64,000 bases of DNA from Scyliorhinus canicula (Eukaryota). The position numbers were made by a program, and so were the translations under genes. Location: NCBI RefSeq assembly GCF_902713615.1, contig NC_052148.1, forward strand, positions 134,404,569 through 134,468,568, read 5' to 3'. Below, piece after piece: positions 1-64,000 of this stretch; position 1 is the stretch's first letter, and every line of letters begins with the position of its first letter. The notes beneath the pieces were generated by a model, which was not told the DNA's origin, did no database searches, and saw nothing but the letters and a program-made list of their open reading frames with translations.

Positions 1-820
1 CACACCTGACTGGACAGAATTAGCACAGGACGAATTACGGACGACTCGAGGAGGTAAGGGCCCCACTAGATTAAATAACAGGTGGAAGAACTGGGCATCT
101 GGTTAGGGGGAGGATTCTGGAGCGAGATACGACACAGGGTGAATTCCACCTCCTCGTGCACAAGGCGGAGTCTGCCAGCAGCTGAAGGGGTACATAGGAC
201 ACACCTGACCAGGACATGCATGCACGGGCTTTTCCCCAGAGGTGGAAGGATATGTGAGCGGCGCCAGGGTGATCCAGCCAACCACTCCCACATGTTCTGG
301 TCATGCACAAGGCTGGCCAGATTCTGGACCACCTTCTTCGAGGCCATGTCCGATGTCGTGGTGGTGGAGCTATGCCCATTACTGGCTGTCTTCGGGATGT
401 CAGAGCAGCCAGGATTCTTCAAAGGAAGGGGAACCAACGTCAATCCAGACCTACGCATCCCTAATTGCCCGCCAACTCCTCCTGCTAGGATGGAAATCGG
501 CAGTGCCACACAAGGCCTCGTACTGGCAGAATTCCTGCAGATCAAATACATAAAATTTGCCATCAGGGAGTCGAATGAAGAGTTCCACCTCAGGTGGAGG
601 CAGTTCATCGGCATCTTCGAAAACCTTCGGCATTCACTCACACCACAACGAAGGAAAAAAAATGTTTGCACTACACCCGTGGTATGGGTGCTTAGAAGCA
701 GTATAGTAACACTGCCCTGTGAATTGTTCAATTCTATCTTGAATACTCTAAGTTGCAAACATCCATTTCTTCATGTTATAGATTTTGATTATATTTTTTG
801 TTTATTATACATGAAACACT
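1..820 (+). mobile_element. L1/Tx1-like LINE, ORF2 C-terminal remnant and 3' UTR
   Basis: ORF 82..942 contains RVNSTSSC...HRTHLT...CER...ANHSHMFWSC (Cys-rich C-terminus of fish-type L1 ORF2). Homologous text occurs at 11840-12090, 27018-27527 and 41360-41860. Confidence 0.8.
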
Positions 821-825
821 TCTAT

Positions 826-938
826 GGGCAGCATGGTGGCACAGTGGTTAGCGCTGCTGCCTCACGTCACTTAGGACTCGGGTTCGATCATGGCCCCGGG
901 TCACTATCCATATGGAGTTTGAACATTCTCCCAGTGTC
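826..938 (+). mobile_element. tRNA-derived V-SINE (HE1-like), 5' part only, cut by the adjacent CR1
   Basis: gggcagcatggtggcacagtggttagc (A-box), ggttcgatc (B-box) and the start of the V-core. Confidence 0.85.
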
Positions 939-1705
939 ATAGAACATAGAAAATTATAGCACAGAACAGGCCCTTTGGCCCACGATGTTGTGCCAAACCT
1001 TTGTCCTAGATTAAGAACAAATTAATCGACACCCTATCATTCTACAGTAATCCATGTACCTATCCAATAGCCGCTTGAAGGTCCCTAATGTTTCCAACTC
1101 AACTACTTCCACAGGCAGTGCATTCCATGCCCCCACTACTCCCTGGGTAAAGAGCCTACCTCTGACATCTCCCCTATATCTTCCACCATTCACCTTAAAT
1201 TTATGTCCCCTTGTAATGGTTTGTTCCACCCGGGGAAAAAGTCTCTGACTATCTATTCTATCTATTCCCCTGATCATCTTATAAACCTCTATCAAGTCGC
1301 CCCTCATCCTTCTCCGTTCTAATGAGAAAAGGCCTAGCACCCTCAACCTTTCCTCATAAGACCTACTCTCCATTCCAGGCAACATCCTGGTAAATCTCCT
1401 TTGCACCTTTTCCAAAGCTTCCACATCCTTCCTAAAATGAGGTGACCAGAACTGCACACAGTACTCCAAATGTGGCCTTACCAAGGTTTTGTACAGCTGC
1501 ATCATCACCTCACGGCTCTTAAATTCAATCCCTCTGCTGATGAACGCTAGCACATAGGCCTTCACAGCTCTATCCACTTGAGTGACAACTTTCAAAGATC
1601 TATTAACATAGACCCCAAGATCTCTCTGCTCCTCCACATTGCCAAGAACACTACCATTAACCCTCTATTCCGCATTCATATTTGTCCTTCCAAAATGGAC
1701 AACCT

Positions 1706-2031
1706 CACGGTAGCATGGTGGTTAGCATCAATGCGTCACAGCTCCAGAGTCCCAGGTTCGATTCCCGGCTGGGTCACTGTCTGTGTGGAGTCTGCACGTC
1801 CTCCCAGTGTGTGCGTGGGTTTCCTCCGGGTGCTCCGGTTTCCTCCCACAGTCCAAAGATGTGCGGGTTAGGTGGATTGGCCATGCTAAATTGCCCGTAC
1901 TGTAAGGTTAATGGGGGGATTGTTGGGTTACGGGTATACGGGTTACGTGGGTTTAAGGAGGGTGATCATTACTCGGCACAACATCGAGGGCCGAAGGGCC
2001 TGTTCTGTGCTGTACTGTTCTATGTTCTATG
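1706..2031 (+). mobile_element. V-SINE with CR1-type tail, inserted in the CR1
   Basis: A/B boxes, V-core, and tail ggcacaacatcgagggccgaagggcctgttctgtgctgtactgttctatgttctat matching the CR1 3' end at 939-1000. Confidence 0.93.
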
Positions 2032-3039
2032 TGCTCACACATTTCAGGGTTAAACTCCATCTGCCACTTCTCAGCCCAGCTCTGCATCCTATCTATGTCT
2101 CTTTGAAGCTGACAACAGCCATCCTCACTATCCACAACTCCACCAATCTTCGTATCATCTGCAAATTTACTGACCCATCCTTCAACTCCCTCATCCAAGT
2201 CGTTAATGAAAATCACAAACAGCAGAGGACCCAGAACTGATCCCTGTGGTACGCCACTGGTAACTGGGTTCCAGGCTGAATATTTGCCATCCACCACCAC
2301 TCTCTGTCTTCTATCGGTTAGCCAGTTTGTTATCCAACTGGCCAAATTTCCCACGATCCCATGCCTCCTTACTTTCTGCATAAGCCTACCATGGGGAATC
2401 TTTTCAAATGCCTTACTAAAATCCATGTACACGACATCCACATGCTTGGTCACCTCCTCAAATAATTCAATAAGACTTGTGAGGCAAGACCTACCCCTCA
2501 CAAATCCGTGCTGACTATCCCTAATCAAGCAGTGTCTTTCCAGATGCTCAGAAATCCTATCCCTCAGTGCCCTTTCCATTACTTTGCCTACCACCGAAGT
2601 AAGACTAACTGGCCTGTAATTCCGAGGGTTATCCCTATTCCCTTTTTTGAACAGGGGCACGACATTCGCCACTCTCCAATCCCCTGGTACCACCCCTGTT
2701 GACAGTGAGGACGAAAAGATCATTGCCAACGGCTCTGCAATTTCATCTCTTGCTTCCCATAGAATACTTGCATCTATCCTGTCAGGCCCGGGGGACTTGT
2801 CTATCCTCAAGTTTTTCAAAATGCCCAACACATCTTCCTTCCTAACAAGTATCTCCTCGAGCTTACCAGTCTGTTTCACACTGCCCTCTCCAACAATATG
2901 GCCCCTCTCACTCGTAAATACTGAAGAAAAGTACTCACTCAAGACCTCTCCCATCTCTTCAGACTCTATACACAATCTACCGCTACTGTCCTTGATCGGA
3001 CCTACCCTCGCTCTAGTCATTCTCATATTTCTCACATGT

Positions 3040-3373
3040 GGGCAGCACGGTAGCATGGTGGTTAGCATAAATGCTTCACAGCTCCAGGGTCCCAGGTTCG
3101 ATTCCCGGCTGGGTCACTGTCTGTGCGGAGTCTGCATGTCCTCCCCGTGTGTGCGTGGGTTTCCTCCGGGTGCTCCGGTTTTCTCCCACAGTCCAAAGAT
3201 GTGCGGGTTAGGTGGATTGGCCATGCTAAATTGCCCGTAGTGTCCTAAAAAGTAAGGTTAAGGGGGGGGTTGGGTTACGGGTATAGGGTGGATACGTGGG
3301 TTTGAGTAGGGTGATCATTGCTCGGCACAACATAGAGGGCCGAAGGGCCTGTTCTGTGCTGTACTGTTCTATG
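3040..3373 (+). mobile_element. V-SINE with CR1-type tail, inserted in the CR1
   Basis: Near-identical to 1706-2031; short atgtg duplication/microhomology at the ends. Confidence 0.93.
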
Positions 3374-3606
3374 TGTAAAAGGCCTTGGGGTTTTCCTTGA
3401 TCCTACCCGGCAAAGATTTTTCATGCCCTCTCTTTCCTCTCCTAGTTCCTTTCTTCAGTTCCCTCCTGGCTATCTTGTATCCCTCCAGCGCTCTGTCTGA
3501 ATCTTGTTTCCTCAGCCTTACAGAAGTCTCCTTCCTTCTCTTAACAAGACATTCAACCTCTCTTGTCAACCAGGGTTCTCTTCCCTGCCTGGCAGGGACA
3601 TCATAT

Positions 3607-3953
3607 GTCTGCGTGGGTCTCACCCCCACAACCCAAAGATGTGGCTAGGTGGACTGGCCACGCTAAATAGCCCCTTAATTGGAAAAAACATTTTCAAAAA
3701 TGTTTTTAAAATAAAATAAATGGAGGGCAGCACGGTGGCGCAGTGGGTTAGCCCTATTGCGTCACGGCGCCGAGGTCCCAGTTTCGAATCCCGGCTCTGG
3801 GTCACTGTCAGTGCGGAGTTTGCACATTCTCCCCGTGTTTGCGAGAGTTTCACCCCCACAACCCAAAGATGTGCAGGGTAGGTGGATTGGCGACGCTAAA
3901 TTGCCCCTTAATTGGAAAAAATAAATTGGGTACTCTAAATTAAAAAAATAAAA
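3607..3953 (+). mobile_element. Two tandem short-tailed V-SINE copies (first 5'-truncated)
   Basis: Core ends aaattgccccttaattggaaaaa. The second copy (from about 3725) is flanked by the direct repeat aaaataaatgga. Confidence 0.88.
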
Positions 3954-4029
3954 AAAATAAATGGAATATATTCAGAACAGATCTCGAAGCTCAATTAGTT
4001 GGGGGGGGACGGGGGGGGGGGACAAAACT

Positions 4030-5370
4030 GAAGTATTTGCCACCACATTCAGTCAGAAGTGCCAAGTGGATAATCCATCCTAGCCTCCTCGAGGTGCGCA
4101 ACATTACAACTACAAAACTGGAAGCTGCCCACAGAAATTGTCAGATATGCCCTGTCCACAAAAAGGTCAAGTCAAATCAGGCCAATTACCACCCTTTCAG
4201 TCTTTCTGATCCATCAACAAGTGGTGGAGTCAGCAAGAGTGCTACAAAACGGCCAATCCTGGCCAACAAACTGTTCACTGATGTAGTTTGAATTTTGCTA
4301 TAGCAACCCAGCCAGAGTCAAATAAAGTACAAAAGAGCAGAATGCCAGGGGTGAGGTGAATGCTCTTTCCATCAAGTTAGCATTTGGCCCAGTGTGGCCG
4401 AGCCCGAGTAAAATTGAAATAAATTAGAATTAGCAGGGAATAACCGTTCACTGACTGGAGTCATAACTAGCCCAGAGGAAGATGGCTGTGTTTTTTGGAG
4501 GCCAATCACCTCAGCCCTAGGTCACTGCTGCAGGAGTTCCTAGGCCTGTGTCCTTGATCCAACCATCTCCAGCTATTTCATCAATGACCTTCCCTCGATC
4601 ACAAGTCAGAAGTAGGGATGTTCACTGATGCACTATTCAGTAACATACGCTACTCCTCAAATAATGAAGAAATTTGTGCCCCCAATTTTTTTAATATAGA
4701 AATTTAGAGTACCCAATTATTTTTTCCAAATAAGGGGCAATTTAGCATGGCCAATCCACCTCGCCTGCACATCTTTTTAGGTTGTGGGAGTGAAACCCAC
4801 GCAGACATGGAGAGAATGTACAAACTCCACACAGACAGTGACCTGGGCCGGAGTCGAACCCGGGTCTTTAGCACTGTGAGGCAACAGTCCCAACCACTGC
4901 GCCACCGTCGCCACCCTGCATTTGTGCTCAAAGTCTAACCACCTCCTCTTGACAATCAATGGGATTACCATCATCAAATCCCCCAACAACATCCTGAGAG
5001 TCACCGGAGACCAGAAACCTAATTAGTCCAATCACATAAATGTTGTGGCTACAAGAACAGGTCAGAGGCTGGGTATTCTGTGCTGAGTGACTCACCATCT
5101 GACTCCCCAAAAGCCTTTCCACCATTTACAAGATACAATCAGTATTATGGTGGGATGGAATACTCTCCATTCATCGAGATGAGTACAGCTCTAATACTCA
5201 AGCATCTCATCATCCTCCAGAACAAAGCAGCTCACTTTACTGGCACACCAATCACAACCATAAGCACTCACTACCTCCATCATAGGTGCGCCATGGCAGT
5301 AGCATGTACCATCTACACGTTGCACTTCCGCAACTCGCCAAGATTCCTTTGATAGAACCTTCCAATCTTA
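4030..5370 (+). mobile_element. Degenerate CR1-Zenon-like LINE RT/C-terminal fragment, interrupted by a minus-strand V-SINE (about 4685-4916)
   Basis: Frameshifted motifs CPVHKK..NQANYHP, AGVP, FINDLPS, MFTD, MEYSP, LHHR; same family as 8692-12425. The clade name is tentative. Confidence 0.75.
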
Positions 5371-5621
5371 AGTCAGATCCAAAAGTTCATGATAATATTA
5401 AATCTTTATAGCATTCAATCATACCTATGAACTACAACTTGCACTCTGTTGCACCAGCACGTTATGTTCATTTTCAACATTACCTGATGTTGTGCCAGGA
5501 GTCTGGTTGTAATCTCGAATTGATGTGTACCAAACTATGGGCAGTTAGGGAACTAATTTGAGACAGCTATTATTAATTTCATGCATCTATACAACTGGTT
5601 AAGAAAAAGTTCTCATCTCAG

Positions 5622-7490
5622 GTTTTTTTATAAACATTTTATTAAATAATTTATGGTTTATAACAATAAATACAAATGTAAACATAGTTCAGTGCGTAAC
5701 CCATCATTCAACCTCCCACTCTTCCCGCCTACTCTAAACACAAAATAGCCTAACTAGCCTCTCCTCTCTCTCTCTTCTCTTCTCTTCTCTTCCCCCCCCC
5801 CCCCCCCATCTCCCCTTATTGAATCTGCTGACAGTTTAGTTTTCTCCAAGGAAGTCGATAAACGGCTGCCACCTCCGGACAAACCCTAACATTGATCTTC
5901 TCAGGGCGACCTTAATTTTCTCAAGCCTAAGAAACCCAGCCATGCCACTAACCCAAACCCCTGATTTTGGGGGCTTCGAGTCTCTCCACGCTGGCAATAT
6001 CCGTCTCCGGGCTACCAAGGAGGCAAAGGCCAAAATGTCAGCGCCTCTCGGCCTCTGGACTCCCGGACCTTCCAAACATCGCCACCTCTGGACTCGGCGC
6101 CACTCTCGTTTTTAGCACCGTGGACATGACATCCGCAAATCCCTGCTAGTATCCCCCAAGCTTCGGGCATGCCCACAACAAGTGGTCATGGCTTGGGGGC
6201 CCTCCCGCTCACCTCACACACCTGTCCTCCACCCCAAAGAACGTGTCCACCCGGGCCACTGTCATGTGTGCCGTGAGCCACCTGGAATTGTATCAAGATG
6301 AGGACACGTTGTCTCTGCTCAGAGCATCCTCCCACAGACCCACCTCTACCTCTCCTCCGAACTCATGTTCCCATTTACGCTCACGCTCACCCATCTGGGT
6401 TTCCTCACACTTGATAAGTTCTTTATAGATTTCCGTACCTTCCCCTGCCCCATCCTAGAAACTAACCCTGTCCTGTATCCCCTGTGGCGGTAGGAGCGGA
6501 AAGGTCGAAACCTGCCTTCGCACAAAATTCTCTATCTGCAGATATCGGAACCCATTCCCTCCCGGCAATTCAAACTCCTCCTCCAAATCCTCCAAACATG
6601 GAAAGCTCCTATCGATAAATGGATCCCCAGCCTCTCATCCCTGCTCTCCGAAACCCCCCATCCAGCCTCACCGGGACAAACCAGTGGTTGCCACAGATTG
6701 GAGCCCACACCGACGCGCCCTCCACTCCAATCTGCTTCCGCCACTGCCCCCAAACTCTGAGCCACCACTACCACGCGGCTTGTGGAGTACCGGGCCAGCG
6801 AGAACGGCAGAGGAGCAGTTACCAATGCCCCCAAACTAGTGCCTTTACATGAGGCCGCCTCTACCCGCTCCCACAACAACCTCGCCCCCACTACCCACTC
6901 ATGGTATATTTGCCGCCCAGTAATAGTTTTTAAAGTTCGGCAGTGTCAGCCCACCTACCCCTCGACTCCGCTCTCACTTTCTATACTCGCGGGGTTTTAC
7001 CCGCCCACACAAAACCAGAGATTACCCTATTCACCCGCTTAAAAAAGGTCTTTGAGGGCAGCACAGTGGCGCAGTGGTAGCACTGCAGTCTCACGGCACT
7101 GAGATTCCAGGTTCGATCCCAGCTCTGGGTCACTGTCCGTGTGGAGATTGCACATTCTCCCCGTGTTTACATGGGTTTCGCCCCCACAACCCAAAGATTT
7201 GCAAGGTAGGTGGATTGAGCACGCTAAATTGCCCCTTAATTGGAAAAAAATAATTGGGTACTCTAAATGTTTTTAGAAAGGCCTTTGGTATAAAAATAGG
7301 GAGGCACTGGAAAACAAACAGAAATCTCGGGAAGACCGTCATTTTTATGGTCTGTGCCCTCCCCGCCAGTGACAGCAGGAGCATGTCCCACCTCCAAAAG
7401 TCCTCCCTCATTTGTTCAACTAACCGGGTCAAGTTTAATTCATGAAACTGCTGCCATCCCCGTGCCACCTGAATTCCCAAGTAAAGAAAA
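5622..7490 (-). mobile_element. L1/Tx1-like LINE 3' portion, interrupted by a V-SINE (7056-7275)
   Basis: Minus-strand ORFs include FLYLGIQV...LSLAGRAQTIKMTVFPRFLFVFQCLPIFIP and AFASLVARRRIL...WQPFIDFLGE. The poly-A-like end appears as a T-run near 5622. Confidence 0.88.
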
Positions 7491-7599
7491 CTCTCTCTCC
7501 TCCCTCCCTCTCCCTCTCCCCCTCCCTCTCCCCCTCCCTCCCTCTCCCCCTCCCCCTCCCTCCCACCTCCCCTCCCACCTCCCCTCCCACCCCCCTCCC

Positions 7600-8115
7600 C
7601 TTTATCAAATAGCTGTAGTGGGTGTACCTTTAAGAAATGGGTGTTTATCAAATAGCTGCAGTGATGTCAGAGTGTGGGTGGAGCTGGGTTTTGGTCTGTG
7701 GCTTTTTACTTTCGCTTTGAGCAAAAAGCTGGTGTGTGTCTGTGTTTTACTTTCATTTTCAGAGTTGGAACTGCATCCAACCAAACAAGGCTCTCTTTGT
7801 TAAAGAGGGTAATTTTCATATTGGGGTTGGTAGGAAAGATTAAGAGTCACTTATAGAGTACTGTATTTTGGGGGAGGGGGGGGGGGGAAAGAGTATTTGA
7901 GTTGATAGTTGCTAAGATGTTTACTGTGTGTTTATAAAATGTTATCTGGATTCATAGAATAAACATTGTTTTGTTTTAAAAGTACTTTAGATCTCTGTTG
8001 CATCACACCTGTAGAGTGGACCCTTGTGCTCCCCATAACCAAAATCTATTAAAAGTTGTGGGTCAGACGAACTCCATGATACACTTTGGTGTTCTCGAAA
8101 CCTTGGCCCATAACA
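7600..8115 (+). mobile_element. Probable LTR remnant (solo LTR, 5' end obscured by a (CT)-rich tract)
   Basis: Non-coding, with AATAAA at about 7958 followed by a U5-like tract ending ...cccataaca. No TSD or 5' TG was identified. Confidence 0.5.
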
Positions 8116-8129
8116 TGAGTAAATTAGGC

Positions 8130-8590
8130 CTTTAGTCTCTGCAGTGAAGTCTATAAAAATAAGAGGCAATCTCATTTGAAACATAGAAGATTCTGAAGGG
8201 GTTTCAGAGGGTAGATGCTGAGAGATTGTTTTCACGTGCTGGGGAATCTAAAATAAGTGGGTGGGGGGGGGGGGGGGGGGGAGAAGAGAGAGAAGAGTCT
8301 CAGGATAAGGAGATGATCAGTTAGGACTGAGATGGGGAGAAATTACTTCACCCAAAGGGTTGTGAGAATCTTTGGAATTCTACAGCCCAGAGTGTTGTGA
8401 ACAGTGCCTTTCAAACAGTGCTTCAAAATTAAATACATTTAAGGCTCAGAAGGACAGATTTTTGGTCTTTCGTGTAATCAATGGATATGGGAAGCTGGCA
8501 GGAAAGTGCAGTTGAAGCCGGAGATCATATTGAATGGCGGAGCAGGCTCCAACAGGCTGTATGGTCTACTGCTGCTCCATTTCTTGTGTT
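8130..8590 (+). mobile_element. CR1 LINE 3' fragment
   Basis: RGNLI/FFTQRVV-like relics and the CR1 3' UTR gaatggcggagcaggc...ctactgctgctcc. Confidence 0.8.
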
Positions 8591-9264
8591 CAATTGACCA
8601 GTCTGCAGTTACTAGGAACAAACTTGTACCCTTTCTTGAATAAGGGCATCATGTTTGCTTCTCTTTTAGGGTCCTTTTAATCTTAATTATAGGGGATGGT
8701 GGTGGCGTAGTGGTGTCACCGGACTAGTAATGCAGAAGCCCAGGCAAATGCTCTGGTGATACGGGTTCAAATGCCACCACGCTAGTTGATGGAATTTCAA
8801 TTCAGTTAATAAATCGGCAATTAAAAAGTAGTCTCAGCAACAGTGACCATGAAACCACTGTTGATTATCAGAAAAACCCATATGGTCCATTAATGTTCTT
8901 TAGGGAAGGAAATGTGCCGTCTTTATCTGGTCTGACCTACATGTGACACCAGACCCACAGCAATGTGGTTGATTCTTAAATGCCCTCTGAAATGGCCTAG
9001 CAAGCCACACAGTTGTATCAAGCCACTACGAAGTCTACAAGCGGAAATGTAACAGTAGATCACCCAGCATTGAGCTATGCACAGGAAACAACAATGGAAA
9101 ATCAAGCCCAGTTCACCCTGCAAAATCCTCCTTGCAAACATCTGGAGATGCCAAAATTCGGGCAGCTATTCGACAGATTGGTACTGCAGCAGCGTGACAG
9201 TCATACTCATAAAACCATACCTTACAGATAATGTCCCAGACACCGCCATCATTATCCCTGGATA

Positions 9265-9751
9265 GGGCAGCATGGTGGTGCAGTGGGTTAGCACTGCGGC
9301 CTCACAGCGCCGAGATCCCAGGTTCGATCCTGGCTCTGTCTCACTGTCCGTGTGGAGTTTGCACGTTCTCCGCATGTTTGCATGGGTTTTGCCCCTGCAA
9401 CCCAAAAACTTTTATTTATTTTTTTATAAATTTAGAGTACCCAATTCATTTTTTTTTTTTCAATTAAGGGGCAATTTAGCGTGGCCAATCCACCTAGTCT
9501 GCACATCTTTGGGTTGTGGGGGCGAAACCCACACAAACACGGGGAGAATGTGCAAACTCCACACGGACAGTGACCCAGAGCCAGGATCAAACCTGGGATC
9601 TTGGTGCCGTGAGGCATCAGGGCTAACCCACTATGTCACAGTGCTGCCCCCACAACCCAAAGATGTACATGCTAGGTGGATTGGCCATGCTAAATTGCCC
9701 CTTAATTGGAAAAAATGAATTGGATACTCTAAATTTTAAAATATAATAATA
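9265..9751 (+). mobile_element. Short-tailed V-SINE containing an inverted copy of the same family (about 9410-9649, minus)
   Basis: Outer TSD attatccctggata (9251-9264 and 9752-9765). The host SINE resumes at a duplicated caacccaaa. Confidence 0.92.
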
Positions 9752-11164
9752 ATTATCCCTGGATATGTCCTGTCCCATAAACAGAATAGACCCACAAGTG
9801 GTGGCAACACAGTGGCACACGCTCGGGAGTAAGTTTCCCCGCGGATTTTCAACATCAACTCTGGACCCCATGAAATCTCATTGCATCAGGTCAAACATGA
9901 GCAAGGAAAGCCCATGCTGATTACTACCTATTGGTCCCACCTCAGCTGATGCATCCATGCTCCTCCATGTTAAACATCACTGGAGGAAGCACTAAGTGTG
10001 GTTGGGTACAGAATGTACTCTGGGTGAGGGGCTTCAACGTCCATCACAAAGACTGGCTCAGAGGCACCACAACTGACCGAGTTGGTTAAGTCCTAAAGGA
10101 CCTAGCTGCCAGACTGGGTCTGCAGCAGCTAGCAAGGGAACCAACAAGAGGGAAATACCTACTTGACCTAATCCTTGCCAACCTATTTTTCGCAGATGTA
10201 TCTGACCATGACGGTATTGGTAGGGATGTGACCAATGCACAGTCCTTGTGGAGCTAAAGTTTCGTCTTCACATTGAGTGTTGTGTGGCACTGCTACTATG
10301 TTAATTGGGATAGATTACCAACAGATCTAGCTACTCAAAACTCGGCCCACAGCACACCTCGATGCCATCAGAGGCAGCAAATGTGTACTCAACTGCCATA
10401 CAGGATCCATCCTGGTTCAAACAAAGTCCAGGTGCAGCATCAGACAGATCTAATGATCTAGATATGAATCTAGAAAAATAAACCTGTTAAAGCTACAACA
10501 CAGGACTAGCTACAAGCCAAACAGCAGCAGTGGCATGCAATAGACAGAGAGGTAAGCAATCTCACAACCAACAGTCAGATCCAAGCTGTCCTGCCACATC
10601 CAGTCGTGAATTAAACAACTCACTAAAGGAGTAGTCTCCAGGGAGAGGCCCAGCATATCAATGCAAAAGAGCAGGCTGAAGCTTTTGCAACCATCTTCAG
10701 CCAGAAGTGCTGAATGGATGGTCCATCTTTGCCTTCTCCTGGGTCCCCAGCATCAAAGATGCCAGCCTTCAGCTAATGCAATTCACTCCACGTGATATCA
10801 AGAAATGACTGATGGCACTGGGGACTGCAGAGGCTATGAGCCCTGACAACATTTCAGCAATAGCACTGAGGACTTGTGCAGTGCCCTTAGCCAAACTGTT
10901 CCAGTACAATTACAGCATTGGCATGGCAGTGCAGGCATGTCCTGTACACATAAAGCTAAACAAATCCAGCCTGGCCAAATACACCTGACATGTCTACTCT
11001 TGATCATCAGCAAAATGAGGGAAGAAATCATCGGCAGTGCTATCAAGCAGCACTTTCAACAATAATCTGTTCACTGGTGCTCAATTTAGAATCCGCCAGT
11101 GTCACACTGTTCCTGACTTCATTACAGGCTTGGTTCAAGCATGAAAAAAAAGCTGAAGTCCAGA

Positions 11165-11418
11165 GGTACGATAGCACAGTGCACTGTTGCTTCACAGTGC
11201 CAGATACCTTGGGTCACATTCTGTGCGGAGTCTGCACATTCTCCCTGTATCTGCATGGGTTTCCTCCCATAAGTTCCGAAAGACATGCTTTTTAGGTGAA
11301 TTGGACATTCTGAAATCTCCCTCAGTGTACCCGAACAGGCAGCGTAGTGTAGCGACTAGGGAATTTTCACATTGCAGTGTTAATGTAAGCCTACTTGTGA
11401 CACTAATAAAGATTATTA
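11165..11418 (+). mobile_element. V-SINE with (ATT)n-type tail (type C)
   Basis: V-core followed by tail ccgaacaggc...gactaggg...gcctacttgtgacactaataaagattatt. Confidence 0.8.
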
Positions 11419-12090
11419 AGAAGGCCTCAGTTTGGACCCCGATACGGGGCAACCACCGGTTTTCACCAGGGACAATAGATAGTGGGTTTTTGAGTTGGCA
11501 TAGGACAGGCATCAGGCGGATGGGGGACCTTTTCCTCGACGGGAAGTTTGCGACCTTAGAGAAGTTGGAGGGGAAGTGGGGTCTCCCCCGGGAATACTTT
11601 CAGGTATATGCAGATTAGGGCATTTGTTAAGCGGCAGGTGGCGGAGTTTCCACTATTGCCGCCAAGGGGGGTGCAGGATAGGGTGCTCTCGGGGACGTGG
11701 GTTGGTGAGGATAGGATCTTGGCAATTTATCAGGTGATGCAGGAGGGGGAGGAGGACTCGGTGGAGGAGCTGAAAGGGGTAGGAGGAGGAGCTAGGGGAG
11801 GAGATCGACGAGGGGACGTGGGCGGACGCCCTGGGGAGGGTGAATTCGTCCTCTTCTTGCGCACGGCTCAGCTTAATTCAGCTGAAGGTGCTGCATAGGG
11901 CACACATGACTGGGGCCAGGCTGAGCCGGTTCTTTGGGGGTGAGGACAGGTGTGGGAGGTGTTCGGGAGGCCCGGCGAATCACACCCACATGTTCTGGGC
12001 GTGTCCAGCGTTGGAGGGGTTTTGGAAGGGGGTGGCGGGGACCTTGTCCAAGGTGGTCGGTTCCAGGGTGGAACCGGGCTGGGGGCTCGC
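11419..12090 (+). mobile_element. L1/Tx1-like ORF2 fragment
   Basis: CARLSLIQLKVLHRAHMT...CGRC..GPANHTHMFWAC in ORF 11840..12394; CpG-rich. Confidence 0.88.
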
Positions 12091-12659
12091 TATCTCCAAA
12101 ATGCACTGTAGGAGCTCATCAAAGCATCTTCCAAATCTGCAAATCTACCACATGGAAGAGCAAGGGCAGGAGATGCATGGGAATAGCACCATCTGGAAGT
12201 TCCCCTCCAAGCCACGCACCATCCCAGCTTGGAACTATATCACCATTCTTTCACTAGGTAAATATCCTGGAACTTCCTCCCCAACAGCACTGTTGGTGTA
12301 CATACTCCACATGGAATGCAGCAGTTCAAGAAGTCAATACACCACCACCTTCTCAGGGGCAATTAGGAATGGGCAACAAAAATTGCTGACCTAGCTGGTG
12401 ACACCAATGTCCCTTAAAGAATGTAAAATATAAAAACTGCCATTGTTTTATTCTGTTTTTCATTCATCAGTCTTATTTTCATCGTTACTTCCCAATTCAA
12501 CCTATTGCACTTGGCCTGATTCTCACTTGAAGAATTAAGATGAAAACACATTTGGATTCTCAGTTCACTCAAATTTGCTCGTACCTACTAAAAGAGAGCA
12601 TAGGGGAAAGAAAATGTTCATGCCAGCTGGCTCCTGTAGGAACTATGTGGTGTTCCTTT

Positions 12660-13105
12660 TCATGATTTGGTGGTTAGTGGTGGAGGCAGAGACCCTAAAC
12701 CCCTTTCAAAAGTACCTTGGCCTTAAGTGTTGTAAGATACGGGTCTATGGGTCAGGTGCAGGACGGTGGGATTAGAAAGGGTACCGGGGGGGGGGGGGGG
12801 GGGGGGGGCATGATGGCACAGTGGTTAGCACTGGTACTACAGCACTGAGGACCCGGGTTCAAAACCAGGCCCTGGTCACCGTCCGTATGGAGTTTGCATA
12901 TTCTCCCCGTGTCTACATGGGTTTCACCCCCACAACCCAAAGATGTACTGATTAGGTGGATTGGCCACACTAAATTGCCCCTTAATTGGAAAAAAAAATA
13001 ATTGGGTACTCTAAATTTATTTTAAAAAAGATAGGGCACCTGGGTGTCCTCCGGCTGGCATGAAGATGGGCAGAATGGCCTCCTACTGTGCTGTAACTTT
13101 TCTAT
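12660..13105 (+). mobile_element. CR1 3' end with nested short-tailed V-SINE (about 12805-13028, preceded by a G-run)
   Basis: Tail gaatggcctcctactgtgctgtaacttttctatgg; SINE A/B boxes and V-core. Confidence 0.75.
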
Positions 13106-13264
13106 GGCTTCTATGATTTCTACACAATTGCTATTTCCACCATTTGAGGTATTCAGGTCTGCACTTTATAAACTACATTTCTAACTGTTGAAAAATGCAA
13201 AAACAAAAAACTTACATATTTAGGAAATATACACAAATTTACTGCTACAGCCCCAAAATTACAT

Positions 13265-13515
13265 AATAATAATAATAATCTTTATTATTGTCACAAATAG
13301 GTTTACATTAACACTGAAACGAAGCCACTGCAAAAAGCCTCTAGTCACCACACTCCAGCACCTGTTCGGGTACACAGAGGGAGAATTCAGAATGTCTAAC
13401 AAGCACATCTTTCAGGACCTGTGGGAGGAAACCCACGCAGACACAGGGAGAATATGCAGGCTCCGCACAGACAGACCCAAGCCAAGAATCGAACCTGGGA
13501 AGCAACAGTGCTAAC
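13265..13515 (-). mobile_element. Type C V-SINE fragment
   Basis: (AAT)n followed by the reverse complement of the type C tail and core. Confidence 0.8.
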
Positions 13516-14644
13516 TCCTGATTTCTGTAAAGTACATTTCAAAATTGCTTCAGCTATTTCTCCAATTTGAAACACTTGTTTGGAACAATATAATCATATG
13601 CTTAGTGAATCATTGAAGCCTTAGGTCATACTATAATATTAAAAGTGATCAGCATCATTATAATAGTATGGAATTTAGCCATCTAAGCATGCTTCACATT
13701 TATGCAAAATGGTTCACACCCATGTTGAGTTGTCATATAAATGTGGAGTTACGATGCAGCTCAACTTAAGGTGTGGAAAGAGATACTGTGAAAGGGTAGT
13801 CTCACATTGCTTATATTTGGTACTGAATGGAATGCAATTCCTGTGCAGTGACAAGTTTTTTTTTTAAGTACTCATGTTCTTTATAAACCTCCTGGACAGT
13901 TTAAACGCTCGATAGTGCAGACACGAGTTTCTAGGAACACAAACATTTGTGATTACCAGGGAGAGCAACTTCACATACACATGCAATGGCATAAGAGCGG
14001 AGCTCTGTGCTGAGTTCCACCCAGGCCATTAAATACTACATACTGTACCTATTGCTGGGAACAAATGCACCATCTACCCAGTCAGAATAGCTCATCCAAC
14101 TACTTCTAGTAGTTTATGCATCAGCACAAACATCACAATAGAACGGAAAATCCAGGGGAAGCAAAAGTGGTCTGCAGAATATTCTACACAAATACTGTGC
14201 ACTTTGTTCTATTGAAATACAGCAATGACCACAGTGCAACACTACAATAAAAAGTTATTACAGCAGCATTGAATCAACTACAGTGCTTTATGCCGAGAAT
14301 TTTTAATGCAAGAGAAAGAGACAAAAATAGCAATGAAAAGCCATTTAGTTATCAAGATCTTGAAAAAACTGTAAAGGAGATACACTAGAATGGTGCGTAG
14401 AATAAAGGACATGAGGCAAGAGAAGCTGGTACTGCTCCTTTTATGTCAAATAGAGATTTAACAGAATTGTGCAATCCCATGGACAGTTTCACTCAGTAGA
14501 TGGGAGAAAATGTTTTGATTTAATATAAACAGCAAAAAAAAATCTAAGGGGGAAACAAGGGGACTTTTTTAAAAAATGTACTACATGAAAAGGTGATGGA
14601 TGAAAGTTTAATAGCAACTTTAAAGGGTTATAATAGTGGAAAAA

Positions 14645-14877
14645 GGGACAGCATGGTGGTGCAGTGGGTTAGCACGGCTGCCTCACGGCACCGAGGTCCC
14701 AGGTTCGATCCCGGCTCTGGGTCCTGTCTGTGTGGAGTTTTCACATTCTCCACGTGTTTGTGTGGGTTTCGCCCCTACAACCCAAAGATGTGCAAGCTAG
14801 GTGGATTGGCCATGCTAAATTGCCCCTTCATTTGAAAAAATGAATTGGATACTCTATAAAGTTAAAAACAAATTATA
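14645..14877 (+). mobile_element. Short-tailed V-SINE with long TSD
   Basis: Flanked by the direct repeat ataatagtggaaaaag (about 14630 and about 14878). Confidence 0.92.
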
Positions 14878-15334
14878 ATAATAGTGGAAAAAGCAGGAGA
14901 GGGTGGGACTAAATGAATAAGCTCCGTCAAAGGGTCGACACACACGAGACGGGCCCAAACAGAATTATAACAGAGTGGAGACCAGGAAGGAAAATCCTCA
15001 ACGGTTACAGTGAAAGTTAGAGAGTGTTCCTTTTTATATATGAATGCATCGCAATGTGCAGCCAGATTTTTGTGATATAATTAGATCCTACATAGTGTAT
15101 ATCTGTCAAATTATATTCCTGATTCAATTTAGAAAATTACGGTAATTCATTAAAGACTTAAAACCTAAAAATCCTTACTTAGCATTGGTAGCTGTGTTGC
15201 TGACCAGAGCAACTTAAATAAAACGCTAAGTGAATCAGATTTTCCTAATACAATGTAATGGCTGTAGTTATGTTCTGTCGGGCCTTTCTCATCAGAAAAA
15301 ATGTAAAACATTTAACCCTGTAAATGGAAATATT

Positions 15335-15625
15335 GGGCAGCACGGTAGCATAGTGGTTAGCACTATGGCTTCACAGTGCCAGGGCAGGTTCGATTCCCAA
15401 CTTGGGTCACTGTCTGTGGAGACTGCACGTTCTCCCTGTGTCTGCGTTGGTTTCCTCCAGATGCTCCAGTTTCCTCCCACAAGTTCCGAAAGACGTGCTG
15501 TTAGGTAATTCTGAATTCTCCCTCTGTGTACCCGAACAGGTGCCTGAATGTGGCGACTAGGGGCATTTTACAGTAACTGCATTGCACTGTTAATGTATGC
15601 CTACTTGTGACAATAAAGATGCTTT
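15335..15625 (+). mobile_element. Type C V-SINE, full length
   Basis: gggcagcacggtagcatagtggttagc head, V-core, and tail ...cctacttgtgacaataaagat. Confidence 0.9.
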
Positions 15626-15965
15626 TTTAAACATTCCTAAATTCCAGAGATAAGCCGCAAAGCCAAGAGGCAAGGTTGGGTGTGGGAGAGGCAAAATTGC
15701 ATCAATCGGATCACACAACCCCAGATCAAACCCAAGACAAAACAACAAAATCCCCAATACTGAACACTGATACAGGTCCCATTAAGTGCACAACATTGAA
15801 ATGGAATTACCTAAAACGGAGCAACTCAAAACAGGGATTTGGGACTTATTATACAGTTCCATAAAACGAGGATTTTTTAAAAATCATGAACAGTATACAG
15901 ATGTTCTCATGATTTTAAAAAGGTAAGATTGCATGCGATACAAGAACAAAGACTGAGGAACTTAC

Positions 15966-16048
15966 CATTGATCTTTCAGAATATCCAAACAAATGGCTCC
16001 TGTTACTGAACTAATGTTTGGATGCCAGATTTTTGTAATAAACCGAAC
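15966..16048 (-). CDS. UBE2K: UBE2K coding exon (equivalent of human exon 4), 83 bp: [27 protein letters not shown](W), with HPN motif and catalytic Cys
   Basis: Minus strand reads tctatctttcag|GTTCGGTTT...AAAGATCAATG|gtaagt: canonical AG acceptor with pyrimidine tract and GT donor. The translation matches the UBE2K sequence as I recall it, and the phase-0 start joins the 59-bp exon. Confidence 0.97.
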
Positions 16049-16446
16049 CTGAAAGATAGAATCATTTTCCAGTAAGGTTAATAAAAAAAAGGAAACAAAC
16101 GTCAATTCCCGGAACATCACAAATAATCAAAATAATTTCCTGAATACAACTGGAGAATTATGAACCCAAGTAAGACTAATTAATATCCACTTTCTGCAGT
16201 GAAGCAAGTGATTACCTACAGTATTTGTAATTATCAAAATTATCCTAACAGTACATCAAGTACAGTAGAATCTGTGTTATCCGGCATGCCCAGGAAATGG
16301 GTGGTGCCAGTTAATCAAAAATACCAGTTAATGTGGAATTACATTACTCTAGACACAAGAAAAGGTGTGGGATACAAAATTGACCAATTAAGTTAATAAT
16401 TTCAATTTAAAACTCTCAGAACAACTTTTCAGATTTACAATTTTCT

Positions 16447-16806
16447 TTTGATTCGTTCAAGGGACATGGGCTTCGCTGGTTGGGCCAGCATTTATTGCCC
16501 ATCCCTAATTGCCTTTGAGGGGGCAGTTAAGGGTCAACCACATTGCTGTGGGTCTGGAGTCACACTTAGGTCAGACAAGGTATGGTTGGCAGATTTCCTT
16601 CCCGAAAGGACATTAGCGAACCAGGTGGATTTTTATGACAATCGACAATGGTTTCATGGTCATAATTAGACTTTTAATTCCAGATTTTCAGCTAATTCAA
16701 ATATCACCATCTGCAGTGGCGGGATTTGAAAGTTGGTCCCCAGAGCATTACCCTGGGTTTCTGATTTACTATTTCAGTGACATTACCACTATGCCACCGC
16801 CTCGCC
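16447..16806 (-). mobile_element. Short non-autonomous element: 5' head of the Zenon-like LINE joined directly to its 3' tail
   Basis: The reverse complement aligns by eye with 8692-8985, then continues into ctcaaaggcaattagggatgggcaataaatgctggccc, the tail seen at 12350, 35490 and 46420. Confidence 0.88.
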
Positions 16807-19042
16807 TTTTCTTTTAAAGAATGAATTATCTGAACACAAAGTGATCAGCTTTTTAAAATATTCGACCCATCAGATTCCAGTCGGTAGAATGGCAGATTTA
16901 ATCAAATTCTTATTAAACATTCTATATGCCAAGTATTCTGATTATGAAGTTTGAGACCCTTGAATGTTGATTATTTACTCAGAGTGGGTGAAAACCCTCG
17001 TTCACATTGTTAAACATAGCACAATATTTTTAAAATTTCTACAATCTACACCAGGTGACAAAACTTGCCTATGGTACTCAAGTTAAAATGGCAAAAAAAA
17101 TTGTGATGAGCCAATTGGCTTTCGGATTGCCAAAAAGGCATAGACTGTAACTGGCACTTTGGGAATACCGGTCTGAGTTTTCCCACAGGCTTCAGACCTC
17201 CGAAATCAGGACTAAATAGGGGCCCACGGCCACACTTGCCAGCAGTGAGGAGTCAGTCTCCAGTTGGCCACCTCCTCAATTGCTGTCCAGTGGGCTCCTG
17301 ACAATGCATACCCTGAGGTCAGTCCCATTGGGTGAGATGGGGACAACTAAAACAGGGCGCAGGTCTTGAGAACACATCGACCTTGAGGCACCTCGCTAGC
17401 CTGCACAGAACACAGTCAATGAAGACACCTGAAGCCAGTAGGGAAATTATGATGGAGGGGAAACACATCATAGGATCGGACCGGCCACAATTGCATCCTT
17501 TCATTCACGCTGCCCAGTTATTGGAGCATGGTGCCTCAAGCTCCAACATCCTCAAGACCTGTACATGGAGAAAGCCTGCAAACGAACTTGCAGTTCCGGC
17601 ACATTGGTGCTGCTCCAAAAGTGAGTTCCAGTGGTGTTGCAAGGTTAACCACCTTAATACTTTATATAGAAGCAAAATACTGCAGATGCTGGAAATTTGA
17701 AATAAAAACAAAAACCATAATTAGCTGCCTGCCTCAGTGGAGGGGACAGCGAATTAAGTTATCAGCATGATCCTTATCAATTGTGGTGGCAATCTAAGGA
17801 CTTGCCTTCCCAACAGTTTTCCCTATTTTCCAGGCCTTACACCCCTCATCTTAGGGAATATCCACAGATATTTCTATCATGGTGGTTAAATTTCACACTG
17901 GTGATAAAGTAATAATTTTTCAAAACATATTATGCTTGTATAACAAGCATATTTTTAAAAACTCAACTTGAAAACCTTACTTCACTACTGATGCAGAATT
18001 TGCTTTTGCTCGCTACAAATTAATGCAAGAATATAAATTTCTTGACTAGTCAACTCAACAGTTTACATAACTGTTGAGTTATGTAAAAATGCATTCAGTA
18101 CTCAACTTTGCTTATGTCAGACTGTACGTTTTAAGGCTGCTAAATATATTTTCTTAAATGAAAAGGTTTCATCAACTCAACATGGTAGCAGCTGTCCATG
18201 TGTGGAACAACTGAGAGGTGCTCTAATCAGTTAGAAATATAGGCTGCACACTTGCCATGACAAAATGCTTATGTGCGCCTCACTAATGTGCAGATATAAT
18301 GTACTTCTATTACACAATTTGCAAATGTATACCATCATGGTTAACCTCAAAATATGCAACAATATTTTCTAACCAAAAACAACTAGTATTGAGGATTACA
18401 TTTTCTACCAGAGGGTAAGACAATGAGAAATAATTTAAAATTAGGAAGTTAGAGAAAACAAGGAATCTTAAATCTTTATACCTCTTTTGATTTACACTCC
18501 AACAACCAGGGCATGAGGTCAATCAGTATTACCAGGCAGAAAATTACTTCTCAAATTCAAAATTTACAAGCACTTCTTCACCTCCTGATTGTGGATTATT
18601 CCTGTCTAGTCACCAAATACCATACACAAGGCCTTGAAAATGCAGAATACATGGTACAACATTTGCACACGTAATATCTAACGATTTTTAAGATATATAC
18701 ACACAACTCCCTCCAACAAAAGCAGACCGAACTTCCATCTTTAAGATCATGACCACTTTTCTTTAATGCATTTGTAGTTTTCCATTTCAAAAATGTCAAA
18801 TTTCTGTCAAAATGGTTTACATGTTGACATTGCAGCATGCCATAAAATTGTTTGCCATTGAGATAAAGGGCAGTAACAATGTGAATATGGATCAAAACAG
18901 AAGCATGCTTAAAGAACTTGCTGAAACAAAATTTTGCGACTTCGCTAACAAAGAAAAAGATGAAATATACTCAGGTATAGAAAAATAAAATGACGAGCAT
19001 CCGCATACAGTCATGTCTTTCCTGACCTCGTTATGTCCAAAA

Positions 19043-19270
19043 ATAGGTTTAGCTCAGTTGGCTGGACAGCTAGTTAGTGATGTACAACGAAGCCAACATC
19101 GCAGGTTCAATTCCCGTACCGGTTTAGGTCATTCATGAAGGCCCTGCCTTCTCAACCTTGCCCCTCGTCGGAGGTCTGGTGATCTTCAGGTTAAATCACC
19201 ACCAATCAGCTCTCCCACTCAAAGAGATAAGCAGCCTATGGCTATCTGGGACCATGGAAACTTTATGTTC
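19043..19270 (+). mobile_element. tRNA-derived SINE of a second head family
   Basis: A-box tagctcagttgg, B-box ggttcaattccc; TSD tatgtccaaaa (19032-19042 and 19271-19281). Confidence 0.85.
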
Positions 19271-19374
19271 TATGTCCAAAAGCAATCAATGAAGTACAAG
19301 TAAGAACAATTTGTGCACTGCAAGATTTCACAAACACCAATTAAATAAAAAAAATCTGATCTGTTTTTCATGAT

Positions 19375-19628
19375 TCTTTCATGGGATGTGAGCATTGGCA
19401 AGGCCATTTCAGAGAACAGTTAAGAGTTAACCACATTGCTGTGAGTCTGGAGTCACCTGTCAGACAGACCAAATAAGAATGGCAGATTTCCTTCCCTAAA
19501 GGACATTAATGAACCAGATGGGTTTTTACAACAATTGAAGGTAGTTAACATAATCACCATTACTGAGACTAATTTGATATTTCCAGATTTATTAATTCAA
19601 TTTAATTTCCACCAACTGCCATGGTGGT
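19375..19628 (-). mobile_element. Second head+tail deletion derivative of the Zenon-like LINE (different junction, 5'-truncated)
   Basis: The reverse complement follows about 8775-8998 to ctgaaatggcct, then jumps to tgccaatgctcacatcccatgaaagaa (extreme 3' tail). Confidence 0.75.
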
Positions 19629-20023
19629 GAGTACTCCACAATCGTTTGACAAGAGATGAGAATGTTAACACTGAACCAATGCGGACACCAAGTAGAAAAG
19701 TACACAGCAAATGAGGCTCATAAGCTCATTAATATCTATTTTTGAGAGAAGGGGAGGGGAAAGAGACGAACACTGTTTTGAAGACTTCTCTCAAAATTTA
19801 AACTAACACAAAATCCATTTGAAGATGCAAAAATAGTTCAAACATTGACAGTGTTTAACCGATAGCTACATTAGTTTAAAAGACAATATTTAATTTATGG
19901 TTGAACTGCCAGCAGGTATATAGCCGAGAGTCACTCATTCCTAGTTTTAATACTGCTAATAAATTTGGCAGTCATTCCCTGTTTTTTTAAATCCAGAAAC
20001 ACATGTATACAGACATGTCTCAC

Positions 20024-20082
20024 CTTTGGAGGATTAAATGGATATGTTTCTGGAATTTTAATTTCTAGTTGATACCGCCCTC
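20024..20082 (-). CDS. UBE2K: UBE2K coding exon (equivalent of human exon 3), 59 bp: (G)GRYQLEIKIPETYPFNPPK
   Basis: Minus strand reads tgctttgtatttatgcag|GAGGGCGGTAT...CCTCCAAAG|gtgaga. It splices in frame to 16048, giving ...[18 protein letters not shown]..., the E2 UBC core signature. Confidence 0.97.
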
Positions 20083-20754
20083 CTGCATAAATACAAAGCA
20101 GATACATTAGAAAGTCATTTAACAGAGCACCATTTCATTTTGTGTTTGAAACATACACTATAATTTTTTAAATACTGGAAATTATACAAGCTTTTACACT
20201 GCGATGTCAAATTTAAATGTGTTTTTTCCAAATGTGAAATACTACTGGCCCACCATGACCCTAGAATTCTATGAACTCATACAATTTAGTCAAATCAGTA
20301 AGTTAACAGAAATCCAAGAATAGCAAAGGACAAAAAAAAATAGCCACCGAATCTGCAACATATCTTCCACCCAAAAAAATCAATTGTCATCTTTGGGAAA
20401 TACCCATCTAATAACAGCAGATGGAATTTAACCTGAAGATAATTTTGAGATTAAACTTCATTCCTGCCTCGCAGCCCAGATGACTGTGAACAATAAACAT
20501 GATTTGAATTTCTTCCCCCCCCCCCCCCCCCCCCCTCCCTTTAAGATGTTATTAGATTTAACAGTGCAGTTTCACACATTATCAAACCTTGTAAATTAGT
20601 TTAAATATTCCACCCACCCCCACCCCATTGAAGATTTTCTTGAGGGCAACTTTTCAAGTTTCAGGGACACCATTTTGGTTTTCGGGGCCTTCCCCCCCCC
20701 CCCCCCCCCATTTTAACATTCAGGATACACTTCATCCTTAATATTTTCCTTCTA

Positions 20755-20980
20755 GGGCAGCACGGTGGCGCAGTGGTTAACACTGCTGCCTCACGGCACC
20801 GAGGTCCCAGGTTCGAACCCAGCTCGGGGTCACTGTCCATGTGGAGTTTGCACATTCTCCTCGTGCTTGCGTGGGTTTCACTCCCACAACCCAAAGATGT
20901 GCAGGGTAGGTGGATTGACCATGCTAAAATTGCCTCCTTAATTGGAAAAAATTAATTGGGTACTCTAAATTTTAAAAAAT
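20755..20980 (+). mobile_element. Short-tailed V-SINE
   Basis: Full head, core and aattgggtactctaaattttaaaaaa tail. Confidence 0.92.
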
Positions 20981-21321
20981 ACATATCTTTTCCTTCAAAT
21001 TTGGATTCTACACACCAACTCAATTTACAATAATAAATTAAACTCAGATTAATCTCAAATTCCATTATTTGGCACAAAGAAACAGAAATTGCAGGGCTAA
21101 AGAGAAAGAGCATGGGTGTAAATCTACAGAAAAGGTTCAATATAAGGAATGAGATTCAATTCAACTAATCAAGAACTTTGATTGTAAGTTGACTGAGCTT
21201 CAATGACAACTTCGATGAGCATGTCCTCAGAAAAAGCAGGATAATTAATATTGTTGCAACGCGTTAGAAATATCAGTTCAAAGTATAAAATTACTGAACA
21301 TAATGCTCCAGCATCTATCTT

Positions 21322-21498
21322 NNNNNNNNNNNNNNNNNNNNNNNNNNNNNNNNNNNNNNNNNNNNNNNNNNNNNNNNNNNNNNNNNNNNNNNNNNNNNNN
21401 NNNNNNNNNNNNNNNNNNNNNNNNNNNNNNNNNNNNNNNNNNNNNNNNNNNNNNNNNNNNNNNNNNNNNNNNNNNNNNNNNNNNNNNNNNNNNNNNNN
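21322..21498. other. Assembly gap (N run)
   Basis: Run of n bases. Confidence 0.99.
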
Positions 21499-22082
21499 CA
21501 GAGATGCTGTCCACCATGCTGGACACGCCCAAGGCACAGACCATTCAGAGTTGAAGCCAGGTCCAGACAGTTATAGGCAAATCCCCAGGACCTGAAGCTG
21601 GGACCCAGCGAGCCGCCACTGACAGGGGAACAAGCGCTGGCATGGAGCCCGCAGTGGCACCTCCCCAACAGGAGAGGCCCAAACAGTTAGCATCTGTTCA
21701 GACCAAAGCCAAGACCCACTCTCCCAAAGTGGGATGGTCTCCACATCCCCAACTGTCGCATCCACCACCTAGTGCGGACTAGTGCACCCCAACTAACTGA
21801 CCACCATTGAGATCCTGGAGCTGGCTGACAATACAATCTGGAGCAACAGGAAGATCCACATCACCCTCTGCCACCTGAAGCTGGTCATGTGCTCAGTAAC
21901 CTGCTGGTAAAACTCACCACAGTCCAGGGCCGGACGGGTCCTGCTAAACATACCCAAGAAAATTGACACTCCAGCAAGGTAAAAGCACATCAGAAAAAAA
22001 GGAGGGACTGGTGATAGGAGGAGCTGGAGCAACATGGGAGAAAACAAATCTGTGATTGGGGCCATAGCTCCTCACAGATTCT

Positions 22083-22753
22083 GGGCGAGATCTTCCATAG
22101 CCAGACGCCAAAATCGGGATCGACAATCGAGCAGAGAATGGCTTCCGACGTCGGAATCGACGTGAGCACCGCGGTGTTTAGCGGCACTCCGCTTCCTCCA
22201 AATCGGCGTCAACGAGACACACGCCACTGTCGTAGCACCATTGGCGCGTCATCAGCTGGCCCACCCACAATGCTCTGCCTCCGATAGGCTGAGTTCCCGA
22301 CGGCGCAGGCCATGTGTGGTTCCAGCGGTTGGGAACTTGGAATGCCAGCTGCAGACAGTGTCCAGCACCGCCACACTTGGCTGTAATCTGTGCCGCTGGC
22401 CAGGGGGCTTCTGCTAAGGCTGGAGGGAGTGGTGGGGGGTGGCTAGGGAGTAGGCTGTGGGGTCGGGGTGGGCGGCTAATGGTCCAGCACGTCTGGCGCC
22501 ATGTTTCTCGGCACGACCAGTGGGGGCGTAGGAGAGCGCAGCTGCAGCTCGTCAGCCCTGCTCATGCATGGCCCTGGACCCGGTGATTCTCTGGCCGTTC
22601 TTCACGCGATCCGCAGGTTTTCATCACGGCGCCAGTGCTAGCCCTTCACTGGTTATGGAATCGGTGAGGGGTTCCCGCCGATTTTCCAGTCGTGGAGCAC
22701 CACGGATTCTCTGCTGACGCCAGCACTTAGCCGCAGAAACGGAGATCCAGCCC
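22083..22753. mobile_element. GC/CpG-rich non-autonomous DNA transposon (MITE, PIF/Harbinger-like)
   Basis: Imperfect TIRs gggcgagatcttcc ... ggagatccagccc, a 3-bp direct repeat tct on both sides (22080-22082, 22754-22756), and a sharp GC shift. Confidence 0.65.
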
Positions 22754-22882
22754 TCTGTCTCCTGAGCTCACTGCTCCTTCATAAAATTAACAGTCGGCAA
22801 CCTTTCTTGATTTTTTCACATCAGGTTTGAGGGCTATTTATGCAAATTTGCCCATCACTCCTGTATTTTTGAACCCCGACTC

Positions 22883-23244
22883 ATAGAATTACATAGAATT
22901 TACAGTGCAGAAGGAGGCCATTCGGCCCATCGAGTCTGCACCGGCTCTTGGAAAGAGCACCCTACCCCCTATCCAAGGTCAACACCTCCACCCTATCCCC
23001 ATTACCCAGTAACCCCACCCAACACTAAGGGCAATTTTGGACACTAAGGGCACTTTATCATGGCCAATCCACCTAACCCGCACATCTTTGGACTGTGGGA
23101 GGAAACCGGAGCACCCGGAGGAAACCCACGCACACACGGGGAGGATGTGCAGACTCCGCACAGACAGTGACCCAAGCCGGAATCGAACCTGGGACCCTGG
23201 AGCTGTGAAGCGATTGTGCTATCCACAAGGCTACCGTGCTGCCC
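22883..23244 (-). mobile_element. Young V-SINE with a second CR1-type tail (gggccgaatggcctccttctgcactgtaaattctatg)
   Basis: CpG-intact head and core; related copies at 42238-42540 (+) and about 48040-48356 (-). Confidence 0.92.
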
Positions 23245-24823
23245 ACTCGGTACAGGCAAGCATGAAATTAACATTCATGTTGCAGGACAGGCTCATAGCA
23301 ACATGATTTCAAGTGACATAATATTGTGATCCACACTTATCCACTACATAGTCTGGTAATGCCATAAAACGGGTGTAATAATTTTTAAATACAATAATGC
23401 TATAAAGGTTGCAAAGATTTTTTAATACAGTAACTTGATTTTTTTTAATGTTTTAATTATCATTAAAATCATAACTTCAGCAATTGTTCAGCAGCCAGAT
23501 CTATTCCTGTAGATATTTTAGAAAAGTTAACATAAAGGCTACTGTGGCATGCAAAAACTCATACTGGAATCATTTATTTTGGTCTTATTTCCAGATTTAA
23601 TTTGGCTTTCAGGATGTAGTTTGGTCAATAAAACGGTTCAGGTTGATGCTAATCTTTTTACTTCTCCACATTGCTACGAAACATACTGATGCAGAACATT
23701 TTTATGAAAACTGCTATCACAAGTTATTGTAGCAGCATGTAGCTTTTCCCCAGTAAATAAAGTTTTTTCCATACAACGTCACATCATAGTTTTAAAGTTC
23801 AATATCTTATGAAATCAGGTAATACCATTGCTGTCACCAAAGAATTTTGATCTTAATTCTATTTAATCTTGGGAACAGTGGTCACTGTTATCTATAGTGT
23901 TGCTTTTAAATCAGAGTACTACAACAACATCATGCATTTATATAGCAGGTTTAATATAGCACAGTACCCCAAGGTGCTTCACAAGAACATTAAACAAAAT
24001 CTGACAAGTTAAATAGGATACTTTAATACATTAATTCAAGAAATGTTGATATCAGTGTTTTTAGCTCATCCCCAATTACCTCCAATGGTGGTGGTGAGCC
24101 ACATTCTTGATCGCCGTGTCCTTGTGGTACTCCCCACAGTGCTGTTCAGAGGATGCTCTATGACTTTGACCCAAAAATGATAAAAGAACAGCAATATATT
24201 TACAAGTCAGGATGCTGTGCGTCTTGGAAGGGGTAATTGAAGGTGGTGGTCTTCCTATGATCCTGTTGCCCTCACCATTGCTGGCAGATGTCACAGATTT
24301 GGGAGGTGCTGTTAGAAGACTTGACTGCAGTGGACCTTATAGATTGTACACACTGCAGATATGGTGTACTGATTGCAAAGGGAGTGCAATCAAGTGGACT
24401 TTGTCCCGCATCATGCAAAGTTTCTGGAGTGTTGCTGAAGCAGCATCTTTCCAGACAAGTTGTGAGCATTCCATTACATTCTTCACATGAGTCTTGCAGA
24501 TGGTGAATGGTTCTTCACACGAGTCTTGCAGATGGTGAATGGTTTTGGTATATCAGGTGGTGAGTCACTCACCACAGAATACCAAACCTCTGACCCCTTT
24601 TGTAGCCACAGTATTTATGGCTGGTTCACTTAAGCTTATTACCAATGGTTATCCATAGAATGTTGACGGTGAGGGATTCAGTGATAGTAATTCCATCGAA
24701 CTTTGTGGGGAGATGACTAGATTATTGTTGGGAGAGGATCATTACCTACTACTTGTGTGGCACAATTGTCACTTGTCAGTTAGCATCCCAGGCCTGAATG
24801 TTGTCCAGGTATTGCTGCATATA

Positions 24824-25074
24824 CTTGCTGCATTCACCTGAGGAAGGAGCAATGCTCCGAAAGCTAATGATTTGAAACAAACCTGTTGGGCCTTAACCTG
24901 GTGTTGTAAGACTTCTTACTGTGCTCACCCCAGTCCAACGCCGGCATCTCCACATCATTACCGTACCAGCCTCCCCGAACAGGCGCTGGAATGTGGCAAC
25001 TGGGGGCTTTTCACAGTAACTTCATTTGAAGCCTACTTGTGACAATAAGCGATTTTCATTTAATTTTCATTTTT
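24824..25074 (+). mobile_element. Chimeric insert: Penelope-like terminal-repeat fragment with hammerhead motif, fused to a type C SINE tail
   Basis: ctgaggaaggagcaatgctccgaaagcta at 24838-24866; tail from 24960; the whole unit is bracketed by catata (24818-24823 and 25075-25080). Confidence 0.65.
24834..24870 (+). ncRNA. Minimal type I hammerhead ribozyme-like motif (helix I imperfect)
   Basis: UCAC-CUGAGGA-A-GGAGC(AAU)GCUCC-GAAA-GC-UA-AUGA: perfect 5-bp helix II and palindromic AGCU helix III. Confidence 0.6.
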
Positions 25075-26715
25075 CATATAGGCATGGGCTCTTCAGTATT
25101 CGACGAATTGCAAGTGAAACGGAACACCGGGGGTGTTCTCTGATGATTGCACAATGTGACCTTATGATGAAAAGGAGGTATTTAATGAGCAGCTGAAAAT
25201 GGTTGGGGCTACAACACTGCCCCGAGAAATTCCTGCAGCAATACCTTGAAGCCGAGATAATTGGCCTTCAACAACCATTTTCATTTCGACTGCAGCCAGT
25301 GGAGAGTTTTCCCCCCACAATTGGCATCAACTTCAATGCTATTAGGGTTCCTTGTTGCCACACAGTTAAAAAGGTGTCTTGATGCCAAGTGTCGTCATTC
25401 TCATCTGACCATAGATTTGGCTCTTTTGTCCATGTTTGGACCAAAGTTGTAATTAGGTATGAAGGGGAGGGTTCCTCGTGGAATTTAAACGGAGCATTGG
25501 TGAACAGATTATTGGAAACTGTTACTTGCTAGTACAGCTGACAACACTTTACTGATGGGTTAAAAGTTGCCGGATGGGGCAGTGATTTGTTGGATTGCAG
25601 TTATGCTAAATTTTGTGGATCTGACTTACCCAGGTAATTTTTCACCTAGTAGCATAGATGCCAATGTGTATGTACTCGAACAACTTGGCTAGGAGGCCAG
25701 CTACCTCTGGCAAACACGTTTTCAGCACTACAGTCCGAATATTGCCTTTGCCCCATCCAGTGCACTTAGCTGTTCCTTCTCCCAATTGCATTCTCTGAAG
25801 GCGGAGACCTCAGGAGAAGGCAGAGATTGATTGACTCATCTGGCACTTCTGGCTGAAGATGTTTGAAATTGGTTCAGCCTTATGCTTTACATTCACATAC
25901 CGAGCTCCACCATAATTGAGGATAAGAATGTACATGGAGCTTCCTCTTCCAATTATTTATTTGATTGCCCACATCGATTCACAACTGGATCTGACAGCAC
26001 TGCACAACTGTGTTCTTAAGGCACAACCAAAACTTGGTCAAGGAAGTTGGTTTCAGGGAGCATCTTAAAGAGAGAGAGGTAGAAAAGTTGAGAAAGAATT
26101 CCAGAACTTGTAACCCAGACAGTGGAAGACATGGCCGCCACAAGTCGGGTCAAAAATGGAAGAATGTAGACTTCTTGGAATGTTGTTGGAGATTAAATTG
26201 CTAGGAGGGCCAAGGCCACGGAGAAATTTGAACACAAGGATAAGAATTGTAAATTTTAGAAATTGCTGTACTGAAAACCTATGTAAATGAGCAAGCAAAG
26301 AGGTATTAAGCAAATAAGACTTTGTGCAAAGCACATTTATAATGAAGCTCTTACATCATGTAGGCACATCAGCAAGGCCACTGTCTTCAAACAATGTGGC
26401 ATTCTGGGATTTAATAAAAAAATCAATTTAATTTCTAGGTTCTGTTAATTTGCCCATAATTAGAACTTTTTTTTTAAACCTTTACCAGGGCACATAGATT
26501 TTAACTCTGACTAGGCGGCAAGGTGAACTTAATTTGAGGTAATTATTTGGCATGATGTATCATTTGGAGTATGATTCATGGATCTTTTATCGCCCGATAA
26601 TCAGAGTTAGAAGTATAAAACAAGAACCCACAAGAATTGTGAGCACTACAGATGTGGTGCTACAGTTTGGCTCACTGCAGTGGGAATCCTGGAGTTTATC
26701 ACTTGAGATGTGATG

Positions 26716-26935
26716 GGGCAGCACGGTGGCGCAGTGGTTAGCACTGCTGCCTCACAGTGCCGAGGACCCAGGTTCGATCCCAGCCCTGGGTCACTGTCCA
26801 TGTGGATTTTGCACATTCTCCTCATGTCTGTGTGGGTCTCACCCCCACAACCCAAAGATGTGTAGGATAGGTGGATTGCCACGCTAAATTGCCCCTTAAT
26901 TGGAAAAACAATTGGGTACTGTAAAACAAAAAATG
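26716..26935 (+). mobile_element. Short-tailed V-SINE
   Basis: Full head, core and A-rich tail. Confidence 0.9.
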
Positions 26936-27017
26936 TTTTAATCATTTGGGATGAGAAAAGGAGGATCCTTGGATCTGGTAGAACTGAGGGAAAGGAAGAA
27001 TTTAAAAGTAGATCTGG

Positions 27018-27527
27018 CATGTTTTGGGCATGCCCTAAGCTTAGAGGGTTTTGGCAGGGTTTCGCAAAGACAATGTCCACGGTACTCAAAACATGGGTGG
27101 TGCGGAGTCCAGAGGTGGCGATCTTTGGAGTGTAGGAAGAGTCGGGAGTTCAGGGGGCGAAGGAGGCCGACGTCTTGACCTTTGCCTCCCTAGTAGCACG
27201 GAGACGAATCTTATTAATGTGGAGGGACACGAAGCCCCCGACTGTAGAGGCCTGGGTTCCTCAGTCTCGAAAAAATAAAGTTTGCCTTAAGAGGGTCAAT
27301 GGTTGGGTTCACCTGGAGGTGGCAACCGTTCGTTGACTTTCTCGGGGAAAATAAAAATGTCAGCAGAAGCAGAACGCCAAGGGGATGGGGGCAGGTCTGT
27401 TGTTTTGTGGTTGGGGTGTGTGACGATTGTGATGGGGGTGGAAATGTTTATTGTACCATGTTTATGTCGCTGTTTTTGTTATTATTATAAAAACTTGCAA
27501 ATAGCCTAATAAAAATATATATTTTTT
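27018..27527 (+). mobile_element. 5'-truncated L1-like insertion with TSD
   Basis: TSD aaagtagatctgg (27005-27017 and 27528-27540) in a ttt/aaaa target; HMFWAC...WQPFVDFLGE relic; AATAAA near the 3' end. Confidence 0.92.
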
Positions 27528-27649
27528 AAAGTAGATCTGGAAAAAATCTCTCCACAGGCAAGGCAATGAACTAAATAATTTTGGACGAAATGTAAACTTT
27601 TCCAGACATAACAGTAGATAAAGTGCATGGCAACTTTAACAATTAACAC

Positions 27650-30600
27650 AGGGACATAGGAACAAGAGTAGGCCATTCAGCCCCCTGTGCTTGTCCCACC
27701 ATTCAATGAGACCATGGCTGATCTGTGGCCTAACTCCACATATACCTGCCCTTGGCCTAAATCCCTGAATAACTTCACTGAAGAAAAATCTGATTTAAAA
27801 TTAACAAAGTGTTCTGGCTTCAACTGCTGTTTGTGGGAGAGTTCCAAACCCCTACCACCTTTTAGACCAGAAGACCATAAGCCATAGGAGCAGAATTAGG
27901 TCACTCGGCCCATCGAATCTGCTCCGCCATTCAATCATGGCTGATATTTTCTCACCCCCATTCTCCTGCCTTCTCCCCATGACCCCGATCCCCTGATTAA
28001 TCATGAACCTATCTATCTCTGTCTTAAAGACACTCCGTGAATTGGCCTCCACAGCCTTCTGCGGCAAAGAATTCCACAGATTCACCACCCTCTGGCTGAA
28101 GAAATTTCCCCTCCACGCCCACTCTATCCAGGCCTCGCAGTATCTTGTAAGTTTCAATAAGATTCTCTCTCATCCTTCCAAACTCCAACGAGTCCTCAAA
28201 CGTTTCTCATATGACAAGTTCTTCATTCTAGGGATCATTCTTGTGAATCTCCTCTGGACCCTTTCCAAGGCCAGCACATCCTTCCTTAGATACAGGGCCC
28301 AAAACCGCTTACAATACTCCAAATTGGGTCTGACCAGAGCCTTATACAGCCTCAGAAGCACATCCCTGGTCTTATATTCTAGCCCTCTTGACATGAATGC
28401 TAACATTGCATTTGCCTTCTTAACTACCAATTGAACCTCCATATTAACCTTAAGAGAATTGTGAACAAGGACTCCCAAGTCCCTTTGTGCTTCTGATTTC
28501 CGAAGCATTTCCCCATTTAGAAAATAGTCTATGCCTAAATTCCTCCTTCCAAAGTGCATAACCTCACACTTTTCCACATTGTATTTCATTTGCCACTTCA
28601 TTGCCCACTTTTGCACAAAGTAGTGCTTCCTGACACCTCTCCTGAATGGTCTGTCCCTAATTTTTACACTATCCCCCCTAGTTTGAGAATCTCCAATCAA
28701 TAATTTATCTTTATTCAAACTGCCTTTCCTGTTAATACTTTGAAGGCTTTGATCAGGTCACTCCTTAACCTTCTGAAGTCTAGGGCAAACAGGCCTAATT
28801 TGCGTATTCGCTCCTCGTAACTTAACCCCTGTAGTTAAGGTATAATTTTTGTAAATCTACATTTCACTCCTGCCAAGGTCAATATACCCTCCCTCTGGGT
28901 CACTGTCCGTGTGGAGTTTGCACATTCTCCCCGTGTCTGCGTGGGTTTCGCCCCCACAACCCAAAAGATGTGCAGGGTAGGTGGATTGGCGACACTAAAT
29001 TGCCCCTTAATTGAAAAAAATAATTGGGTACACTAAATTTTTTTATTTTTTTTAAATATACCCTCCCTACAGTGTGGTACCCAGAACTGCTCTCAGTACT
29101 CCAAGTGGGGTCTAACCAGAGTTTTGTACAGCTGCAGCATGTCTGGGTCTTTATACTCCAATCCTCTACATTTAACAGTTAGCATTCCATTAGCCTTTTA
29201 TTATTTTCTGCACTTGTTTGTGGCAGTTAAAGATCTATGCAGCTGAACCCCCAAGTCTCTTTGGACACCCACTGGACTTGATCTCTTCCCATTTAGAAAG
29301 TGCCCTGTTCTGTGCGCTTTTGGTCAAATTGGATAGCCTTACACTTGCTTACTTTTAATTCCATCTGTCACAGTTTTGCCCATTCACCTAGTCCAGTGTT
29401 TTTCAAACATTTTTCCTGGGATTTACCTTTACCAATAAGCCGACCTTCGGGATCCACGCCGGCCGATCTTTGCAGCACACCATTTCCTCTTACCTTTAAT
29501 GCAGGTGAACCTGCGTGGTCCTCATGATCTCACTCCAATCACGTTCACAGGAGAGGGCAATGTGCACATCAGGTGCAGAATTCAACCAGTTCCTTTGTGC
29601 TGTCTTCATCTTTACGAAAATCCTCACAAAGATGACATGTAGGTCATTGTGAAGGGCAATAGCAACACAATGCTTATTTTACTCAGCACTGGATACTCCT
29701 TGGAGACACTACTCCAGAATGCTGACAGCCTCAAGGATTTATGACATTTTAATGTGTTGTCACAGGTGAGGTGCAGAAGTTCAGTCTCTTCGTTTGGAGT
29801 CAGCTGTCAGTTAATAATTGATTATGGGTTCTCAAACTCAGAAGGACTTTTCACCCATCTCTTCTCTTTCAAAATCTGAAACTTCTTCGGAAAGTAGCGA
29901 CAAAAACTGTTGATTAACGCAGCCAGATGCGATTAAACAAGGCTTGCCAGTCTATTATCATGTACTAAAACTGTTTTCTTCGATGTGGTGTAGCAGTGTG
30001 GGGAATGTTTTGGCTTTGTACTCACACTTGCCACACTTTCAATGACTTTTGGAAAGCATCTATTTCTTCAGTGCCGAAAGCAATCATCCCTGCCTTGCAA
30101 TTTGAAGTTCAGTTCCTTTAGAATTGAAAAAATATCTGCAAATAGTTAGTATTCGACTCTCATTTGCCAGTACTTCCCTGCATAAAACATGGGCTTTGCA
30201 TCCTGATTTGTATTGGCACAATTAACAAAGCCATACCTCAAGAAATCTTTATACGACTAAGTTTCTGATTTCAGTTTCTTCTTAGTAAGCTGATCAGCAG
30301 AGGCCCTGGAGCTCTGTATACAGCTCAAACTAGCACTGCTTTGTCCTGCCTTAGACGCTCCTCAGCAGCTCACACCAGCACTGCTTTGTCCTGCCATGGA
30401 CTCGCCAGAACATCTCTCCAGCATATTCAGTGGCAAGATCCTGGCCTGTTTGTCTCTCTGACCCTCTTCCTTAGAACAAAATGATCCATCTTCATTTCTT
30501 CATAGTTCTGTTCGCAGCTAAAAAATGGAGAAATCGCTCCTCCATGATTTCACACCAAAAGCACAAATGTACGGCACGTGACGTCAGTGCATGTACCAGG

Positions 30601-31935
30601 GGTGGGACCCTCTCTCTGGCGCCGCTTCTGGCGGGAAGACTGCATCGTTCGCATTTAAAACCCGTTTGCAACCAGCATTCTCAACTTAAAAGCTGGTCGC
30701 AGCCGGCATTCCTAAAAGCCAGTCGCGGTCGTTGGGTGTTTTTCCTGTGAAAGGGAACACCGCGACAGATTGCTCCATGGCCCTCCCGACGCCCGCCACA
30801 GCCCACCTGCAGGTCGCAACCCGCAGTTTAAAAACCCCTGACCTAGTCTGTCAATACCTGCTTGCAAATTTATGCCATCATCTAGACTGTCTATAATGCC
30901 ACCTAACTTTCTACCATCAGCAAATTTGGATATATGAATTTCTATGCTATCATCCAAGTCGTTAATGAATAATGTGAATAATTGAGGCCCCAAAACATAT
31001 CCCTGTGGTACACCACTAGTCACATGTTGTCAATTAAAGTACTTATCCATTTTCCCCATTCTGTTTCCTGTCACTCAACCAATTTCCCAACCATATCAAT
31101 AATTTGCCCTCAACTCCATGGGCTTCCATCTTAGTTAACAGTCTCTTATGTGGGACTTTATCAAGTGCCTTCTGGAAGTCCATATAAACAACATCCATAG
31201 ACATTTCCCTATCCATTAACTTAGTCACCTCTTCAAAAAATTCAATGAGCTTTGTCAGGCAAGACCTTCCCTTCACAAGTCCATCCTGGCTCTCCCTGAT
31301 CGACCAGAATTTTGAGTTGTTCCAGATTCTCCCCGTGTCTGCGTGGTTCTCACCGCCACAACCCAAAGATGTGCAGGGTAGGTGAATTGGCCACACTAAA
31401 TTGCCCATTAATCAGAAAAAAAAAGAATTGGGTACTCTAAATTAAAAAAAGAATTTTGAGGTGTTCAGTTACCCTATCCCCGATTATGGACTGCAGCAAT
31501 TTCCCCACCACAGATGTTAAGCTAGCCGGTCAGTAATTCCCTGGCTTCCCCATTCCACCCTTCTTAAAAAGTGGAATGACATATGCAATATCCCAATCCA
31601 GAGGGATTACTCCTGAATCTAGGGAACTCTGAAAGGTTATAGTTAGGGCATCTACAATGTGCTCCCGGACTTCTTTTAACACCCTCGGATGGCAATCGTC
31701 AGGTCCTGGAGATCTGTCACTCTTTAGTTCCATTAATTTCCTAGTTACTGATGCTATACTTACTTTAATTGCATTGAGTTCCTGTCCTCTATTGACTATT
31801 AATTTTTTTAGGACTTCCGGTTATCCTCCTTTTCAACTGTAAATACTGAGGCAAAGTAATATCCAACATGTCTGCCATTTCTCCATTATGAAAATCTCTA
31901 TTTTCAGCTTTTAGTGGGCCCACATTGCTCTTGAA
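27650..31935 (-). mobile_element. Cluster of CR1 LINE fragments with nested SINEs (28895-29054, about 31325-31450) and a hAT element
   Basis: ORFs 28170..28718, 30712..31023 (GVPQG.VLGPQLF..FINDLD..KFAD), 31043..31408 (YMDFQKALDKVPH) and 31530..31733 (SPGPD). Confidence 0.9.
29394..30840 (-). mobile_element. Internally deleted hAT DNA transposon, Buster/Charlie (ZBED5-like) group
   Basis: 8-bp TSD acctagtc (29386-29393 and 30841-30848, central TA); TIRs cagtgtttttcaaac / caggggtttttaaac; minus-strand relics FLRYGF, CREVLANES (BED finger) and FWSSVSKEYPVLSKISIVLLLPFTMTY...KTAQRNWL (hAT dimerisation domain). Confidence 0.93.
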
Positions 31936-32729
31936 GTTATACAAGCATAAAAATATCAAATACACCATCATTCATGTCAAAACATTTCTTCAATAATTCA
32001 AAAGTTCATGCTTTTATGCTATTTTCATGCAAGTGTTGTGAAGATGGCACCACTCTACTAAAATAGCTTGTAAAGAAGTCCTTTAGACTGCAACGGCAAT
32101 ATCAATGAGAACTATTTTTCTTTGCACTGACACTTAACTTTTAATGCAACTGAACCTAGTGTCAGAGCCTGACCAGATTTCTTGGAGGGCAATATTACTC
32201 TCCTTTTGAGACACTTTAGACCAAATTTATATTGATGGTTTGCATTTCCACAAAGGAACTTTGATTTTACATAAAATGTTACCCAGAAGTTACCTCAGGT
32301 TTTCTACTCAGGGACAGTGAAGCAAGCCATTTTTTGTAGAATTAAGTACTCAAAATTCTATTTTTAATGGGCCAATCAAAAAGATGCAATGTCAGGAAAC
32401 AAAAACAAAGTGTGACAGATACAAAATACGTAGTAATGCACATTTAAAATGTCACTAGGAAATCTCCTGCAGCTTTGCTAATGGCAATTCAGATGGCGTG
32501 GTGTTTCAGAAATAAATGGGCCACCAATACTGGTCTGTTATTCTTGAGGCTACAGCGTCTAAGTGCTTTTAAGAGAACACCAGTTAGATTTAAAGTTCAA
32601 CTGCCATTCACGTTGCAAGTCAGAACTCAGGCTTTCTTTCACTTAAAAAAAAGATGAGATCAGTAAACTCCATCAGAAGTTAGACATGCTAATAAATCAG
32701 ATGAAACTAGATGCTATAAAAATAATAAA

Positions 32730-35700
32730 AGGACAAAACTAAAGGCTCTGCATCTAAACGCACCAAGCATTCGAAACAAAACAGATGAACTGAGAGCACA
32801 AATTTAATTTAATAAATACAAATCGGATAGCCATTATAGAAACATGGCTACAGAATGACTGAACTGAATATTGATGCGTATGTGACATTTCGGAAGGACA
32901 AGAAGTGAAAAGGTGGAGGAATATCTGTTAATTAATTATGTTTTAGCACATTAGAGAGAGATGATCTAAGTTAGGACAGAGTATAAAAGAAACAATGGAT
33001 GCTGGTCAGAAAGGTACAGCAATAATCATGGGGGATTTTAATCTACATATAGATTGGAAGATAACAGGTGGACAATGGCAACATGGGTGAGGAACTCAAA
33101 TGTTTTAAAGATAGTTCCTTACAACAGCATGTTCTGAAACCAATCACAGGGCAGGCAATACTAGATCTGGTATTGTGCAATAAGATAGGATTAATTGACA
33201 ACCTCAGTGAAGGCATTCTTAGATAGCAGCGATCATAATATGGCTGAATTTTACATTCAGTTTGAGGGAGAGAAGAGTGCGTCCAGGATAAGAGAATGAA
33301 TGTGGAGCTAGCTAAAGTGAACTGGCAAATGTGCTTCAGGGAAAGATCAATAGAGGTTCAGTGGCAGACATTCAAAGGGATATTTCAGAATACACCGAAT
33401 AGGCACATTCCAATGAGAGAAAAATTCCAAGGGGAAGACTCATCATCCATGGCTAACTAAAAAGTTAAAGATAGTATTAAATTTAAAACAAACACACATA
33501 TTTGCACAAAGTCAGAAGATTGGAAAGAATATAAATAACAGCAAAGAATGATCAAAAGATTGCTACGGTGGTAAAAATTAAAAGTACAAGGGAAAGCTAG
33601 CTAAAATGAATAATAAAAGTTTCTACAGATATTTAAATAATGGGTGACATGTGGTGCAGTGGTTAACACTGCAGCCTACAGTGCTGAGGACTCGGGTTCA
33701 AATCCCGGCCCTGGGTCACTCTCCCTGTGGAGTTTGCACATTCTCCCCATGTCTGCGTGGGTTTCACCCCCACAACCCAAAGATGTGTAGGTTAGGTGGA
33801 TTGGCGATACTAAATTGCCCCTTAATTGGAAAAAAATAATTGGGTACTCTAAATTTAAATATATATATATTTACATAAGGGTTAAAGTGAGCATTGGTCC
33901 TACAGAAAGTACATCTGGGGAATTGATAATGAAAAGTAGGGTGATGGTAGATGAATTAAAATAGGTATTTTGTATCAGCCTTCACTGTACAGGACACAAG
34001 TAACATCCCAGAAATAGCTGTAAATCAGGAAATGGAAGGGAGAGAGGAACTCAAGAAAATTATCACCACGGAAGTGGTATGGAGAAAATTGTTGGCTCTG
34101 CGGGCTGACAGGTCCCCTGGTCCGGATGAAATTCACCTTAAAGTCTTGAAAGAAGGGCTAATGATATTTTTGACGCATTGATTTTAATTTTCAAAAATTC
34201 TCTAGATTCAGGGAAAGTACCATTAGATTGGAAGAGAGCAAATGTAACCACTTTATTCAAAAAGGGAGGGACACAGAAAGCAAGAATCTATCGGCCAGTT
34301 AACCTAATATCTGTCATCAGGAAAATGTTAGAGGCCATTATTAAAAATGTGATAGCAGAGCACTTGGAAAAATGCACGGCAATCAGGCACTGTCAACATG
34401 GTTTTGCTAAAGTGAAACTGTGTTTTAACAAATTTATCGGAGTTCTTTGAAAAAGTCACATGTGTTGCGGATAAAGAGAAACTGGCGGGTGTACTGTACT
34501 TAGATTGTCAAAGGCATTTGGTAAAGTGCCCCATCTAAGGTTATTGCAGAAAATAAAAGCTCATGATATGAGAGGTAACATATTGGCATGGATAGAAGAT
34601 TGGCTGGCTAACAGGAAAACAGTTGCCATAAGTGGGTCCTTTTGGTTGACAGGTTGCGACGAGTGCCACAGGGATCGGTGCTGGAACCTCATTTTTTCAA
34701 TTTATATAAATGACTTGGATGAAGGGACTGAAGGTACGGTAGCTACATTTGCCGATGACACGAAGATAGGTCGGAAGTTCAATTGTGAAGAGGATGCAAT
34801 GAAGCTACAAAAGAGACATGGATAGGTTAACTGACTGCGCAAAGATCTGGCAAATTAACTATGATGTGGCCAAATGTGAAATTCTCCATTTTGGCAGGAA
34901 GAATAAAAAAGATTATCTGTATGGTGAGAGATTGAAGAGCTCTCAGATGCAGAATGATCTGGGTGCCCTTGTGCATGAATCACAAAAGGTTAGCATGCAG
35001 GTACAGCAAGTAATTTACCTCCTGATTCCTCAAAGCCTTTCCACCACTACAAGTCAGGAGTGTGATGGAGTACTTCCCACTTGCCTGGATGAGTGCAGCT
35101 CCAATAACACAAGAAGCTTTACAACATTCAGGATAAAGCAGCCTGCTTGATTGACACCCCTTCCACAAATATTCACTCCCTCCACCACCGACGCACATTA
35201 GCAGCAGCGTGTACCGTCTACACGGTGCACTGCAGGAACTCACCAAGGCTCCTCAGGTAGCACCTTTCCAAACCCACGATCACTACTACCACCTAGAAAG
35301 ATAACGGCAGCAGATACATAGAAATACCACCACCTGGAAGTTTCCCTCCAAGTCGCTCACCATCCCAACTTGGAAATATATAGCCGTCGCTTCACTGTCG
35401 CTGGATCTAAATCCTGGAACTCCCTTCCTCAGTAGGTGTACCTGCACCACATGGACTGCAGCGGTTCAAGAAGGCAGCTCACCACCACCTTCTCAAGGGT
35501 AATTAGGGATGGGCAACAAATGCTGGCCCAGCCAGCAAAACCACACCCCACAAAATTGAATTTTTAAAAAAGTAATTTGGAAAGCTAGAGTGTTATCGTT
35601 TATTGGGAAGGGAATTGATTACAAGAGTATGGAGGTTACACTTCAGTTATTGGTGAGACCACATCTGGAGTACTGTGCACAGCATGGTCTCTTTATTTAA

Positions 35701-36595
35701 AGGAAGATGCAAATGTGTTAGAAACAGTTCAGAGAATGTTTATTAGACTAATACCAGGAAGTCTAATGAGGAAAGGCTGGACAGGTTAGGTTTGTATCCA
35801 CTAGAGCTTAGAAGAGTAACAGGCGACTTGATCCAAACTATTAAGATCCGAAGGGCCTGTTCTGTGCTGTACTGTTCTATGTTCTATCACCAGAATGACA
35901 GGGAGTGGGATAGCTTGATCTTGGTTTCGGACAATGCTCGGCACAACATCGAGGGCCGAAGGGCCTGTTCTGTGCTGTACTGTTCTATGTTCTATCCTGA
36001 GAGGCCATGACAGATGGATGTGGAGAGGATGTTTCCTCTTGTTGGAGAATCTAGAACTAGGGGTCACTGTTTCAAAATAAGGAGTCATTCAGTCAGAGAG
36101 ATGAGGAGAAATATTTTTTCAGAGGGTCGAGTGTCTCTGGAGCTCTCTTCCTTTAGAGGCAGTGCAAGCAGAGTCTTTGAGGATTTTTTAAGGCAGAGCT
36201 AGATAGATTGTTGAATACAAAAGTGGTCAAATGTTACCCAGGGGTGGGGAGGGCAAGAATGTGGGGTTGAGGGTAGCATAATGATGCAGTGGATAGCACT
36301 GCTGCCTCACGGCGCCGAGGTCCCAGGTTCAATCACGGCTCGTGGTCACTGTCTGTGTGGAGTTTGCACATTCTCCCGTGTTTGCATGGGTTTCACCCCC
36401 ACAACCCAAAAATGTGCAGGCTAGGTAGATTGACCATGTTAAATTGCCCCTTAATCGGAAAAAAATGAATTGGGTACTGTAAATTTATTTTTTAAAAAGA
36501 ATGTGGGGTTGAAGGTTACAATTCAACCAGCCACGATCGTATTAAATGATAGAGCAGGCTAGGGGTCCGGATTACTCCTAATTTGTATGTCCACA
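32730..36595 (+). mobile_element. Long degenerate CR1 LINE (APE + RT + 3' UTR) with nested V-SINEs (about 33642-33860, 36271-36496), a Zenon-like 3' fragment (35010-35565) and tail fragments (35848-35995)
   Basis: Relics [47 protein letters not shown]; SINE TSD aagaatgtggggttga (36255-36270 and 36497-36512). Confidence 0.88.
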
Positions 36596-37739
36596 TGTTT
36601 TCTCACCAGAACTGTGAAGTTTAGGGGGAAGGCCGAAGGCATTGTAAGCTTCAAGTCCAATTTGCTGAATGTGATCAATCCTGCAGTCAGAGATTTCTTA
36701 AATGAATCTAACCCAGCATTTCCATCTCTTGAAGAATAACCTACACAATCGTCCTTCATCTTTATATCGAGACCACTGAATTCAGCATGAAGTCAGCTGA
36801 GTCACCAAACTACAGATTGTATACTTGTTTCCTTTTTTTCAAACAAAAGCACTAATTTAGCCAATCTATCCTTCCCCATTCTTAATTTGTATTTGGTGTC
36901 TGTTTGAACTCTCGAGTGTGCACGCACAAAGTCAGTGCATATTTTATTATTTTACTTAAGATCAGTTTTACGTATAATGAAGCCAACCTCTTTCTTTGTT
37001 AAACTCCAGAAACCCTGTCATTTTGGCTCAGAGCATGGCACATAAACAGCTAAAAGTGTTCACTGAATTGCAAAGTATACCCATTTCAAAAAAAAAAATT
37101 GTTGCAGTCATATGAGAAGAGAATACAGGAGAGAGCTATTTGACCTCTCCTCATCTGGTTGCAACAATGCTTAAGAATTTATTTTACAACTGGCATGCAT
37201 TAACAAGCATAACAGCTCTAAAATTATCTAACAACAGCACACCAAGACACACGTGTATCTACTGATTCCCCACACAGTCAGTTTCCCAATCTCAGCTGTG
37301 TGCTTTTGAAATCTAATCCAGGCAAATCACCAATCAGAAGACATCTTTAGGAAAGCTTTTTCTGGTTCCTCTCAGAAATACACTGGCAGGATAAAGAGTT
37401 GCAAGGATGGAAGCTGCTCTCCAATTCATCCAGTTATGAAAGTCACACTTCACAGGGAGACAATAGAAAAAAAGAAACAAAATTATATTTCGGAAATTCA
37501 AAAATGTTGAATCTTCATTTTGCATGCTCTCCTAATATTTGGTTGCCTCGCAGTATCTTGCTCATCTATTAATTTCCCATAACAATTATATAAGTTGCAG
37601 CTACAACAGCAGTTCTATGTCCTATAATACAAGAGCTATTCTACTAGATCACGATTGACAGGGTCCTTCAACTCATTTGGCTCCATACCTCTGGATATCT
37701 CTACAAAAATCTATAGAATCAATTTTAGACATTGCAATT

Positions 37740-38048
37740 AATAATAATAATAATAATAATCTTTATTATTGTCACAAGTAGGCTTACAACACTTTCTGTG
37801 AAAATCCCCTAGTCACCACACTCCGGCGCCTGTTCGGGTACACTGAGGAAGAATTCAGAATGTCCAATTCACCTAACAAGGACATCGTTCGGGACTTGTG
37901 GGAGGAAACTGGAGCACCTGGAGGAAACCCACGCAGACACGCGGAGAATGTGCAGATTCCGCACAGATAGTGACCCAAGCCGGGAATTGAACCAGGGACC
38001 CTGGCGGTGTGAAGCAACAGTGCTAGCCACTGTGCTGCTGTGCCGCCC
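37740..38048 (-). mobile_element. Type C V-SINE, full length; a second copy lies at about 38570-38843
   Basis: (AAT)n plus the reverse complement of tail, core and head. Confidence 0.9.
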
Positions 38049-39378
38049 ATCAATTGATCCAGCATCCACAACCTTTTATTTCCATTACCCTTCTTTGTGA
38101 AAAAGTGTTTTGCTTTCACCCGCATGGCCGAGTGCTCATTTTAAAATCACATCCCCTTGTTCTGGATTTCCCCCAACCAGAGGCAACACTGGGTACCGAT
38201 TGTATCAAAAATTGCTTTACTTTAAACACCCCATTTAGATCATTCAATTGCCTAAATTCAAGGGAATTCAAACTAAGTTTCTCTAACCTGTCCTCCTAAT
38301 TTAACCCTTTAAGCCCAATCATAATTCTGCTGAATTGGCAGCACTCCAAAGCCATATATTGTCTTAAAAGGCAGGAGCTGTAGAGCTAAGGAATTTAGGG
38401 GTTCAGGTGTATGGTTACAAGTAAAAAATAAAGGCAATTGGAATTTTGAAGTTTATTTTAAGCAGATTTGTATACAAAAGTGAGGAAGTGACGCTTTAGT
38501 TATACAGACGCCTGATCAGACCTCAACTGGCATGTGCAATTAATTTTGGGCATTGAACTTCAAGGAAGTTCACAAGTAGGCTTACATTAACACTGCGATT
38601 AAGTTATTGCAAAAAGCCCCTCAACGCCACATTCTGGCGCCTGTTCGGGTACACTGAGGGAGAATTCAGAATGTCCAAATTACCTACCAGCACGTCTATA
38701 AAGACTTGTGGAAACAGCTCCCGGAAGAAACCCACACAGACAACACAGGGAGAACATGCAGACCTGCACAGACAGGGACCCAAGCTGGGAATCGAACCTG
38801 GGATCCTGGCACTGTGGGGCAACAGTGCTAACCACAGTGCTCCTTGCTACTCCATGTGTGGTCAACTCCAGCCCCAAAGGCTCCGGAGTCCCAACATAAG
38901 GGAATTAACCAATAATGTGTATTTTCCGGAGATCTTTGACCCTTGACTCTCCAATGACTTATAGGTACCCGATTTGTGTGTAAAACCTTTTAAAACTGTT
39001 TATAACAAGAGATAAACACGTTCTATTATTACCAATACACCAGTCTGCTAACCTAATTATTCCCCAAACCTCACCCACCCACCAAACCACCACCCCCACC
39101 CCATTTCAGGTCGATTCAATCCTTTTTTTTAATGTTTCCAATTAAGGGGCAATTTAGCATGGCCAATTCACCTACACTGTACATCTTTGGGTTGTGGGAG
39201 TGAGACCCACGCAGACACAGGGAGAATGCGCAAACTCCGAATGGACAGTGACCCGGGGCCAGGATCAAAACTGTGACCCTGGTGCGGTGAAGCGACGGTG
39301 ATAACCACTGTGCTACCTCTGAGTGGCAGAGCGATCTAGGCATGCATGTCCACCGATCACTGAAAGTGGCAACGCATA

Positions 39379-41901
39379 GAGGTGGGGGACATGGGGTGGT
39401 TTCTGGACGAGCTGGAATTTCCCCAGGTGGAGGAAGCAAAGAGGCAGGCATTGGATGAGCCCCTGGAACTGAGGGAGATGCTGGATAGTATCAGGGGTAT
39501 GAAGTCAGGGATGGCCCTTGGGCCGGATGGGTACCCGACGGAATTTTATAAAGAATTAGCGACGGACCTGGCACCACATCTGTTGGGGTCATTTAATGAA
39601 GCACTGGTGAAGGGGGAGTTGCCAGCGACAATGACGAAGGCAGTAATCACACTAATCCCAAAAAAAGGGATGGACCCGGTAGAATGTGGGTCATATAGAT
39701 CCAGATCACTATTGAACATGGGTGTGTAAGTATAGGCTAAGTTGTTGGCAGGGAGGATGGAGGACTGCGTCCTAGGGGTGGTTGCAGAAGATCAAACAGG
39801 CTTCGTCTTCACTGGCAGTTCGCAATAATGTAAGACGGCTGTTGAATGTGGTGATGATTCCATCGGGGGTTCAGGTACCAGAGGTGGCGGTGACCATGGA
39901 TGCGGAGAAGGCATTTGATCGGGTGGAGTGGCAGTACTTGTTCAAGGTTTTGGGAAGGTTTGGGTTTGGGCCGAGATTTGTGGCATGGGTGCAGTTGCTG
40001 TATGTGGCACCAAAGGCAAGGGTGAGGACGAATGATATGAGCTCATGAAGCTTTGATTTACACAGGGGTACGAGGCTGGGGTGCCCGCTGTCGCCGTTGC
40101 TGTTTGCGCTGGCCATAGAGCAGTTGGTGATAGCTCTCAGGGGGTTGGCAGGAGTGGCGGGGGATTATGAGGAGACAGAGGGAGCATCGAGTGTCACTCT
40201 ATGCCGATGACCTCTAGCTGTATGTTTCGGATCCATTGGAGAGTATAGGAAGGATTATGGGCCTGTTGGGGAGGTTTGGAGGGTTCTCGGGGTACAAAAT
40301 GAATATAGGGAAAAGCAAGGTATTCCCGGTGAATGAGCTGGGACAGCGGGCTAATTTAGGGGGATGCCATTTACGGTAGCGAGGGATAGGTTTAGGCATT
40401 CGAGGATTCAGATAGCCAGGGGATGGGTGGGGCTCCATAATTGGAACTTAACAAAGCTGGTGGAGGAGGCCAGGGAGGAGGAGGCCAGGGAGGATCTTAG
40501 GAGATGGGATACACTGCACTTAATATTGGCTGGGAGGGTCCAAGTGATTAAAATGAATATTCTGTCGAGGTTCTTGTTTATTTTTCAGGCTCCTCCGATC
40601 TTTATACCAAAGGCCTTTTTTCGGAAAGTGGACACGATTATCTCGGAGTTTGTATGGACGGGGAAGGTGCCGAGGGCGGGGAAGACCCTCCCTGCTACAG
40701 AGGCAGAGGCAGCAGGGGGGCTGGCATTGCTGAACATGTTTCATTATTATTGGGCAGTGAATGTGGACAGGTGCGGCGATGGTGGGAAGGAGAAGGGGTA
40801 GAGTGGGTTAGGATGGAGGAGGAATCTTGTAAGGGGTCTTGTTTGAGGGCTATGGTGACAGCAGCGTTGCCATTGGCTTTGAGTAGGTATTCAGGGAGCC
40901 CAGTGGTGCAGTCCACAGTGAAGATATAGAATCAGCTGAGGAGGCATTTTAGGGTGGAAGAGATGTCGGTGCTAACTCCAGTTAGCTAACTGCGAGAATC
41001 ATGGGTTTGAGGAGGTGAAAGGAAGTGGGGCTGGTCAATATGAGGGATTTGTATTTGGAGGAATGGTTCGCCAGTCTGGAGGAGCAAAGGGAGAGGTTAC
41101 AGCTGCCAAGGGGGAGCGAGTTCAGGTATCTGCAGGTAAGGGACTTTGCGCGAAAGGTCGGGAGGGGGTTCCCTAGGTTGCCGGGATATACCCTGCTCGA
41201 GCGACTGCTGCTTCCGGATGTGGAAGGGGAGGGAAGAATTGGGGACAGAGACAACTGGCTGGGGGAGCAGGGAGGCAAGCGGGTGGTGAAGATCAAGGAG
41301 AATTGGGAAGCAGAGTTGGGAGGGGGCATCAATTGGGGAGTATGGAGTGAGACACTGCGTAGGGTAAACGGGATCTCCTCTTTTGCAAGGATGAGCCTGA
41401 TACAGTTTAAGGTGGTGCACGGGGTGCATATGACTCAGGAGAGAATGAGTGGGTTCTTTCAGGGGGTAGCAGATGAGTGAGAGAGGAGTGGGCTGTGGTC
41501 AGTAAATCACGCGCACATGTTTTGGGGTTGCAAAAAAATTGGGAAGATTCTGGGCAAGAGTGTTTGCAGTCTTAGCCAGGATAGTGGAGGAGGAGGTGGA
41601 CCCGGACCCTTTGGTGGCGATATTTGGGGTTTCAGAGAAGCCAGAGCTCATGGAGAGGAAGAAGGCTGATGTTGTGGCCTTCGCCTCTCTGATTGCACGG
41701 CGGAAAATTTTGTTGGAGTGGTGGTTGGTACTGCCACTGTGGTAGCGACTTGGTTGGGTGGCATGTACGACTTCCTGCAGTTAGAGAAGATAAAGTACGA
41801 GTTAAGGGACTCAGCAGGGGCTTTGAGAAAAGTTGGGGCATGTTTGTGACCGTGTTTGAGGAGTTGTTCGTCGCAGGAGGGTGTGTGCGCGTGTGTGTGT
41901 G

Positions 41902-41937
<36 letters not shown>

Positions 41938-41990
41938 TATTTGCTATTACCTGTTTTGATACATGTTTGTAATAAAATGAAATGTAAATG
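39379..41990 (+). mobile_element. L1/Tx1-like LINE, 5'-truncated, RT through 3' UTR (frameshifted)
   Basis: [67 protein letters not shown]; AATAAA at about 41971; imperfect TSD gaaagtggca(ac/gt)gcat near 39362 and 42202. Confidence 0.93.
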
Positions 41991-42158
41991 AAAATCGATT
42001 ATTGTCACAAGCAGCCTTCAAATGAGGTTACTGTAAAAAGCTAGTCGCTACATTCCTGCTCCTGTTCAGGGAGGCTGGTACGGGAATTGAACCGTGTTGC
42101 TGGCCTGCCTTGGACTGCTCTAAAAGCCAGCTATTTAGCCCTGTGCTAAACCAGCCTG
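41990..42158 (-). mobile_element. SINE with second-family tRNA head and type C tail (no V-core)
   Basis: The reverse complement reads ggtttagcacagggc...ggttcaattcccgtacc, then ccctgaacagg...gactag...cttgtgacaataatcg. Confidence 0.8.
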
Positions 42159-42633
42159 TTTTAAATATATTTTAAAATCTTTTCAATACATTTTTAAAAA
42201 AGAAAGTGGCAGTGCATGTTGATAAGATGGTCAAGAAGGCAGCACAGTAGCACAGTGATTAGCACAGTTGCTTCATAGCTCCAGGGTCCCAGATTCGATT
42301 CTCAGCTTGGGTCACTGTCTATGCGGAGTATGCACGTTCTCCCCATGCCTGCGTGGGTTTCCTCCTACAGTCCAAAGATGTGCAGGTTAGGTGGATTGCC
42401 CTTAGCGTCCAAAGAAAAGGTTAGGTGGGGTTACGGGGATAGGCTGGAGGGGTGGGCTTGGATAGAGCGCTCTTTCCAAGGGCCAGTGCAGACTCGATGG
42501 GCCGAATGGTCTCCTATTGCACTGTAGATTCTATGATTCTAAGGCATACGGCATGCTGGCCTTCATCGGTCAGGGCACTGAATATAAAAATTGGCAATTC
42601 ATGTTGCAGCTGTACAGGACCTTAGTTAGGCCT

Positions 42634-42665
<32 letters not shown>

Positions 42666-43849
42666 ACACTACCAGAAGGATGTAGATGCTTTGGAGAGGG
42701 TACAGGAGCGATTTACTAGGATGCTGCCTCGTATGGATGTTAGATAAACTCGGTCTGTTCTCACTGGAACAACGGAGGTTGAGAGGCGACCTGATACAAG
42801 TCTACAAGATTATGGGTGGCATGGACAGAGTGGATACTCAGATACTCTTTCTTGTCAAGTACTACGGGACATACGTTTAAAGTGCATGGGGGAAAGTTTA
42901 GAAGATGTGCAAGGCAAGTTTGTTTTTTTTACACAGGTGGTAAATATATGGAACGCCCAGCCTAGGGAGGTGATGGGAGCAGGTATGAGAGCGGTATTTG
43001 AGGGCATCTAGACAAATATATGAATAGGGTGAGAATGGAGTGACACAGACTGACTAAGTGCATACGGTTTTAGTTTAGGCAGGTACCATGGTCGGCGCAG
43101 GCTTGGAGGGCCTGCGCGTATTGTTCTTTGAACCTGGGTCCTCAGTGCAGTGAAGCGTCTGTGCTAACCACTGCACCACTGTGCCGCCCAAGGTCGATTC
43201 AATCCTGACTGGTCTCCATCAGATTAATCTTCAGCCTCACTGAGGTATGGTGGGCATTCCCCACATGAGAGTTTAAAGACATTTTTTTAACAACCGGCCT
43301 TGCCTGCAGCTGAACTGAACTTCCTTGAGTCAATCTCACTGTAGACAAAGGTCTTTGCTTTGCACCTTCAGACAGAGACCCATCAATCAGAGAGATCAGG
43401 ACTTGTACTCTCCAGCTTCTTGATCAACCAAAACTAACTTGGAAAAACAGTCACGCAAAGAATGCCTACCAGCTCAGCTGAGGAGAAATTTGAGCTTCCA
43501 ACTGGGTGTTTGAGTCAGATCCACCCCTTTCAGGGAGAGAACACAAGCCTTCTTCAGCTCTGTCCCAAACCAAAACTAAAAACAGAGCCAGCCTGCCTTT
43601 TCTAGCAAAACGTTCTGCAACAGCTCACACGAATCCGAATAGAGCGCCCATCAAAAACCCAAATTGCAAAAGGACTGATTGGCTGCCAGCCAAATCCAAA
43701 GTGACATCTTGGGCCATGCCGGCACACTGGATTGAGGGGTCTGCGTGGGCCAGTTCAATAGCAGGTTGCGGGGAGGATCCAAAAGAAACCAGCAAAACAG
43801 TAATTAAAAGGGACTCATGCATCACACAAGGATTTAAAAGAGATTTCTT

Positions 43850-44420
43850 TCGACACAAAGACCGCAGAGTAGACATGTTAAGTGAGTGGGCAACAACATG
43901 GTAGATGGAGTATAATGAGGGCAAGTCTGAGATTGTTCACTTTGGTCATAAGAATGGAAACTAGAATTTCTTTTAAAAAGGCATGCAACTTGCAAATGAT
44001 GACCTTCAGAGGGGCTTGTGTGTACACCTACAAGAAAAACAAAGTTTGCATGCTGGTATAGTAAACAATTTTAAAGGTAAATGGCATGATGCCTTTTGTT
44101 ACAATGGAAATGGAGTACAAGAATAAACAAGACTTGCTACAATATTTCAAGACTTTGGTGAGACCACACATGGAATATAATATGTAGTTTTGGCGTCCAT
44201 ATTTAAGGAAGGATATACTTGCATTGGCGGTAGTACAGTGAAGGCTCGCTAAATTAGAGAGGCTGAGTAAATTAGGTCCATATTCTCTGAAATGTAGAAT
44301 AATGAGAGGTGATTTCATTGAAGCATACAAGATTCTGACTGTGTAGACAGAGGTTTTTTTCCTGGCTGGGGAATCTAGAATATGAGGGCGTATTCTCAGG
44401 GTAAGGGGGGTGATCATTTA
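43850..44420 (+). mobile_element. Old CR1 RT C-terminal fragment
   Basis: LSEWATTW, VHFGHKN, TLVRPHMEY and RMRGDFIEAYKIL relics. Confidence 0.8.
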
Positions 44421-45609
44421 ATACTTTACTACTTGAGGAGAGACCACTGCGCATCATGCTGCCCCACTCTCAATATATTTTAAACTTTTTTAGCTTTGAT
44501 AAATTAGACAGATAAAAAATAATTAAAAACATGAAATTTTCAGGTTTATACCGAAATGGAGCTAGGATACTTCTTAACTGTTCTGACAGTCAAAAATTAA
44601 CCAGCAATATCAAACAGATCCCAATATGCAAATGAAAAGAGGTAGAGCAAGGCACTGCATGGATTGCATCTGGTCAGTTCCAGTCATTCCATAAATCGAA
44701 ACAAGTCAGTGCTTATACAACAACGTATGAGCATTTGTGGCATATGAAAATGGGTGAAGCAACACAATAAGCGTTTTCACAAAAATATTTCACAAGTTAA
44801 ATTATGATTTGTTTGTCTAATTAGACTACTTATTGTTCTAATTCTCGTTTTTAACAAAATGGTATTTTTGTTGAGTACATAAATATTTCCATTAAAAATT
44901 GCACATATGATGTAGCAATTTTGCTGAAATAATTAAACTAAAACATGGTGTCACACGACTCAAAAAAGACTTGAGCAATCATACACAAAGTCTTCCTCAT
45001 AAGTAGAATAAATGTGGTATTCAACTAAAAGGAAAATAATATTTACATTTCTATATGTGTCCAATATTTCAAAGCACAGTCATTTGTGTAAACAATAAAA
45101 CAGCTATTTTTACAGAGTAAGATTCAACAGTGACGATATATATATAGCCAATTTTGGCAATATAAATTTATCAAGGAATGCTAGACATAGAGAACTCGCT
45201 GCTTCCCTTCAGCACAGAGGTCTATTCACATCCCCCTGAACAGTTAGTTAATGGATTAGCCTGTATCACATTCAAACTTAGGTTGATAAGTGACAAGTTA
45301 ATAAGTGACAAATAACATTTGCACCATAGTGACCATCTCCGAAATAAAGTAGTTTTTTCAAATTTAGAGTACCCAATTATTTTTTTCCAATTAAGGGGCA
45401 ATCTAGCATGGCCAATCCACCTAGTCTGCACATCTTTGGGCTGTGGGGGCGAGACCCACACAAACCCGGGGAGAATGTGCAATCTTCACACAGACAGTGA
45501 CCAATGGGGCAGGATCGAACCTGGGTCCCCAGCGCAGTGAGGCAACAGTGCTAACCACTGCACCAAAAAGCCACACTGAAAGAAAGAGTTTAACACCTCC
45601 CTTGACATA

Positions 45610-46500
45610 TAATGTCCATCACTAAATTCCCCACCTGGAGATCATCACTGAGCAGAATCCTAACTGGAACAGGAACATTAATCTTCAAGAGCAGGACAGA
45701 GGCTGATCATTGTATGGCAGGTGGTTCCCCTTCCAACTCCTACAGAACGAGTCAGGGGTGTGATGGAATACATTCCACTTGCCTGGGTGAATGCAGCTCC
45801 ACGCACAAAGCTCAGCACCATCCAGGGCAAAGCAGCCTGCTTCACTGTCACACAAATAACTTTAAATATTCACTCCCTTCACCATCGGCGCAATGTGCAC
45901 ACTGCAGCCACAATCATCATGATGCACTACAGCAACTCACCCTAGATTCTCAGAAAGCACTTGCCAAGCCCACAACCTCTACCAGCATACTTGGATCTCC
46001 TAACTCGAGATTCACAGAGCAGAAGGTGGTGCATGATGTTGCCACTACCTGCAAGTAGTCATACACCATCCTGACTTGGAAATGTATCGCCATAAGGCAG
46101 CACAGTAGCCCAGTGGTTAGCACTGCTGCCTCATGGCGCCAAGGGCCTGCGTTCGATCCCGGCCCCGGGTCACTGTCCTTGTAGAGTTGCCACTTTCTCC
46201 CGGTGTCTTCGTGGGTCTCATCCCCACAAGCCAAAAAGATGTGCTGGGTAGGAGAATTGGCCATAAGTGGGAAAAAAAGAATTGAGTACTCTAAATTTAT
46301 TTTAAAAAAGGAAATGTATCCCCATTCCTTGATCAATGGTTCAAAACCCTGACTCCCTACCTCTGGGAGTATCTTCACTGGAGGGACTGTGGGGGTTCAA
46401 AGCAGCAGCTCACCGCCACCTTTTCAAGGGCAATAAGGGATGGGCAATAAAAGCTGATCTTGTCAGTGATTCCTACCTACATCCTGTGAATGAATACAAA
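45610..46500 (+). mobile_element. Zenon-like LINE 3' fragment with nested V-SINE (46094-46309); a minus V-SINE lies at about 45355-45565
   Basis: VRGVMEYIPLAW...IQGKAA...IHSLHHRR; SINE TSD ggaaatgtatc(g/c)ccat. Confidence 0.82.
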
Positions 46501-46650
46501 ATACACGGTCTTAATCAGCAAGGCAAAACTTTGATCCTTCACTGGAATCCACCACCCTCTCCAGGCCCCTGTTCAGTTTGAGCCAGATCACTGAAAACTT
46601 CCTTCCAGAGCTGAACTTTAAACCTAGCCACTACCAAGATCACTTATTTG

Positions 46651-47107
46651 GGGCAGCATGGTGGCACAGTGGTTCACACTGCCGTCTCACAGCCCCGAGG
46701 TCTCAGGTTCGATCCCAGCTCTGGGTCACTGTCCGTGCAGAGTTTGCACATTATAAATATAGAGTACCCAATTCATTTTTTCCAATTAAGGGGCAATTTA
46801 GCGTGCCAATCCACCTAGCCTGCACATCTTTCGGTTGCGGAGCGAAACCCACACAAACACGGGGAAATGTGCAAACACCACAGGGACAGTGCCCCAGAAC
46901 CGGGATTCAAACCTGGGACCTCGGCGCCGTGAGGCAACAGGGCTAACCCGCTGTGCCACCATGCTGCCTGAGTTTGCACAGTCTCCTGTGTTTGCGTCAG
47001 TTCCACCCTCACAACCCAAAGATGTGCAGGATAGGTGGATTGGCCACGTTAAATTGCCCCTTAATTGGAGAAAATGTGATTGGGCATTCTAAATCTATTT
47101 TTAAAAA
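46651..47107 (+). mobile_element. Short-tailed V-SINE containing an inverted copy of itself (46751-46969)
   Basis: Outer TSD aagatcacttatttg (46636-46650 and 47108-47122); inner TSD gagtttgcaca (46740-46750 and 46970-46980). Confidence 0.93.
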
Positions 47108-47730
47108 AAGATCACTTATTTGTACCAGCAAGGTACTGTCCATCTTAATCTAATGTCATCAATCCAAGTGCCATGTCTAGTAGACTTGACATTTCCAATG
47201 TACGTCTTCATGGCCTCCTATTCGTTATAAAATATAACTTGTTCAAATTGAGGTGTTTATACCCGATTCGACACTTGCCTACATTAGTTCCCGGTTTGTG
47301 GACTGAATGGAATAACCCTGTCCTAGACATCAAGCCCCCTCTACAGCCTCATCCCTTTCCAATGCTGCAATCTCTCCATTTGGATGTTGTCATGCCTATT
47401 TTTATTCTCCAAATCTAGATTTGTCCCTCTTTTGCCAACCACTGGTAGCACAATCTTCACCTACCTTAACATCTATTGTCAGGAATTTCTCCCCATTATC
47501 TCATTAGTTCATTATCTTTGGAAACCTTGAACTCCATTCTACAATTGTTCCTAGATCTCATATTTTGACCACTGGTTTATTCCTTTAATATTTTAATCTA
47601 TTTTGTCATGTCTCTGGGGTTGTACATTAAAGACTTCAGTTACTCCGATTAATATGGAATTACCCCTGAAGGAAATACACCAAACAACATAGCAATTCAG
47701 AACAAGAATTAATTTTTAAAAGAGGCACGC

Positions 47731-47764
47731 TATCAAAGCTTTTCAACTTGTACTCATCAGGACA
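47731..47764 (-). ncRNA. Minimal type I hammerhead ribozyme-like motif (helix II decayed) in a probable Penelope-like repeat fragment
   Basis: Minus strand reads UGUC-CUGAUGA-GUACAAGUU-GAAA-AGCU-UU-GAUA: helix I UGUC/GAUA, intact core and palindromic AAGCUU helix III. Confidence 0.62.
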
Positions 47765-48429
47765 GGCACAAGAATATCAAATTTCAAGGAAAACAACAAT
47801 ATAATCTGCATAAGAAAAGGGGTGCTGATTGGTTCGGATGTTGGCACGGTACAGCAAAGGTTTTTTTAAAAATTGAATATTCCTTTTCGATCAACAAGCT
47901 CAAATGAAAGCTATACATTTAATAATAATATTAATCACTTATTGTCACAAGTAGGCTTCAATGAAGTTACTGTGAAAAGCCCCTAGTCACCACATTCCGG
48001 CACCTGTTCAGGGAGGCCGGTATGGGATCAGAATCATTGAATAGAATCATAGAATCCATACAGTGTAGAAGGAGGTCATTTGGCCCATCGAGTCTGCACC
48101 AACACTTTGAATGACCACACTACCTAGGCCCAATCCCCCATCCTATTGCTGCAACCCCACCCCAAGAGGAAATTTAACATGGCCAATCCACCTAACCTGC
48201 AGATCTTTGGACTGTGGGAGGAAACCGGAACACCCGGAAGAAACCCATGCAGACATGGGGAGAAAGTGCAAAATCCATACAGACAGTTTCCCAAGATCAG
48301 ATTTAACTCGGGACCCTGGCAATGTGAGGCAGCAGTGCTAACCACCTCGCTGCCCTCTTGTGGTGTTGAAGCAACTTTATGTAATAACCTGTGAACAGGC
48401 AATTTTAGGTTTAACATTGTGCAATGAGA

Positions 48430-51400
48430 CATGATTAATTAAAAATGTTGTACTCAAGGAGCTGGGGAGGAAACGTACTCATGATTTGAAAACATTTTAT
48501 ATATAGAGTTTGAGTGTGATTCAGTAAAATCCAAAAGTAGGGTTCTTAAGTCTTAATAAATCAAACTAATAGGTATAAGGGGAGAACTGGCCAAGATAGA
48601 TAGGAAATCTATATTGAAAGATAGGAAGGTCAGGTGGCACAAGTGGTTAACACTGCTGCCTCACGGCGCCGAGGTCCCAGGTTCAATCCCATTGTCCGTG
48701 TGGAGTTTACAAATTCTTCCCCTGTCGGCCTGGGTCTCACCCCCACAACCGAAAAGATGTGCAGGGTAGGTGGATTTGCCACACTAAATTGCCCCTTAAT
48801 TGGAAAATAAAATAATTGGATACTCTAAAAAAATGTTTAAAAAGAAAAAGGTAGATAAGGAATAGCAACTTTTTAAATAATTAATTCATAAAACACAATT
48901 AATAGTTAATCTCTGAAGAAATAAATAAAATTGCCATGGGAAATAGGTTACAACCACGGCTACCAAGATTAGTTACAGATATAATCAAATTAAAAGTGTC
49001 CTGGAGTTTCCACATAGAACAGGATGTGTACTCCAAGAGGCTGAGATACTCTGCCATGCCTCTATTTGACAATTTAACTAACAAAGCACTGGCAAAGACA
49101 AATAGTACTAGAATAGGAAATAATAAGGTATTAGGGGAGGCACAAAAAGGAGGAACATAATAAGGTTTAAACTAAGTTTTCAGTACATGTATGTGAGTGC
49201 ACAGGGTAAATAAGGTTGGAGAGCTGCAGGTGCAGTAATCCTATGGGAGTATGATTCAGGGCTCAAAATAAAGTGCAGGACTGGGTAGTCAACATTCCTG
49301 CATACAAAGTGTTCGAAAGGATGGCAATGTAGATTAAAGATGGTGTTACAGTGCTGGAGAAAGATGTTCTAGAGGGTCAAGGACAGGATCAATTTAGTTA
49401 GTGCTCAGAAATAATATAGGTACCATTACACTATTATTCTATAGACCTCCAAATAGTGGGAAAGATATAGAAATAAGTTTGCAAGGAAATTAAATTTGGT
49501 GTAAAAAGTATATAATGATAATAAGGAACTTTACATCATTACTATCCTAATCTGAATCAAGATGAATAAAGGACAGAGAAGCAGAAGAGAATTTTCTACA
49601 TTATTGTGTTTCCAGTCCAATAAGGAAAGAGGCATTGTTGGATCCGGTTCTGGGAGTGAGGTGTGTCTACTGCACCAAGCGTCAGTAGGTGAACATTTAA
49701 GGGACAGTGCTCAAAGTACTGTACAGTTTAGCTGGCTATGGAAAAGAACAAAGAGTAGTCCAGAGTAAAAATAATTAAATGAGGGAGGACCAATTTCAAT
49801 AGGTGAGAAAGGATCCAACTCAGGGAAACTGGAATCAAAAGCTGGCAAGCAAAACTGGAATTCGAAAAATTAAAAGCCTTTAAAGAGGCCATTGTTTGGA
49901 TACATTTCAGATACATGGGCAGCACAGTGGCATGTGTGTAAAAAAAACTTGCCTTGTACATCTCCTCTAACCCTTGCCCCTCGCACCTAGTAGTGCTGCC
50001 TCACGGCATCGAGGTCCCAGGTTTGATCCCGGCTCTGGGTCACTGTCCGTGTGGAGTTTGCACAGAAAATACTCCCCGTGTTTGGGTGCGTTTTGCCCCT
50101 ATAACCCAAAGATGTGCAGGGTACGCTAATTGGGGAAAACATTGAGTATAATTTTTTTTTTAATATTTCAGATACATTCCCATGAGGGAGAAGATAGAAC
50201 AAAGAAAAGTACAGCACAGGGACAGGCCTTTCGGCCCTCCAAGCCTGTGCCGACCATGCTGCCCATCTAAACTAAAATCTTCTACACTTCCTGGGTCCGT
50301 ATTCCTCTATTGCCATCCTATTCATGTATTTGTCAAGATGTCCCTTAAATGTCACTATCGTCCCTGCTTCCACCACCTCCTCCGGCAGCGAGTTCCAGGC
50401 ACCCACTAGCCTCTGTGTAAAAAAACTTGCCTTGTACATCTCCTCTAACCCTTGCCCCTCGCACCTTAAACCTATGCCCCCTTGTAATTGACCCCTCTAC
50501 CCTGGTAAAAAGCCTCTGACTATCCACTCTGTCTATGCCACTCATAATTTTGTAGACCTCTATCAGGTCGCTCCTCAACCTCTGTCGTTCCAGTGAGATC
50601 AAACAGAGTTTATTCAACCGCTCCTCATAGCTAATGCCCCCCATATCAGGCAACATCCTGGTAAATCTCTTCTGCAAGCTCTCTAAAGCCTCCACATCCT
50701 TCTGGTAGTGGCGAACAGAATTGAACACTGTAGAACAATTCAGAGCTCTCTGAATGCCCTAGCTGACAACAGAAAGAGAGAGCAAGAAGCAGAAAGCAGC
50801 GCGCATGGTAGATGTCAGGTTGATAACACGAGAACAAGGCTGAATACAGAAATTGCAGAGTGTAAGTGTAAGAAGAAATAGAGGCAGCAAATAAACAGTA
50901 TGAGAAAAGACTGGCAGCCAACATAAAAGGTAATCCAGAAGTCTTCTCTAGGCATATAAATAGTAAACAAAAACATAGTAAAAGGAGTAAGACTAATTAT
51001 GGGACCAAAGAAGGCGATTTACACATGGAAGGGGGCATGATTGAGGTACTAATTCACACTTTGTCAAAGAAGAGTCTGCCGAAGTCTCAGTGAAAAATTA
51101 GGTAATTAAGATTCTGGATGGGCTAAAGTTTTGATAAAGTGGAGATAACAGAAAGGCTGGCTCTAATTCAAGTTGAAACGTCAGGACTAAACTAGATTCA
51201 TCTGAGGAAATTGAGGAAGTGTGGAAATTTCAGAGACGGACCATAATCTTCCTATCCTCCCTAGAAATGGAGTGGTGCCAGAGGGCTGGAGAATTGCAAA
51301 TGTTACATCCCTGTAGAATGCAAGGATAAACCTAGCAACTCCATGCCAATCAGTTTAATCACAGCGGTGGGAATACCTTCGTAAACAATAATCAGAGACA

Positions 51401-51500
51401 AGATTAACAATAACTTGTATAAATATGGCTTAGTTAGGAGAAGCCAGTGCTGGTTTACGTGTGAATCCTGTTTAACTAATTTGATTGAGCTTTTCATGTA
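48430..51500 (+). mobile_element. Degenerate CR1 LINE fragments with nested V-SINEs (about 48630-48835, 49917-50164)
   Basis: APE and RT relics (NIPAYKVF, YRPPNSG, WRIANVT, SCLTNLIE); SINE TSD atttcagatacat (49904-49916 and 50165-50177). Confidence 0.75.
50194..50710 (-). mobile_element. Younger CR1 3' fragment
   Basis: ORF 50345..50728 HYQKDVEALESLQKRFTRMLP...RLRSDLIEVYKIM, and a CR1 tail at 50194-50260. Confidence 0.92.
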
Positions 51501-52199
51501 ACCATACGACTTAAGCCATTCAGCCCTCAAGGCAGCTCCGGCATTTGACAAGATGATGGCTGATCAAACTGTGCCCTCAGTTCTATTTTCCTGTCTATCC
51601 CCATAGCCTAGGGTTCCCTTGTCAATCAAGAATCTATTGAGCTCAGCCATAAAATATTCAATCACCCAGCCTCTACTGCTCTCTGGGGAACAGAATTCCA
51701 ATCTAATGACCATCAGAAAAAAATAATTTCTCATCTTCTGTCTTAAATGGGAGTCCCCTTATTTTTAAACTGTGCCCCCTCATTCTAGAGGCAAGATAAA
51801 CATCCCTTCTGTCTCCAACCTGTGTGCCCCCCTCACAAACTTTATTTTAATGCGTTCACTGCTCATTCTTCAAAACTCCAATGGTCACAGGCCCAACCTA
51901 TCCAACCTTTCCTCATAAGGTTACACCTTCATCCTAGGAGTCAAGTCGAGTGAACCTTTTCTGAACTGCTTCTAATGCAATTATATGCTTTCTTAAATAA
52001 GGAGACCAAAACTGTATACAGTACTCAGGATGTGTAGGGTGGTACAATGGCATAGTGGTTGGCAGTGCTGCCTCAAGGCAGTCTCCGCTTAATCTCCATA
52101 ATGTAGAGACGACTGCATTCGGAGCAGGGAATATAAAAGATCCCCATGAGATGGTTGAGAGAGTTGGTAGGTTTGTAGTGAATATTGATATAATGAATA

Positions 52200-52385
52200 T
52201 TCTATCCCTCTCTCACCTTCACATACTCTTGACACTTCCGTTCCTTGACCTCTGTGTCTCCATTTCTGGCAACAGACTGACCACCGTTTTCATTACAAAC
52301 CTAGATATTGCCAGACCTGCTGAGTTCATCCAGCATTTTCTGTTTTTATTTCAGATTTCAAACAGCTGGAGTATTTTGCTTTTAT
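52200..52385 (+). mobile_element. Penelope-like remnant (RT motif plus terminal repeat fragment)
   Basis: LPFLDLCVSISGNRLTT resembles the PLE RT FLD motif. It is followed by cagacctgctgag..ccagcattttctg, shared with 63780-63840 and (minus) 17670-17710. Confidence 0.6.
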
Positions 52386-54004
52386 TTATGCCTTCACAAT
52401 CATATGCTTTGTATAGACTACTTATCTCCTCTTGACAACTCACTTTCCTACCTTTGCATCATCAGCAAATTTAGCAACCATATATTCAGTCCCTTCATCC
52501 AAGTAATTGATATAGATTGTATATAGTCGAGGCCCCAGCATAGATCCCTATGGTACTCCATTGATCACAACTTACCAACCTGAAAATTATCCATTTATCC
52601 CTACCCTCTGCTTCCTATTAGCTAACCAATCCTCTATACATGCCAATAAGTTAACCCTTACACTATGAGCTCCCCTGTTGCGCAGTAAGCTTTGCTGTGG
52701 CACGTTATCAAATGCATTTTGGAAATCCAAGTACACCTTACATGTCAGATTCTTCTTTATCCATGTTATCTGTTACTTCCTCAAAGAACTCTAATGGACT
52801 AAATAAACATGGTTTCTCTTTCACAAATCCATGGTAACTCTGCCTGATCACATTATGATTTAAGTACCCTGCTTTAATCTCCTTAATAATAGATTCCAGT
52901 ATTTTGCCTATGAGAGACATTAAGCTGGCTGATGAAGTGCCAAGGAGCATTAATGAGGAGACTGTGGTTGATACAACATGTCCACCCACTCCATCAATCT
53001 TTGTCTTCTTGAAGTATATCACTATCCTCCTCACAGCTCACAATTAAGTTGTGCGTCAAGTTCAAATTTTGAAATAATGCCCATCAAACCTAAACCATTA
53101 ACACGGATTTTTAAAACGCAGTGGTTCTAATAGGGAACGCTAGGAAACTCCACTATACACCTTCCTCCAGTATGAAAAACAATTGTTCACCACTACTCCG
53201 TTACCTGTCACTCAGCCAAATTAGTACCCATCCTCCCTCTGTCCCTTTTATTCCGTGGGCTGGCAAGCCCATTATGTGGCACTTTATCAATCACCTTTTG
53301 GAAGTTCACCTAATCAAATCAGCCGCCTACTGGAAAACCATATAAATAACATCCAAAAACAATCCCTTGTCCACTACTTTAATCACCGATTCATGCAATT
53401 AAATCAGTTTCATCAAGCATTGGCTACACTTTACAAATCAATGTTGACTCTCTGTGATCAACTGAAAATTTCAGTTTTCAGTCATTCAATCCTTAATTAT
53501 AGATGTTAAATGTTTTACTGACAATGGATCTTAACCTAACTGGTCTTCAATTCCTTGGTTTCCCCCTCTCTCCTTTCTCAAGAGTGAAATGTGCAATTTT
53601 CAATCTAAAGGACTGGTTTCCAAATCAAGAGAACTTTGCAGCTGCCCTAACTATAACCGTCCAAAGTTTTCAGCTACTTCCCTTAAGAATGGGAATCATC
53701 TGGTCCTGCGGATCCACCACCCTTTATCATCATTATTTTCTTTATTACTGTGAATTTGCTTCCAGCAATTTTAATGCTGGATCGTAACATCTCCTCCAAA
53801 CCACACAACCTTCCACTGCAAAAACTGACGCAAAGTAATTATGATTCATGCACACCATTTCCTTATCATTGACAACACCATCATTATCAGTTTAAGAGGG
53901 CCACATCACTCCTGCCTATTCTCTTTAACCAAAAGGAATTGTAATGTTGCTAATTTTGATACCTCTTGCAAGTTTCTTTCATACTCCCTTTTTAAAGCCC
54001 TGTT

Positions 54005-54190
54005 TTGGCATCCTTTGTTGTTCTTGCAACAATTGAAGGAGAAATTGCAGGTAATAACAGAGGACGAAGAAGAAAGATCAGATCGGCAGATAACATTAAG
54101 ATGTGGCTAGAGGGGGGCTTGGAAAAAGCCAAAGAAGCAAGGCGGTGCCAATGGTCCCATCAAGGCTATGGTGTAAATGGACACGGTTTT
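54005..54190 (+). mobile_element. Possible RTE-type LINE 3' fragment
   Basis: IEGEIAGNNRGRRRKIRSADNIKMW resembles the G.i.G.R.RGR....W.D.ik.W C-terminus of RTE ORFs. Confidence 0.5.
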
Positions 54191-55624
54191 CTGCATTTTT
54201 CCCAATAACCAGGACCGTTACGAGTTTTTTTGCATTTTTCTGTTTTGCCTTTAGATTTTTGCTGTCCACTGCCTCTTTTAGTCATCCATTACGTTTTTTT
54301 TGGCGAGTGCAGTACTTCTATCACGTGAAATGCTTCTTGAACACCACTCACTCATCTTTTGTCATTTTACCCATGAACAGATTTGCCCAGTTTACTTGGA
54401 ACAGCCTCCGTCCGATTACACTGAAGTCAGCCTTATCTAATTATAGAATTTTAGTAGCTGTTGTGCGCTTCACAGTCACATTAGCTTTGCTATTTGATAA
54501 ACGTCCATTCACAATAAGCTATTAACTGAACGTGGCTCATTAAATCTAATAACCAAACTTGTTGGTTCTCGGACATGTTGCAGGAAACTATCCCGAACAC
54601 AATAAAGTCACTACCTTTCAAATATGAGTTGATTGGCTTATACTAATCGATGTAAAAGTTGAAATCCCTCATTGAAGTTATTGCTTGACTACATGCCTGT
54701 TTGATTTCTATATCTATGCATTCTACTACTTCACAGGAGCTAATGGGTACGCCCACTCTCGTCTTAAATCGTTCTATGTTTCTTAATTCTACCCATGTCT
54801 TCAAAGCCTTTTGCTGCTTGTCAACTCCTCCCTCATCATTGAAAGTGATTCTATTTTTACTCACCAAGGCTACTCTCCTCTCCCATTACTATCTTCCTCA
54901 TCTTTCTTGTAGACCTTATATCTTGGTATATTTAGCTTCCAGTCCTGACCTTCTTGCAACCATGCCTCCAAAAGAACTACGATGGTATTCCCTCCAAGTT
55001 GAATTTGAATCTGCAAATCATTAAATTTATTCCCTATACTCAAGTGATTTGTATAAAGAATGCTCATTTAAATCATATACCTTAACTCATCCTTTTGCCC
55101 TAATGTTTTACTGACCCATTTAATTCCTCCCTTTGATTTAATTACATCTTATCTTTTAACTTTCCCTATACCTGCAGTATCTGAAGCAGTTTCGGATTGT
55201 TAGTCTACTCCCTTTCATTTGTTTTAGAACCATTATTTATACTAACTTTTCCACTTGGGCCCTCCATTCCAATTACTAGTTTAAAGTTGTGACTGCCCTA
55301 TTTATCCTTTATGCTGGGGCCCTAGTGGAGGCTGTTCCAATGATACAGTTGTTTACTGTACCAGTATTGGTTCCAATGTATCAACCCCTCTTTTCCACAC
55401 CTCCTTCAACTGCATGTTCACTTCCCCAATCTGCTAATCCTTACACCAATTTGACATCTTGGATAATAATTCCGAGATTCTAACACGTGAAGTCCTGTTC
55501 ACTATCTTAGGTCCCAGCTCTCGATACTCTCCAACAGGACCTCTTACTAACTCTATCCTCTGTTGTTGGTCCTAACATGGATCACAATGACTCCAAACTT
55601 TCCCTATACTTCTCCACCGATATG

Positions 55625-57175
55625 CAGTCGAGGGGAGAGTTGTCCAGAGAGTCTTCAACATTGATACCAAGCCCATGAGGTTTCATAGCATCTAGTCAAA
55701 CATGGACATGGAAACCTCCTGCTGATTGACATCTATTGCCACTCCTTTTCTGATGGATCTGTACTCCTTCATCTTGAACACTGATCGGAAGTAGTACAGA
55801 GGATGGCAAAGGCACAGAATAACTATGAGTGGGAAACTTCAAAGTCCATCGCCAAGAGTGGTTCTGTAGCAACACCACTAGCTGAGCTGGCCATGTGCTA
55901 ACGGTCATAGCTGATAGGTTTCATCTGGAGGTGATAAGGGAGTCAAAGAGGGGATCCAAGAAGGAGGAAATGCCTACTTGACCTCATCCTCACCAATCTA
56001 TCCGTCACTGATCCATCTGTCCATGATAGTATAAATAGGATGGGATAAACTTCAAAAAGATCTAGCTACTCAAAGCTGGGCACTCATGAGGTGGGGCCGG
56101 CCATCAGCAACAGCAGAATTGTATTCAACTACATTCTGCAACCTCATGGTGCTTAATATCAGCAGGGAGGTAAACCCTGGTTTAATGAAGAGTACAGGCA
56201 GGCATTCCAGGAGCAGCACCAGGCACAGCTAAAAATTAGGTGTCAACCTGGTGAAGCTACAACACAGAATTACACGTATGCCAAATAACGTGAACAGTAT
56301 GTATAGGCAGACAAGAGATAAACAAACTCCACAACCAACTCTGCAGTCCTACCACAACCAGTCATGAGTGGTGCTGGACAATTAAACAACTAACTGGAAG
56401 AGGCTCCACAAATATCCCCATCCTCAATGATGGTAGATCCCAACACATCATACATAAGGCAAGGCTGAAGCATTTTCAACCATCTTCAGCCAGAAGTGCC
56501 GAGCGGATGATCCAATGAGCCTTCTTGAGGTCACCAACATCACAAGACGCCAGACTTCAGCCAATTAGATTCACTCCACATGACATCATCAAGAAATGGC
56601 TGAAGACACTGGACACTGCGCTAGCTATGAACCCTGACAACATTCTGACAATCATACTGAAGATTTGTGCTCCAGAACTTGCTGCGCATGTATCCAAGCT
56701 GTTCCAATACAGCTACAACACTGGCATCTATCCAGCAATGTGGAAAAATGGGCAGGTATATCCTGTCCATAAATATCTAGTCAATTACTGCCCCATAGCA
56801 AAGTGAGCGAAGGGGTCATTGACGGCGCTGTCAAATCGCACTCACTGAGCAATAACCTGCTCATTTTGAGTTCCGCCAGGGTCACTGAGCTTTCGACCTC
56901 ATTACAGCCTTTGACCAAACATGGACAAAATAGCTGAACTCCAGAGGTGAGGTGAGAGTGACCATCAAGGCAGCATATGACTTAATGTGGCATCAAGAAA
57001 CCCAAGCAAACCTAGAGTAAATAGAAACTTCAGGTACTGAAGTAGTCAGTGTCCATTTACAACAAGATCTGGAAAACATTCTGGTTTGGATGGAAAGGTG
57101 GCAAGTAATAGTCACACCACTCAAGTGCCAAGCAATGACCATCTCCAACATGAGAGAATCCAACCATTATTCCTT
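55625..57175 (+). mobile_element. Zenon-like LINE APE/RT fragment
   Basis: ORF 56525..56806 LQPIRFTPHDI.KKWLKTLDTA.AMNPDNI...CAPELAA..SKLFQYSYNTGIYPAMWK; colinear with about 9820-11165. Confidence 0.82.
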
Positions 57176-57600
57176 ATTCTACTCATTGGAATTTTAAAAA
57201 GAGTGAGAAGTGATCTCATTGAAACATATAGGATTCTTTAGGGGCTTGACAGGGTTAATACTGAGAGGATGTTTCCCCTCATGGAGGAGTCTAGGACCAG
57301 AGGGCATAGTCTCAGAATAAAGGGGCGCCAATTTAAGACGGAGATGAGGAGGAATTTCCTCTCTCAGAGGGTGGTGTGTCTTTGGAACTCCTTGCCTCAG
57401 AAAGCTGTGGGGGCAGGGGCTGAGAGTATATTAAGGCTGAGACAGATTTTTGATTAGCAAAGGAATCAGGGTTACTGGGAGAAGGCAGGAAAGTGGATGT
57501 GGGGAATGTCAGATCAACCATCATCCTATTGAATGGCGGAGCAGGTTCGAGGGGCCAAATGGCCTACTCCTGGTCATATTTCTTATAGTCTTATGGTCTG
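57175..57600 (+). mobile_element. CR1 3' fragment
   Basis: SRTRGHSLRIKG..FKTEMRRNFLSQRVV.LWNSLP and the 3' UTR. Confidence 0.9.
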
Positions 57601-58748
57601 GGATTTATAAATAGGCGATGTGGAACACAAGTGCAAAAGAAGTAACCTAAATCTATACAAATAATTAGTTAGGCCACAATTGGAATATTTAGTCCTGTTT
57701 GCTGTGCCCTACTTGAGGAAGAATTTCACAGACATTAAACAATTGCATAAATATATTAAGTTGATAATACAGATCACAGTTTAGTTTAAGAGGAAGTAAA
57801 ACAGAATCGTTGCAGTGGAACAGAGGAAGTTAAGATGAGGCTTGAAACAGAGCTATATTAACTAGGAGTCATAAACCACGCAGAAAAAATACATTGGTTG
57901 GCAAGTCTGTAACAAGACATAGACTTAATTCATTTATTTTCATTGCCATTTGCCACCCCACCCCACCCCCTCTCCTTACTGAGTCATTTTTTCCTTCAAT
58001 TATTTTCAGGTTCCCATCTCCATTATTCTACCTGGAAGTCTATTCCCTTTTTTGTGCAAATAACTTTGTGACTGGAATGTACAATTGCCCAATTTGCAGT
58101 GAAGATCAATAATATAGTTCCTATTGGTGAAGATAATACTTTTCCTCTTCTAGCATGCTCTTTATGGATGGAAGATAGAATAGTTCAGATTACAACACAA
58201 AAAGGACAGAAGTTTCAGCTGTTTCCAAGCAGCAAATGATGTGATTGAATACCTGCCTGGTATTCACATCAAAACTTCACATTATTCAGCAACTTCACAT
58301 TATTCAACAATTCAAATTAAGTGGCTTTGAATTAACAATAGACTATAGTGATATTGCAAAATGCTATCCAGAACACAGCTACACATACGAGTATTTCTTA
58401 GACCATGACATGTATGTTTCTCCCATGCGAGTGACTAGGTAATCCAAATTTATTGGCGTTTTATAACTAACATCAGAGTTATCTGTCATGGCAATGATCT
58501 GTACTTTGACTTCCCTATGACACTGAACAGTTCAGCAACTTCATTATTCCACTTTCATAGACAGAACCTTCCAGTCACATCACACAACTTATCAGAAAAA
58601 TCTGCCTACAATTTTCCATTTACTGTCCTTTTTGGGAAGAAAAAGGTACACCTTGCACAGCACCTGATTATCTATGGTAGTGAACCTTGGAAAGGTGCAT
58701 TTTAAAATCAAATTGTATTTATACAGCAAGATTTGCAAGAACAGTGGA

Positions 58749-60900
58749 GAGCGAGAGCGGGAGAGACAGACAGAGAGCGGGAGAGACAGACAGAGAGCGG
58801 GAGANNNNNNNNNNNNNNNNNNNNNNNNNNNNNNNNNNNNNNNNNNNNNNNNNNNNNNNNNNNNNNNNNNNNNNNNNNNNNNNNNNNNNNNNNNNNNNNN
58901 NNNNNNNNNNNNNNNNNNNNNNNNNNNNNNNNNNNNNNNNNNNNNNNNNNNNNNNNNNNNNNNNNNNNNNNNNNNNNNNNNNNNNNNNNNNNNNNNNNNN
59001 NNNNNNNNNNNNNNNNNNNNNNNNNNNNNNNNNNNNNNNNNNNNNNNNNNNNNNNNNNNNNNNNNNNNNNNNNNNNGACACCCCCACAGACACCCCCACA
59101 GACACCCCCACAGACACCCCCACAGACACCCCCACAGACACCCCCACAGACACCCCCACAGACACCCCCACAGACACCCCCACAGACACCCCCACAGACA
59201 CCCCCACAGACACCCCCACAGACACCCCCACAGACACCCCCACAGACACCCCCACAGACACCCACCAGACACCCACACAGACACCCACCAGACACACACC
59301 AGACACACACCAGACACCCACCAGACACCCACCAGACACCCACCAGACACACACACGCACAACAGAGACCCACACACCAGACACCCACACACACACACCA
59401 GACACCCACACACACACCAGACACACACACACACCAGACACACACACACATACCAGACATANNNNNNNNNNNNNNNNNNNNNNNNNNNNNNNNNNNNNNN
59501 NNNNNNNNNNNNNNNNNNNNNNNNNNNNNNNNNNNNNNNNNNNNNNNNNNNNNNNNNNNNNNNNNNNNNNNNNNNNNNNNNNNNNNNNNNNNNNNNNNNN
59601 NNNNNNNNNNNNNNNNNNNNNNNNNNNNNNNNNNNNNNNNNNNNNNNNNNNNNNNNNNNNNNNNNNNNNNNNNNNNNNNNNNNNNNNNNNNNNNNNNNNN
59701 NNNNNNNNNNNNNNNNNNNNNNNNNNNNNNNNNNNNNNNNNNNNNNNNNNNNNNNNNNNNNNNNNNNNNNNNGAGNNNNNNNNNNNNNNNNNNNNNNNNN
59801 NNNNNNNNNNNNNNNNNNNNNNNNNNNNNNNNNNNNNNNNNNNNNNNNNNNNNNNNNNNNNNNNNNNNNNNNNNNNNNNNNNNNNNNNNNNNNNNNNNNN
59901 NNNNNNNNNNNNNNNNNNNNNNNNNNNNNNNNNNNNNNNNNNNNNNNNNNNNNNNNNNNNNNNNNNNNNNNNNNNNNNNNNNNNNNNNNNNNNNNNNNNN
60001 NNNNNNNNNNNNNNNNNNNNNNNNNNNNNNNNNNNNNNNNNNNNNNNNNNNNNNNNNNNNNNNNNNNNNNNNNNNNNNNNNNNNNNNNNNNNNNNNNNNN
60101 NNNNNNNNNNNNNNNNNNNNNNNNNNNNNNNNNNNNNNNNNNNNNNNNNNNNNNNNNNNNNNNNNNNNNNNNNNNNNNNNNNNNNNNNNNNNNNNNNNNN
60201 NNNNNNNNNNNNNNNNNNNNNNNNNNNNNNNNNNNNNNNNNNNNNNNNNNNNNNNNNNNNNNNNNNNNNNNNNNNNNNNNNNNNNNNNNNNNNNNNNNNN
60301 NNNNNNNNNNNNNNNNNNNNNNNNNNNNNNNNNNNNNNNNNNNNNNNNNNNNNNNNNNNNNNNNNNNNNNNNNNNNNNNNNNNNNNNNNNNNNNNNNNNN
60401 NNNNNNNNNNNNNNNNNNNNNNNNNNNNNNNNNNNNNNNNNNNNNNNNNNNNNNNNNNNNNNNNNNNNNNNNNNNNNNNNNNNNNNNNNNNNNNNNNNNN
60501 NNNNNNNNNNNNNNNNNNNNNNNNNNNNNNNNNNNNNNNNNNNNNNNNNNNNNNNNNNNNNNNNNNNNNNNNNNNNNNNNNNNNNNNNNNNNNNNNNNNN
60601 NNNNNNNNNNNNNNNNNNNNNNNNNNNNNNNNNNNNNNNNNNNNNNNNNNNNNNNNNNNNNNNNNNNNNNNNNNNNNNNNNNNNNNNNNNNNNNNNNNNN
60701 NNNNNNNNNNNNNNNNCGGATACACACCGGATACACACCGGATACACACCGGATACACACCGGATACACACCAAATACACACCGGATACACACCGGATAC
60801 ACACCGGATACACACCGGATACACACCGGATACACACCAGAGAGACAGACAGGGAGTCACAGAAAGAGAGAAAGAGAGAGAGTGAGAAAGAAAGGAAGAG
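58749..60900. repeat. Gapped minisatellite/low-complexity block: (GAGAGCGGGAGAGACAGACA)n, (GACACCCCCACA)n at 59076-59260, CA-rich tract, (CCGGATACACA)n at 60717-60838, with N-gaps
   Basis: Directly visible tandem units of 20, 12 and 11 bp separated by N runs. Confidence 0.97.
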
Positions 60901-61319
60901 AGACTACGGGGAGATGCCAGGCAACTATATTTGGGACAAGAGTCATTGGAAGGCTCTTCTGAGCCCTTTTAGCAGCCACCCGAAAAGCAACATTAGAAGA
61001 GTTCAGTAATTAGAAGCACATCCCCCACCCACTCTCCAACCCAAAGTGAATGCTTGATCAAGAGAGAAAACACAGAATTCTGCCCTTAAAAGTAAATAGA
61101 AACAAAATACGAACCCTACATTGTCTTATGTTGTGTCATGGAAGAACATGCTGCAACCTGGAGTAGTTGAGGTGAATAACATAGCTGCTTTTAAAGGAAG
61201 GCACACGAACAAACAAGGAACAGAAGAATATGTTGTTGGGGTGAAATGAACTGAAACGAGAGGAGGCTCATGTAGCTCAGATTTGTTGAGCTGAATGGGT
61301 CTGGAGGAGATTACAAAAT

Positions 61320-62620
61320 GGGGACGGTGAGGCCATGAAAAATGCGAAAACGAGAATTTGAAAATCAAGGAGCAGCAAGCAAGGGGTGATTGGTAACCAA
61401 GATTAGATGCGAGTTGGAACAGAGGGAGCAGAGTTATGTACAATGGCATGATATTCAAATAAACGGGCAAGATCAACACAATGAGATCTGGACAGTACTT
61501 GCAGACAATGAAGCCATATAATTACAACATAGTGCTTTGAATGTAGTAAGATATCCCAAAGCAGTATAAACAAAATATGACACCAAGTCACATGCGGAGT
61601 ATTAGGGTAGACAACCAAAAGCTTAATCAAAGATGTAGGTTTTAAGGAGTGTCTTTAAAAAGAGGACAGTGAGGTAGAGTGTTTAGGAAGGAAATTCCAG
61701 AGCTTAGGGCCCAAGCACATAAAGACAGTCACCAACAGTGAAGCAATTAAAACCCAGGTGCTCAAAAAGCCACACTTAAGAGGAACTAAGATAACTCAAG
61801 GAGAGTTTTTGTGGCACAATGGGTAGCATCCCTGGTTCTGAGTCAGAAGCTCCAGGTTTGAGTCCCACCCCAGGACTTGGTGGCCAAGGAAAGTGTTCAT
61901 AAAATGGCTAAACAAGTTAATTAGCAATCTGCAAAATCTTGCGACATACACTAGTGGCATGCGGTTGGAGCGGGAGAGATTCCGAGTTAGCCATGTGATG
62001 GAAAGAAAGTTCGAGCCCTACCATCACTATCCATGGCTCCAGACTACAACATGTAAAAGTGCATGTTTCATAGCAACTCAGACTCCATGAGCGATCTGTA
62101 GGACACCACCATCAGATACCTCGAGCGGGTTGTGAGGCTGGATTACAAGATGGGGAAGGGGGAGGCCATGAAAGAAGGTGAAAACAAGAATTTGAAAATA
62201 GAGGTGCAGCAAGCACGGAGTGATTGGTAACAAAAATTTGAAGCGAGTTAGAACAAAGGGAGCAGAGTTTTAGATGACCTGAAGTTTACAGAGAGTAAAA
62301 AGTAGATTGTCAGCTAGATGTGCACTAGAAGAGTCAAGTGTAGAAGTTACAAACAAGAACATTTATATAGCACCAGTAATAAAACATCCCAAGGCACTTT
62401 ACAGTAGCCTTATGAAACAATCCCCTCAAAAGACGATGCTCAGGCAGATGCGAACGGTTTGGTCAACAATATCGGTTTTAAGGAGCATTTTAAATAAAGA
62501 AAAAAAGGCAGTGAGAGATAATTCCAGAGTTTAGAGCCCTAGCAGTCAACGGTCCTGCCATCAATGGTAGAGCAATTAAAATTGAAGACGTTCAAGAGGC
62601 CAGAATTAGTGGTGTGCAAA
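61320..62620 (-). mobile_element. Old L2-like LINE fragments (two partly overlapping copies) with a plus-strand tRNA-SINE (about 61801-62100)
   Basis: Repeated segments ggccatgaaa...gagcagagtt (about 61330, 62163) and aattccagag..tag.gccc (about 61693, 62520); SINE head gtggcacaatgggtagc...ggtttgagtccc. Similar text occurs at 23920-24000 and 26030-26330. Confidence 0.55.
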
Positions 62621-63740
62621 ATTTGCCGTTGAAATGTGACAAATACCTGCAAGAAATCCAAGGCACGGCAGGAAATTTCAAAATATCAAAAGAAAGGGCA
62701 TTCCTGTGTCTTCTGATTGGAAGAGAAGAGAGACAGAAATTGTAGGAGCTACTGCACCCTCAAATCACAGATTCTGTCTTCCATGTTCACTGTTCCGGTT
62801 CCTGCAATTAAATGTCCCCTCCCTCCCACTCTTGCTTCTCCTCCAGAGACAAAATCTATTATTGGAAGAGCAGCAAGGGCAGAAAGGGAACCAGTGATTG
62901 GAGGTGCAGCAGTTATTCTGGCCCGTTCCACTACTGCCACACAGGAGACTTTGGCTGTGCCTAAGCAATTGCTACAATCAGATGCTGGATGACAAGAGGC
63001 AGTGGCTAGAAACCAAATAATGAGGCATGGAGCAAAGATCAGGTACGGTTACATTTTCACTATATCACATGTTGTTCCATCCAATTTTTTCTATTTATAA
63101 AACTACCTTGTTTGTATCAACTCCAATTTTGATTTACTGTGCCAGTCAATATGTGCAAGTTGCACATTCGGTGTCAAGGCCAAACACAGTGTTCAGGTCC
63201 AGCACCTAGAAGCGAGGAAGTAATTGGAAATGGAATTTTGCAGCCCTGGGGCAGACAGAGATTGTTGGGGGAACTGGGACTGGCTGTTTCAGCCTTCAGA
63301 TATCTTCTCACGGGTAGAGGGACCCTTTATTGTTGCATTACATCTTCAAAAGCGAGATGTGGGGTAAGTTTCCCCTCCCATCATAACTCCCTTTGCAGCT
63401 GGAACCTTTGATATTAAAAAATATCTCTTCTAAGTTGCAGAAGGCAAGAGACAACTGTCAACAGGGCAGATTGTGCGTTACTCGGATGCAGTGTGGCACA
63501 CACGGCAAAGGTCACCTGGGATCTACAGCATTGTGACATGCTACCAGAGATATTGCTTCAATTTCTTCTGGAATAATCTGTTTGACAGCATTCTGCCAAT
63601 GTTTGATTGAATAGCCACTGAAAAATAATTAATTATGCTGATACTTTCTGTGACTGTGGAACACCCCATAAAATGAGTCAAAGACGTACAAAACCATCCA
63701 CCAAACAAATTCTTGAAAGTGAAATTTGGGCCATCCTCAA

Positions 63741-63840
63741 AGCTTTGACAAAGATACCTCCAGACTCGAGAAACGTTAGCTCCCTTTTCTCTCCACAGAT
63801 GACCTGCTGAGATTGCCCAGTATTTTCTGCTTGTTTCAGT
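63741..63840 (+). mobile_element. Penelope-like terminal repeat fragment with decayed hammerhead core
   Basis: agct-ttgacaa-agatacctccagactcga-gaaa-cg-tt-agct with an AACGTT palindrome; the core differs from CUGANGA at two positions. Confidence 0.5.
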
Positions 63841-64000
63841 GGAAAAGCTCCTATTTCCCCAGCACCTCTTTATGATTGATTGAACAAAATCATTTAATGA
63901 GATAATCTATTATTGGTGATGTTGATTGAGAAATAAATGTTGGCCAGGACACGGAGAGTTCCCTTGCTATTCTTTGAATAGCGCCAGAGAATCTTTTACC

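Follow-up and report, generated by a model that had tools for sequence, protein, structure and literature searches.

A decayed single-ORF LINE that appears to begin with a SINE head and core

Does the coding retrotransposon at 8692-12425 of the window (the whole 64,000-nt stretch of DNA analyzed here) begin with the tRNA-related head of a SINE, and if so, is this join a trait of its family or an accident of one locus? A sequence-only reading had noted an A and a B box, a join without a SINE tail, relics of an endonuclease and then of a reverse transcriptase (RT), and a distinct 3' tail, all of which can indeed be read from the sequence. On this reading of the letters, the locus is an old and broken copy of a shark-type single-ORF LINE, the 5' end of which consists of a SINE head and core. 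Head, core and LINE are colinear parts of one unit: the join lacks a SINE tail, and no remainder of a SINE lies beyond 12425. About one third of the span is foreign sequence (9265-9751, 11168-11420 and 11420-12094).

The tRNA-related head (8692-8790, plus strand) harbors an A box at 8703-8713, tggcgtagtgg, that fits TRGCNNAGTGG exactly, and a B box at 8764-8774, ggttcaaatgc, that fits GGTTCRANNCC except for one mismatch, at 8773. Position 8773 is a C in 58% of the family contig depth, which restores the B box. The spacing of the boxes had been described as tRNA-like; the boxes are present, but at 50 nt they lie further apart than in a standard tRNA. The head is not called by ARAGORN at default settings, and the Rfam tRNA model does not match it at E<=10. 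At relaxed thresholds only, ARAGORN accounts for the 50-nt spacing by folding a cloverleaf of 89 nt whose extra arm is long. This relaxed ARAGORN test used nine majority-letter substitutions in the 113-nt head, the only majority letters applied. The label “tRNA-like” for the head thus derives from the boxes and a weak fold.

The head is followed by the SINE body (8791-9014, plus strand), which includes a highly repeated conserved core (~8864-9014) and is recognized by homology to SINE copies in the window and by contig depth. Homology to 8692-9014 is seen in two further SINE copies of the window, at 16801-16514 and 19627-19398, and the core, 8864-9019, is hugely repeated, reaching a summed contig depth of up to 5e5 versus 4-9 in the single-copy flank. 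From its core, this SINE is putatively of the Deu type and SacSINE1-like. In contigs of two organisms, most SINE copies pass after 9014 into CAAGGGCAATTAGGG..., the tail, and in the complete SINE of the window (16801-16450) the body leads immediately to the tail; the locus, by contrast, continues into a linker and an ORF. Window alignments show that this complete SINE equals the 5' part of the locus plus the tail of the locus. A SINE would be non-coding and shorter than 600 bp, with its body directly followed by a LINE-derived tail; here, the tail lies about 3.3 kb further on. Because the body is followed by a linker and by endonuclease and RT relics, the locus is not a SINE copy. A MAFFT alignment offered 8990-9030 as a shortened SINE tail, which was rejected, as reads show ...tggcctagcaagccactcagtt to be SINE body with the tail after it. 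A literature text search with a 15-mer of the core returned only an unrelated primer.

Between 9014 and the coding relics, the sequence contains no SINE tail, poly-A or duplication. Instead, there is a linker of about 60-80 bp, up to an ORF start near 9077-9094. The interval 9015-9093 (plus strand) is annotated as LINE-specific linker and remainder of the 5' UTR; it has no second copy in the window, is multicopy in contigs and extends up to 9077 and 9094, the two candidate start codons. These lie 385-402 nt from the first base, close to the roughly 430 bp previously given for the start of the endonuclease. N-terminal endonuclease relics, identified by translations, a profile match and contig depth, occupy 9094-9264 (plus strand) and read NI.R..PK.GQL...LTDNVPDTAIIIPG; two or more frameshifts break them. 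Their segment 9202-9253 has a contig depth of 6,000-13,000, indicating that it is common to many LINE copies. The central and C-terminal endonuclease relics are found at 9752-10254 (plus strand). Weak endonuclease profile matches are co-linear from ~9200 to 10254, in profile order (9200-9262, 9740-9829, 9833-9946, 9901-10086 and 10090-10254), and tblastn matches 10006-10185 to P0042 at E 3e-11, or 1.5e-13 when the query is restricted to the endonuclease part. The linker to the RT and its N-terminal third follow at 10255-11167 (plus strand), where the RT relics are substantiated by tblastn matches of 10642-11154 to P0001 and P0002 (E 1e-28 and 3e-23), and where a second LINE copy (55672-56948), truncated at its 5' end, is 68-74% identical at the DNA level. 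The endonuclease and RT relics share one strand and follow the order seen in the single polyprotein of the CR1 group, in which an N-terminal apurinic-type endonuclease precedes the RT. Only the first third of the RT is present in the locus copy; its core is missing. Pfam did not recognize the short decayed coding pieces, and a search of a representative protein library found RT fragments only, its lone long near match, P0009, being the model of a host sushi-domain gene into which a piece of LINE has been exonised. Word-index protein searches with the N-terminal endonuclease frame, with the antisense ORF 8926-9141 that spans the junction and with the sense frame 9016-9228 yielded no candidates, a blank that carries no weight, and a pattern scan across the junction in a metagenome collection, where shark DNA is unlikely, gave 0 matches.

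Three insertions interrupt the element. At 9265-9751, a V-type-core SINE on the plus strand carries a second copy in minus orientation (~9407-9650), and a 14-bp duplication, attatccctggata (9251-9264 and 9752-9765), brackets this nested pair, a later insertion. The nested SINE has 85 BLAST matches in the window, and both ARAGORN and Rfam find a tRNA match at 9269-9342. A fragment of this other, V-type SINE family, with 25 BLAST matches in the window, occupies 11168-11420. It is followed by the zinc-binding end of a foreign RT (11420-12094), which takes the place of the RT core of the host LINE. This GC-rich 3' fragment of an L1/Tx1-like LINE (11421-12094, plus strand) matches Pfam zf-RVT PF13966 at E 0.0025, below the curated cut-off, and has weak copies at 6302-6116 and 136-209.

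The host LINE resumes with its 3' end (12095-12425, plus strand), the distinct tail that had been noted. It has 75% identity to the LINE 3' end at 35286-35532 and to the SINE tail at 16519-16451, and its last part, 12340-12425, aligns to the SINE tail and to another LINE 3' end. The tail reads ggcaattagg.atgggcaa...cccttaaagaatgtaaaa and lacks poly-A. As is typical for the CR1 group, it is thus a specific, poly-A-free 3' UTR tail with a short repeat-like end motif that is common to partner SINEs, and the tentative assignment of the LINE to this group is derived from the tail together with the literature (PMC5499810, PMC3747384). A candidate 13-bp target-site duplication, aatcttaattata / aatgtaaaatata, is unconvincing, as its second copy overlaps the end of the tail itself.

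The sequence-only reading had conceded that it would fall if the junction existed at this locus only. Recurrence was assessed in read contigs from three DNA runs of two organisms (A and B), which indicate that the join is probably not unique to this locus. The LINE-type continuation at 9020-9045 has a depth of 448, 183 and 1244 in the three runs, versus 4.7, 4.2 and 8.7 for single-copy sequence. The next bin is far shallower, indicating that most of these contigs extend leftwards into the core. A minority of the SINE-core contigs, itself multicopy, continues past 9014 as the locus does, some contigs run from the core as far as 9033-9041, and the linker/ORF-start stretch at 9072-9149 has a contig depth of 110-650 in organisms A and B. 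A few contigs connect the core to the start of the endonuclease: the joints 9019>9200 (sides of 62 and 42 letters) and 9040>9216 (side of 37) in organisms A and B, a further joint 9013>9077, and one organism-B contig in which 8977 is joined to 9086 via 34 letters that align to 9005-9032. None of the listed contig pieces bridges 9014 under the strict requirement of 31 letters on either side, and several of the joints have sides shorter than 30 letters or a middle part that is not known. Given ~1e5 SINE cores and ~1e3 endonuclease starts in each genome, chance alone should place a few of them side by side, and 9015-9045 may be part of a longer SINE subfamily instead of the LINE. Judged from these contigs, the join of SINE head and core to LINE is probably a family trait.

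We consider it likely, on the strength of these alignments and contigs, that the locus goes back to a single, old insertion of a CR1-group LINE with one ORF, the partner of the genome's tRNA-headed, conserved-core SINE. As the 5' UTR of the LINE corresponds to the head and core of the SINE, and its tail to that of the SINE, the short SINE and the long LINE would be two length classes of one lineage. Template switching by the RT, or recombination, may once have placed a SINE 5' module on the LINE; alternatively, an internal deletion of a head-bearing LINE may have produced the SINE. The lineage would then have spread via the common tail by ordinary target-primed reverse transcription. In this process, the head and core may have served as a portable internal promoter region, used by RNA polymerase III (Pol III) for the short SINE, whereas the long coding RNA seems more likely to be initiated by Pol II, in or near the head and core, than by Pol III. 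After insertion, the copy appears to have decayed through frameshifts, stops, the nested SINE pair and the loss of its RT core to unrelated insertions. The proposal of a single-ORF LINE with a captured SINE-like promoter holds up, then, as far as the colinear unit and the recurrence of its join in two organisms are concerned, but neither for Pol III nor for the direction implied by “captured”, since the birth of the SINE from the LINE by internal deletion fits equally well.

A more specific version of this history is that in a cartilaginous-fish lineage of CR1-group LINEs the Pol III head and SINE core are an inherited 5' UTR, that the SINE is an internal-deletion derivative, and that the LINE may launch from a Pol III-type internal promoter. 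We regard this version as possible but unlikely. If true, the “enigmatic” SINE body would be a LINE 5' UTR, which is unreported in such a clade.

Doubtful, too, is the idea that Pol III transcribes the full-length LINE from the A and B boxes into an uncapped coding RNA, with the sense strand kept free of T runs. The boxes are intact in the family majority, and the first 573 nt (8692-9264) contain no run of four or more Ts (T4+). The window's two LINE copies together have six T4+ runs, each private to one copy, and over 1.2 kb of aligned sequence none is shared, versus ~2.6 expected from composition (P ~0.07). The depletion of T runs that had been suggested as a check is, however, not significant (3 T4+ observed versus 4.7 expected from composition, P 0.30), and the low count results from an A-rich, T-poor strand. 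Moreover, the LINE-specific interval 9046-9200 has no RNA reads in the one RNA run examined, although that was an oligo-dT run and the copies are old. The T4+ count and this RNA run thus lend no support to Pol III transcription of the long RNA. We know of no Pol III transcript longer than 3 kb that is subsequently translated, and our literature search found none.

Two accidental origins of the join have to be weighed against the shared lineage. The enzyme might often switch from the 5' end of the LINE RNA to a SINE RNA, yielding recurrent, independent chimeras without a propagating master. The SINE RNA is very abundant, and its common tail would bring it to the same enzyme as the LINE RNA; the core-to-endonuclease lengths in contigs do vary (8977>9086, 9013>9077, 9019>9200, 9040>9216), although such differences can be later deletions. 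Switching would, however, be expected at the SINE 3' end or at variable points, whereas the SINE part always ends near 9003-9040, upstream of the tail, and no contig shows a LINE part visibly truncated into the ORF, making this origin very unlikely. Equally improbable is an accident at this locus, in which a SINE came to lie beside a LINE or was fused to it once, its tail being deleted later, or in which a chimera was inserted once. Template-switch chimeric retrocopies of the U6/L1 type are well known (cited in PMC5499810), there is no second LINE 5' end in the window, and a comparison of the flanks around 8692 and 12425 revealed no convincing target-site duplication. Against this accident, all three DNA runs, from two organisms, contain multiple copies of the LINE-type continuation after the core, several contigs tie the core to the endonuclease start, and the join sits immediately upstream of the ORF start, not at some random point of truncation. 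Insertion of the LINE into a SINE is rejected, as nothing SINE-like is found past 12425.

The absence of an ORF1 had been considered unusual, based on the statement that CR1-group LINEs usually have one. This statement fails for the host group: Zenon and Rex1 are always without ORF1, as are the L2s of chondrichthyans (PMC13343379), so that the lack of room for ORF1 at the locus is ordinary for cartilaginous-fish CR1-group LINEs. Like the locus, these ORF1-less LINEs combine a short 5' UTR with one ORF that encodes endonuclease and RT; Zenon, unlike the LINE at the locus, carries a poly-A tail. Arrays of 5' repeats are mentioned in the same survey, a tRNA or SINE head is not, and the word “tRNA” does not occur in it (PMC13343379).

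Known bipartite LINE/SINE pairs that share both ends include ingi/RIME, L1Tc/NARTc, RTE- and Vingi-derived SINEs and the R2 SIDEs (Kojima 2018, PMC5786205). As at the locus, the short element consists of the 5' part and the 3' tail of the long one. LINE 5' contributions to SINEs have been found only for the RTE and Vingi clades, in which the tRNA head is on the SINE (Kojima 2018, PMC5786205); at the locus, by contrast, a CR1-group LINE itself starts with the tRNA-related head and conserved core. The Deu-SINEs SacSINE1 and LmeSINE1, whose CR1-group partner is given as L2-2_CM (PMC5499810) or “CR1-4_DR-like” (PMC3747384), share with the locus an A/B-box tRNA-related head, a conserved core, a tail common with a CR1-group LINE, and their occurrence in cartilaginous fishes. 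The papers on these SINEs describe sharing of the 3' tail only, whereas the locus shares the 5' part as well. The identity of the SINE here with SacSINE1 is putative. Chimeras of U6 or other small RNAs with L1 also have a Pol III-type, small-RNA-like 5' part joined to a LINE with no tail between; they are, however, single events, flanked as a whole by one target-site duplication and with a variably 5'-truncated LINE part. At the locus, the join recurs and the LINE part begins upstream of the ORF.

Nothing similar to the conserved domains of SINEs has been found in LINEs (Kojima 2018, PMC5786205), and the origin of these conserved middle parts is an open question on which a CR1-group LINE with head and core would bear. 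Such a LINE/SINE pair would allow tests of direction (capture versus birth of the SINE by deletion) and of the polymerase that launches a coding retrotransposon from a promoter of the Pol III type. Even if the join were a recurrent accident only, it would still document the free recombination of SINE and LINE modules.

The element at 8692-12425 (+) is a composite in which the front of a SINE passes into a single-ORF LINE, and a head of this type is probably a trait of the LINE family. The front (8692-9014) has two homologues elsewhere in the window: a complete SINE with head, body and tail at 16801-16450 (-), and a shortened SINE at 19627-19398 (-). Within it lies the core, a highly repeated body segment at about 8864-9014 (…ggaaggaaatctgcc…ccagacccacagcaatgtggttga…), which we take to be of the Deu type. 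The sequence-only reading had treated the two SINEs as independent joinings of a head to a tail; both belong to a very abundant family. Compared with most family members, each copy lacks a different block, tggcctagcaagccactcagttcaag in the copy at 16801 and ggcaattaggg...aaatgc in that at 19627; since the motif aaatggcctagcaagcc in the body is similar to aaatgctggcctagccagc in the tail, deletion between internal repeats is a simple explanation for both.

The Pol III boxes noted earlier in the head (8692-8790) were confirmed when the sequence was read directly. The A box (8703-8713, tggcgtagtgg) fits TRGCNNAGTGG exactly, and the B box (8764-8774, ggttcaaatgc) departs from GGTTCRANNCC only at 8773, where C is the commoner letter among family contigs, so that the family majority restores the box. 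The head was not called by ARAGORN at default settings and did not match the Rfam tRNA model, against which a second head copy (16690-16820) was likewise blank. At relaxed thresholds, ARAGORN folds the head into a cloverleaf of 89 nt that has a long extra arm and accounts for the 50-nt distance between the boxes. With a call at relaxed thresholds only and none from Rfam, the label "tRNA-related" is thus reasonable, if weakly supported.

Past 9014, the point referred to here as the join, a linker of about 60-80 bp takes the place of the SINE tail and is followed by candidate start codons at 9077 and 9094. Downstream of these, translation reveals frameshifted endonuclease relics (NI.R..PK.GQL...LTDNVPDTAIIIPGY), and weak profile matches occur in profile order at 9200-9262, 9740-9829, 9833-9946, 9901-10086 and 10090-10254. 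The tblastn matches are to endonuclease at 10006-10185 (E 3e-11) and, further along, to the N-terminus of the RT at 10642-11154 (E about 1e-28); the short, decayed coding pieces were unrecognised by Pfam. The 3' end (12095-12425) matches that of a second LINE at 35286-35532, and its tail is the same as that of the SINE. The order of head, endonuclease relics, RT relics and 3' tail described from the sequence is confirmed. A related LINE copy at 55630-57240, 68-74% identical to the locus, has a better kept RT N-terminus (56519-56803), which served as a search query.

The locus copy is dead, and its interior is disrupted. A SINE of another, very abundant family (V-type core, gtggagtttgca...) inserted later at 9265-9751, between clean 14-bp duplications at 9251-9264 and 9752-9765; a second copy of it lies inverted within, at about 9407-9650. 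Together the two copies make a long hairpin, and its Rfam matches, to plant-type miRNA precursors, fall far short of their gathering scores (MIR7723, 66.7 bits vs 200). About 1.5-2 kb of RT core is missing, its place taken by a fragment of the same SINE family (11168-11420) and by a GC-rich piece from the 3' part of an L1/Tx1-like element (11421-12094; zf-RVT, E 0.0025), which shares the strand of the host LINE and encodes the zinc-binding C-terminal end of a reverse transcriptase (CGRC...H....C). Candidate routes for this replacement are deletion plus insertions, or repair.

Whether the join recurs was addressed with contigs from two DNA runs of one species (organism A), one DNA run of a second (organism B) and one RNA run, placed at 80% likeness on the stretch 8500-9264. 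Across the three DNA runs, the single-copy flank has a depth of 4.7, 4.2 and 8.7; core depth is 3e5 to 1e6. The majority of copies diverge from the locus past 9014 or 9008 into (TCAGTT)CAAGGGCAATTAGGGATGGGCAA, the SINE tail. Depth at 9020-9045 is 448, 183 and 1244 and collapses to 26, 9 and 57 in the adjacent bin, indicating that most contigs at 9020-9045 must reach left into the core; at 9022, a letter differing from the locus copy is agreed by 77, 41 and 100 contigs. The LINE-specific 9072-9149 has a depth of 110-650. Among the pieces listed, contigs run from the core as far as 9033, 9040 and 9041, and with 31 letters required on each side none strictly bridges 9014. Joints from 9019 to 9200 were found in organisms A and B (shorter sides of 62 and 42 letters), and one from 9040 to 9216 in organism B (37 letters). 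In one organism-B contig, 8977 and 9086 are connected by 34 letters, alignable to locus 9005-9032 (22/29; score 19, shuffled mean 12, maximum 23). For several joints one side is short or the middle is unknown, and some chance neighbours of core and endonuclease are expected at these copy numbers. Taken together, depth and joints are signs that the order of core, LINE-type linker and endonuclease start is present in other, diverged copies of the two species. The zero to 0.8 depth at 9150-9175 in every DNA run, the locus's own contig included, beside neighbouring bins in the hundreds, is probably a filter effect of read placement and not a real gap.

Other searches yielded no further example. 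Within the window no other LINE 5' end is present: the second copy (55630-56950) is truncated inside the endonuclease. The hits of a representative protein search were confined to RT fragments and a single host gene model in which a piece of LINE has been exonised, protein word-index searches (a junction-spanning antisense ORF among the queries) returned no candidates, a blank that is uninformative, and the junction pattern had no match in metagenome contigs, a collection where shark DNA is unlikely.

A short and a long element that share both ends is a relationship already known. SacSINE1 of sharks and a chimaera combines a tRNA head and a Deu domain with a tail common to L2-2_CM (Luchetti et al. 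2017, PMC5499810); its partner has been given as CR1-4_DR-like, and HE1/HER1 form the V-SINE pair (Ohshima 2013, PMC3747384). In a Repbase screen, LINE 5' parts within SINE bodies were found only for RTE and Vingi, and no LINE sequence resembling conserved SINE bodies had been found at that time (Kojima 2018, PMC5786205). In those pairs the small-RNA head belonged to the SINE, whereas here a tRNA-related head sits on the LINE itself, probably one of the CR1 group; this, with the sharing of both ends in that group, is new as far as could be found, and our literature search found no paper on a LINE bearing a tRNA-type head. A 2026 survey of the CR1 group (PMC13343379) nowhere mentions a tRNA head. 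It reports ORF1 as always absent from Zenon and Rex1 and absent also from chondrichthyan L2s, so the lack of room for ORF1 stands as an observation and is ordinary for the host group, not the unusual trait it was taken for. The locus contributes a decayed instance and, from the reads, signs that the join recurs in two species. As to direction, the LINE may have captured the head, or the SINE may have been born by deletion.

Transcription of the LINE by Pol III, a question raised by the sequence-only reading, appears unlikely, and a long Pol III RNA is unsupported. In this copy (not a consensus), the 2,323 nt of the element that remain once insertions are removed have three sense-strand runs of four or more T vs 4.7 expected from composition (P 0.30), a low count explained by a T-poor strand; the corresponding A runs number 13 vs 14.6 expected. 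None of six T runs is common to both LINE copies over a 1.2 kb alignment, and at 10683 and 56473 an ancestral TTT became TTTT separately in each. The absence of ancestral runs (0 vs about 2.6 expected, P about 0.07) is suggestive at most. In the oligo-dT RNA run, reads of both strands cover the SINE core; 9046-9200 has no reads.

The locus is bracketed by two G runs, each about 24 letters long (8258-8283 and 12775-12800), the latter directly 5' of a V-type SINE head (12800 onwards). Past the RT part of the second LINE copy, 57242-57454 encodes a very common shark repeat motif (...RMFPL...TRGH.L.I.G..F.TE.RRNF..QRVV.LWNSLPQ...).
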